DNA of 63,917 nt, the filler included, from Klebsormidium nitens (Eukaryota > Plantae > Klebsormidiophyceae): the NCBI GenBank assembly GCA_000708835.1. It is 6 parts of 6 records of this genome, joined end to end, with 100 filler letters (N's around TTAATTAATTAA, not from the genome) between each part and the next. Parts side by side here need not be neighbours in the genome. Positions count along the whole stretch, not along the records: positions 60,188 to 63,917 come from DF238551.1; 5 more parts are not named here. One strand, written 5' to 3'. Of the stretch, positions 1-63,917 are shown in pieces. The translations under genes and the position numbers were made by a program. Within the stretch, counting starts at the first letter, position 1, and the number at the start of each line of letters is the position of its first letter. The notes beneath the pieces were generated by a model that was not told the DNA's origin, made no database searches, and saw only the letters and a list, made by a program, of their open reading frames with translations.

Positions 1-513
1 CTCGCTCATTCAATGATGATTCCATGCTAGCATTTGACGTAAGGTTCATGATATGTAAAGCATTGCCAGACGCTCAATCTCGGCGATCGCGGTCATGCAA
101 GGAGCTTCCGTGAGTGCTGAGCTCAAGGAATCATAGATACAGCTGTGGCGACGTTATATCAGGCGGCGTAATGATGCATGTATGCTCGCAATCTTAGTGG
201 TTGAGCTACATCACAACTTGATGTTTGATCAATGGCGGCAAGGGATGGCCGCGCAAGCCTGCATGTTTGTTCTTATGCACTTGAACCATGTACCATCATG
301 CTGCAAGAAGCTTCAAGTCGATCGTAGTAAACATATACTCGTTTGATCTGCTGTTGGAGGTTTCTCGCGAACATTAAGTCAATAGCTCCCCGTAAGGAGG
401 GGTTGCCAAACCTTTACTCTGCAACGGCCTTGTGCTCTACGAGCGCGCAACTGGGAAGGTTAGGACAGATTCTTTAAGGGTCAACAGCGCTAGCCGGTTC
501 TCAAGACTCCCTC

Positions 514-3500
514 TCAAACATTTGAAGCCATTAGCTTTTCGATGTCTTCAAGCGACCTGCCTTTCGTTTCCACGACGAATCTCGACACGAACGAAGCCGC
601 CGCAATGCACACGACTGCAAACCCGAGGTAGACCTGTCCGATGCTGAACTTGTTGACCAGTGCCAAGAACGTTAGTCCGATGAAGAAGTTGCAAGCCTGC
701 ATATCAGCAAAAGGCGATGTAAAGACGATGTTACAGTTTTTGCCGCATGACCAGCTGATGTGAGCTACTTCACGTGACAATTGCCTCTCCGGCCATCTCT
801 GCCTAAGCCTGACCAATCCACACTCCGACTTCCCCAGTTAATCCCAAATCGGTGCAAAATTCCCCCGATCCCAAGGGAAGACGGCTCGGTCTCGACAAGC
901 ATATCAATCTGACGTGCGGATCCCCGAAAAAATTCTTACCCAGTGAGTGAAGAGAGCCAGAGAGACGCCCTTGGCTCGTATCCTGGCTGGCAAGATCTCC
1001 CCCGCCAGCAGCCCCGGCACCGGACCGACTCCAAAGGAGAACGCAAGCACGTACCTGCAAAGACAGACGGACACGTGAGAGCCCATTGACGAGTCCAAAG
1101 CACGGCTTCACTAAGTAGTGCCAGACAATTTTCGTGCTCCTCAACCCAGCTCAGAGGGTCGCAACCTCCAGCCGGGGCAGTTTAGAAAGGGCCTTTACAG
1201 TCGGCGCAATGGACATGCAACCATGGGTGGCGCACGAAGTCGCTGATAGATGCATGCACTGTGTAAGAATGCGTCTACAAGGTCCTGTACATTTACCTCA
1301 AGCTGGGACTGATGCCCAGGAACACGACAACCACTGCTTCAGAGTCAGGCAGCCACCTTCCACGTCACTCATTTCGGAGATTGAAAGGAAGATCGAAAGG
1401 CCGCTATTCAACAGCCTGCAGAAGTTGAGATGGGGAAAGCAATCTCACAGGACAGTTCCAACAACGGCGATGGTACCCGAGTACGCCTCCAAGGCTGGCA
1501 GGGTCAGGCCGGCAGCGAGCAGGATCATCATGGCAGCCTGGACAGCACGCGAGAGACGAATATTGAGAGAAATTCTTTTGCCCTGATTATTTTGGGACTG
1601 AGTCGCTCGTTGAATTGATCTGAAGTCGCGAGCGATCCTTGGAAAGGCTTTGTGAACGAGCATCTGAAAGTAACACACCTTGGCAGGGGGGAACGAACGA
1701 ATTTTTGGCTCGAGCGAGCTCGACGTTGCCTGCAAAACCGAGCTGTCAGACTTACACGTAGAGGTCTGCGTAATAAGATCATACCGACGCCTTTCGGTTG
1801 GAGCATGTTCTATGTGCAACAGCTCTTACACGCAATCGGCAGATAACAGGACGCGTGTTGTCACCGTTCCTGCATCAACCGGGACTGGACGAGAACCTTT
1901 GCGAATTGTTCAGCGCACATCTTCCTGAGCAACAACCCGCTCATTCGTCGCCTTGACTGGACAATTTGACGCCAGCATTTATGCACCGGATCAGAAAATT
2001 AACTAGGTAGGAACCCCCAAGGTCAAGCCCCCTGATCGTGCAACATCCGATCGAGTCCTCAAACAGACATCAAGCACTGCGCTCCAAGCCTGCAACTCGG
2101 ACAACCTCAGTGTAGACGGCCACTTTATACTGCCCACCTGATGAATCTGGCCGCCTAGCTGAAGGTGTCCTTCCGCCGTCTCATGGACACAATTTGTTGA
2201 TTGAAGGACCGAAACGGTCCGCAATCGGTGTCAAGTCTGGCGGCTGGAAAATTGACGGGGTACATCAACAGAGGAATTTATTGGCAGATTTGACGAAGAA
2301 AAATCAGCGGAGCAAAGGACGGAGGAGAAAAGAGCGCCCTGCATACCTGGCCCAGGAAGCTCGACTGCAGCAGCTTCTTCCGGCCTTGCGAGTCCATCAT
2401 CGCCGAGGCCGCGACCGTGCCGAACACGTTGGCCGCGCCCACCAGCGCGCTCGCGGCAATGTCGGACGCGACGCCCGCCTTGCGGAACACCGTCGTGCTG
2501 AAGTAGACGACCGCGTTGATGCCCGAGAATTGTTGCAGCAGGAACAGCGCGCACGCGATGAGCGTCACTGCAGGACAGGAAGGCGTCGACGACTATTCTT
2601 CATTTAGAATTTTACTGGAGCGAGAACGCTTGCACATGGATGTAGTGAGTGTCACGGTGGGACGGCGGGCAGCTTGAACGGAAGAATGGGACCCCTTAGC
2701 GACCGGAAGGGTTCGTGATTTCTTTGCGACCATTTACGTACGAGTTGTATAGATGTCCCTTCAAAGCCGCCATATGGGCTTAATATCTGCGCGCAGACCG
2801 TCAACCACGTCTGACCTTAGTATGTACCCACTTGTCGCAGCGAACTAGTATTTGCTGGCTGTGTTCTAAAGCGAGATTTCAAAAGAACGTCTCAAGACGT
2901 TTTGGGGAATCCAGACTGCTTCCGAATACCAGCTGAGACCAACGAACTCAAATGGTCGAAACTGCCAGCAAGTCTCCTCGATTCAATCAGCGAGCTCCTT
3001 AAATAAGCTGCTGGCTTTTAGAAGAACACCCAAGACTTGACGTACGGGCACTTCGCTTGAAAACAAGTTTCTCCCCCGACGAACATCGCCTCCATCTCTA
3101 GAAGCTGCAATAGCACGATTTGAGCCGGCGCGGGAGAAGCGTAGTCCTCACCTTTCCTGTACCGCTTGCTGAACAGGTCTCCCCACCCCGCCTCCTCTTC
3201 CCCTTTGCCCGCAAGTGCGCTGTCTTTCAGCTCCGCAATTGTGCCAGCAGCATCCGCAGCGCCCCACAACTTTCGGACAGCAGCTTCAGCGTCCGCTGAT
3301 CGTCCGTGCTGCAAGAAAGGACAATCGTGTCAGCAGATGCACAGGATGACTAACCACGTTTGGTGACCCTGTTGTGTCGTGTTTCACAAGATCCTTCGTA
3401 GAGGCTCCGCTTGAACGAACATGGTGCGAGAACACTCCCTTTTTGAAGACATCCGCTCGACCGAATTGCCAAAGTCGCTGTAGGAGTCGCCACCAAGACC

Positions 3501-6500
3501 CCGTCGAGTTATGAATCGGTGCCGCAAGCAGGATTTCCTAGCAAGCGAAGCCAACAATCTGGTGAGCGTCGGCCTGACAAAGTTTGATGTGGGGCTTGGT
3601 ACCTAAACCTTCCTTTGTTTGGAGCGCTCCCAATATTATGTCCTCACCTTGAACAGCCAGCTCGGGCTTTCTGGGGCCCACGCCATGCCGACGCCCAAAA
3701 GCACCGCAGGGATGACGGCAATCCCGAACATGGTTCGCCACCTGTAGAGGAAACAACCGGACGGTCTCGCTGGTGTGCAGCAGATAAAAGTTCGACTCAG
3801 GTTGTCTGGATGTATACAGTGGCAATGCTTGGGTTGTGTGCAATCACGTCGGTACTGACAACGCGGCGCTCGACGTGGTTGCGGACAAACATCGGACATA
3901 TGTCTGCATAATCTTATGTGGAATGCAAAAGCAGCTCTTGTATTAGCTCGAGGGATTTGGTCGTGGACCAGTTCTGTGTGTCAAGTGGAACGTTGGCCTT
4001 CAAGTCGATCCAAGGGCCAGTGACAAATGCGAATAGAACAAGGTAAAATGAAAGACTTGGTCTGCCGAGTCACACTCCTGTACTGTCCAGCTTCAACAGA
4101 ATCAAACCAGAAGAATCGCAGAAACTGGTCATCTTCAAACCTTTGCAAGTGAGTATCGAAGAAGAGCAATATCGACGTGGAACTGCGAAAAGAACCGCAT
4201 GTCTTACAAGGAGTCTTCGATGATGGCGCGGTGCAAAACCTCGTAGTTGCCCCTGACTTTGCCAACTTAGAATGAAGCGAATTCCTGCTGGTCTTCGACT
4301 CACCAGCCCGGATTCTCGCTCAGAGGAAGGCCGGCCAGAAGAGCACCGAGAATGCCTGCAGCATACAACGAGTTGAATAGACTGCCAATCAGGGCAGGTG
4401 CGATTTCGTATGGAGATTGTGCGCTTCTTTAACGCTTTGAGAAAACAATCTGGACCAGATTTTGTGTGTGTGCACGTCTGCGACAAAGTTGTACGAAAAG
4501 CGGCCTCTGGAAGCAAAACGTCTTCTTAGGCGCGAAAATTGTAGGGCGATGAAGCAATCTGGTGGTGGTCATCCTTTCCTGGATCCGATCATTTGTGTGT
4601 GCTAAAGAAGAGTCTACAAATTTTCTGCCTTTGTGCCCACCTTGCCAGTCGAGCTCAAAGTGCACCGCCAGCAAGGAAACATCAAGTCGATCCACATAGT
4701 AGGTTTTCAAAAATGTGACGCATGTTGAAACAGTTCCCACTTTTGTTCCAGTACACTCACCTATGCAGATTGCTAGTTGGTTGACGGACCCCAGAGCCCC
4801 TCTGATGTTGGGAGGGGAAACCTGAGTGGTAAGAGGAGAGTGAACAAAGTTCACAATCGTGTGAATGCGAAGTACTTGGCCGAGCAGCTTTCCGGTTGAC
4901 TCGTTTGCGTGCAATTGCAGGACTTTGAAGTGTGTGCCTTAAACACAAGGAGGACCCCAGAAAGTCAAAGTCGAAATTCGACGCAAGTTGGAGTGCAATC
5001 AGACAGAGCATGAAATCCTAAGGTATTTGATGCCCTGAGACGAATTATGGAACCAAAAATAGGCAGTGTAACCCACCTCAGATATGTACAAGGGCACAAG
5101 AGTTGATGACAGACCGATGCCGATTCCACAGATCAGCCGTCCAGCGATAATCATTGAGGTAGACCCGGCAGTGGCACTGCCAGCGAAAGTCCAGACACAA
5201 CGCATCAGGCCCCCATCGACTGGCGTTGATGTTAAAGAACGGTCGAGATCAGATGCGCATTGCAACTTGTCACGTTCACTTCTGCTAACAAATATTACAC
5301 AAAGAGAGTCCGATCGTAAGTCCTTAGTATTCCGTCAGGAACGCGCTCTTGGGACGGACCAGCTTGCAGTGCTTCCACCAGAGAGGGAGGGATTTAGACA
5401 GCAATCCTTTCTGTTCGCTGGCTGGGAAAAAGCAGCACACTGCCCAGTTTTAGGAGGCCCCTATGAGGAATGAAGTGGAGAACCTCACCATACAAATGCT
5501 CCAACGACCAGGGGTAGAACATTGATTTGCAGGGCCCGGGTCCTTCCAAACTTTTCCGCAAAGTTCCCCCCCACCACAGAGCCCAACGCTGCGCCCGCCA
5601 AAGTAATGCTCACCACTAACCCAGAGATGGCAGTGTTTCCTCGGAATCCTAGCTCGCCTGACATGTAATCAAGGGCCCCATTGACAACCCTGCAACCACC
5701 AGTTCAGCTTTTATTCATTTGATGCTTTTGGAGGAGCTGCTAGTTTGTCAGGGAGAAGAGAAGGAGAGTCTCATGAATCTCATGAAGGTGAAATTAGCCA
5801 TAACCCTCTGATATCAGGTTGGCAAACAGAACAAGTATGTTCAGCTCTGCCTGCCTGTTGGAATTCTATGTTCAATGGCTTGGATTGACAGCCAGAAGGA
5901 TCAAGGAAGATCATAAGAGGAGAAAAAGCCAAGCAGTGCAAGACTCCTGTGTCTTCTAGGGGAAGGTACAAAGTTACCTTTGATCTGCGTTTTGGTGCCT
6001 CTAACGTGGATCAATGCCTTCATTGTTCTCGAGAAATAACTAATCAAACACAAAGACTCTTAGAGAACCAGACTCCTCCTTGTCCACCTCGATGGAAGGC
6101 ATCATGGAGGCCCATTCATGTAGACTGCAAACAGTCGAGTCTTGCAATCAACACAAGACTCTCACCCCAAATGGTAGCCAAATAAGAGAGCGCCCAGACA
6201 CGCAATTGCCACGGCCGGAATGACAGAACCTGTGGCTGTCATGCTTTTGTCAGGTCTCCCCTCGAGATCTGCGGCTGCAAAACAGTGTCAAGGAGTGAGG
6301 TAGCCACCAACTTGACCACAAATTGACCCTTCAATTCAAGAGGGCATTGGCGCACAACTTGTGTTTGTTTCTTTCATCACTCAATTGCTTCTGCAATTGA
6401 AGCAACAGCTCAAAGGAATTGTGATGAAAACAAATTGAATCATGTAATGCGCTCGTCAGGAAGACTTCGCCTAAAAACAAAGTCTACTCAGGATTCTGAG

Positions 6501-6870
6501 CGACCATCTTTCAGAAGATACTCATTTTGAGATCTGGGACTTGGATCAGCGAGTTGATACCTGCTGCTCGGACCGAGGAACGCCTGGAATGCGTAGTATG
6601 CGAGTCACCAAAGACCATCTTTGATTGGTGAAGATGCTGTGCATCACCCGAAACACTCAGCTTCTGTGGTTTGTATCCAGGGGCTCGGACTGCGCTCTCA
6701 GGCTTGGACCCAATGCATGCAACTACGCTGGTCTTCCTAAGCTTGCCTTTACGACCTTCAGCTCTTTGAATTGGGACAAGGGGAAGGCGTGTGATGGTAG
6801 AAAGTCTACCATCGTCCCCAATCTGAGTGCGAGGAAGGAGCTTGAGCGTGCGGCTTGACACTGCTTGCAT
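514..6870 (-). CDS. pGlcT: Plastidic glucose translocator (MFS sugar porter family), 12 exons: 6870-6561, 6274-6166, 5689-5489, 5176-5077, 4821-4761, 4355-4304, 3741-3648, 3308-3152, 2567-2347, 1537-1449, 1054-940, 696-514
   Basis: The spliced translation gives sugar-porter motifs ACLGALLFGYHLG-VVNGAL, GRLICGIGIGLSSTLVPLYISE, IRGALGSVNQL, PESPSWL, LFLLQQFSGINAVVYFS, GRKKLL and VETKGRSLEDIE. All junctions are GT-AG and in phase. Exon 1 is Ser/Arg/Lys-rich, like a transit peptide. Confidence 0.95.
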
Positions 6871-8437
6871 CCTTTTTGTCTGGCAGAATCATCCAGTGCC
6901 TTTCTTTTCAAAGACGTTCTCGCACCCGCTGTACGTCTGCAGCTGCAAACGCGTCCTCCTTTCAATCACCAAACTAGCTTCAACCTGCAACCTTGAAGTT
7001 GTACCCAGGCCTGCATTGACCAGCTCGACAGCCTGCTTTCCAACTTCTGGGTTAGCTTCACCCTCGTATTATCCTACATAGTAGCCGGGGGCATCTCGAC
7101 GGCCAACCCGGTCCCCTATAAGCCTGAACTAAGAGGTGGAAGAGATTGGCTCGCCATAACCTGACGCTTAAGAGGGTTTTTGAGGGGTGTGGAACATTGG
7201 CCTACTGGCCAATGTTCTCCACATATACGGCCTTCAATACTCGAATATATACGTATTACGTTTGCATGCAGATGCACAAGTATATCCTGCCGTAACCTAC
7301 AGATTGTCAGTCTTCATTTGAAAGATAATTGTAAGCTCCCACATATGCATTACAATTTTCATATCAGATTCCTATTTAATCGAGTTTGTGTGCTGGATGG
7401 TCCCGGTTGGATCCGCCAGTCGTGCTGTATTTTTCCAGTCGTCGATATAGGTGATCTAATATCCGACGGTACAAGTAGCTCTCGTTGCTACCCGTCAGTG
7501 AGCGCCAGTTAGATTTACCGTGTACCGAACCTGCGTCGTTCGATATGACTTAATCTAATCTCGATGACCAGAAAAGGTTGAGACTTTATAGTTCCGGACT
7601 TCGCCGATGAATCTCAGAGCGAAGAAGTGCCACTCGACCGCGGAGACAATCTCTTAATGACTGGCCGGTTATATAGTTCGATTCGGCCGGTGTAAGAAGG
7701 TTAAGTAGCAGAGAGGGTTTGTGACCATCGCTTCTTCATGATCATCTCTTTCCTGGCTCACAACAGCTCAAGAGTCACAAGCAACTTGGCTGAAGATGCT
7801 ATCTTAGAAACCTATTGGGCGCCACATGAGGGTGTCTTGTAGCCAAAGCGCTCTGACGAACAGGTGCAGGCAGCTTGGTTGGCTATACGAAGGGAAGGCT
7901 GGACCCAGCGAGGCCAAAACATGGCATTCAGAAAGTGATGCATCGAATGCTAGTGGTGGCACCTAAACTGGTCGCAAGATCGTCAGCATCTTAAAGGTGC
8001 GGCCCCTGCATCATAAGTTTGGGACTAAGCAAAGCATTTTCTTTTATCTAAGCATCCTTGGAACATCGTTTTGTTGTAATACCTCCTTAACTTCTTTTGC
8101 GAGAACACTTTCAAAGTCACCTTTAAAGGTATCTGTTGGCTGCAATGCTGGTCTTCCTGCACGCTTTGTGGCATTGAGCCGCTGCAGTTCGCACCTTCAG
8201 TCTGGGTTTTACCATACGCCACACTCTGAAAGAGTTCAGCATTTCAGGTCATTTCAGTCACAGGAAGGGGACTACACAGTTTTTGCCATTGCAACAGGCC
8301 TTTCGCCTCATTTCTGGCAGATGATATTACATTGCTGTCTTCATCATCACATTATAATGTTTGCTTTATATACCTCTGTGCAGAATCTATTCTGGTCGTG
8401 TCCACTTATCAATTTCTAATACGCCTGCAGGTTAGCT

Positions 8438-11400
8438 ATGGGGGGGCCCCAACTATCCACCTTTCATGTACGGCGGTGGCACCTTCGTTCCGTCCACTCA
8501 GGGGCTCCAAGCAAGTGCACTACTGTCCATCAGTTGCCTCCCCTGAAGATAAAGGCGCAATTACCCCACAATGTTCGACGGTTAGAAGTGGCTCTTTTCA
8601 ATGCCCCTGCAACTTGCCGGCATTTGACAAACCGTTTGTCTTTTGGTCACCTAACCCTGCCTTCACAGAAAGAGCATCCTGGCTTTCCTTCCGGAAGAAA
8701 AGCAAGGGACAGAAGCCCCCTCGTCAGAGCATACTCGGACGATCATGCTCTGCCTCAAAATGACAAAGTTCCTTTGGACTCCGAGACAGCTAAGGTTGAA
8801 CTAGCGACACCTCTTAGTTCTCCCTCTGGGGATGTCATTGTCACGGCTCTCCACGAGCACGCAGAGAGGCTGCGACTAGCGCTAGTGGAGCAGGAGAGCC
8901 TCACCAAAGGTCCCTGGTTTGCCCAAAAGTGGCTGGGGATCGACAAGAATGCATGGATGAGGAGCGTGGGATATCAGGCAAGTATACCTGCGACTAAGAG
9001 CTGTGACGACTGAGAGCTGTGAGTTCTCATTTGTTTTGCACGCTGTTAAGAAGCGAACTTGACTGTTGACCCTGCATTCAGGTGCCCTGTCCTTGGCTTG
9101 TGCTTGATTGAAGCGAGTGACAGGTGGAGAAGGAAACATGATTTGCCTTGCAGCTACATCCATCTGACGTGTCTGAAGTGTTAATACTCTGTCTACTTTT
9201 CCGTCGAGCTTTGGATGTTGTTAAGTATGTACTACAATTAATCAATCTTGCTGACCTTTCGGATGACCTCATTAACTCAGTGGTCAGAAGAGGAGCACTG
9301 ACTCCATGTCTTTGGTCTTTGTTGAGTCAATTGGGCCAGTGTCAGCCTGTTGAGACTTACGCGATATCACAGTCATCTTCTCGACATCGTGCAGGCCGCA
9401 GTGCACGCTCTCCTAAAAGCTGCAGGGGACGTGGCCGACCGGGGGGAGGCCCGTGACCGGGACGCCCATACAGTTGTCATTAAGAGTCTGGCCAGACAAC
9501 GAGCGCCCTTGGAAAGTGCAATCACTGCGGCTCTGGATGCACGTGACCCTCTGGCGGGGGGCTGGTTCTGGGCTGTACCGTACCCCCCTGCCCTGCAAAG
9601 CCTCCTTGGGGTTCTCGAAAACGATGGCCGGTTTGGGGTGTGTACAGCCTTGAGGGAGGCCGCTTGTGAACCAGGTTGGACATCTGGCCGATAACCTGAA
9701 GTTTGTGATGCGCTGCAATCTGCTTCAGTTGCAGTCAATATGGCTGCCTACAATCAATCTGTTCAAGTGTTGAAAAGTCAAGTACAGTAAAGCACAGGTT
9801 TAGGGCCTGTGCCCCCACCTTATCCTTAGAACGCCCTCTCCACTCAGATTACACACACACTCGCAGATAGCTGCAGTTGGGGATGGTCTTGTTGACCCAG
9901 CTGGAACGAATCGCTCTTCAGTCCTATCGCTAGTAGTCATCATGAGGCAAGAACTCCTAGGACACGACTGGCTGAACGACACGTCTTGCTTGATCTTTTC
10001 TGGCGGGCGCTGAGAGCACAAGGTCACGTCAAACAGCGGCTGTCTACAACCGTTGATTACATTTCTTCTCTGGCAGGCGTGGAGAGCGACGCCGCCCTCT
10101 TGAAGATGGCTTTACACGTGGAGGGGGCGGTGGCCAAGCTGGGCCAGGCGGCCATGGACTGTGACCCCTTCCCGGCCATTCTGGAGGAGGAGGTCGAGAA
10201 GCTGATGAACCTGCTTGGCACGCTCGTGTCGTCGGAAAAGGTGGGGCTGTCGTAAATAACGTCTTCATTCATTGGCGGCAGACACATCGGTGGATTTTAC
10301 GAGGTGTATGAAGTGGAGCCCAAAGGATTGCGCCGTCGATTGGTCCAGTTTGAGTGCTGACTGGTTTGACATCGGTCTGACAAATCGATCCGATTGAAAG
10401 GGTTGGCAAGCAGTCTCCGTGGTCTTCCTGATTGAAAGGGTTGGCAAGCAGTCTCCGTAGTCTCAACCAAGAAGAGTAATATCTTCACGACACTGCTATA
10501 AGCAGCCTCTGTCTGCTGTGCTGCTTCAAGTTGGTCCATCAACTGAAAGCGGCTAACTTTCTCTTGAGATTGCCAGGTTTCCAGCAGACTCTTGTCAGTT
10601 GCAACAAACGTTACATCCAATGCCGCCAGGTCTACGAGACGGCTTGCGCCTCGGGCCTGCGCCGTGAGTTCTTGGAGCGCTACGCACGGCGCGCTGCGGA
10701 ACGCCTGAGCAACAACGCACGGCTTATCGCCCCTGAGGAGAAGGCCTTCTGGATCGACCTGGTGGAGCGGCAGCTCGGGGTTGCGCTTGCCAGAGAGGGG
10801 CCCGATCTGCTAGGCATGGCAAGAGCGCCACAGGAGGTGAGCGTTTGAGCTGCGAGATAGTTTCAGAAGACCTCGTGAAAACGCCTTGTATCCGAGTGCC
10901 ATTCTAGCCCCACTCCACCTGTCAGTGTTGGCCAAATTGTAAGCCTCACGGCCTAGTTGTACGTAAAGACCACGTATGCTTTGACAGGAAGGATGGATGG
11001 AGATCGATCTGCAGTGCGCTTCCAGCGGACTCCCCCCGATGTCAACACCCACCAGTCCAGGCTGGTCATGATTCTTACTTTCTTCCCAGGATTCCTCCCC
11101 CGACTCTCTCAAGACGGACCTCGCCATCTTCGGTTTCTTCGTCGCGCTCGGCCGCAGCACCCGCCTGTTCCTCAGCGCAAAGGGCGCCGCAGAGGACGAG
11201 GCCATGGGGGGTCTCCTGCGCTACTTCGAGGGGGGGGGCGTCCTTTTCTACCCGGAACTCGCGCGGTTGCCCCTGTTCCAGCTGTTCGTGGAGGTCGTCT
11301 GCGAGGAAATGCAGTGGCTGCCGTTCTACCCGGGGGAGGAGCTCAGCGCGGGCAGCGGGGACCACGGCCATGGGGGAGCGGCGCTGCCGCTGGCGAGCAG

Positions 11401-14400
11401 GGTGCGAATCCGGACGGAAAATTATGCTTCGCATTAAGACTTCAAATGACTTGTGGTAGAGATGCGCCTCACTTGAAGCAACGGCATCCATAACCAGAAG
11501 GAAACCCACTGCCTGTTCTTGGTCTGCGCATGAGCTAAGAAAGCAGGGATGAAACGGCATTGACGGCTGTGGCTTGCGCTGATTGCCGTCGTTACCGAAC
11601 CTGCGTCCGTCTCCTCTAGTCGATCCTCGCCTGCTCACAATTCTCCCGAAACGAGCAGAGTTTTTGGTAAATTAAAATCAACGGCTTCTCACCCTGTCCC
11701 GTGCACAGCAGATACCTCAGCGTTTTGACAGAAGCTTTCCTGCAGAACCTGTCTCAATTGCTTGTAAGCCGCCGACCCTGTGTTTCACCACAGATGGACT
11801 ATGGTAGTATGAAACTCCACTGCACTCGATTAGTCCTCTGCCACTCTTCCCGGTTCAGCACAAACGCTCTGTCGAAGCCTGCAGCAGCACGTAGGAATGT
11901 CACCATGTTTTCTGGTGCTTCATCTTCAGGCCGAGAGGGCTGCTGCGTTGGCCAAGGCGGCTGCCACGTGTCAGCGTTGGCTGGAGGACTTCGAGGCCCA
12001 CAGCCGCCACCTGCGCTCCCACCCCCAGTCCCGTGCCGCCCGCTTTCTCCGCGGTTGTAAAAGCCGCCTTGCCGCCTGCAACGCCGTCCTCGCAAAACCC
12101 CCCCCGAGACAAATCCCCGGGGTGCCAAAACCTTCCTCCGTCACAGTCCCCCAGATCGAGACGGAAGCCTCGGAACTAGACCGGGGACTCTTTTCAGCCG
12201 TGGGGAGGGCCACTGCCGGGGGCTTCCGGAACGTTGGACGGCTGTTCTCGCGCCCAAAATCGGAAGTAAAACCCGCGGCACCAAGAGATGTGCCCCCCCG
12301 GAAGAGCGTGCAGTCGCAGCGGTTCTCGCACCCCCCTCCTCCAACCGGGGCATTCCCCCGACCGCCCTCGACCTCCTCCTTGTCCTCTTCTTCTTCGTCC
12401 GGGTCGCTGTATTCGGACGACGACCTTCCGTACGAAGGCGGGCAGTTCTGGGAGTCAGGGTCCGGTTCCGCTTTCGGTGGGCCGGATTCCGGGCAGCCGG
12501 AGGAGGACGACGAGCTGCGCACGATGGAGCGCCAGCTGTCGCGGTTTGATTCGGAACTGAGCGGCGTAGATGCGGCAATGGAGAAGCTGGACCGGCTGGT
12601 GCAGGAGAGCGAAGGGGGCGCGGCGCAGAAAGGGGACGTGGAGACGCTCAAGAAACTCAAGGGGGAGGTGAGCTCGGGTTGTATCAGATTCTGGAAAGCT
12701 GCGATTGCTGCTTGATTGTCGGAGCCTGCTTTTTGCTTCGATCACCGCTTGTAGACGTGACAGGGCTTTCAGGGACATAAGCTGCAAAATGACACCTGTG
12801 ACTTTGCATGCTCTGACAGGCAGTATTGCTGGATGATCCAGAGCATTCGGTTACTACAAACCGAAGTCAAGGCTTTTTCTAAGTTTCAAACCGGTTACAT
12901 GAGTAGGAGAGCCAAATCTGGAGTCGTTTGAAACAGAAGAGCCGAGCTCGGAGCTGATTCGAATGTGGGGCCGCTTTTGCAGGTTGAGGCGCTGGAGGCC
13001 GTTTTCAAGACGAAGAAGGCGGAGGTAGAAAAGGGGCTGCGGAAGAAGAAGCGGCGAAAAAACAAGGGAACGGGAACAGTCATCATTGATTCGGACAAGC
13101 AGGAAGTCTGGGGGTCCGCTGGGTAAGCTGTCTGCCCTAAAATCTGCTTTTTTAAGGTTGACTCTCCGAATATGACCTAGATCTGTCAGCATCAGAGCAC
13201 CTAGTTTGGGTCGTGATTGTCGCCAAGAATCGGAAAGTTGGGGCGAAATCGTAACGCGGTTGGCTTCTCGAAATCTGCATGATTATCTGAGCTTTGCTGT
13301 GGCTTTGCTTCTGGACTTTTGGACTTTCGCTACTTTTCTATCGAGGCTGTTATGCAACAAGCCAGTAGGTGGGTGGGGTCTGAAACGGGAGCTTTTTCCT
13401 TAAACAATCAGGATGATCACTATCCTGCGATTTACACAATCTCCCTTTCAGACAAGAGTCTTGTTGATCCACTTTGCGAAATCCTTGGAGACGAGTGTGA
13501 ACTGCTCTAGGGGTCTGTCACGACCAAGTGCATCCACGATCATAAGAGATCCGATGAGATGTCGACTTCGTATTCACAGCGTTTGTCCCTGTGACAGGTG
13601 GCAAGATGCCGTTGGCCGCGCTGGGGCCCTCTTCGGCGTCGGCCCACTCCCCGACCTACCCAACCCGTTAGAGTGGTTTAGCGAAACCCCCGAAAAACCC
13701 CGAACTTCTTCTTCCGCCATCCAAGCGCCCCCAAGTCCCGTTTCCGTTCCGTGGTCGTTGCCAATCTTCTCGGAGGAGGAGCGACGGCAAGCGGAAGGGG
13801 GCAGATCCGACGCGGCGAGAAGCGGGGAGCTGTCGCCGGAGGAGAAGCGGGGCATCATCGAAGCGGAGCTAGCGAGGGCGGAGGTGAGCTCCTTGCTGCG
13901 TTAAGTCCCGTCATTACTAACAGCTTGCCAGAAGTCGACTGACGCCATTATTCACCTGATTGTGGCTGTGAGAGGCATCCATCAACAAAAGACTCTGTTC
14001 ATGGATCATAGAACTGTACTGCCGGAAGACGAAGGAAAGCGTATGGGCGCCCTCATTGGCGAGTACCTAGCCTTCGGTGGATTTGTATCATTGGCGACTT
14101 TTGAGACAGTGAACGGGGATGCATAACGTGCTCGCGAGCAATAGCTGAGCCTATCGTGCACTTTCAAACGTTGATGGGGGCAAAGGAATCCTCCATTACA
14201 TCTTCCTCGATAGTTTACATTGCTTCCATCGTTTTCTACCCTTGTAAAACCGTAGTCCAAACCGGTGAAACCACGATCTTGCCCACTGTCTCGCAGAACC
14301 AAAGCAATGGCCGACCGGCAGCAGATGCCGCGGAGGCAGCGGCTTATGGGGATGCACCTTACTGGGAGGAGGACTCCCCAGTCGCGGCAGCGGCGGGGGA

Positions 14401-16364
14401 CTACCGCCAATTTCTGGCCGCTTCAATTGACAAGCTCAAGCAGGGCGGAGAGGTGAGTGAAGGGCCCCTGGGTTGTCTCGGACAATCCTTGTTTCAGCAG
14501 CAGTAAGCTCATAAACGCTAAACCCTAATTCTTGTAATCACCCACACCCATGTTCCGTACCCATGTCTACCATAAGCGCCAAAGCGACCGCACCTGCCCC
14601 AGACTGGCCGATTTTCTCTAGAACGCTTTCTTTAACACAATTGGGGACCTTTGTATCTACGGGTGACGGCTCTGCTGTTCATTGCCAATCAGCACACTGA
14701 AAGTCGCGGATCGCTAGCAGTCTCTTTGCTCTCAGCAGGCTGCTGTCAATGGAGCAACTTGTCCGTCGAACTATGAAGGGGGCCTTTATATGAGAAAGTA
14801 AACCAGGCAGAAACGTCTGGATTACCGGGGATCTCCTGCCGACCGGGTCTTTCACCTCAGTTCTAGAGATGTTAGGGTGCACGTTTCAGTCTCACGTCGC
14901 AATGCGCCATTGTGCCCCCCGCTTTCCGTTTGAGAAACTGCAGCCACTGGAAAACGCCAAGTCGTTTCGCTCGTTGCTGAACAGACATCTCCCTTCACCC
15001 AGCAAGGTCGTCGCTTTCTACGTGCAAACCTCGCTTGTTAAATTAACTCCCCACTTCGGCTATGCAGGACGCGTGGCGCGGGACGAAGCTCCTGGGCAGC
15101 GACGTGGCGGCGGCGCTGGGGCTGCTGCAGCGGGGGGCGCGCGGGCAGAGCCTATCCGCGCGCGAGCAGCGCTTTTTGAAACGGACGCTGACGGACGTGG
15201 CGTCCGTCATCCCGATCGGCATCGTCATGCTGCTGCCCATCACGGCGGTCGGGCACGCCTTCTTCCTGGCCATGCTCCAGAAGTACGCGCCAGGCCTGGT
15301 GAGGAACCGTCGCCATATCTCCGTCTGCCTTTTGGTTGAGCGGCCCCTTTTTCCGTCATGATGCGGAGACTCGGCAGGAAATGTAAATCGAGGCCCGCTT
15401 TTGTGTTGCGGTATCCTCGCTGGCATTGGCAGCATGCAGTAGTTGAGGGGGGTGAATATTTCCGGTTCGACCGCTGCCGCCTGCGTTTGGCTGTCTCCCG
15501 TGCTGTTTGATGATCTCTACATCTCGCTTTCTTCCCGCCTACGCTCTCGTCCCCGCCTCCTTCCTGTTTCTTCTGTCTTTTCTCTAGGTTAGATGTGAAG
15601 CCACATTTGATATGTGATGCTAGGTTCCTTCTCTGCTCTTTCCTGCCCTGTTGTTCCCGACTCAGGGACTGATCTGCAATCTCACTCGAAGGCGGTGCTA
15701 TACTGCGACCTTGATGCAAATGGGCTCGGATTGGGGACTCTTACGAATCGAAACATGCAATTTGCATTGTTGCTGCATTGGTACTGCACTGCGCCATGAC
15801 TTTGCCATTAGGTACCGCGTACGTCTATGCTTTGCAATCGTCAAGACCAGCATCGATGGCATCCCCATGTTTCCATCGCACCAATAAATTAAACGCATGC
15901 CATCATGCTTTAACGATTAACTTTGCTCAGAGCCTTCATTTTTGTTGTACTCCTAAAAGCACAGACGGCAATTTGCTGCAAAGTAAGCTCCTTTTTGTCA
16001 CCTGCAGATCCCTAGTACGTTTGCCTCGGAGCGGCTGGGCCTTCTGAAGCGGTTCGAGCAGGTCAAAACAATGGAAGCTCAACAGATGGACGTTCTAAGC
16101 GAGAGGGATCCGATCGAAGAGCAGAAACCGGGTGTCCGGGATCCGAACGGTCAAGCGGGCGTGTCCGACGATGGGGAAGAAGCAGTGGCGGGTGTGCGGC
16201 AATCATTAGCAGAAGGACTAGACAAGGGGACGGCTTCGAACGGGCAAATGAGTCTAGGCACTACGAAATGGTCTCGGCTTGGTACGGAGCCTCCAGGCAC
16301 AGCTCTCGGAGAGGAGCTTGAGGGGAGACATAAGGAGGAGAGTGGCGGCATCGGCCGAAAATGA
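8438..16364 (+). CDS. LETM1-like chloroplast protein (At3g11560/At5g06220 family). Exons: 8438-8977, 9395-9674, 10077-10240, 10630-10836, 11090-11401, 11930-12667, 12983-13122, 13598-13883, 14297-14452, 15068-15298, 16008-16364
   Basis: Recalled family motifs WLGIDKNAWMRSVGYQA, GLRREFL, DLAIFGFFVALGRST, QLFVEVVCEEMQWLPFYP and the C-terminal LETM1-like RTLTDVASVIPIGIVMLLPITAVGHA...IPSTFASERLGLL. Junctions are phase-compatible. An acceptor at 8429-8430 suggests a 5' UTR intron. Confidence 0.88.
10392..10458 (+). repeat. Intronic direct repeat of 29 bp, period 38 bp
   Basis: GATTGAAAGGGTTGGCAAGCAGTCTCCGT occurs at 10392 and at 10430. Confidence 0.9.
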
Positions 16365-17347
16365 GCGAAAGGTGATGGTACCTGAGTTAGCCATGTAAAA
16401 ATTTTGTTTAGTAAAGTTGTCTACAATCCAAGGGACTAGTAGATGTCGCATATTTCTTAGCTTCTCGTCGCTGACTTTAGAGAAGCGCGAGAGGGATGTG
16501 CTGTAGAGATGGATCAGCTCATCAAGTGATTCACTCCGTCTCGCATATATGTTGTGATTCTACCCAGGAGAACCCCGTGATGAGATTGTATACTCAATCG
16601 GAGCCAGTAGGAGTAACGTCAACATGGATCGAGCAGTCCATTGAGTTTTTCTTCAGAATTCCAGTGCTTTCAAAGAAAGATGCTAGGGCCCCGATCAAGC
16701 CATGGAGCTTGAGTCGATCTTGAACATATATGGCAATCCGCGGTTGAAAACAGATCGGACGCAGATGTTGCTAGCTGATCCTTGTCTGACTTAAGCACTA
16801 CGTAAAGCAGTGACCGGCGTGTACATAGTACCGTACACGCCCACGATCGCTGCACCATGTTATCCGGCCCAAGCATTACATAGTATTGCGCACGAATTTG
16901 CCGATACGTGTTCCGAGGTATTCAAGGCCAAACATTCACAGAGGCTCGATCTAGATCAGCATGTATTCAAAGTCAGTGAAGACGTAGGCACTGGTACTGG
17001 CGGACTACACTTCGACGAAGCGTTGCATGGACAACTAAGCGATGCAAGCTATGTCAACACATCCTCCCTGATTCTTGCTATGAATTTATTGGGCCGTGCA
17101 AGTGACCATTCGTATCCGTGTTGCACATGGCTTGGTCAGGTTGCAACCAACATACAGGCGCGTCACATTCAGTTCAGGACGTTGTTACTGATGATAAAGA
17201 TACAGATGACCGCATGGTTGCAGGATAGCTAGGTGACTTCACTGTAGTGACCTTACTTGCAGTTTCTTCCAGCCTTCCTTTCTGAGCATCCAAAATGGTT
17301 ATGTTAACAATTGGGAAGCCTCCTCGCAGGCCCCCAAAGAATCGTTT

Positions 17348-20300
17348 TCAGGATGGCTGAGCATTGAATTCCCTGCCCTCATCACTTTCTACGGCATGCA
17401 ACGCTAGCTTCTGCAGGGCAGCCTCTACCTCCGTCCAGTCTCTCACCCTTTGAATGAGAGGGTGTACCGGTCCTGCGTAAATAATCGGCAAACGTTACGG
17501 CTGCATCCATGGAGACCATCAAGGGAACGACCTAATGTCCACATTGAACGTCAAGCCAACGCTACTGCTTTCCCTCAGTCACGAACGGCAGAGTTGGACA
17601 CGTCCTCGATTCACAAAGAAAGGAGGCAGAGTTTGGAGGTCGAGGAGCAGGCAAAGTAGGTGATGGTTCAGATGTCTACCAACAGCACTCCGTCATGTAC
17701 AGAAGAAACGAACGTGGCCTCGTTAACGGTGAATTCGACTTTCTCAAAAAAAGAACCACGTTGAGTTCCGAGAAGTCGAACAGGTACGCCCAAGCTCAAC
17801 ATGCATGGAAAGTCAACAATCTTCGGTCTGAACGCAGAAGAGCAGTTGAGAGGAGCCACCAGGCTGTATTGCACGCACCGTCGCTGGTCTTGCTCCAGGG
17901 GTACGCGTAATTCCAATCAAAGAGCAGCACGTGGATGCCGGCCTCGGCGCACTCGACCGCATACCGCGGGTTGTCGTCGATGAGCACCCTCGCTCCAATC
18001 GATTTGCAGATTTCGGACTTGGCCCGAGCGACCCCCTCAAGCGCGAAGTGGTTCCCGAAATGAATCTCCTCAAACAACTCTGCAAACATAGACGCTTTCT
18101 GGTTTGTCTAGATACCAGCGGTATGGAGATTGTTGTTCCTTGAATAATTCAGCCCCTCGGCAGATAGAGACGTCGCTCTGGACGTTTTTCATTGCCAGGT
18201 GTTCGCTGAGTGCTCATCGTTTCCTCGAACACAGCGCCTGTCGCTGGGAAAGCGAGATGTCCGTCGAGTGTTATAGTTCCAGGAACAGCCTGCAAGCTGA
18301 GCGTCTGCTTTGTTTTTTCCAAGAGACGAAAGTCTTCCAACATAAGAGCTGCTTTCCATGAGCAGCGAGGATGACCGTAAGATCAAAGGCGTTGTCTACC
18401 CGGCCTGCAGGGTGTGCCTCCACCAAGATCAGGCACGCTAGAGAACTCGTCATGACGCCCCTCTTCTCGTCACCTACTTAATTTGGCGTTTTGTGAGTCT
18501 GTGGCAGAAGTCGTAACGGCTCTGCATAAGTACGCCCTTACAAAATTGAAGCTGCCAACCCCTGGTAAAGATATACGGACCGGAGACGGGTGAGGACCGA
18601 TACAACTAAGGGACAACGCGTGTGGTTGACTTACCTGGGTAGTGGGCATCTATCCACCTTCTAGAGGGCTCCTGTATGCAGTGCTGTCTCGACCTGCAAA
18701 CAAGGAAGGGCAGGGGTTTCGTGTAAGGCAGGAAGTGAGACCAACACCTTCTCAAGCCAATGAATTCTAGTTGCTTTGCTGACCATTTCAGGAGCGCATC
18801 AGGACACATCAGGACACACTCTGACTCCCACGAGCAAACAATCCAACCTTCGGAAGTTGTCTGACGCGTGTGTGACATCAAAGGCACTGCTGTAAGTGGT
18901 TGAAAACTTACGTAACAACTACAAGGGAGCAGAATATGGACAGTCGTTGGAGCGCTTCATATGCGCCCGGAATGGGGGGGATGCCGCTGGTGAAGTGGCG
19001 CGACTGGAAGAAGTCGTGCACCTTTTGATTCGCTGCATAGTAGCATCAGAAGGATCTTGAGTGACTCCCACCTGAGGACTCCTGGACTGCCATATGCCCC
19101 AGTCTCCACACAGATTCTGGTTGCCAAGAATGGCACACATATGCTTGCACACCCAAAAAGACTTCCTTTCAACTTAACCTTTGCTTAAGATGGAGCAAAT
19201 TGTATCGAGAGAAAGCGTTTTGAGCCAACCAAACAACAACCACTCCTCAAAGAGGACGACAGGTTCTTGTTAACCCTGGGCAGACAGGCAGTTTGCAAAC
19301 AAACCTTGAACTTGACGGTCGTCAAACATACAACTTACCTTCTTCCTGGGAGCAGTTCCATATCTGGAGCAGCGAATGAAGCAGGATTAGTGCACAAACG
19401 GTTGATCAAAGCAGGGGCGAACTGTTCCAACTTCTTGTCCTGCGATCAGAGCCAATACAGCTTACTCTCAATCTCAAATGCAAAAGCCTTGATTTCACAG
19501 TGCGCGGGAGTTGGGCGCAATTCCTGTAGAAAGTGATTGATGGGATATAACATGCTCACCTTTCTAAAATCATACACGTGGTACTGAGATACATCGTAGT
19601 GCATCGCGTATGCCTCTGCGCAGTAGATGTTCAGAGTGGCCAGGAAACTGCACAAGACTGCACATAGACCAAAAGAGGGGCAGCCAACTCAGATTCGGAT
19701 TTTTTTTCAATACCACTAGAGGTTGACGATGTCAACAACTTCAAAAGATTTGAGTAGGACTGTCATCAAGCTGAAGCGATATCCCAAGCTGCGGAGCAAG
19801 CCATGAATCCTCTCATGCACCTCTGGGAATCTAAGGGCACCATGTTTCTTTGAAAAGGTCAAGAAGAACGGTGCCCCCTTGTGCCCACGTGTTGAAACAG
19901 CCGCTCGGAGTCTTGATGCCTTTGAAAAGTTCCGTACAGAAAAGATTTGAAAACTAATGTGAGCTGCCATCCACAAGACGTCACTGAGCTTTGATGGAGG
20001 ACTCAATTGGCTCACCTTCATCCACGTCAACAGCAACTTTCAGCGGGCCGCCTCTGCTTGCACTCCGCCCCAGCGGGATTGCATGATCATGGCCGTTGAT
20101 CAGGTCCTGAACCAGATGCTCCCTAGCTGCCGCCCCGTTCGTCTGCGCCCGGTTGCCTGCTCGATTAGTTGCCCGGACCTGCGCTTTCACAGCCCCAGAC
20201 GTCCGGTGCCCCAAAGCTTCATCAGTCTTCTCTTGGTCTGCATGGGAGCTTTCGGGAGTCGTCGCGTGCTCGTCCTCTGAAGTGAGCAGCTGGGCGGCCA

Positions 20301-20685
20301 TGCTTGCTGCTGCCGCCGTAGCGATTGGCTCCCAGTCCGTCACCGCCTCAAACGTGCTTTCTTCGGCGCGTATCCTGAAATCCAAAGTGCTGCCCCGGCC
20401 CGCAACGCTGGCTTTGCTGCCCCTTCCATACACTCCCGACTTGACCCAACGTCTAGATCTTTCTAGACTGGAGGCCACAGTAGAGCGAACCCTGCCACTG
20501 AATGTGGGAAGACAGTCCAACTCTGCAACGCAAGCTTGCTGCTGACATGTAGTCGCTCTCTCCACCGTGCATCGAGGACCCAAGAAGCCCCAGGAGGAGA
20601 CATTTTGGGCGCAGTTTCTTGCCCCGCTGTCTGCGAGAAGGCACGCTTGGCCAAGTTTCAATGCCGGCAGCTGCACCAAAGCCAT
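17348..20685 (-). CDS. HAD-superfamily 5'(3')-deoxyribonucleotidase (NT5C-type, At4g33140-like) with a long N-terminal extension. Exons: 20685-20016, 19657-19560, 19363-19339, ~19033-18911, 18693-18635, 18079-17879, 17472-17348
   Basis: HAD motif I VAVDVDEVL, then IWNCSQEEA, GIPPIPGAYEAL, VVVTSRQH, IHFGNHFAL, VLIDDNPRYA, LLFDWNYAYPWSK and HPLIQRVRDWTEVE. Junctions are in phase. Confidence 0.9.
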
Positions 20686-21507
20686 GATTCGCTCCGCTGT
20701 TTTTCTTTGTCAAATGCGAAAGCTAAAATGGATGGCTGCAACAACCCAATCACCTTCACTGAAACACAGCTTTCCTGGCCCCTGCGTTAGGTCAGCAGCC
20801 TATGGACTGTAGACCCACAGAGTTGACCGGATCTGCGACCATTGATGCTTTAATTGCCTGAACCCTAATGCTTGTTTTGGCAGCCTGAGATCCGTCCAAT
20901 CGATCGCACTTGCTTGGTGATAAATAGGTATAAGTACTCTTTTCACCCCAACATGACCACAACAATCATGCGCGCCGCCGTCAGGAAGAAGACAGTTCGT
21001 CCAGCCGGATCAGGCAAGAGCTTGTCTTCGACCCTCAATCTACCTTGACAATCAGATACTTTTCGTCAGGAGTAGGCTTTCAACTTCGAAGTGCCCCTGA
21101 GACTACCGCAAAACGGTCCTGCACACAACACGCTCCACCACTTTCTTCTGCTCATGAACTTCGCACGATATCTATCGTCTCTCACGTCCTGTTTTCACCG
21201 ACCTGCAGGCTGCAGTGGCAGCTTTGACTCTGAGGGCATCATGTTTCAAGAGCTTGAAATGGTGACGCACCGACTTGGCGCCAAATTCCACTCGCTCGAT
21301 ACCGTTCGACGTCGAAAGGCTGCTCCTCTTCATTATTTATATACTCTCAGCCTGCTACTGTGTTCGAATCCTTGCTACATCGAACCTACCCGCTTTCGCC
21401 AAGCTTGTCCGAGCTGGAGTGCGTCAAAGGGCCTGCCAACGACCGCCATCGTCCTTTTCCAATTTCCAAACAGCTAAGGTCGAGCGCCCTAAACAAGCGA
21501 AAGTAAG

Positions 21508-21682
21508 GTGAGCCCATGAGCCATGGTGTATCAGACCTGTTCAGTCTCCTGGTGTCTTGATTCCAGCTGAATAAATTTGACCTGCCCCGAAGCTGGCGCT
21601 TGTCGTTTGCTCGGCGGATCAAGGCATCATCCATCAACCAGAACTTCGTGGAAATTCACTCCCTTTGACGTGCTTTGTGCAG
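21508..21682 (+). other. Probable 5' UTR intron of eIF4A
   Basis: Donor AAG|GTGAGC at 21508 and acceptor TTTGTGCAG ending at 21682, 6 nt before the ATG. Confidence 0.6.
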
Positions 21683-21688
21683 CAAAGT

Positions 21689-24600
21689 ATGGCCGGTTCA
21701 GCCCCGGAAGGTGCCCAGTTTGATGCCAAACAGTACGACGAGAAGCTCCAGCAAGTGTGAGCTTGATAACCTTTGCCGCGCACCTGAGAAGGCCTTCGCT
21801 TTCCCCACCCAACTGGTAAAGGTTGCTCTGCCTGCATGAGTCAGGCTACCATTTGCTCTCTCGCCCTAATACTGTCTTCCTCTTTACCGGTTTAGATTGG
21901 TGGGTGAATCATCTCGGTGCCATCCTGTTGTGTCCTTTATGGTGCGCTCGCAGTTCTGGTTAGGCGTTTCTGAGTATGTCCTCTTGTGAACAGTCTGAAC
22001 GAGGAGGGAGACGGTGAGCTCTTCTCAACATGGGACGAGGTGGCGGAATCCTTCGATGCCATGGGCCTGCATGAGAACCTGCTCCGTGGTATCTATGCGT
22101 ACGGTGAGTGCCCAAGAGCCCGGTGGTAAAGCATTTCATACCCAGAGAGCCCAGACAGATTGTGGATTTACAGCACTTGAAAAGGTACTTACATACTCCA
22201 ATTCTGCAGATGCTGGCCTGGTATGTGGGCACTCCTTCCAGTTCCAGTTTTGGGAACGGTTTGTGGGTTATACCAGTTTCTCTACCTCCTGACGAACTGT
22301 CTGCAGGCCGTAATTAGTTTCTACTGAATCCATCTGCGTGCAGTGTTTCATTCTACTTTGTCCGTGCAGGTTTTGAGAAGCCCTCTGCCATCCAGCAGCG
22401 CGGGATTGTGCCCTTCACCAAGGGCCTCGATGTGATCCAGCAGGCCCAGTCTGGGACTGGCAAGACCGCCACCTTCTGCTCCGGCATCCTCCAACAGATT
22501 GACTATGGCCTCCAGGAGACCCAGGCCCTGGTCCTCGCTCCTACCCGCGAGCTGGCACAGCAGATCGAGAAGGTGGGGCAGCGGGCCTACTTGACACTGT
22601 TTCATTTTGTATGGGGGTGGGCACACATAGTGATAGAGATCTGTCTTCCCTAGGTTTCAAAAGTGTGTTGTCTTCGGGGTAGAGATTCAGTTGGTGCTTG
22701 TTCGAAATTACTTATGGCGCCGGCTACACTCGCAGTCAGATGGTGATTGCGTTTCGATCGCGAGCAATTCTAGAATCAGCAGCTGGCAATTCTTGAGTTG
22801 TTGTTCTCTTTGGGGCGGTAACGGTCCCCAAGTGTTGCTGCCAGTATCTGAGTCCTTTCAGAAGGAAGAGAGAAAAGGTGGGCGGTCATAGTGTCTGCAA
22901 TCGATGGAGCATGGGAGTTTGAGTCATGAGAACCCTAACCCTTCTACTACAGCAGAAGGCTTGAACATATGGCTGGAACTAGAGTGGAACGGCTGCGGAG
23001 AGCCCTTGTTGGTAATGGTCATGCGCCACGGTGGCTCACTAGGTGCGCCTATTGATGTAGGTCATGCGCGCCCTCGGGGACTACCTTGCGGTGAAGGTGC
23101 ACGCCTGCGTGGGCGGTACCAGCGTGCGCGAGGACCAGAAGATCCTCCAGACCGGTGTCCATGTGGTGGTCGGGACGCCCGGGCGTGTGTACGACATGCT
23201 GCGTCGCCATGCGCTCAGGCCCGACAACATCAAGATGTTCGTGCTCGACGAGGCCGATGAGATGCTCTCCAGGGGTTTCAAGGACCAGGTGCGGTGATGG
23301 GCAGCAGTTGTTAGGATCTGGCGGGGCGGGTGTTGCTCGATCAGTTTTGTGGGGGATTCCAGGTTTTTGATTAACTCTATGGAGCACCACAGTGACTGGA
23401 CAGGATCAAAGGTCAAAGTCCTTGTGGGACAGGATAGATGGGCACTTTGGACTGACCAGATGAGCAGTCACGAAGGAGACGGGTGCTGTTTCTTGGGCCC
23501 TGTGTTTTTGAGGGGCAACTATCAGAACGCCCAGTGGGGCAACTCTGGGGCAGTGGGGCAAAGAGCTATCTTCTTAGAACACCGGTTTGGTAGGCCTTCT
23601 CTTAACTGCTCAAGTGTGCCCTTGCTGTAGCTGCAGAATTCTCTGACAGTGAGCCACCCTATGCTAATCCTTAATAATTCTGGGAGCTGTGCTACTCGTT
23701 GCAGCTGGTGTAATTATCACGACCCTCGGAAAATCCTGGAACTGCCGCCTTTCCTTGATGGATTTCTGATGTTGCTCCGATCTTGCTGGGGAGATTGCTG
23801 CACTGGTTGGAATGCCCCCAGTTCGTCAATTAAGTTTGCCCTAGCGAAGGCGCTCTAGAGCATTTCCCACTTGAAGCACAAAAGAGATTGTTTCAAGTAG
23901 GCCCCCTCCTTTCAACGTAGTGTCTTCGACTTGTTTCTTACTCTTGAACTATGCTCACCTGCTCGGTTTGTTCTCGCTATCTGCTAAGATACATCTAGCG
24001 ACCCTTCTCCCTGCTTGCTATCAAGCCTGTCACGCCGCTATCCATCTCCATCTATCTTACCGACCTTCTCTTGCCTGCGCAGATTTACGACATCTTCCAG
24101 CTGCTGCCCCCCAAGCTCCAGGTCGGCGTCTTCTCCGCCACCATGCCCCCGGAGGCGCTCGAGATCACGAGGAAGTTCATGAACAAGCCGGTGCGCATCC
24201 TCGTGAAGCGTGACGAGCTGACCCTGGAGGGTATCAAGCAGTTCTACGTCAACGTGGACAGGGAGGAGTGGAAGCTGGACACGCTCTGCGATCTGTACGA
24301 GACGCTCGCCATCACGCAGAGCGTCATCTTCGCCAACACCAGGCGCAAGGTAAGGCTTGCTCGCCAGCTGGGAAGCGTGGTTGGTAGGTGCCGGTGCTCC
24401 GGCCTGCCATACAAGCTGTTGACTCCTGTTTGAACTCATCGTCCTGAATGATGTGTACGGGCCAGGACGAACCTCGTTAGATACAAGCTGTTAACTCCTG
24501 TTTGAACTCATCGTCCTGAACGATGTGTACGGGCCAGGACGAAGCTCGTTGAAAGTGGATGGCATTGTAAAGGTCTTATGATATTGGAGGCGGTGTGCTG

Positions 24601-25798
24601 TTCAGTATGATAAAGAAGAGCAAGTCTGTCTTTGATAGAACGGGGGTTCATAAGGACGATAGGCTGTCTGACTCGCGGAAAAGATTTGAGCAGCTCGACG
24701 GATGGTCGGCAAAACGCTGGGCCTGCGTCCTATTCGTGCCTTGTCTGGGGTGGGATTTGGGATCAGATATTCAAGTGAGGCAAAGGCAGTCGAGGTCGTT
24801 GATGTCCAGCTTTGGTGGTTCGTCAAGATCGCTTGCCCTTCTAGGAGGAATATTACACTTCGTGGGATATCAACGACCAGTCTGGACGTGCCAATTCTCT
24901 TTTTAGGCATGGTGTTGTTCTTCAGGCATTCTCTACTCTACCCAGCTCGCATCAACGTTGACAAACGTAATCTCTTTGATCATTGCAGGTCGATTGGCTC
25001 ACCGACCAGATGCGCGCCAAGGACCACACTGTGTCCGCCACTCACGGAGACATGGACCAGAACACCCGTGACATCATCATGCGCGAGTTCCGCTCTGGGT
25101 CCTCCCGTGTGCTCATCACCACTGACCTGCTTGCTCGTGGAATTGACGTGCAGCAGGTGAGCGCCTCCACTCTTCGGCTGATGTCAGAGAGCTTTTGTTA
25201 TGGAGTTTGGTGTGGGATGCCTATGAATGAGATTGCTTTCGACTAAAGGCTTTGTTGCCGCCAGCGAAGCTCGACGGAATTTCCCGGTTTGGTGTTTTTT
25301 GTCTTTCCAGTGTATATGTGCCGGCAGTTCAGTTTGTTATTTGGTACGCGCATTTTAGCATCCACATGAGGGCAGACGACTCCCGCAGCGGTCGTTCGCC
25401 ACGTGTTTGATGCAGGTGAGAACCTTCTTGTTATCTCCCAATGCGAGTTGCGTCTTCAAAGGCTGACACTCGAACTCCCGCCACAAAGTGGCACCAAGTT
25501 TATTCGTGGCCCGCAGATTAGAAGGGGGGGCATTTTGGCATGTGTTTTGCATGCTGCATCCAACGCGCTCCGGTTCTGACACCGCTCCCTGTGCCAGGTG
25601 TCTCTGGTCATCAACTATGACCTGCCCACCCAGCCCGAGAACTACCTGCACAGGATTGGCCGCTCTGGGCGGTTCGGGAGGAAGGGTGTTGCCATCAACT
25701 TCGTCACCAAGGACGACGAGCGCATGCTGCAGGACATCCAGCGCTTCTACAACACCGTTGTTGAGGAGCTGCCCAGCAACGTCGCAGACTTGATCTAA
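21689..25798 (+). CDS. eIF4A: Eukaryotic translation initiation factor 4A (DEAD-box helicase). Exons: 21689-21756, 21994-22103, 22370-22572, 23061-23288, 24083-24349, 24989-25156, 25598-25798
   Basis: Q motif [36 protein letters not shown] and [14 protein letters not shown]-terminus [17 protein letters not shown] and C-terminus [11 protein letters not shown] are typical of plant eIF4A. Confidence 0.98.
24409..24550 (+). repeat. Tandem duplication of a 72-bp unit in an eIF4A intron; each unit has an 8-bp stem hairpin
   Basis: ATACAAGCTGTT(G/A)ACTCCTGTTTGAACTCATCGTCCTGAA(T/C)GATGTGTACGGGCCAGGACGAA(C/G)CTCGTT occurs at 24409 and at 24481. TCGTCCTG pairs with CAGGACGA. Confidence 0.92.
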
Positions 25799-28700
25799 GC
25801 AACGCAAAGGGCGTCTCTTGAGCGGAGCCCATCTGTTGGAGGACTTTGGTCTTGGGTCGGTTCGCTGTAGCCAGCGAGATAAACAGTCGGGTTTGAGCCA
25901 GCTTCGGCTGTGGGGAGGGCAGCAAGAGGAGAATACTAAGAGACTGTAGACGGACAGGCTGATGTGTGCATTGATGCGGATGGTGGGCAGTGGATCCCAG
26001 GCCTGTTTCAAGTCCCGAGAAAGTGTTCAAGTGCGAAAGGAACCAGTTTTCAGCTTTTAATCACGCGAGATATTCTTGATCAGGGTCCAAAGCCACGAGA
26101 GGTTTTTTCGCCAAATTCTTCATTTGCGTTCCCAAGCCTTTGGTATTGTTTCACTTCGTTACTTTGACCCGTTGGGTTGATGTCTGTGTGTACTTGGTTC
26201 AAAATTTGACGGAGTGAGGCTTTCAATCCTATCAAAGAGTCTGCAGTGGCAGTGCGTGAGGAGTTGAAATAGGACGGAGTCGCTGTGTAAAAGATTGAGT
26301 GGCTTTGTGTGATTGTCGGCTTCTTCCTGTTTGCTTGCAAGCCAAGTCGATTGTAAGCCTATTATATGCATCTCTGGTCGAGTCCACATTCAGCCTCTTT
26401 GTACAAAGGCAACAACACTTTCAGGAAAGTCTTGTCTAGAGCACCTGAAGCCTCGTTGGGTTGGCAAGGTTCTCCCATCTTGATGATGACAAAGTTAAAG
26501 TGCACATTGCTGACGACCGCAGTGTTCTCTCGCTAGTACGGAGGACTACTAGTTCAAATTTGAACATGCACAAGACACATCTGCCATTCCCATTCGCACT
26601 ACACGGATTTTTTGAGTCCATTGCGAAAGAAGGAAACTGAATTTCGACCAATGTGCGACAATGCGAACTAGAGTTCAAAAAAGGAAAAAACGTTTGGGGC
26701 CTTTCTAAGTGGGGAGTAACGAATAAGAGGACTTCTGCGAATGTTTCAGTCATTTTCGAAGCCAGTGCGAAAACGAGAACTTGCGTGTCTACCTGGCAAG
26801 TAGTGTATGGCCCTCTAGCAAACCACAAGGGCTCAGAGTGCAAGCCTTAGACACGAAGCAGACAAAGCGTAATTTTCTACGGAAATCGGGCTGGTGACCT
26901 CCAAATATCAATGCTCTGAGCAGCTCGAAATCAACCGTTGAGCACGAGATCTTAGGCTTAGAGTATAATCTTGCTGTAAAGGGTTGTGGCCGCAATCAAG
27001 CTACCGGTATATGCAATCAGTTGGGGCTCGTTAATAATTTTGAACTTAGATCAGTGCATGCTCCGATATAGCATCTAGATCCGTTTCTTTTTCTTTTCCG
27101 GTTTGAAATTTTGAATGGATGAATGGCGACTGCCCAACACTAATCAATGACCCGGGCTCGAGAAGTGGGTACCTAGTGAGAAGTTACCTCAACCGCTTGT
27201 GCCGCATTCACCGATACCACTCACGTGCCACTCACTACTTGTCCCTACGTGTCCCCTTTTTGTCCCCCTACTTGTCAGCCTCGGACACATTGCAGATTTT
27301 CATAGTACGGTAGTGGATGTGCATTCAACAAGAACCATCGATCTGACATCCCGGTTGGTTGACAGTCTCATGTATTTGAGAACGGGCTTTTAGACAAAGC
27401 CGGCGCCCACTAGGTACTTTAATTGACACAGTCTTTGCAAGTACGGTATTCGCTTGCACTGTTGCACACCTCCGCGTGGTGCCCGGAGCCGACCGGCCCG
27501 GCGTCAGAGGATCGAGTCGATGGTCACTTCGTTTCCATGAACGCGTGCACACCCAGGTGCATAGCGCTTGAAACAATCGGAACAGCGTTCAAGTTCGAAG
27601 TATCCAACAATGCTACCTATGACAAGTGCTGACAAGTTATGCAAAGGCTCCAGGATTACACTGATCCAACACCTAGGCATTATTGTAGCATACTTATTAT
27701 GCAAATGTTTTATTCAAATTATTCATTGCAAAGCCTACAGTTTGAAATTAGCCGATCAGATAACATACATACCTACATGAATCAGACGGTACACAGACGG
27801 TAGACCTACCAATGGACAATTGTGGCCCCTGGCAATGCAGCCTGGCGTGACAGCGTGACGTGACCGTCCATTTTGCCCACTGAGGGACCGTCGGCCCGGG
27901 GGTGAACGCCCGCCCCCGCGCGGCCGGCCGCCCGTGTCGCACCCGGCGGCCCCCCTGCATCATGATAGTACCTACCGTACCGTTACGGTACCGTGACATA
28001 CGCGGAATGAGGCGGCGGACTCAACTATGCGGTTGAGAATCCCCGGTCACCAAAACGTCACTCCCTAATTAAATGTCACTCCGAGTCTCCGACTCACAAG
28101 TGGCGCATAAATGGATGGATAACATTGATCAGCCCAACGTCAAAACCAGATTCTTTTCTCACACGCACGGTGCGGATGGAACTTTGACGTTTCTCTTGTC
28201 ATCGAACGGTTCACATAATGTCGTACCTTACAGGCCGGGGTTCAATCATCGGGAGGCTGTTCGCCAGATTTGTTTCGATTTAGGGGGTGGATGTCACCTT
28301 AACAAGATGCCCCTATTTCGTTTCCATGATTTGCGCAAGTCTGCAGTTTGGATCTTTCGAATATTATGACGGCACGCGGAAACAGGGTGACGATGGACTT
28401 CCACTGTAAACTCTCATGCTGACATCAACCCATCTTAGGGTTGGCGACGTCACATTTCTGAGACGGTACCATACCAGGCCGACCTGGCTGACTTCAGATT
28501 GCGCATATTTGAGGTGGAAATCTCTCATAATATACTTTGAAAGGTGACGAAAAGACCCACTTTCAAATCCAAACACCGACCTACCCGAAATTGAAACAAA
28601 AGACCATGCGCCGGCCGGCGGTCGGAATATTTTAAGACTGGATTGGGACTGCCTAGGTAAAGTACCGGTAGCTTCAGGCATCTAGGTAGGCTACCCCGGG

Positions 28701-28837
28701 TATACCGTGGTTGCTTATTACATCAGCATGGCGAGGGCGTCAGAAACCACATGCTTATGGAGAGTGAAACCTTCAACTCAAACACTCCCCCTCCTTCGAA
28801 GCTAGGTATGTACCGTAGCACTGAAGTCAACAGCTGA

Positions 28838-28937
28838 NNNNNNNNNNNNNNNNNNNNNNNNNNNNNNNNNNNNNNNNNNNNTTAATTAATTAANNNNNNN
28901 NNNNNNNNNNNNNNNNNNNNNNNNNNNNNNNNNNNNN
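28838..28937. other. Assembly gap with artificial linker (44 N + TTAATTAATTAA + 44 N). The same structure occurs at 31095-31194, 51368-51467, 57499-57598 and 60088-60187
   Basis: An identical 100-nt structure occurs five times. The linker has stops in all six frames. Confidence 0.98.
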
Positions 28938-31094
28938 AGCCAACGGGGCCGGGTGCTGTCCTGCCTGGAGGCGGCTGTGGGGGGGTCGAAGGTCGTCATC
29001 GGCATGGACGTCAACATCGACTGCGCGCGGGTGATGGAGTACCTCTTCATGGTGCGGCCGGATGCGGTTCTCCACACCATCCGGAACACGGGCCTGTACC
29101 CGGCCGAGAGGCATGCGACCATCCGGATCTTTCCGCTTGGGAGCGGGCTGCTCGACTGCATCGACGCCGCAGTACGGGATGTGCTGGACCGTGTCGCTCG
29201 AGGCACGAAAGTCGTCGTGAGTTCTTCCTTCAGACCCTCCTGCACTAACAAGCCTTGTGCCCAGCGCGCTCGATTTGAACATCCATGTGATCTTCTCAAG
29301 CACTGTGAGAGAGCGTCTATGTCCAAGGTTTAAGGCGAGACATTCGAAGCATCTTCCCTGTTTGGTTGTCAGGCCCTTGCAAATTCCACTGCTGATGGAA
29401 GCCAAATGGGTACTAAGTGGGTACTGCCTGTCCCGTGTCGTGCTAAAACATTACAAGGTTTGTCTTCTGCGAACGGGTCTCAATCAGAACGGTCGCAGCA
29501 GGTCGCAGCAGGTCGCATCATCTGCTCTTGCCATAGGTCCTTGTGGTCTAAGAGCTAATAGCCGTGCTCTTGATTCTTGTTGCGCAGTGCCCGTCGACCT
29601 CCAAGCGCTTCGTGAAACACATCGAACACGATTTCAACATCGAGAACCCGCCCTCCGAGTCCGATCGACGCGGCATCTTCCTGCACGCCGACAAGAGGTC
29701 GAAAGCCGACGAGGAGTTCTTCCAGAAGGCGATGGCCGACCCAGACACCTACTTGGAAGCGGACTGTGTGGCGTTCTCTCCAAAGCTTGGCCCAGGTGTC
29801 TCAGAAGAGAAGCCGTACGCTGAGGAGACGGTCGCCTTCGCCCTTAACAACCTCAACGGCCCTGCCGTTGAGACGATGCTCCAGCAGCGTGCTCGCTTCC
29901 GAACGGTCACTAACTCCACCATCTACTACAAGCAGGCGGTGAGCACTGCAGTGGACCTGCCGCGCTCTACAGAGGCGGTATTTCAAGCCATTGAGCGGGA
30001 CGACAAGCAGATCGTCAAGATGCTCGGCGACGCAGCCGGCTTCCAGTTCCTGAGGGGTTCGCAGGGCATCTGCGACCGCTCCTCGGCGAGCTGCGTCTTG
30101 TACGCAAACAACATCCTCGCCAAGGTGGAAAGCTATCTTGAGTACGTGCCGAAGCTGAAGGCCGACCTCGAAAAGCAGGGCTACGAGGTGACGGTCGAGC
30201 GCGTCGAGCCAACGGTGAGGGTGCCGAGTAGTGGGTCGAAAACTGAAAAGCGCCCGGCATGGCTCGGTCGACAATTTGCACGTGTCGTTCTTTACATTCA
30301 AGTCTATTAGGTGGTGCAGATTGTCAAGCCCCTCAGGTGGCCCTTACAGTTGCAATGATCAAGTAGGCTTGAGTAGTGTCAAGCTAATGGACTGCTTTTT
30401 GGCCGCGTTCAGCGTGATCTCGGGGCAAGGTTAGGCTGGTTTGGCGTCTGCTGTGGGCATTGGTTTTGGTCGGGTGTGGGCTTGGGTTCGGGGCACGGTC
30501 AAGCTGTTTTGGGGTGGGGCTTCAGGCTGATTTGTGGCCGCGGTGAGGCTGGTTCCGGGTTTGCTGTGGGTCTGGTTTCGGGGCAGGTTTCGGGGCCGCT
30601 AACAAGCAAACTTGGGGGCGCAGTCAGGCTGATTTTGAAAGCGCGTTTGGGCTGGTTCGAGTCTGCTGTGGGCCTGGATTTGGGACTACTTTTGGAGCCG
30701 CGATCAAGTTGGTCTTTGAGGCGCGGTCAGGCTGGTTTTGGTGCGGTGCATAGGCTGGTTCCGGATTTGCTCTGAGCCTGGGTTGGCGGCTGTTTGTGAG
30801 GTCCTTAGAACTTGCAGAGCATAACGTCTTTTGAGAAGTCGAGATTTAGGGCTCACGGTCCCGCCACCGGACTGTGTTTGCTTCCGTGGAATGATCGGAC
30901 GTCCCACCATTTCCTTTCCAGGACGGCGTCGGGAGCCCGCCCCCGGAGGTGCCCCTCGGCTTCGACGCGGAGCCAGAGCTCCTGACCGCCGAAGAGTGGC
31001 GAGCGAAGTACATCATCAGCTCGGAGCAGTACGAGATCCTGTGCGAAAGGCCTGAGGACCTGAGCCCAAAGGAGCAGCTCCAGGAGTTTCTGTT
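28938..31094 (+). CDS. Replication origin-binding protein (herpes UL9 / NCLDV-like SF2 helicase), partial and spliced. Exons: <28938-29216, 29588-30214, 30922->31094
   Basis: KVVIGMDVNID resembles the UL9-family motif III region. The splice creates GTKVV|CPSTSKRF (motif IV). ADCVAFSPKLGPGVS resembles motif V, and ETMLQQRARFR resembles motif VI (QxxGRxR). Junctions are GT-AG and in phase. Both ends run into gaps. Confidence 0.7.
30330..30830 (+). repeat. G/T-skewed low-complexity degenerate repeat inside the helicase intron
   Basis: Recurrent GGCTGGTT, GCTGTGGG and GGTTTCGGGGC words, with very few A on the + strand. Confidence 0.6.
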
Positions 31095-32280
31095 NNNNNN
31101 NNNNNNNNNNNNNNNNNNNNNNNNNNNNNNNNNNNNNNTTAATTAATTAANNNNNNNNNNNNNNNNNNNNNNNNNNNNNNNNNNNNNNNNNNNNTCAGCA
31201 GCAGCTGAGACGTGTCCGTGCACCGCAAGCTGACGCCCGCGAGGATGTAGGTGAGCACTTGACCATTAAGAAAGGAGCTCCTCCGCGGCCGGTGTACTCG
31301 TTTGCTTCTGACCTCAACCGAGCAGCGAACATTTACCGTTGTCAAAGCTGACGCTTTTGATGAGCTGAATAATTGCAGTCGGGATCACATACGCCCAATG
31401 CCTTAGTCATTAGGATCAGATGCCAACAAGATAGAAACGACTGTCAACATCGACCGGTTTGTTTGAAGCTTGCCCTTATCTCTTTCACAAAGTGAGATGG
31501 CGTTAAGTCACAAGCATAGGAATGTAGAAGTTGCATTTTTGGGGCATGGCTTCAACTAGAAACCTCATATGGCACAACCACCACAGCAACTTTTTACTAG
31601 CTTGCTCGAGTCACTAAAACGACTCACATCTTATCAATTCTTAACGTGCAGCGCTTACAGCACTGCCCAACTCCACGGTGGGCGAAACCACTGCCTTGGA
31701 AGACGCGAACAGGGACTTGGTGGGTATTTGAATCACCAGACGCCTTGTTGATCTGAGCTGGTTGGAAAACAGTCATCTCATGATGGTCGATTTGATGAAA
31801 ACCTATCGGATGCTATACTTCAGTAGCTATTAAATGCAACCGTGAAGCAGACGGTCTGGTCAAGCACGAGGAATGTAGCTGACACCCGAAGGACAGCTTC
31901 GAGTCGTTGCAGTCAGACCCAAGGAAACGGCCAACCTGCCAAAAGTGAAATCTCGATGAGGCTTCTTCAAACCAAAGTCCCATGGCAGACCGATTTGGGC
32001 CAAGGATATCACTCTTGATTTGAGGTTCTGCTTAATTCTGAACTTTGATGAGTCTGACACTGCTTTTCATGCGTGACAGTGCAAGATTGAGATTCATCGA
32101 AGCAGATTCTAAATCGTGTCCAGACTTGCGAGGCGGCTGAACGCGCGCGGTCTCTTGGTTGTACTTCTTCAAATGCTTTCCCCATCCAGTCTGATTATCG
32201 GAGACCAGCGATCTGCAAGGAGGATGGAAACGTCTGCAAGAGATTGGTCTTGACACGTTGAGTCCCGGTCTTTGGTGCAG

Positions 32281-34978
32281 CTAGAAGTACACACCGAGGA
32301 GCGACACCTGATCTACCGCTCGGCTGTCTCCCTGGATATCGTCTGGAAGGACAGCCACTACTGGCAGACCGTGCCGGACCCAAAAGCCACTTTTGGCACC
32401 GCTATGGAGGTGAACGGGGTTTTCTGGTTTGACGTGCGTGGAAAACTGTCCGCGGCGTTGCAACCAGGGAAGGCGTACACTGCGGCGTGGCGGATCTCCG
32501 CTAATCTTAAAGCGTCCGGCTCGATGTTACAGACTGGATACCTCACGTTTGTCACAACAGTCGAGGCGCCCGGCGCCCAGCCGGAGATTTTCCGGGCCAT
32601 TGTGGACCCCCTCACGTTGCTGCAGAACGCAAAGCCCCCAAAGGCGGGTTACTTTGAGCTGGAGGTAGCCACGTTCGGGCTCGATCAGAAGGGGACTGTT
32701 TTGAAAGACTTTACCAGCCTTGGATCGACGGATCCGGGTGGCGAGGACGGGGCGGCAGTGGAGGTCAGGGTTACGTTCGAGATCGTCAACCACGATGGCA
32801 CCTCCAAGTTTGGCCTCAGGTTAGACAGCCTCGTATTGCGCCACGCTTTGCCGGGTGAGTTGACAGATAAAATTTTGACCTGCAGTTTGGTCAGAGTTGT
32901 TCTTTGCCCTTGTTACCCTTCCCTTACTTTTGCTACCCTGATTCGCAAAGAATGTTCGCATGTCAAGGATTCGAAGGTCGACTGCGTTGAGTCGCTCGTG
33001 GATCGTGTTAACTGAACAAGCATCATGCTGCCAGCTCTTCGACCAGAGATGGCGCTATTTGTCTTCTGTGAACTTCTTGACATCTGCTATGTGGGATTCT
33101 GATTCTGATGCTTCAAGTCTCAACTGTGCGGCACGTCGGGGACGCTATGGTCCATGTATATCTTTTGGAAAACTTGGAGCGCCCGCAGGCACTGGATGTC
33201 AGCCGACTCCCTCATCGATTCAAACAGCCAAATATCTTTGCTACACTTTTGGGGTTGGGTTTCCTCCTTCCGGTTCTCCTCCGAGTTGGGTCAAGCAACT
33301 CCTCTTTGATCTCCAAAAACTTTCGTGGAAGCTAAATTAACGTCCGGGGTCATTCTGAGTACCCCGAGAAAGCATTTCCCCATGTTCATCTGGTAAAAAT
33401 GCTGCTTCATAGGTTTCGGCGAGAAGCAGAGCAATCCAATTTACTATCTTCCCCTTAATTGATACAGCTGAGCTCCAGATCTTGAATCAACGCGCGGACG
33501 AGTACAACAGAGTCGAGCGTCTGATCGACGAGGCAATGGCGGCGGAGCGTTTTTCCCCAACAGCCTTTTGGGAGGGTCTCGTTGAAGAGCTCATGCCCTG
33601 CTTTGATGGTATAATGTGCGATCAGTGCCGGGTAAGTCCAAGCGCAGCAAGCCTTTTAGCGTCAACTTCGAACGCGAGCAGGTGCATCCCTTTTCTTTTC
33701 CTTCACTGCCACGCTACTCAGGGCCCCATTGGCCTTGTTCCAGCCAAAGATTACGATTAGCAAGCGTTGCAAAGCCCCTATCTATCGATGCGAGATTGCA
33801 TCTGATCCCGTGACACGTGTACGTACATCTGTTCCGGTGTGCAGCGCCGTCCCACTGGAGACTTTTGGTACCAATGCCGGTCCTGCACTAACAAGGGCAA
33901 GGGATTCCAGACAGACTTCTGCGAGACTTGTTATTCCGCGCCGGAAAGCAACCGGTAAGTTTAGAAGCTTTGTCCCCGCTTCATTTGTAATATGATCTGA
34001 CTCGTCTTTGTCGCCGTCTCGGGTCTTTCGTTGGTTCCATGTCCCAAATTCTCTTGCACATTTGAGTTCTGCCAGCACCGTCTTTCGAACAAGATACCTG
34101 GCCTCTTAACTCATTACACGCACCCCGATCACTTTATCGTGGCAGCTCGCCTTACTAGACATTGAATTCCCTCAAGTGTTCATACAGTTCCTTCAACCTC
34201 GAAGCTGGGTTTTCCTATAGGCTCTTTTGTAGAGAGACTCTCGAAAAATTGTAAGTTGCATTGTATGACGCTTTTTTACAAGGAACGCGTGTCAAACGAT
34301 ACTTCAAAAAAGCAATAGACTTCAGAAGCACCAGGCCTTGCTAGTAAGGAGAGCATGCAGAATGGTCATCGGTCACAGGATGGTTCAGTTTCTCCGTCGA
34401 TGGCCCTTGCAGTTGGCTCAAGGCGGTGCATCACAAGACGACGCATACAGTCGTGCCGATGATGCGGGAGAAGAGCTGGAGCAAAGAGGACTCGTACGGC
34501 GAAAGTGTATGGGACCTCAATTGGATGCTGGCGAAAGGTAACAGCTGCATTGAACACGTCCAAGAACCAACTTTAGGACGTTTCAAATGTGGTATCGCCC
34601 TTGTGCCGTCTTTAAACCGTCCAGATGCGAACATTCTTTGGAATGATCATCTGTAACGCGCACTAACGCTGAACAAGCAGCGTTTGCGTCTCGAGGATGC
34701 ATCCGATTTAAGGACTTGAGATTAAGGATTGAACGTAGAAGCACGTACTCTGCATCGAGCCATGAGATCAGTGAGATCTTGTGTGGCTAGAATGAATGAG
34801 GCTGCATTGATCTCATGTGAGTCACTACTGGATTGGAAACTGATATATACTGAGCGCGACCAATAATGTAATACAAGCAGCGGTGTATTTCCAGTATCTG
34901 AGACTCTCTGGCTCCGTCTTTGCAGCGTGCACGAACCAAATGCTGAAGGCACAGGAGGCCGAAGGCGGAGAAGATTGA
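32281..34978 (+). CDS. Phloem protein 2 (PP2) domain plus ZZ-type zinc finger protein, 5' end unresolved. Exons: 32281-32854, 33468-33631, 33845-33954, 34413-34537, probably 34926-34978
   Basis: PP2 signature SAVSLDIVWKDSHYW...VFWFDVRGKL...LQPGKAYTAAWRI...KFGLRLDSLVL. The spliced downstream part reads CDQCR|RRPTGDFWYQCRSC...DFCETCY...HHKTTH, a ZZ pattern. Junction phases are compatible. Confidence 0.75.
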
Positions 34979-36757
34979 AGCAGCCGCAAACCGGCCACAG
35001 AGAAGGACTTTTGAGACGTGAGCGGAGCCCTTCGCTTTCATCTGTTCTGCAAATGTTGTGTACAGCTAGTACCACGAGTAAACTCTAAGGTTGAAGCAGC
35101 GTTATCACCTGTATGCGTCCTTGCTCCTCGACAGCTTGAAATACACAGCAACTGCAGCTCAGCTATGGATGTGTGTTGATTCTTCGACGAAGCAGCTTGC
35201 TTACATATCGTTGGATGTCAAGGAAAGGGAAGCTGGCGGTCAAAGCTCTCGCCTGTGATCCTGAAACCCATTCGGGTTTGACGTTCTACTTCATCATACT
35301 CAGGACAAGACCCACGCGGCCCCAAAAACCTTTCTCCATTGCGTTTGAGGCGACTTCGTAGTGCGCCACAGGCTGCCATACAAGGCTCCTCTTCACAGCA
35401 GAAATAGGCTTTGAACTTTAGTTGTTAAAGGTGCGTACTTCTGTCACGCTTAATTTTAACCTGCTGGACGGACTCCAATTGAAGGACGCTTCTGATTCTT
35501 GCAGCTTGGGCCCGGTCAAGAACGGAGAGGCAGTGACGGAGAGGCGGAGCACTATACCATTAGATTTAGATTTGGATTTGACAACTCGAAAGTTGTCCGT
35601 TTGCTTGTGTAGCGCTGGTAGCGCCAGTTGTGGTAGGTCGTTGAAAAGGTAGAGCAGATCGCGGTTCCGCGCGGTGCATTGTTTGAACTTGACCTTTTTG
35701 CCTGATGCTCAGGACTTTTGGAACGTGTTAGAGCTCGGTGTCTGACCTTGCATGATAAGCAGCTTCTCGCGTGGTACTCCTCAGGTCGGAACGATAGCGG
35801 CCGCCTTTGTGAAGCCGTTCACCAGCTTCCGGAAGCAGTCTCCCGAATAGGGTCCAAGTGCAGATGAGCGTGCAGGCCCAGCACAACAGAGTTGCACGAT
35901 TAATTCCATACGAATTCCACATCAGAATTTGTCTCAATATCGGCTAGGTTGGTTCACTATTGCATCTAGATGCCGAAAACGGTCATGGTAGCGTAGCCGG
36001 GGATCATGAATGTAAGCTGCAAACCCCGTGTTATGATACAGATCCTGATGTATTACGGCCGAGCGCTGGGCCCGGACGGTCCCGAAAGTAAAGCATTAGG
36101 CCTGTTTCGGGGCTTTGGATGTTAGGCCTGGCATGGCTTCCCACATGCATCCTAGGCCTACGCATATGTGCATATTATATGCCATTGGGGCGCGACCTCA
36201 TGCAGGCGCCAGAGTGCATGATTAGCATTGACGTACATAAGATGCGTGCATTTAGCTTAATATTGACTTGGCAACGTGATCCTTATTCACTGCAAATGAC
36301 GGTCGGATATGCAGCATGAATAGCCGCATGCATCCTTAAATAGCGGCTAGCCATGCAGAGCGCGTCAACTCAGGCATTCAATGGTCATTGTACTAGGTCG
36401 ACGTATACGTCCAGTGCATACACATAAAGCAAGACCGTTGACTTGTAGTTCGTACCAATCACATTCTGAACGTGCAAGTCGATTTCAATAACGCTTGTTT
36501 CATGTACTTTCCAGCTTACGATGCAAGAGATCAGTTCCCCACATATGGAGGCTGCGCATCCGGCCTTGATAGAGCACGTGCGATTCCGAAATTTAAGACA
36601 TGGGAATCCCAAAAAACCTTGCTTCTACATTAGAACAGCAAATCATTCCCTACCCTAGGACTGCTATCTTCTTATGACCTTCTTCTTGTGCTTCCGCTGT
36701 AAGCACACCATGGCGCGAGGGTCCCTAAAAGCCCAGAGCTACGGTGCAGCCTGGAAC

Positions 36758-39700
36758 CTAGCCTCGATCCCGCTGAATCAGACCCACTAGCGCCGCGTAC
36801 TCCTGCTTAAGCTCATCCAGCTCGGCTCGCAGTCCGCTGACGACGACAGGGTCAGACTTGACGTCAGCACGCGTGCTTTCCCGTGGTGCTCGCCCTGCTG
36901 GTTCGAGTGGGGGTTCGTCCGTCTGAACCGCCACCGCTCTTCTGGGAACAGCACATTCCCTCAAGGGTTGCACGCTTTCCACCCCCCGGCCCGAATCAAA
37001 CCCATCCCCTCTGTTTCGTTGCAGCTCCTCACGCAACTGTTCGCTCTGATCCAGCATCATCTCCAGCATCCCGACCTCTTCTTGCTTCCGCCCCAAGTCA
37101 GTCCGCAGGATCAGCAACTGGTCTCTCGCGCGCTCGATCAGCCCCCCGGTCCCTTTCCCCGAGCACCCCTCCAGCTCCTCAACCAGCCCTTTCAGAGCCC
37201 CGACGCTTTCTACGACCCCCCGGGCGGTCACGTCTCTTGACGTCATGCTCCCGTCAGAGCCGTCCTTGCCCCACAGCAGACAACCAGCCGCTTCGCAAAA
37301 GTCTTCTCTGTCCCTTTCCATCGTGCTTTTCAGTTCCACCACTTCCGCCGCCCATCGCTCTTCCGTCTCGCGCTTCATCGCTTCAAGCGCCCGCGCAAAC
37401 CCCTCACTAACCCGCAGCCGCTCTTCCAACTCCCGCTCTTTTGCCTCACTGTCACGAAGCCGTTTCTCAAACTCCTGTGCCCTTTCCTCGCTCTCTCGGG
37501 CCCTCTTTTCCAACGCCCGTCCTGTCATCTCATTATTCCAAGCCCTATTTTCCGCTGCCTGGGCCCTCTCTCCCGCCCCCTGCGCCCTCTTTTCCGCTCC
37601 CCGGGCCCGTTCGTCCACTAAACGGGTCAACTCCTCCGATAAGCGGGCTCGCTCTTCCGCTGACCGGGTCCTCGCCTCGCTGTCTCGGGCCTGCTTTTCG
37701 CTTTCCCGAGTCCTTTGTTCGCTACGCCGGGCCGTCTCTTCCTGTTTCAGGGCCCTCTCTTCGGTGGACCCCGCCCTCTCTTCGGCCACACGAACCGTTT
37801 CCCTCGCCTCCTGCAACTCATTTTCCATCTTGCGACACCGCGCCTCGTTCTCTCGCGCCACACGCATCAGCTCGCGCACGATCCTATCTGGATTCTTTCT
37901 CTCCCGCTCTAGGTCACCTTCTCCAGGCGAACCGTCTGGGCTGCCCCAAAGAGACCGGTCAGCTTCAAGTTGACCCTCTCCCGTACCTAGTTGGCCCGCC
38001 GAAGCGCCCGTTTCACAATCCAATGTGGCCGGTAGAATCACCCGGGCTATGTTTTCACCCACGCCAGTGCCCGGTTCAGCCGTTGAAGCGACCGGTTGAA
38101 AGTCTGGGCAACTAGCCGCACCGGTACGGGTGCCCGGTTGCCCTAAGAGTTGCCCCGATTTCCTAGCCTTTTCAAACTGGTCGGGCGTTGGGGGCAACTC
38201 TGGCGGAGCGCCATTTTGAAGCTCCCCTTCCAAACTCCCTGTAGCTTTCATGGACTGATCGGCTTTTGACGTTCGCGCGCTTTCTACTAGGACGGGCTCG
38301 TCGGAGTGTTCAGCTCCTGGATAAGCCCGGAGATCGGAGGGTTCCCTTACCAACACTGCCGCCACGTGACCAGCCTTCGCCCGCTTGGAATGCGGAGACG
38401 AAGGCAACTGCGGGGATTGAAGCTTCTGTGGCAGGAGAGAGAGCGGCGAGTCAACTAGTTCGACTACCGGTTCCGGTGTCACGAACGACTGCATCGCTCC
38501 GGCTGCCGAGTTTGTGACACCGCTTCTTCCGACGTTCGTGTGGTTCTCCTCGCAGCGCGTTCCTGTCTGCAGCGCCTTTTCGCCAAACTCAGCTTCTGAC
38601 GGTTTCGTGGCGTTGTCTGGTGAGTTTGGGACGTTGACCATCAAGTCTGTGACCCCACCGAGAGCATTCTCCGCTGCTGCCGCCCCACCTGCGGCGACCC
38701 CATCTGCTTCCGTGCTGACGTCAGCAGCCGGAGAGTTGCTGCTTGTGGTGACGTCAGCCTGGGGCGGTGGCTCCGGCCGGCTGACTACATCAGCAGAGGC
38801 TTCTGGTAACCCGACGGCGCTGCCTGGCGCGACGGCAGGGGGGTCCTTGAAGGCTCCGGAATCGTCCGGAGAAAAGGTGCCTGCGAGAAACGTACAGGCA
38901 AGATGAGCAGAAAGAACGCCGGCATATTTATTGTTGATATCATATCCGGAAAAGACCGAGCTGATCACAACTGTGGTTTTGACAGCCAACCAATTCAGAG
39001 TATGAATGGAACTGGCTGAGTCGCCAAACAGCGATTGAATCAGCGTGTGAAATGTCACTGCAAACTGCAAAGGGGGAACGGATGTTTAAGAGAAACTCTG
39101 CATTACAGCTGACTTCAGAGACCCTTAGCAGAACCAGGTTAGTTGCGGAAGGATGTGGATCTTGGAACTCGAGTAATCAAGCTTCGTGGTCCAAGCTTCT
39201 GTTCTTAGCACATGCTTGCCATGGCTTTGCTTCTGATACAATCTAAAGAATGAGTCGAGGAGAGATTTCGCAATCATGCAGACAGGATTACTGGGCACGC
39301 AAAGGAGATGTAGAGTGGCGTCCAAGCATCTAAGATGTTTTTAGAATCAAGTGGTGATAGTGTCCGATTGGTAATGCTACGCTCTTCTCCCCTATTGACG
39401 ATTACGATGGATTTGCCTCTCAGAAAGCAAAGACCTTGGAACTCGAGTAAATCTGCGAAGCGGAGCCCGACTCGGAGGATGGTCGGGTCAGCATTTTTTC
39501 TGACTTGAGCTCAAAGCTTGGCAACTATGGCCCCCAGATGGTTCACGACTGCACACCAGCGGAGAGAAACGCAACGGGACGGAGACTCCACGGGCCAGGG
39601 CAGAACGCTGGCGCACAAACGTCTTATAGCTCACAGTTCGCCTCGATACCATTCTGACAGCGTGCTTAGATTCTCTTGACATTCAGACATCTATTGCGAA

Positions 39701-42700
39701 GCTTGCGATCGCAAACGATGCGCAAGCGTCTTCAAAGTCTCGCTTCGACAAAAAGTCCTCGGGTCTTCATTGCTCCCGACACAGACCAGCGTACAGAAAT
39801 CCGCGTTTCCCAGCTCAAATCTGTACCGTACTTTCGTACTTTCGTATGTGACCCATTGAAGCAGATTCCCCTGGTTCGGGGGCTCTCTCAGATTGTTAAT
39901 CGACGCCAATTCCAGAAGAAAGGAGAAGGCTCCTAAAGAGTACAAAGGAAGACAGAGCGCATCTGGAGAGAAGTAGCGAGTCGAATCGCGACCCACCCTC
40001 CAATTGGGCCACGTGCAAAGCTTTTGCTCCCTTCGACCTCTCGAGCTCCGCGCGCAGCGCCCTCCGCCTGCTTTTCTTGTGCGCTCTCCATTCGTCTCGG
40101 ACACCGAACTCCGCGAGCCCTTGCGGAAAACTTGCTTGAGGTTGCGCCAGGCCCTGGTTCGGGTTCGAGTCGAGCAGCAACTCGTCAGCCGACGCTGGCG
40201 GTTTCCGCAGCGGAGAAGCAGCCCGCGGGTGTAAACCGACGCCTAGCTCTCCAGGAAGCAGCCCACTGCCGCTGCTTGGTGTCAAGTGTTGTGCCTGTCC
40301 GCCCCTGCTTTGCTCCGTGACACCAGCCTCCCTCCTTCTCCTTGAATATGTAATCGGTCCCTCGTCCGACTCGTCCGACTCGTCGAAAATGTGGCGAGTC
40401 CAATAAGGAAACTGGGGTCTTCGTGGCCACGAACGAAGAATGGTGTATCCTACGTCCGCCTCATTTCCCGGGGTTGACAACCCGAGCGGCGTCTCTCCCT
40501 CAGATCCCCTTTCGTCTTCGGACGGATCGTCCTCCGTTTCGACCGCTTGTATCAAGCCCGCGCTCTGCATCGTTCCGTCTGGATTCTTGACACCGCTCCG
40601 CCCCTTGATGCCGTCCTGCTTTTCAAGCGGCAAGCTCGCGGCCCTCTCCGTTTCTGCCGCCTGCACACCCTCCCTTGGGGCCTTGGGCCCCAAGCTTTCC
40701 GTGACGTCATCCAATGGTCTTTTCACCTGCCCCCGGGCAGTACCGACCTCATCAGTGTTAACACTCACGTCATCAGCCCCCCCGCTGACGTCACCAGGCC
40801 CGTGTCCAGGACAACCGCTGATGTCATTTGAGGGATCCCTCGCAAATGCGCTGGTGTCGAGGGCCGGAGCCGCCGTCTCCCTGGTTGGACTGGCGCCAGC
40901 CTGACCAACTTTCCCTGCCAGAGTGTTGCTGACGTCATCACCGGAGTCGACCTGTGATTGGACGCCGCTCTCTGACGCCAAGGGAGCATCGTACTTCACG
41001 ATGTCACCTGCAAGGAAGCACGGCTGGTTTAGAAGGGGGCCAAGGAGACCATCCAATTAAAGAAGCGTCTGGCTGTACATGACAGAGTTGATGCGTCCGT
41101 CCCTCTCTTTTATGGCCTGCAAAATCTGATAGTTGTGATACAAGGTCCAAAGCCCATAGCAAGACTCTGCCATGACGAGAAGCGCCCCATATGCAACCAG
41201 CCGAGATCGTGAACGTCTTGCACTTTACACTTCACTGGCCTGAACTTGTGGAAACCACAGCGCAAAGCTCGAAGCGCCTGGTACTTTCTGCGCTCCACGA
41301 CTTCCGGCTTCCCACCCAACGAGCAGATTCAATGGAGGCTTCCCGTTTTCATACTTAGAACCGGAAACTGGACTAATGAAGGCCGTCAGAAGTTGAACGA
41401 TTGACAACAACTCGAAACGACAAACTCAGTGGAATCCCGCTTGTGGCTTCGCATTCGAGGTGCACATTCAAATCAAGCACTGCTGGTATTGATCAGCAGA
41501 AATCGGGACTACTTCTGGAAAGGGCACCCTCAACATTTTTGAAACCGAGTACCGTCCGACCCACTTTGCAAGGCCCTCGGCGGATTCCCCCGAGCACTCT
41601 TGGGCGCTTTTTGCTGACTGGGGGGTGGGTCCCGGGTCCAACCCCAGCAGCCCTCGTCTTCCTGCAAACGATAAAGAAGGCGGCATCGGTTTGAGTTCTT
41701 CATCCCACAACGCTGATAGCCTCGGACCACGCCGGAATCAGCATAACCATTCGCCTCTCAGACTGCATCCCTAAAATCAGCACTTCCTGCTACTCTGCAC
41801 CCCTGCACAATTTCTGGCTTGTCCTCAGTGAAAGGAGATTGGGCGGTCAAGGTGAATCTGAGTTGTGCGTTGCACACTAACATGAGGCAATGAAGAAGAA
41901 CGAGAGGGTGCTGTTCCCACACTTGAACGCGTGCAGTGTGAATCCGTCTAGCAGAGCTTTTCGAACTCTAGTGCTGGGGTCTGTATCCCACAATCGAGGT
42001 CTCCATCACACTTGAGACGCTTCACAGGTATCAGCCGCACCTTCCAGTCCCAGGCGGGCGGCTCCACCCTCTCAAAGACGTCCCGCGCTCCCTCCAGTTC
42101 CCGTATCTGTGGGACGTTCCGGTGGGGCGAATCGGCGGCGCCGTCGCTGCAGATGGGTTCGATGGATTACACGGAGAGTTTACAGGAAGAGTTTGCATGC
42201 GAAGTCCCGTGCGCTCATCTGAAAGGCGCATGCTTTTCACTCAAGGAGTTCCTCAAGTGCAGTCACCCTGCTTCGCACAATACAGGAGCGGCCCCTTGCA
42301 AGGCGTCGGCTGTCGCACGGTAATCAGCCGGAATCTTACTGTCCATGAAAGCTCGCAGACTCGAAATTCACATTTAAGAAAGGCGGCTGGACTCCGTCAG
42401 ACTGGATACACTTCGGTTTGATCAGCAGTCTTTGGCAACGTCATCGAAAGGAGTCGACGGAAGGAATGGCAGCATTGCTGAGATCCTCGTTAGGGTCCGC
42501 GCCGAGCGATGAGGCTGGGGGCCGATCAAGCCAGCGTGGCAGGTTCGCTTTTCAACCGTCATTTGGAACCCTGATCAACACATGCCACGCTGGGGCGATC
42601 GAGCCCCAAACCGTCGACCTCAATAGTAGTTGAAAAGGTCTTCTTGATCTGGATAATGGACTTTAGTAGGTTTTCAAGAGCGGGGAAAACGCTTGCAAAC

Positions 42701-45612
42701 CAAGGCACAGCCTGCGGTCCTCAGAAGACCGGTAACAGGTATCGAATGTCATTCGTCGCGACTTCAGTGCCTGTGACTTTCCGAGCGACTGCAGAGGTGA
42801 GGTTTCGGGGAAGTGGTCGCCGTTATCTATTATGTACCTGTCCCAGGGCGGGGGCTCGTTGTCGCACCGGACGAAGAGGAAGCGGCACATGACCGCGTTC
42901 TGCTTGCCCGGCTTGCGCCAGCACTTCTCCACCCGGTAGATCCCGTCATAGCGAACCACCTTGCGTTGGGGGGCGAACGCCGACTTGCGCTCCTTATGCG
43001 ACCTGAAGGGGCCGAGAAAGCAAAAGTTGATCAGGTGACTTTTATCGTGACGCCGTACTGTGTGACGGAGATAAGGGGAGATATCTCCACTTGGTAGGAC
43101 CCATCGTAGCAAATGTTTCTGCGCTGTGGGGCAAAAGGCGACTTGCACTCCTTGTGCAACCTGGAGGGGCCGCAAAAGACAACTATCGTGACGCCATTAA
43201 AGTGTGTAAGAGAGACAGGGGAAACGTCTCCACTTGGTAAATCCTGTCGTAGCTTTCACAATGGGGGATAAACGCCGACTTGCGGTCCTTGTGCGACCTG
43301 AGAGGGGGAGGAAGTAAAGGTCACAAAGCCAAATTATGACGTCACTAAAGTACGGAGTAGGAGATGGGTCCGGCGGTGTAACTCGCGTAGGACCTTGCAC
43401 TGGGGTTGGAGTGCCAAATGGCGCTCAGCGGAGGTGGGCAAGGAAAAAAGTCACCCTTGCTGGGAATAAATGGCAGTCTTGTCGCGTAATGTAAGGACTG
43501 GAAAACAAGTGAGGCGTGCAAGAACGGAAGATAAAGTGTGTCACCCTACGGCAGGTCAGGTCAAACCTGGCCGCCTGATTTAAGTCCGGGTTTAGCGGAC
43601 CCGCAGGATCTGGCCAAATGCGCATACTCTGCTGTCAATGAGCGGCATCCGACAGCATGAGTACAATTTCTGTAGCAAGGATTCTCGATTGCCTCACATT
43701 GACTCGCGTCAGCCGACTTGACCAGTACGACCCTCCAATGCCTAACCGTGAAAGTCCAGATATCCAGAACCCTAAAACTCTAGAATTTAACCTGGCCCAG
43801 ATGTGCAGAATTTGCCAGCCCCGCTCACCTGACAACGCGCACTGGGTAGCCTTCTCTGCAGCTGACTTTGAGCGCGAGGTTGAACTTTTCAAACACTTGC
43901 TCCTTGGACTGCTCCTTGCTCGTGCGCTTGTTGCCGCTCAGGTCCCGCCCGCCGCTGCAAACAAGGACACACATCGCTTCCGTAAGGAGACTTTCTGGAG
44001 GCGAGCGGCGGGTTGAAAAGCCTGACCCTTTTTGCTTCTCAGAGTATGCAAATATCAGGATCCTTGACCTCAAAAAGCCCTTGGCTGCCCTTGAGCAATA
44101 CAGTCCTGTTGTTGAAAGCCCTACCTTTCCCAAATGGATAAAAAGTCCTTCGTTCTCGTCATCCCACCTTTTCGCTCTGCAAATCCTGCGACTCGCTCAG
44201 TACTACACGATCCGATTCGAAAGCCCAGAATGTCTGCCAGAATGTCAGAGAAGCCCACCTGCCCGTGTAAATGAAGTACCACCCATGATCCTCGTCGTCC
44301 TCGTACCCCCCCGAAACGACCACGCTTTGCGCCCCCCTCCCGGACTGCCCCGAAATGCCTGCGACCGGGGGCATATGCACCCCCCACTGCCGGCACTCCA
44401 GTCTGCTTCCCCACTCGGATCCCACACGTACCCCGGTTCGATTCACTGGGTCGTGGGCTGCTGTGATTGGCCCGAAATGGTCTTTGGGCGAAGTGACGAA
44501 GACACGCCCGCTAGACGCGTTGGCCAGGCCGTTCTTTCTGGCGCGCTCGGTAGTGTATGCCTGCATTCCAGGAAACTTAGAGTTGGAGGAAATCGAGGAC
44601 GCGTTGTGAGGGTACGCTAGTGAAGTTGGCTTTCAAACCTGAGAACTTGCTTGGGATGACTGGCGCATAGGCAGAATTTGGAGGGTATCAGGACTCGAAC
44701 AGGATGCCCTGAATTATAAACCAGAGACTTGTTTCCCTTAATCCTACGCGTAGAGCTTTTTCAGGAGAACCATGTTTGGGAGTTTCAAATAACGGAAGCT
44801 TCTCGAGCGTTGGCCAAATCTGGTTTTAGAGCATGGCACTGAAGCGGAGAAAGCACGTGCATTCTCTCCCTTGGGCTCCAAGCTCGTCACCATTGCCATA
44901 CACGAGTGCTCCTCAAGCAGAGAACGGAAGACAAGCGATGCAGAGTTGGACTCAAGGATCCGGCCACTTTTGACACAAAAATGAGAGAAGGGGTTAAACC
45001 AGAGTCGCAATCGAAAAGAAGCCTACCAGGCTTTCTCCTATTGTAAGGCTACTTCAACGCCTCACCTTGTCAGGCCGCTCGTCGTTGGCCAAGGCCTTTG
45101 CCGATTGCACCTTCTCGAGAGTTGCCACACCCTCATTCTCAGTCATGTTAGGAACAACGTCATCAGGCAGTTGCTCATCAACCAACCCGGCAGTCAGGAA
45201 GACCCCAGACCCCTCTTCCGATAAGCCCCCTATCCCACCGTCCGCTTCCTCCGCTAGGTGCACAGCGCCGTCCTCTTCTTCAACGGGGGGCTCACTCTGT
45301 CCCGCATCTTCCCCCCCGTTTAGACTGTCCCCACCCCACCCCCTTTCTCGGCAGGGAGCCTTGACGGCCCGCTCCCTACTCGACCATATCTTGAGGGGAT
45401 CGTTTGCCTTCCTCAACTTTTTGGTCACGGGTTCCGCTCGTGCGCTAACTCCCTTGTGTTCTGCCCCCCTGTCGCCATTACTGTGCAGCTGAACAGGTCC
45501 AGGGACTCTCCTTCGCGGCGTGACTTTAAACCGCTTGCGGGGCTTCGTGGCGTCGCCCCCCGGTTCGGCAGGGGCATCCGCGCCCCGCTTGTGCAGCACT
45601 TCCAGTCCCATC
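36758..45612 (-). CDS. VIM/ORTHRUS (UHRF1-type) SRA-YDG domain protein with a long disordered and coiled-coil C-terminal tail, 5' end unresolved. Exons: ~45612-45066, 44560-44259, 43954-43829, 43002-42838, 42146-42041, 41661-41553, 41007-39997, 38880-36758
   Basis: NDERPDK|AYTTERARKNGLANASSG, DHFGPI, RLECRQWGVH, GAQSVVVSGGYEDDEDHG, YTGSGGRDLSGNKRT, RYDGIYRVEKCW and FVRCDNEPPPW match recalled plant VIM SRA sequence. The splices into the two large 3' exons are phase-compatible, but joining them to this gene is inference. Confidence 0.8.
43002..43310 (-). repeat. Three tandem copies (one real, two degenerate) of the acceptor plus 5' part of an SRA exon
   Basis: CAG|GTCGCATAAGGAGCGCAAGTCGGCG at 43002, CAG|GTTGCACAAGGAGTGCAAGTCGCCT at 43160 and CAG|GTCGCACAAGGACCGCAAGTCGGCG at 43297. 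Confidence 0.85.
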
Positions 45613-48372
45613 TTCTAGAGTAGAGGCGACGAGGCTGCGGGCGTGAAGAAAATGCTGTTAGCTACTCTTGTCAGACTTGACTGCTCCAGAGGCATGACAA
45701 AGAACAGGATATACACCCAAGGACAGCGGAAGGCCAACCACTTCTATCCGAAGTGCTTGTTGTATCAACAAAGGGGAATCTTTGTGACCACCTGTGGATC
45801 TATTTGACGATTTGTATGTTTCCCCTGTTAGTATGTTTCTCGTCCTATGAATCCGAGCGGGGTTCTCAAGTGAACCTCCAACGCCCTTGGATTCTGAACC
45901 AATTTGTCCAAAGCCTGTTTGGGGAATCTAAACAAGAATCATCGAGGAATGCCAAAGGTGAATAAACTTAAAAGTTTTTGTGCCAGGGAGTACTGGAGAG
46001 TGTGGGCCTCAATGACAGCTGTCCTTGCAGGTTACGCGTTTGCTTGATACAAGCAGCAAGCTAGAAGTTTCACAATCCATGGAGTCCAAACAGTGCAAAT
46101 GCAGAAGAGACGGAGGCTGTAGCGAGCGTCCTCTGCCTGATTCTCCAGATTGATAAGATGGTTTCAGAAATGCACCATTCCGCTTGTACCATTGAAAACT
46201 CCAAAGAAAGCTGTCAAACCAAGTTGCATACTTACAACAGTTGCATGTCAGGTTATACAATGTTTGCTTTAAGGGCACACGGAAATCCAAAGGCATGCGC
46301 TTCCACAGCTTGAAAGCGAAGAAGGTGAACAAGAAGGTGAACCTTTTTTGAGCAAGAAGTGTTGACACACATCTCTACTTCTCCTGAAAAATATGAGCCG
46401 TGCTTACATCACTGCGTTTGCCACACTCCATACTACTTTCAAGTACGCTACACTTTTCCTGAAACGGGCCGCCCCAGCGATCGCAATCAAAGCATAAACC
46501 TGCATGACCAGTCACATCTTCTTCAAGGTACTGAGTCACATTCCCACTAAGAACAGAGCAGAAGCACCATAAATCAAGAAGCAGAGGGCAGCAAAAGCTG
46601 GTGCCATCGCTCCTTACCTCTGATTGCTCACATTGCAGTCAGCGTAGCACCGTCAATGTCCTAGATCTTGAAAGGCTTACAGCCCTGGACTTGTGCCAAT
46701 TGCAATGCCACGAAACATTTCAAGCGAGCGCCAACCCCAACCCTGAGACCTTGAGATTCCTTCTCAGTTTTTGTACCTGCTGGAGAATATGGTGAGGTTC
46801 CACCGAATTGCTCTGCAGAAATGGTCCAAGAAATTGAAGAATGTACATAATCTGCTGCCCTGGCCGGTTTTGAAGAACTTTGGAGTGTAGAAAGTGCTCT
46901 GGACAGTGCTGCAGTGCAGTCTCTACCGGCGACAACTGGAAGTGTCTCCAGGCTCCGGACTTAGGGACAAGCGGGCCAGCTTCCGTGATAATCAGAAACC
47001 CTTCGATCATCCATCCTTCTTATCGGACGGTTCACAGCCCGTCCTCAGAGCTTCTGGCCCAACTAACCATCTGAAATCCGGCATAAAATCTGCCAATCTC
47101 AGGGTGCCACGTGTCCCCCCTTCCGTCTATGCCGGTGGCCTTAAGATTCCGCTACGGGGTCTGTCCGACCGGGGTCTGTTCCCGAGTGGGACATTTTGAG
47201 GGCAAGAATGTGCGCCTCGCACACGTATGCTGCGTAGCGCCCGTTACGTATGCGCAGTTTCTGGCCATACGTGCACGCATTTTGACCTTCTCGACCAGAC
47301 TCGGCCTTAATTAACAGCGGACTGCGGGCCTAGAATTCAAGTCGGCGATGTCAAATTCTCAATTCCAGCATCCATAGCATACCTTCAGCAGCAGCCAGGG
47401 CGACCCGAGTTGCACCGCTCCAAGCTCCATGGCTTTCAAGCAAAATCTCAAATATAAGTGCATGGTCGGTTGATCGATGGGTTGAACCGGCAGCATGTTA
47501 CTATTCCAGCTTTTAGATATTGTTTTGACGGACCTTCATGTGCCTTCTGATGGAAACCCCTTGCGAAAAGAGCAGATGTACTTGAGAACGTGAAGCATGC
47601 TTTTTCAAGTACTGCGCTTTCTCTGTGGAGACATTTTGGAGAGTACATGTACATTCCATGCCGGGAAATGGATACGATCAGAAGCAATTTTTCCAGTCAA
47701 GAGTTCGATTGGGTAGTGTACCACAGGTGGACTTGCATGATCTTCCTTCAAGATTGGATTTGCTACTGAGGGGACGGACATGAGATGCTATCAATCCATG
47801 CCATATTTCTATGATTGTGAAGCCATTTGGGCGCAGATGCGTGATGTTGAGTAGCAAATGAATACTTACAGCTTGAAGCGAACATGCAACGCTCTGCAAT
47901 TGGGATTGACATTGAAAGGAGTGATTGGCAAATGATCTTCGCCCGTAGCAAGAAAAGTGGGTAGTTGAGCAGCATCAAGTCAGATTTCGCAACACTTTTC
48001 ACAATGCCGAGGCCACTCTTCTTCGCTCGTCATGCAATATTGCATAGGTGCAGGCCTATATCGGGTGCATAATTGTGGATGCAAAGATGGTACAAGTACA
48101 ACATTCGAAATGATGTGAAATCCCAATTTTTGATTATGAGGTTCAACCTCCGATCGGCGCCCTTATATGTTTGCACATGAAGCGCTCAAATGGCATACTT
48201 AAGAATGTTGAAGCATGCTCCTCTTGTTGGTCTAAGTGCACGAGCCTCACACCTGGCACAAGACTTGAAATTCTCCCAAACAGCCAACGGTCCTCTTGAA
48301 TCCATCCGTACCTTCTTTACTTTCCACTTGCAATGCACCCTGTTGCAGCCAAAATCCTTGCAAGATTACACA

Positions 48373-49064
48373 NNNNNNNNNNNNNNNNNNNNNNNNNNNN
48401 NNNNNNNNNNNNNNNNNNNNNNNNNNNNNNNNNNNNNNNNNNNNNNNNNNNNNNNNNNNNNNNNNNNNNNNNNNNNNNNNNNNNNNNNNNNNNNNNNNNN
48501 NNNNNNNNNNNNNNNNNNNNNNNNNNNNNNNNNNNNNNNNNNNNNNNNNNNNNNNNNNNNNNNNNNNNNNNNNNNNNNNNNNNNNNNNNNNNNNNNNNNN
48601 NNNNNNNNNNNNNNNNNNNNNNNNNNNNNNNNNNNNNNNNNNNNNNNNNNNNNNNNNNNNNNNNNNNNNNNNNNNNNNNNNNNNNNNNNNNNNNNNNNNN
48701 NNNNNNNNNNNNNNNNNNNNNNNNNNNNNNNNNNNNNNNNNNNNNNNNNNNNNNNNNNNNNNNNNNNNNNNNNNNNNNNNNNNNNNNNNNNNNNNNNNNN
48801 NNNNNNNNNNNNNNNNNNNNNNNNNNNNNNNNNNNNNNNNNNNNNNNNNNNNNNNNNNNNNNNNNNNNNNNNNNNNNNNNNNNNNNNNNNNNNNNNNNNN
48901 NNNNNNNNNNNNNNNNNNNNNNNNNNNNNNNNNNNNNNNNNNNNNNNNNNNNNNNNNNNNNNNNNNNNNNNNNNNNNNNNNNNNNNNNNNNNNNNNNNNN
49001 NNNNNNNNNNNNNNNNNNNNNNNNNNNNNNNNNNNNNNNNNNNNNNNNNNNNNNNNNNNNNNNN
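48373..49064. other. Sized assembly gap (692 N); a second sized gap (73 N) lies at 49884-49956
   Basis: Plain N runs with no linker. Confidence 0.99.
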
Positions 49065-51367
49065 CTTGCCCGTGGACACCCCCTTGCCAACGATATAGTA
49101 GCCCAACACCAAGCACCGCAGCTCTGCCACCAGCTGATCGAACAGGTCGCACGACAGCTTCGTCTGCATCTCGTGTAGGCCCCTCAGCAGCGACGTCGGA
49201 GCATTCTGTCCAGAGTGGAGCTCCACCAAGGCCTGCAGCGCTTCCTCCCAGGACTTCCCTAAGAGCACCTTCTGCACGAGCTGAGCGGCAAATCGCGGAC
49301 GCCCCACGAGGATGTGCACCCGGGCGCCTTCTGGGGGGCTCTCGAGGAACTCCTGCGCGTACTGGAGCGCACCGTCCATGGTGAAGGGGGGAAAGTCGGT
49401 GAAGGACGCCAGCTGAGCTGCGCCTTCCTCGCTGACGGCAGAGTCGAGCTGCTGCGATAGCCGGAGGCTGAGCCCTGTGCCTGCACGGACCAGGGCACCC
49501 ATTACTGCGTTAAACTCCGGGAGATGACGAGTTAGGACCCATCTTTTCCCACTACTCCGGGAAAAGACGGGTTGCAATCAAGCAAGAGGGGCCAGCTCAG
49601 TGACTGCTGGACAGCCTGCATGTAAAGACTGACTTCAGAGACAATTGGCAGGCTCCAAGAATTGCTGTGCTGCAGACAGAGGGCTGATATGCGCTGAGCA
49701 ATATCGAGCAAATGAATGTCAAGAGCGTCAAACCTGCCATGGGGACTGACTGGCTCTTCCAAGACGTACCCGTCAGGTTAAAGTGAAAGTGCGCGAAGAC
49801 GCTATGGTGCAGGCTCCGAACCAAACCGTTCAGCAGCGGGCGCCCCTCCGTTTTGTCACGGCTTGGAAAGTACCCGTCCATCTNNNNNNNNNNNNNNNNN
49901 NNNNNNNNNNNNNNNNNNNNNNNNNNNNNNNNNNNNNNNNNNNNNNNNNNNNNNNNGGAGAAACTCTTGGGCGTACTGGAGCGCACCGTCCATGGTGAAG
50001 GGGGGGAAGTCGGTGAACGACGCCAGCTGAGCTGCGCCCTCCTCGCTGACGGCAGAGTCGAGCTGCTGCGATAGCCGGAGGCTAAGCCCTGTGCCTGCAC
50101 GGACCAGGGCACCCATTACTGCGTTAAACTCCGGGAGATGACGAGTTGGGACCAAGACACCAACTACTCCGGGAAAAGACGGGTTACACTCAAGCAAGAG
50201 GGGCCAGCTCAGTGACTGCTGGACGGCCTGCATAGAAAGACTGGCTTCAGAGACATTTGGCAGGGTCCGAGAATTGCTGTGCTGCAGACAGAGGGTTTAT
50301 ATGCGCTGAGCGATATCGAGCAAATGAATGTCAAGAGCGTCCTGCCATGGGGACTGACTGGCTCTTCCAAGACGTACCCGTCAGGTTAAAGTGAAAGTGC
50401 GCGAAGACGCTATGGTGCAGGCTCCGAACCAAGCCGTTTAGCAGCGGGCGCCCCTCCGACTTGTCGCGGCTCGGAAAGTACCCGTCCATCTCCCGCATTC
50501 CAGCTTGCGCCTCATCCAGGAAGGTGTTGAAGAAGTCCTGATTAGTCAGCCTTCGCAGCTCCTCCATCACCGCTTGCAGCTTGAGCTCCAACGCCTCTCG
50601 TGACAGGCTCAGCAGGCAACCCCAAGTCTTCAGCAGCCAGTCCTGGAAATATACAAGAGGCCTATGAGCGATTTGGGAGCGACGAAGAAAGAGGTGATGG
50701 CAATGAGATGCAACTGCAAAGACCGTGGAAAGGAGAAAGCGTGAAAGAGAAATCATGTTTCAGAAGCTATCCGAGAGCAAAGGGACTGGCATCGGATGAT
50801 GTCTGCACCCCTGCTTCCAGGAGCTGTTCTTCCAAGGAGCAGCCCTCACCTCCTGTGCACTGATGCTGATGCCGATGAGCTGGAACAGGAGGAAGCCCTT
50901 GGGGCTGGCTTGGTCTTGGTGCTGCCTCAGGTACTCGCGCAGGCCCAACGCAGAAGCGAGCAGAATGCGTGCGACGAACTTCTCCATGTCGTGGAGCCGC
51001 TGGTCACGAAATTCTTTCAGGCGAGGAATGTCACCCTCAATGGCCTCATATCGCAGCCCATACTTCTCACGGAGTCGAGCGATTGCCTCCCGAAGAATGT
51101 TTGTGCCAGGCTCCTTCTCTGTGGAGAAACTCAGGTAAAAGCTGTACTCATGGCAGGATGCCTCAAGCGCCGTGCGGGACTTCCCGCCTCCTGAAGGCGC
51201 GATGAGCGCAGTCGCGCGCGTTTGCACCTGGTCCTGGCCCTTCCCTGATGCGTGGAGCTGCTGAATCTCCGCCAGCAGCGTCTGTGCGTTCGTTAGGCCA
51301 GGCTCGTTGCGTTCGGGAAGCTTCGTGAGCAGCAGACTTGGTGAATTCCGGAAGTACACAACAGGAA
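49065..51367 (-). CDS. Crinkler (CRN)-type P-loop NTPase gene, partial and internally duplicated. Exons: >51367-50850, 50642-50378, 50094-(gap), duplicate 49883-49770, 49480-<49065
   Basis: Walker A ALIAPSGGGKSRT, RILLASALGL...FLLFQL, Walker B FLDEAQ, RPLLNGLVRSL, spliced NLT|GTGLSL and LVGRPRFAAQLV match the motif order I recall for Crinkler-associated NTPases. Confidence 0.7.
49340..50497. repeat. Diverged direct duplication with period 614 bp, spanning a 73-N gap
   Basis: About 49340-49883 matches about 49957-50497. The same splice acceptor lies at 49480 and at 50094. Confidence 0.9.
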
Positions 51368-51467
51368 NNNNNNNNNNNNNNNNNNNNNNNNNNNNNNNNN
51401 NNNNNNNNNNNTTAATTAATTAANNNNNNNNNNNNNNNNNNNNNNNNNNNNNNNNNNNNNNNNNNNN

Positions 51468-53430
51468 CGGACACTACGCCGGCTATATGGGCTAAAGCTT
51501 CTGTGCATCTAGTTTATAAAGGCAACGACGCGGACACCCTTGCGGTCGAATCATACCGTCCGATTTCGCTCACATCCAATGTCATGAAAATATTCGAGCG
51601 AGTTCTACTAAACCGCTGCATGAAGCACCTTGATGAATCCAATATCTTACCGGAAGAGCAAGCGGGATTTCGAACCGACCGATCATGCCTAGATCAAATA
51701 TATATCCTTCGCGAGATACTGGACTCGTTTCGTGCGGCTTGAAAAGGAGTCTGCGGTTGTTTCATAGATTTGAAACAAGCCTTTCCGTCCACCTGGCGAC
51801 GCAATTTGGCATCGTCTCCGCGAAGCAGGAATTGCTGGCAAAATGTTTCGAATCCTGCAGTCTCTATATATAAACAACGAATCTAGCATTATTACGCCGT
51901 ACGGTCTTACTGACCCGTTCAAAACCGACCTTGGAACGCGCCAGGGTGCTGTGCTGAGTCCATTGCTGTTTTCAGTTGTAATTTCTCCGCTTATTGATGA
52001 ACTTCGTAGCAAGAACTTAGGGCTACGAGTGAGCACCCTTCTCATACCCGGCCTCTTTTATGCAGACGATATCGTATTGCTGGCCGACAATCCGAAGGAA
52101 CTTCGAGCTATTCTCGACTATGCAACCATTTTTTTCCGTAAATGGCGTTTCACAATCAACTCGAAAAAGTCAAAAGTTGTTATTTTTGGAGAGGAATTTC
52201 TAGCTCATAGCGATCGAGCCGACTCTCACTTCATCTTATCAGGCTCCACTCTGGAACTTGTTGACCACTATAAATATCTTGGAGTAATCTTTCAAAACGA
52301 TGGAAAGTGGGATATGGCTATAGAGTCGAACATGGTGAAAGCACAAAAATCGCTCGGGGAACTACTTCAAGCCGGTATTGGAGATGACGGACTGCAGGTT
52401 GGGCATAGCTGCAGACTCTATTTAAGCTGTGCATTCCCTCAATTACTTTACGGCTCAGAAATTATACACGTTCTCCAAACACTTATGAAGTCGGTTGAAA
52501 CAAACCTCAACAAAGCAGCTCGAATTATATTCGGCAAGAAAGGTGATTCTAATGTTATTTGGGAAGCCTTGAGAGGAGATCTTGGCTGGCTTTCAATGCA
52601 ATCCCACTTCGATCTTGCTAAGCTTCGCTTTTTTGGACATATCTGCAGATGTCCGGCCAGTCGTCTGCTCAAACAAATATTCTCTTCAAGACTCGCTCAA
52701 ATGAATGCATCCAAAGAGCTTGACTACTCTGCCCGTCAGTTCACTGCCCGGAAACGGCTTCCGCCCTGGATTTAGGAGCTGCTATCAAGGATCCTTCCTA
52801 AATACAACCTTCGTGAATTTGCCGACCCCATCAAAACAGAGCGACTTCTCAAAACAACTTGGTGTAATCTAGCAAAAGGACGAGTCACAAGATATGACTT
52901 CGAAGATCTATTCTCAAGCTCACAAAATAGGGGAACTGCAGCCGGGCAATTCTACGCACACATTCGGGGAAATTCGCGTAAACCAGTTCGTTACATTTGG
53001 AAGTTCGACCGCACGTCCACGCTTTTCAAATTCTACCTTCGTTCGCACTCCTTCGGGCTTCAAGCACGTGTGGTTCATAACAAACCGACCCCCTTAGCCT
53101 CGAATGCCTCGAAGATTTGCAGAATATGCACAAGCAACTCTGAAATTGAGGACGAAGTGCACTTCCTGATGATATGCCCAGCTTACAATGAAATTCGCCA
53201 ACGGATGGTCCTTCAGATCAACCACAACATGATGAAACTAGGACTCCTTAGAGAATGGACGGATTTCTCAAGTACAAGTAGGACAAATCAGACTTACTAT
53301 CTGCTCGGCCGCCTCGAAAACGGATGGAAGCAATCGGCGGCTGAAGTCATTGACGAAGCCTTTCCTTCTTGCAGCAATCAATATTCGAAACTTGAAGCTG
53401 ATCCCTTAAACACTTATCAAGCTCATCACG
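51468..53430 (+). mobile_element. Decayed non-LTR retrotransposon (LINE ORF2: RT plus C-terminal CCHC finger; RTE-X-like, clade uncertain)
   Basis: YRPISLTSNVMKIFERV, QAGFR, FIDLKQAF, GTRQGAVLSPLLF, LFYADDIVL, YKYLGV and CRIC...EDEVHFLMICPAY. Stops at 51740-51742 and 52773-52775, and a frameshift near 51798. Confidence 0.92.
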
Positions 53431-53604
53431 GTATAAGTTCTGATATAAGCAGTGACGCAAGCATCTATAGCTTGACTCACGCAACCGGGCACGCAACCGA
53501 AGGTACTCCGCGAAGTGCAAAAAGGAGAAAAATGTCGTTTTTGGCCAGGTTCGAACTCTGGACGTTTCGCCCCTAGGAACACGCATATTTTTCCTTCATA
53601 ATTA

Positions 53605-53910
53605 AGACCTGTGAGTATAGACACCCAGGTCGGGACCTACCGCATCGGACGGCCCAGAATCGCGCACTCGATCTCGCACGCGCGACAGATTCCTCTCTGT
53701 AACTTCTTCTCCGGATATTGCTCAGGCCTAATTTGCTAAACAGAGGCCACTTGGACTTACGGACTAGTGACATTTAGACCTGTGAGATATGGACAACGAC
53801 ATACAGCATTGCCTGGCCATCGGACGGCTCAAGTTTTCGCGCTGATCTTCACACGCGCAGCGAAAAGCGGCGCGCGTCTTCTTCTCCCGATATTGCTCCT
53901 GAAACTCAAG
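53605..53910 (+). repeat. Degenerate direct repeat pair, period about 171 bp
   Basis: The blocks AGACCTGTGAG (53605, 53776), CATCGGACGGC, CACGCGC and CTTCTTCTCC(G/C)GATATTGCTC occur in the same order in both copies. Confidence 0.7.
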
Positions 53911-56900
53911 ACCTAAAACGGTAACCAGAACTTCTTAGCTTTGTTCCCCGAGCGCCCTCTCCCGACCACTTTGTGGCTCCTTTATGTAGAATAGTTTCGC
54001 ATATTCTAATGTGCAGATTTACCTTGTTCTCTGTCCATGCGCTTGGCGGAAGATTCTAAACAGAATCGGTCACTTAACATTGAAATACGGTCTTCGGTTA
54101 CCGATTCTCAACCTCTACAGCTGTTATCTTTTTCTGCCCTCTAATCTTTACGTAAAACCTGACCCTCAATTTTCAAATCGACAAATTTGATGCTTGCGCG
54201 CTAGTGTATTTTCTCTCGCAGGACACGGAGGCACGCACGGGACTTCAACACGGTTCTACACTGAAGCACACTGGAGTACCTTTTCCCCTCCACAAAAGGC
54301 GGGCCCAAGTTAAAAGCCAAGGGACCTCGGAGGGGTTTTTAACGGCTCCAATGTAGTCATATAGACATTCTTCAATGTAGAATCGTGGTAGAAGTTGCCG
54401 TAGCGTTGCCTATAAAGAACCTGAAATTTTAACGTACGGTAGTATAAGTGGCCCGATTAGTCATAGAATCGGCGTATACGCCTCTAGCTGCTTGCGGTAG
54501 TCCTATGCTCTTTTTGGGTCTGTAGGAGCATAGGATGTGAACCATTGACACAGACCCTCTCCGTACCGGTAAAACGGTCGGATTGTAAATAACACCATTA
54601 CGTACGCCGCAGCACCGCTGACCAATTCGAGCTGGGTCCGACCTAAGGTTATCGGACGCTCCGCAATGATATCAGCCAACTTCTCTTCCTCTCAACAGAC
54701 GCGTTTCGAGGTTTTCAAGACCCAAAGATTGTGCACAAGTTGTCCGGGAGCTTGAAAGGTTCGAGCGAGATTTTGACTGCGACAAAAAACGTAATAAAAA
54801 TATGCTACTAAGTTCCCCGCAGTAAAAGAGAAAGTTAAAACAGGTAAATACCATGCTCATGAGGAGCGGCCTGTCAGCTTCCCGTTTTGCAGCTGTGCTG
54901 CCGCCATCAGTCGCTTTCCATACACCAAAGTTTATCACACGAGTATGCAGCATGAGCTACGTTGCCCGTTTCCCGAGCAGTTGGCTTCGGTCGATGTAAG
55001 TTGCAGGTCATCATGAGGAAAACCCTCACGATCACGTTTCGTCACAGCCGCTTGCACCTAATCTTCCGACTGAAAATGTTGGTAAACACGCAATTCACAG
55101 GAAAGTGGATGCGCATCGCACACAAAAAGCTTCATGAGAATGGAGAGGCTGCATACAGTGGCTCGTATTAGGCCCTCGACGCCTTCATCACGAGCACTTC
55201 ATCTGCTTGTCTTCGCTCTAGGCGATGGGCGAGAAGTCCGCCCTTCGTTTGTCTGAGTTATCATAGCCATCCCTGTCTGATCGTTATTCCGTTTCGGCAC
55301 CCTCGGTCTGGGAAAGACCACGTCTTTGCTTTCTAGCACAAAGATTGTGCCCGCGAAAGGACTGCGTTAATTAGACGATTGCGCATTCATGTTTTTCAGA
55401 TGAATGTCAGACAAGGACAGAAAGAGCAGCGACCGCAGCTACTGATTTCGCATGAATGGTACTTCCGGTTCCAAAGAAGCGCTTGATGGTGATCGATCAA
55501 CGAACTTATCTCACATGGGCGACTTGAAGAAAAGGATGTCTAGCCGTTGAAGGAAAACGCCACCTCTCCAATCGTGCAAAGCAGCGACAGCATTCGTCCA
55601 TGCAGAATCCAGCTGGTGAGCAGACCTATTGGCAGGCGAAATCAAGTTTATTGAAACGAAAGCGTGATGCATGGCGGGCAGACTTTCTTCGAAAAGCGAT
55701 ACCGTCAGGTCAGAGCCAATCCCCGGACTCGCAAAACGCAAACAGGTCACCTTACGCCGGGCCCGGCTCGAATCTAGCGTCTCGGCTTTCAAGATCTGCC
55801 GTCAGATCAAGCTTTGCCTAGATATCCGTCACTGAACGGAAGGAGACCTGGCCAAGAAGTCGCATGGCTTCAAGGTGCCGCTTGATTGGCAATAAAGACC
55901 AGCCGCGAAATCAGCCTTCGAACCAGTATACATTCTTCAAAAAATGAACGTGGGCATCACGAGCGTTCAGACGATCTCTTAACCACGAAAAAAGCTTCGT
56001 AAATCTTGAAGACATCTTGTGGTTTCCAATTATTCCGAAAACGCCCCCTTTGATTTAGAAAAGCGACAAGAGCGTGAGTCTCTTTCACGAGGTTTCACGA
56101 AAGCGACCAAACGAGCTTGACGAAACGTTGCAGAGCCCATCACGCTGAGTCGAGCACTTTATTTGTCAGACAAAAAGGTGATTAAACAGCTGCACGCTCT
56201 TCAATTGCCACTCATACCGACGAAAAGCTCATCGATGTGCCCAGCAGGAGGCCATCGAACACGAGGCCTGGTCGATTCAACACGTCAGAAGCTCAAGCAA
56301 AGCAGACCTTTGTGGCAGCGCTTGTCGCCCGGACGACTTAAGCGAAAGGTACCGCGTAATTAGCGACTCAAAACGGGACGTCTTCCAAATGCATATCTGG
56401 ACCCAGTTAATTTGCCGAAGTGGAGGACAACCGTGAGAGGTTAGCGAGGTCTGGCGGCAGATCGATATCAGCGGTGTCCCTCAGCCGCAACTTAGAAAAG
56501 AAGCACATCCTCAGACTTGCAGCATGATAGAGATAAGAACTTGAAAACGCCCTCGCAATGATTTCTTAGAGGAGCATCAGAGCACCATGAGCAAACTGTA
56601 CTGAGAGGGTGAAACCCAAAAAGGTGCGCTGGCATCACAGCCCCACAGGCACCACTGCACTTGCTTGAACGGGATCCGACCGGAATCGACGCGGTAAAAC
56701 GCACACCTTTTGAACCTCGCATCCAGGAATCTCTCGATCTGGCGCCTGGGCGATAAACGAAGGTATTGCATTTTTTCTGGAGTCTCCCGCGGCTGGTAAA
56801 AGTTCTCGAGACAAGATGTACAAAGCAACGGCGGCTTGTTATTCTGACTTCACTAAGTTCTTAGATGAATTACTTGTACATGTTGCAAAAGGACCGTTGA

Positions 56901-58654
56901 TTCAAGCCATGCTAAACTTCTGTGATCCTCCAGAGTTGTCAGGATCACAGAGATTTAAGAGAGTATCATATACTTTCAATATCGGTGCGAGTTCTAAAAA
57001 GGCAACTGTTGAAACGCGTAAAGGCTCCACCAAGTGGGGAAGCGCTGCAGCTCTGTATGTACCGTTTCCTTGTGGCTTAGCACTGCAGGGACTGCAGAGA
57101 TCAAAAATTGCTATTCGCAAATGCTCCGCCTCATCATAGCCAGGGCAGTGAAAAGGTATGGAAAAGAAAAGATGAACGAAGAAGACGATGTGAGAGCGTT
57201 AAGATGCACCCACAGTCGGCCTGTGACAGGAAACTAGCTATATCATAACCCGCGAAGATGGGAAAATGGGCAGTGGATTCTAAAGAGTTGGTGACATGCG
57301 CATGCGAGACCAAAAGTGACCGGACAGAACTACGATGAACGAAGGGCTGGTACACAGCTCTTGCTCTCAAATTTCCGGCTTCATGCTATTGGAAATCCCC
57401 ACCTTGAGGAGCGTCCTCAAGTGATGCAATCACAGCCACGTGCCCCAACTAAATTGAGCGCCCAAAAGGCAAGAAAGCCCATATTCCAAAGCGGTGAANN
57501 NNNNNNNNNNNNNNNNNNNNNNNNNNNNNNNNNNNNNNNNNNTTAATTAATTAANNNNNNNNNNNNNNNNNNNNNNNNNNNNNNNNNNNNNNNNNNNNCA
57601 TGCGAGCTTGCGACGTCGGCACATGTGCAAGCTCTCGGCTGGGCACGGGACGTGGAGGCAATGGACATTAAGATTCTGCTGTGCTAAGTGGCCGCGGACT
57701 GGTTGCTGAACCGGAAGCCATGAAAAAGGCTGGCTGGCTATGCAGGAAAGCGCCTGGCGAAGTGGTCCATATGGTGCGACCACTCGCACAAAGAATGGCG
57801 AGAGGAATCAGAAAGTCCTGAATGTCTACGAGCTATACGAAAGTCACTGGTGAAACGTAACGCTATCTACGAACTGAGTCTAAAAGCTATATACTGTATG
57901 GAAAGTGCCGTAACGTCGCTGAGGTCCCGGGGGACCGATCCAAAGCTATCGAACTAGAAGTCGTCGAATGTCATGGAAGAAGAGGAAGCGTAACGCTAAC
58001 ACTGAGTTATACTAAGAAGGCTACAACTACGAAAGACCTGCAAGGAACGCCGTGTGGCCGCAAGGGCCGTGGCGACATGCTGGCGCGCATATGTCTAGGC
58101 GCTGCCAGTCGTGAGCCGTCAGATGCGGCATCAACGGTTATTATGCATAGATATCGTATCTAGATATTAGCAAGATTCGGCACAACCCGGTAGGAACCGG
58201 TGCGTACCGTGTGCTAGACTTGCAATCGAGGCCGTTGACCGGCCAATATCAGCGGCGCTAGGAGCCGTGACGTTATAAGAGATGCACGGTATATGCTAAG
58301 GGCGCTTCAGAGCGCGCATGATGGACAAGGGCCGCGGCGGCTTGAACCGCGCTTGGGCCGGAAGATGCAGGTCGCGCGCTCGGGGGCGCAGCGCACTCGA
58401 TGCAAAACACACTCGATGTCATCGGGCATGACAATTATGAGTCGCAGACTTGCAGTACGTGCACATGCATAGACTCAGTCAGTATGTCCGTTTTGAATTC
58501 AACCGGATCCGGCCATCCGACGGCGGATCTGGCTCGGGGTTTAACCCGCGGTCGCACTGCGCGTTAATGACACAAGTCCGCGCGACCCGCGCGCGTATAG
58601 CTACCGGGGGATTCGCGAAGGGCTCGGAAAGCTAGCGCCGTTACACTTTCGCCT

Positions 58655-58976
58655 TGAACAAAACGCGACTTGACGTGGGAGCTTATTTGCAAGGGCAAGA
58701 CGTCTTTGCCCGACTCTCTGTCGCGTCAGCGCAAGGGGTTCAGGGTTTTAGCAAGTCGTCAGTCGATGCGGCGCGGCCGGGGCACGGGAGCGCGCGCGCG
58801 ATATTTATCCCCCGGCCGCTCCAAACTGACGCCTCAATAGGGCTATGTTGCTTACTTGGGCATTCCCTGCCCTTAAACCTTTGGCACATTCGATTCATAT
58901 GGGCCGTCACCTGTTGCATCCTGAGGCAAGCAAGCATTCCCCTGCCTAATATTCCGTCTAACTTCAACACTCCCCC
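58655..58976 (-). mobile_element. Polypurine tract and probable 3' LTR of the copia element; distal LTR end uncertain
   Basis: On the - strand GGGGGAG (58976-58970) is followed directly by TGTTG (from 58969), just after the RNase H stop. A TATA-like GATAAATA lies at 58809-58802. Confidence 0.65.
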
Positions 58977-58999
58977 ATGCATTAAGTATCCTACACGAT

Positions 59000-60087
59000 T
59001 CATATCTCTCTCCTACATTTTGCAAACTTTCCGGGTGCCAACGCCTTGGTTAAAATGTCCGCCTTCATGTCTTCCGTCTTGCAATACGCGAACCCGACCT
59101 TCTTCGGCGCCACCCACTTTCGCGCAAAGTGATGAATCACGTCGATGTGCTTCAACCGCTGCGAAGCGATCGATGCTTGAAGAGCCGGATCGCCCCTTGG
59201 TTGTCGCAGTAGATCTGGACCGTTCCGAGGTCCAACTCAAGATCTCCCCCGAGTCCAACTCAACGCCTCCTTCACCGCTTGCGCTGCGCTCATGTACTCC
59301 GCCTCTACGTCGAGGCCGCCACCGTTGGCTGCAGCCTGCTCGACCAGCTCACCGCCCCCTCGTAAATCACGAAGACGTATCCCGTTGTGGCCTTGCGTCC
59401 ACGTCACCCGCGTAATCCTTTTCACAATAATCGACGAGATTCTCCTCGCTCGGCCCCCCGCCCTCTGCCATCCCCGCCAAATAGTGCACAACTTCAAGCG
59501 CCGCCCGCCAGTGCGCCTTTGTCGGCCCCGCCATGTAGTGCGTAAGCGCGCCCACCGCCTGTGCGATGTCGGGCCTCGTGCGTACCAGTACACTGAGGTA
59601 CAGCAGGCTTCACACACTCGCTGCATGGAAACCGCTTTGTGTCGACCCCCTCACCCTCCTTCGTTAACTTGTCCCCCGTTCCAAGAGGAACGCTACGCGC
59701 CCTCGCGTCCGCCAGTCCGTAACGTCCGACCAGCTCCCCCGTCAGCTTCTTCTGCGTTAGCTTCAGGGTGCGCGCCTCCCTGTCGCGCGTCAGCTCCATT
59801 TCGAGGAAGTACGTCGCCTCCCCCAGATTGCGCACGTCGAACTTCTCCGCCAAGTGCGCCTTCACTTTCGCAATCCGCTCCGCTCCACGGGCCGCCACAA
59901 GGATGTCGTCCACCCACGACCCGAGGTAGACCAGCTCCCCGGCTACAATCCCCGTGAAAAGCGCTGCGTTCGCGATGGACGCGACGAACTCGAAGTTCCC
60001 GAGCTCCCCCTTTAGGCGCATGTGCCACGCACGCGGCGCCTGGCGCAACCCGTACAAGGTGCGCTTGAGGCGGCAGACCATCTCCGG
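59000..60087 (-). mobile_element. Decayed Ty1/copia LTR retrotransposon, RT and RNase H region; 5' part lost in a gap
   Basis: CRLKRTLYGLRQAPRAW, WVDDILV, LGEATYFL, DYAGD, EAEYMSAAQAVKEAL, IYCDNQGAI, KHIDVIHHF and DMKADILTKAL, with several frameshifts. Confidence 0.95.
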
Positions 60088-60187
60088 NNNNNNNNNNNNN
60101 NNNNNNNNNNNNNNNNNNNNNNNNNNNNNNNTTAATTAATTAANNNNNNNNNNNNNNNNNNNNNNNNNNNNNNNNNNNNNNNNNNNN

Positions 60188-63100
60188 CCAGCGACATCAG
60201 GAGCGTCCCGGCCGCAGTTCCGCCCCTGCCAAATGCTGGAGGCGTGCGAGGGGGCCGCCCCTCCTACGCGGCCAAGCAGGGGGGCGCCGACTTCATGTTC
60301 GACTACGGGCTCGCCTTCAGCTTGCGGCCTGCCGGAGCATTTGCTCGGGGCGGATTTGGCTCGACGTGCATCGGCCGCACCTGTGGAGGAAAGGGGGCGG
60401 TCTACGCCCGGGGGAGCGAACCCTTCATCTGGGAGAGGAAACGAAACCGGGGTGGGGCACTCATCTGCCGAGGTGGAGGAGGGCATTTACTGTGCTTGCG
60501 GTGCGTGGAGGCCGAGTACAAAGCTGGGCGCCCCTTTGTTTCGAGCGCGACCGGGGGCCCTGTCCCCCAGCAGGAGCTGTTCACCAAGTACGAAGTGTTC
60601 CCCAAGACAAAAGAGCTTCGAGAGGTACAGTCAAGGGAGGTGGCAAGCGAGGGCGGCTACCAGTTCTTCGTCCAGAGGAGGGACCTTGCCGCATGCCCAT
60701 ACTGCCGCGAATCTAGAACGGCTGCTCCATTGAAGCGGGGGGTGAAGAGAACGCTCGAGGAGGGGGCGAGTCCACGGGAGCTCGGCATGGCGGCCCTCCT
60801 CTCGGAGCTTACACGAAGCAAGATTCCACCAATTGCGGTTGCTCCCGGCCTCTTTCTTGTGCCCCTGCTCGACGTCTCCAGCGGCCGCCTCCTGGAAGTC
60901 TCTGCAACCGAACGGGGCCTCATTAATGTCCCTCGACTCGTCAAGGTCGACCACACGGGCAACTTTCAATGCCTCTGTGGTCAAAAGGCGTGCCGTGACC
61001 ACGACACGAGGTTCCTGGAGGGGACCCGTTCTATAGGCGGCTGGTGGCAGGGCGGGGAGGCCATCTTCACAACCTTTGACGGAAGCCGTCCGTTCGTTCG
61101 AGAGGTCACAAGCGGCGTGCCTTGGGTGTTGCCCTGGGAACAAGGGGGGTGCGTGGGGGGCGCCCTCCGTGGGGTAGATGCAGAGGCGTGGAAGGGCGGG
61201 CCACAGCTTCGAGTGTTTGTCGTGAGCGATCCTGGAGAGGAGCCCGTGGTTTGCGTGCTCGGAGGAGAGACTGCGCAATGCAGCAATGTCAACTGCGCGG
61301 GGCCGGAGCGGTGCGGGCACCTTTTGAGTGTGCTCTCGAAGCAAGCCTTGCCTCTGATCGAACGTGCAATTGATGGAGGTAGGAGCGAGGCGACTCGGGT
61401 CCTCGCTGAGAGACGCACCGAGAGGGTCGCGTAGCGGGAAGCGGGGGAGAGGAGGCTCTTGGTGTGCAACGACCCCATTTGCCGTCGGCCGGACTCGAAA
61501 GTTGTCTGCACCCACCGAGGAACCCTCGAGCCCTGGGAGTGCTTGTCAGCGGCGGCGCTCGACATGGGGCACAGCCACAAGAAGGTCGACACGATCATGA
61601 GCCGTGGTGGAGCAAGTGTTACGAGCCTTTGCGACCGGTGGGGCGAGGAGGGCGTGCGGCGGCGGGACAAGGCAAAACATTTCTGCGCTCCAAGACCCAT
61701 CGAAGTGCTCTCGCCGTGCGGCCGCCTATGGCAGGTGGAGAGCAGGAAGGGGGCGTTGACGATGGCGGGGGCGCGCTATGAGGTGACCACCTATCGGAGA
61801 GTCTGTCGCATCGCTCCTGGGCGAGAGGCGGCTTGCTGCTCGGTAATGTACGACGGCCAGGTGGGTCTCAACATCCACTATTATTTGCACTCGCAATTCT
61901 CCTTCTTCTCCAATCGGGCCATCGCTCTTCTACTCCTAGCTTCACGGGCCTCTTTGAAACCTTGTGGCCCATTGTTCTCCTGAAGCGCTCTCAGAATTAC
62001 GTTCCACTTGAGATAGTATCGTGCTTTGTATGACGGTCTCGGATCCGGCACCCATGGCAGGCCGGAGAGATCACGTATCCGGTACTTGCGCCGAGCATCC
62101 ATGGTGGTCAAACAACCCAAAACATCATACCGCCTTCCAATACAATCCTCACAAATCGCTGCTTCAGAATAAGGAGAGCCTAATGGCCATCGAAAGCACA
62201 AATCGGTCTGATTACATAACGTGCATTCCTGAATTGGGTACACTTTGATGCAAGGATGTGGGCCTGGCAAAGGCATCTTTGTTGATTGTGGATAGTGGTG
62301 CACTTTTGAACCAACATAAGCGTGTGCATCCTTGCACGTACGTGCAGCATTTGAGAGGTCTTCAAGATCGAGCTTTCCATTTTCACCAATGATGCTTAGC
62401 ACCAACCCAAATTGTGCATTTGCGTTCATGCCGATAATCACCTTTTGCAATAGCCTTTGAATGAAGGAGATCAACTCAAACGCAACAGTGATTAACCTTC
62501 TCAACTGCTACTTGCTTACAGGAGGACGGCATCTTCAATTTTTCCGGGAGCAATCTCTTCTCCCACGGCCTTCTGCTCCGCAACCACTTTGCAGCGGCCC
62601 TGGGGGCAGCCCACAGCCTCAACTTCGAGGCCGGTGACATGGCGACGAGGAGCCTCGAGGGGCCGGACGCTCCTAGGCTTCACGACCGGGTGTTCGACTC
62701 GGCCATGCAAGCCTTCAACGACCTGGCCGCACGCTCGAGGATACAACACGTGTGCTCGCGCGCTGCTTGCGCACATCTCTACACGTTGGAGGTGGAGGCG
62801 GCCGAGGCGGAGGCTCGGGCGGCTGGCAACCCCCTGAGGCCGGAACGAACAGAGGGGCCAAGCTCCGAGTTGGCCACGTATGCCTTTGGGCGGGACAAGG
62901 TGATAACCTTCGACGGAACCTTCTTTGCCAACTCGAGCGCGATGCGTGATTCCGGCACCGAGGCGTCCCTGCACAGCATCTGCGAGCCGGACCCGGGGGC
63001 GCCAAGGGTTGCCGGGGGCTTTACTCCGTTGAGCGTGGGCGGGGTGCGGCCATCTGACATGCCGCTGGAGGGAATCGACTGCCCGTGGAAGTATCGGAAC

Positions 63101-63917
63101 GGCCTCTCGGAGCTTCGACCGGCCGTGCGGGCGCTAACACTTCGCTGGTGCAACTTTCGCAAGGCCCCGGCCCAAGGGAGCAACGCGCCTCTGACACCCG
63201 AGGAGTTCGTAGCCATGCGGGAAGGCCTTCCGGCCAACGTTGCTGCTCTAGTCGACCTCGTGACCGAGTCGGGGGCTTGCGCCGACCCGGCCACGTGTGC
63301 CGTTTGCCAGGGGGTCCCGAGGCGGCCCTGGATGCAGGGATTTTTGAAGGATGGGCCGGTAGGGCCGACCGGCTGGTGCCCGACCCACTTTCAGCCGTAC
63401 GGAGCCCTCCTGCACGCTCTTCTCATTCCCAGGTACTCTTGGGTATTTGGGCACGTGGTCACCTTGAAGCTGCTGAGACACGTCTTGCTGGAGGGGCCGT
63501 TCGACGAGCGTGGGCTGGCGTACCTCTCCGATGACGGCCCCATGCTGGCGGCCGTCCTTCGCCTCCATCCAATTGCCGGCGGACAATACGCCTTTCCAGC
63601 AACGCTGCGGCCGCTTGTCCGGGACATCTACGCCACGAACTTCCTCTGCTTTGAGCCGAGCGCGAACCGGCCGACGGGCCGCTCGTCGCAATCGCCTCTA
63701 GCCGCCCTCCATGATGCAACCGAGCATCTCTGGGTTATCGAAGGCGAGAAGTTAAGGCTTGCGGGTCAGCTAGAAGGGGCGGCTATGGAGTATGCCGAGC
63801 GACGGGGAGCGGCACTGAAGGGGGCTGCCAACTCGCTTCTGTTCGAGCTCGAAGTTCGAGAGCCCCAGTGCTACGAAGAGGGCGGCTTCCTTCGAGCCCC
63901 GTCGGCGACTTACACAG
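60188..63917 (+). mobile_element. KDZ (Kyakuja-Dileera-Zisupton)-type transposon gene, N-terminal cysteine-cluster region, pseudogenised. Exons <60188-61860 and 62522->63917; intron 61861-62521
   Basis: SWIM-like clusters CLCGQKACRDH and CSNVNCAGPERCGH. The splice gives CCSVMYDGQ|EDGIFNFSGSNLFSHGLL (CxC4-like), followed by CSRAAC...VITFDGT and FPATLRPLVRDIY...CYEEGGF. In-frame TAG at 61432-61434 and a frameshift near 63425. The catalytic domain is not in the window. Confidence 0.68.
61881..62429 (-). CDS. Intronless 182-aa ORF with an F-box-like N-terminus and an XPA/Rad14-like zinc finger plus DNA-binding domain, nested antisense in the KDZ-gene intron
   Basis: ATG at 62429 and TAA at 61881. 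Contains C-x2-C-x20-C-x2-C (CTLC...CEDC), LTTMDARRKYRIRD and ARYYLKWNVILRALQENNGPQGFKEAREARSRR. Confidence 0.72.
   Translation of the reverse strand: MNANAQFGLVLSIIGENGKLDLEDLSNAARTCKDAHAYVGSKVHHYPQSTKMPLPGPHPCIKVYPIQECTLCNQTDLCFRWPLGSPYSEAAICEDCIGRRYDVLGCLTTMDARRKYRIRDLSGLPWVPDPRPSYKARYYLKWNVILRALQENNGPQGFKEAREARSRRAMARLEKKENCECK

Follow-up and report, generated by a model that had tools for sequence, protein, structure and literature searches.

An XPA-type DNA-binding domain encoded antisense within an intron of a probable KDZ-type transposase gene of Klebsormidium nitens

XPA binds DNA of unusual structure, including single-strand/duplex junctions and kinked or bubble DNA. Its N-terminal segments bind ERCC1 and RPA32, and its C-terminal, TFIIH-binding region contains the conserved Cys261/264 (PMC10810185). 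XPA has been reported to be absent from Viridiplantae, green algae included, and a clade of remote XPA homologues carrying F-box domains, said to be without the conserved cysteines, was described by Kose et al. 2023 (PMC10810185). XPA-like domains encoded by mobile entities are already known from giant viruses. In addition, transposons of the Kyakuja-Dileera-Zisupton (KDZ) kind carry passenger genes, such as the TET/JBP dioxygenase genes of fungal elements (PMC12730594).

The window analysed here is the whole stretch of 63,917 nucleotides, joined from six records of the Klebsormidium nitens genome. Its last piece (positions 60,188 to 63,917, DF238551.1) contained part of a transposase-like gene, hereinafter referred to as the host gene, and an open reading frame (ORF) on the opposite strand. 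The features were as follows.

60190..61431, plus strand: upstream part of the transposase-like host gene, an open, Cys-rich frame with SWIM/CxC-like motifs that begins outside the piece
61432..61434, plus strand: in-frame TAG breaking the host gene in the window copy, identified by alignment with other copies
61435..61860, plus strand: host exon up to the donor, ending in CCSVMYDGQ and holding the first half of a CxC4-like Cys cluster
61861..62521, plus strand: spliceosomal GT-AG intron of 661 nt, 47% GC, with donor and acceptor kept in 11 related copies
61881..62429, minus strand: intronless gene nested antisense in the host intron, 182 codons and a stop codon, encoding the XPA-domain protein
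62295..62429, minus strand: conserved N-terminal three-helix module, residues 1-45, from the family alignment; possibly F-box-like
62142..62225, minus strand: C4 zinc finger, C69-x2-C72-x20-C93-x2-C96, aligning with the XPA and Rad14 zinc finger
61884..62120, minus strand: predicted XPA_C-type alpha/beta subdomain and long basic C-terminal helix, residues 104-182 (LGCLTTMDARRKYRIRDL ... ARYYLKWNVILRAL ...), from profile alignment and model
62522..63916, plus strand: host exon past the acceptor, starting with EDGIFNF, 465 codons, cut off at the edge of the piece

The stretch between 61861 and 62521 is a spliceosomal intron located inside the CxC4-like cysteine cluster of the host gene. The donor (CAG/GTGGGT at 61860/61861) and the acceptor (TTACAG/GAG at 62521/62522) were read directly from the sequence, and joining of the exons restored MYDGQ/EDGIFNF in the host frame. 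GT and AG were kept in all 11 examined related copies that retained the junction, with intron lengths of 186-1357 nt that were not multiples of three, and the exon codons beside both splice sites showed synonymous changes right up to the sites. The YDGQ/EDGIFNF junction was identical in two published K. nitens gene models, KFL_009560030 and KFL_003870160 (the pair referred to as P0022 and P0026). Further, one contig from an RNA library, derived from a paralog, contained the joined form (GACGGCCAG/GAGGATGGC). The GC content of the intron (0.44-0.50) was lower than that of the flanking exons (0.60-0.69).

On the minus strand, an open frame was found at 61881-62504, with its first ATG at 62429, giving a protein of 182 aa. 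The distance between the stop and the donor is 20 nt, and that between the ATG and the acceptor is 92 nt. At the composition of the intron, 183 open codons would be expected by chance with a probability of about 1e-4 per frame. The intron and the intact, intronless, less GC-rich ORF almost filling it had been described in an earlier note on this DNA, and both were reproduced at the same coordinates. The same note had stated that the host frame contains a stop and a frameshift: the stop is the single TAG at 61432-61434, where the aligned copies L001, L002 and L004 have CAA or CAG, while no frameshift was found within 60188-63917.

Since the antisense ORF is Cys/His-rich, it was also considered as a possible homing-endonuclease gene of a group I intron. 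This possibility was rejected: all copies had canonical GT..AG, the 5' exon ended in G and not in U, and an Rfam search of the intron (61861..62521) gave no match. The ORF did not appear to be a small transposon inserted in the intron either, as no terminal inverted repeats were present and a single weak 14-nt direct repeat was found near the intron ends.

The host gene belongs to a family comprising at least 15 gene models of K. nitens, spread over different scaffolds, and many metagenome contigs, a dispersal in many copies within one genome that is expected of KDZ elements. Copies of the element share at least 12 kb, including a Prim-Pol/DUF5906 helicase gene; the neighbouring element genes were virus-like (Prim-Pol, DUF5906 and Herpes_ori_bp). 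The upstream host part (60190..61431) was 56-86% identical at the amino acid level to copies L001-L010. The dN/dS values were 0.05-0.14 in 13 of the 14 measurable pairs for the exon at 61435..61860 and 0.07-0.13 for the exon at 62522..63916.

The assignment of the host gene to the KDZ kind, as had been claimed earlier, is probable only. Pfam CxC4 (PF18717) matched five of eight spliced K. nitens models with E-values of 0.002-0.044, all under the 26.9-bit cut-off. These matches were seen in spliced proteins only and across the splice junction, which they span in P0022 and P0026, the two models with the junction mapped. The KDZ transposase domain (PF18758) was matched by the paralog P0041 alone (E 0.038, 14 bits versus a cut-off of 26.6), with no match in the window pieces or in the metagenome ORFs, and a Pfam search of the host pieces yielded nothing usable. 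The nearest language-model clusters of P0018, the ORF of copy L001 that covers the exon past the acceptor, were KDZ (0.95, 198/256 features). An AlphaFold model of P0018 with 18 close homologues had a pLDDT of 36, and a word-index search with host residues 480-705 retrieved Klebsormidium proteins only. The sub-threshold Pfam matches and the language-model neighbours suggest a KDZ gene, and no match above threshold was obtained.

Like fungal KDZ transposons, the element combines a transposase-like gene with putative CxC-type Cys clusters, many copies and an accessory gene predicted here to act on DNA. In contrast to the fungal elements, it is hosted by a streptophyte alga, its predicted passenger is an XPA-type binder instead of a dioxygenase and is encoded antisense within the intron of the transposase gene, and it also carries primase-helicase genes; its KDZ membership is sub-threshold.

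The relationship of the ORF protein to XPA and Rad14 was examined by profile and by structure. A single-sequence phmmer search of the ORF against PDB returned RBM22 only (E 0.39), so the link to XPA required a profile of the family. With this profile, the nine best distinct PDB sequences were all Rad14 or XPA (E 4.7e-4 to 0.019), yeast Rad14 and human XPA each being matched independently, and the next unrelated PDB match had an E-value of 0.1. The alignment spanned XPA residues 105-226, i.e., the full DNA-binding domain. When an AlphaFold model of the ORF (pLDDT 86-92 over residues 61-150) was compared with five structure libraries (PDB, Swiss-Prot, AFDB clusters, ESM Atlas and BFVD), XPA/Rad14 ranked first in each. 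Foldseek gave probabilities of 0.90-0.99 for solved XPA/Rad14 domains. In the Swiss-Prot search the top nine matches were all nine XPA/RAD14 entries. The fold scores were modest (TM 0.25-0.43), with the long helix superposing poorly, and VIA gave a Z of up to 5.2 for model residues 64-182 against XPA 100-224. Among the checks proposed in the earlier note, structure prediction and search thereby bore out the XPA/Rad14 likeness that it had drawn from elements in the same order, whereas Pfam XPA_N (PF01286) and XPA_C (PF05181) gave no match to the window ORF or to 14 family members at E up to 10.

Compared with the XPA/Rad14 domain (human XPA residues 98-239, PDB 6J44, 6LAE and 1XPA; yeast Rad14, 5A39 and 5G32), the ORF protein shares the order of elements over the full domain: a C4 finger, a T-x-x-E/D-A-x-x-x-Y helix, a beta hairpin, an [MR]-x-[LY]-Y-L helix and a long basic helix. 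As in XPA and Rad14, the putative finger directly precedes the predicted alpha/beta DNA-binding subdomain. C72 was invariant across the family, C93 and C96 were nearly invariant, and C69 was present in most members. The finger spacing differed (x20 in the ORF versus x17 in XPA), and identity was only 15-22%, under Pfam thresholds. Judged from profile alignment and model, the ORF protein is an XPA-domain relative, homologous to the DNA-binding domain of XPA/Rad14, and not an XPA orthologue. The alignment runs to the end of the ORF, which corresponds to about residue 226 of XPA, and residues 1-63 of the ORF protein form an unrelated conserved module. Counterparts of the N-terminal ERCC1- and RPA32-binding and C-terminal TFIIH-binding (Cys261/264) segments are lacking. 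Because these partner-binding regions are absent, the protein is not a replacement XPA. Unlike a single cellular repair gene, the ORF is multi-copy and often broken, and it is always located antisense in the intron of one mobile-element gene.

The small F-box/XPA-like proteins (the clade of Kose et al. and AFDB clusters) may share with the ORF protein an architecture in which an XPA-like domain comes after an N-terminal helical module. They differ from it in that the ORF family keeps the four finger cysteines, which the literature clade is said to lack, and has no F-box detectable by Pfam or PDB profile; in addition, none of the F-box proteins is described as transposon-borne. The N-terminal module had the consensus M..N..FA.VLSIVGENG.L.L.DLA.AA.TCKDAQ in the family alignment and helices at residues 3-16, 22-30 and 33-43 in the model, with a low pLDDT of 62-68. 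The 45 residues are possibly F-box-like. The top fold matches in BFVD were XPA/RAD14-like proteins of giant viruses (E 4e-4 to 6e-2), namely RAD14 of Clandestinovirus and the "XPA domain-containing protein" of Klosneuvirus, Catovirus and Fadolivirus. Here too an XPA-type domain is encoded by a mobile genetic entity, the likeness being one of fold, and the element also carries virus-like replication genes. However, the viral genes reside in free virus genomes, whereas the ORF belongs to a chromosomal multi-copy element and is nested, in antisense direction, within an intron of its transposase-like gene.

The antisense ORF was conserved in related copies. It, or a remnant of it, was present antisense in the same intron in L001, L002, L004 and L007-L013, and this nesting held down to 30-47% identity between the ORF proteins. 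The accessory protein was 180-260 aa long across copies, the intact L008 version having 230 aa. In close pairs the dN/dS of the ORF was 0.22, 0.33 and 0.29 (Fisher p 2e-6 to 3e-5), and substitutions between close copies were mostly in third positions. Because dN/dS was 0.22-0.33 and not near 1 (p ~1e-5), the antisense ORF was a selected gene of the element, under purifying selection in the past. The signal records past selection and does not show present-day activity of any copy. The window copy, L008 and L011 had an intact ORF, as did L002 except for an in-frame 5-codon deletion. It was damaged by frameshifts, stops or deletions in six of the 10 ORF-bearing copies, the window counted; the damaged copies were L001, L004, L009, L010, L012 and L007, which was mostly deleted. 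The host gene, like the ORF, was damaged in many copies. The earlier view of the ORF as transposon cargo agrees with the dN/dS values and with its intron position, which is shared by all examined copies that retain that part of the gene. The accompanying argument from an intact ORF in a decaying host gene is weak because the ORF itself is damaged in six of 10 copies.

At the RNA level, the joined paralog contig supported the splice, and antisense transcription found no support: four RNA runs searched at 80% likeness yielded no contig over the ORF, and the ORF stretch was found in none of the listed runs. None of the NCBI proteins of K. nitens corresponded to the antisense ORF, which shows that nested antisense genes of this type are missed by standard annotation.

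Several other explanations of the locus were weighed. The ORF protein may be an F-box-type substrate adaptor, in which a Skp1-binding N-terminal module and an XPA-like domain bring an SCF ubiquitin ligase to DNA, used against host silencing or repair factors and not in the chemistry of transposition. Remote XPA homologues with F-box domains do exist (Kose et al. 2023, PMC10810185), and the N-terminal consensus resembles an F-box pattern by our own reading. Language-model neighbours of the whole ORF, and also of residues 55-182 alone, were mostly F-box clusters at 0.70-0.88, scores that are leads only below 0.9. In AFDB, several clusters with the name "F-box domain-containing protein" and lengths of 167-434 aa aligned from the N-terminus of the model through the XPA-like part (ORF residues 2-20 to 155-164; probability 0.82-0.99, TM only ~0.3). 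Against this, Pfam F-box models (PF00646 and PF12937) gave no match, at E-values up to 10, to the window ORF or to 14 members of the family, a profile of the N-terminal module found no F-box protein in PDB at E up to 10, and model confidence was low for residues 1-45. We regard an F-box adaptor as a tentative possibility. A likeness of general fold only, i.e., a zinc ribbon with a small winged-helix-like domain of MerR/excisionase type and no common descent, is improbable: the silent Pfam XPA models, the low TM-scores and the SLC30A9 and MerR-type domains further down the fold lists are offset by separate profile matches to Rad14 and XPA (E <1e-3) that cover the entire domain with its elements in matching order, by the gap to the next unrelated PDB match (E 0.1) and by all Swiss-Prot XPA/RAD14 entries outranking every other protein.

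Similarly doubtful is the reading of the ORF as a functionless relic of a dead element family, open in a few copies by chance. The six damaged copies, a seventh with the 5-codon deletion, the premature stop in the host gene of the window copy and the lack of an ORF transcript in the RNA data searched are in its favour, but dN/dS was well below 1, the ORF was retained in the same intron over divergence to 30% identity, and intact ORFs persist in the window, L008, L011 and, bar the deletion, L002. A functional stand-in for the nucleotide-excision-repair factor XPA missing from the alga would fit the reported absence of XPA from Viridiplantae (PMC10810185) and the XPA DNA-binding domain in the ORF. 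It is nevertheless very unlikely, given an alignment that stops at the end of the ORF without ERCC1/RPA32 or TFIIH segments, a gene that occurs in many, often broken, copies bound to a mobile element, and its absence from the RNA assemblies searched. Equally hard to sustain is an arrangement without any intron, with three separate genes side by side in a virus-like genome. Prodigal, a prokaryotic gene caller, called separate ORFs on the JGI metagenome contigs, and the neighbouring Prim-Pol, DUF5906 and Herpes_ori_bp genes are virus-like; this is contradicted by the synonymous-type variation right up to the conserved GT and AG, the published spliced models sharing the junction, the joined RNA contig and the CxC4 domain recognised across the junction only.

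The preferred reading, to which we assign a probability of roughly 0.7, is a decaying mobile-element copy with a nested XPA-domain accessory gene serving the mobility of the element itself. The piece would represent one decaying copy of a large (at least 12 kb) multi-copy element of a K. nitens-type charophyte alga, whose transposase-like gene, probably KDZ, is split by a spliceosomal intron in its CxC4-like cysteine cluster. This intron houses an intronless accessory gene of the element on the opposite strand, with a predicted product composed of a 45-residue three-helix module followed by a C4 finger, an alpha/beta subdomain and a basic helix. By analogy with XPA, the protein may bind DNA of unusual structure, possibly at the element ends or at replication or transposition intermediates. 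The N-terminal module could recruit a partner, either element proteins or, if it is a true F-box, Skp1/SCF. The accessory protein would accordingly be a factor for the mobility of the element rather than for host repair.

A bolder and rather speculative version is that a giant chromosomal element of the alga encodes a DNA-structure sensor of the XPA type, to which a recruiting module resembling an F-box is fused, with sense/antisense transcription coupling transposase and accessory factor. Such a protein might mark intermediates or lesions for ubiquitin-dependent handling. A selfish element would then have repurposed a repair-factor domain in a lineage without XPA, and might have supplied hosts and giant viruses with XPA-like domains.

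The locus provides a clear relative of the XPA DNA-binding domain in a streptophyte alga, although green plants and green algae are considered to be without XPA (PMC10810185). This ORF, which has no annotation, is not a repair gene but an accessory gene of a mobile element present in many copies, and it was kept in its intron throughout the diversification of the element family. For KDZ-like transposons it represents a new type of passenger beside the TET/JBP dioxygenases, and it links the XPA-like domains of transposons, giant viruses and cells.

The layout of the piece at window positions 60188-63917 was as the earlier note had described it, with the splice sites, the ORF position and the 182 codons all recovered on re-reading (a slash marks a junction):

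60190-61860, + strand: upstream part of the host frame, open except for one TAG (61432-61434)
61860/61861, + strand: donor CAG/GTGGGT in the piece sequence
ending at 62521, + strand: acceptor TTACAG/ in the piece sequence
62522 to the end of the piece, + strand: downstream part of the host frame, reopened after the acceptor
61881-62429, - strand: nested ORF of 182 codons

GC content was 0.60-0.69 in the exons and dropped to 0.44-0.50 in the intron. The host frame had been said to carry a stop and a frameshift; the stop was present, but no frameshift was found within 60188-63917.

The GT-AG intron at 61861-62521 is real. The donor (CAG or CAA/GTRNGN) and the acceptor (YAG/GARGAY) were kept in all 11 related copies in which the junction survives, given as L001, L002, L004 and L007-L013 (L003, L005, and L014 are duplicates of L002, L004, and L013, respectively). 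Intron lengths, listed for L001, L002, L004, L007-L009, and L011-L013, were 186, 619, 644, 649, 652, 755, 807, 964, and 1357 nt, compared with 661 nt in the window; they were reported as not multiples of three, so that the frame is kept by splicing only. Differences in the flanking codons were of synonymous type up to both splice sites, and two public gene models, P0022 (on L008) and P0026 (on L007), splice exactly at YDGQ/EDGIFNF. In RNA run X7, a 230-nt paralog contig joined ...GACGGCCAG to GAGGATGGCATC... without the intron, of which an intron-less DNA copy is a possible source. Further, CxC4, a cysteine cluster linked to KDZ transposases and the sole Pfam signal of the host family (E 0.002-0.044), was seen in spliced proteins only, and the match crossed the junction where mapped (P0022 460-516, junction 497; P0026 506-578, junction 559).

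The host gene is probably a KDZ gene, as had been proposed. Its nearest language-model clusters were KDZ (0.95, 198/256 features), and sub-threshold matches were obtained to CxC4 in five host-family models and to the KDZ domain in one paralog (P0041). The motifs FDGTFF, EDAACN, and VDRFH...H.C resemble the KDZ catalytic signature. Two K. nitens members of the host family are named 'HMG domain-containing protein' in UniRef; HMGXB3-type HMG-domain proteins bear a CxC4 cluster, which could lie behind this name. In addition, RNA contigs of 2.3-3.0 kb (word depth 22-94, three runs) matched only three short conserved blocks in the N-terminal Cys-rich region of the host gene (window 60631-60705, 60792-60854, and 61170-61284). 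The contigs show that a diverged relative of the transposase N-terminus, perhaps a domesticated gene, is well expressed.

The host-gene protein was 71-86% identical to annotated K. nitens relatives (e.g., KFL_009560030, KFL_006400060, and KFL_003870160), and relatives were also present on JGI metagenome contigs. The copies had in common a stretch of at least 12 kb that carries the host gene together with a Prim-Pol/DUF5906 primase-helicase gene and small ORFs, so the piece is one representative of a large mobile element present in multiple copies. A Herpes_ori_bp (UL9-type helicase)/DUF8368 gene of 1275-1738 aa lay nearby on K. nitens scaffolds, adjoining the DUF5906 helicase gene there and on one metagenome contig (L007:13779-15958, L008:10673-14418, L004:1-19); the replication gene set of the element is herpes- or giant-virus-like. 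High GC content was confined to the exons of the transposase-like gene (0.59-0.68; L002:1-16531 and window 60188-63917); elsewhere in the element, the nested ORF and the Prim-Pol/helicase gene included, it was approximately 0.47-0.50. The nested ORF and the helicase gene were on the same strand in L001, L002, L004, L007, L009, and L013. By composition and orientation, the nested ORF therefore belongs to the virus-like gene block rather than to the surrounding gene. Upstream of the host gene, a tract of repeated units produced many staggered BLAST matches (L002:10900-12500 vs. L006:5700-7100) and possibly represents subterminal repeats of the element.

When 1.84 billion representative proteins were searched exhaustively with HMMER, 16 matched, all of them without a name; 15 belonged to the family and one was a spurious Ig-domain protein. 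All placeable members were antisense within the same host-gene intron. Identity was 46% (L008), 47% (L009), 40% (L011), and 39% (L012); the ORF of L013, approximately 30% identical and below tblastn detection, was still in the same intron. Against the three closest copies, dN/dS of the nested ORF was 0.22, 0.33, and 0.29 (Fisher p 2e-6 to 3e-5), with third-position changes dominating; against L008 it was approximately 0.2, near saturation. Host-exon dN/dS was 0.05-0.14, one pair excepted. Selection has acted on the nested ORF as a gene of the element, in agreement with the earlier suggestion of transposon cargo.

The further claim of an intact ORF within a decaying host gene did not generalize, since the ORF itself was damaged in several copies. 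It was intact in the window, L008 (230 aa), and L011 (198 aa). L002 had an in-frame deletion of 5 codons in a conserved helix, L001 a 2-nt deletion near the start and a 99-nt duplication, L004 and L010 were frameshifted, L009 was truncated at the C-terminus, L012 had an early stop, and L006 had a wholly different middle section. A 475-bp deletion in the K. nitens copy L007 left a 186-nt intron (L007:3195-3380) and the last 46 codons of the ORF; splicing in the public gene model still uses the same junction. The 99-nt insertion in the L001 intron (~7900-8000, after window 62464) duplicates the ORF start region; the duplicated sequence resembles the L002 type more closely than the local copy. 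Between the window and L001, the host exon showed approximately 3 times the synonymous divergence of the nested ORF (pS 0.43 vs. 0.17), and intron nucleotide identity (0.92) exceeded that of the exons (0.83-0.90); CpG decay in the GC-rich exons and exchange between copies are possible causes. L012:1-4756 was a mosaic, its exons matching the window as closely as L002 exons do (0.82 nucleotide identity) and its intron and ORF being of a different lineage (0.46 nucleotide, 39% amino acid) that groups with L011, suggesting that lineages of the element have exchanged the intron cassette.

Pfam searches of the nested ORF and its family and a single-sequence PDB search gave no signal. The XPA/Rad14 likeness proposed earlier emerged from family profiles: the first (A1) matched Rad14 at E 1e-3, and the top PDB matches of the cleaned profile (A3) were nine distinct Rad14/human XPA sequences (E 4.7e-4 to 0.019), the best unrelated match appearing only at E 0.1. 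A3 positions 67-182 aligned with XPA 105-226 across the zinc finger, T..EA...Y helix, hairpin,.YL helix, and basic helix. An AlphaFold model built without templates had a pLDDT of 78 overall and approximately 90 over residues 61-150. XPA or Rad14 occupied ranks 1-14 in Foldseek against PDB (probability up to 0.99), with VIA Z up to 5.2, and all nine XPA/RAD14 entries of Swiss-Prot were its top nine fold matches. XPA_C proteins were prominent among AFDB clusters, XPA_C clusters ranked first in ESM Atlas, and giant-virus RAD14/XPA-like proteins ranked first in BFVD. TM-scores were low (0.25-0.43), owing to a different direction of the long terminal helix. From the profiles and the predicted fold, we conclude that the domain is a homologue of the DNA-binding domain of XPA/Rad14. 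The nested protein is not orthologous to XPA: it stops where the DNA-binding domain stops and lacks equivalents of the ERCC1/RPA32 and TFIIH segments.

The piece carries an intron-nested, selected XPA-domain gene belonging to the element. XPA and Rad14 bind single-strand/duplex junctions and kinked DNA (structures 5A39, 6LAE, and 6RO4), and by analogy the nested protein would recognize unusual DNA structures, arising at the ends of the element or through its primase-helicase. Its own well-conserved N-terminal module of 45 residues would bring in a partner. We give this combined reading a probability of about 45%. The module is F-box-like in pattern, several AFDB neighbors named 'F-box domain-containing protein' aligned over both the module and the XPA-like part, the language-model neighbors were F-box clusters, and a clade of remote XPA homologues bears F-box domains (Kose et al., 2023; PMC10810185). 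An F-box was absent from both the Pfam matches and the PDB profile search for the family, so F-box identity stays a lead, and we consider the version of this reading in which the protein is an SCF adaptor unlikely; other rivals share the remaining probability.

Since the ORF stops 20 nt from the donor and its ATG lies 92 nt from the acceptor, any mRNA for it must reach antisense into the host exons. Such a transcript would overlap the mRNA of the transposase, and the two could be coupled or silenced as a result. The stretch was absent from all RNA runs listed, and at 80% likeness no contig of four RNA runs touched 61881-62429, contigs dropping rare transcripts; an antisense transcript was not seen there.

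XPA-like domains outside true XPA were already known from SLC30A9, an F-box clade, and giant-virus proteins, and KDZ transposons carry DNA-acting passengers (PMC12730594). What is new is a passenger of XPA type, its fixed antisense place inside a transposase intron across the whole family, and its presence in a streptophyte alga, of a lineage reported to be without XPA (PMC10810185).
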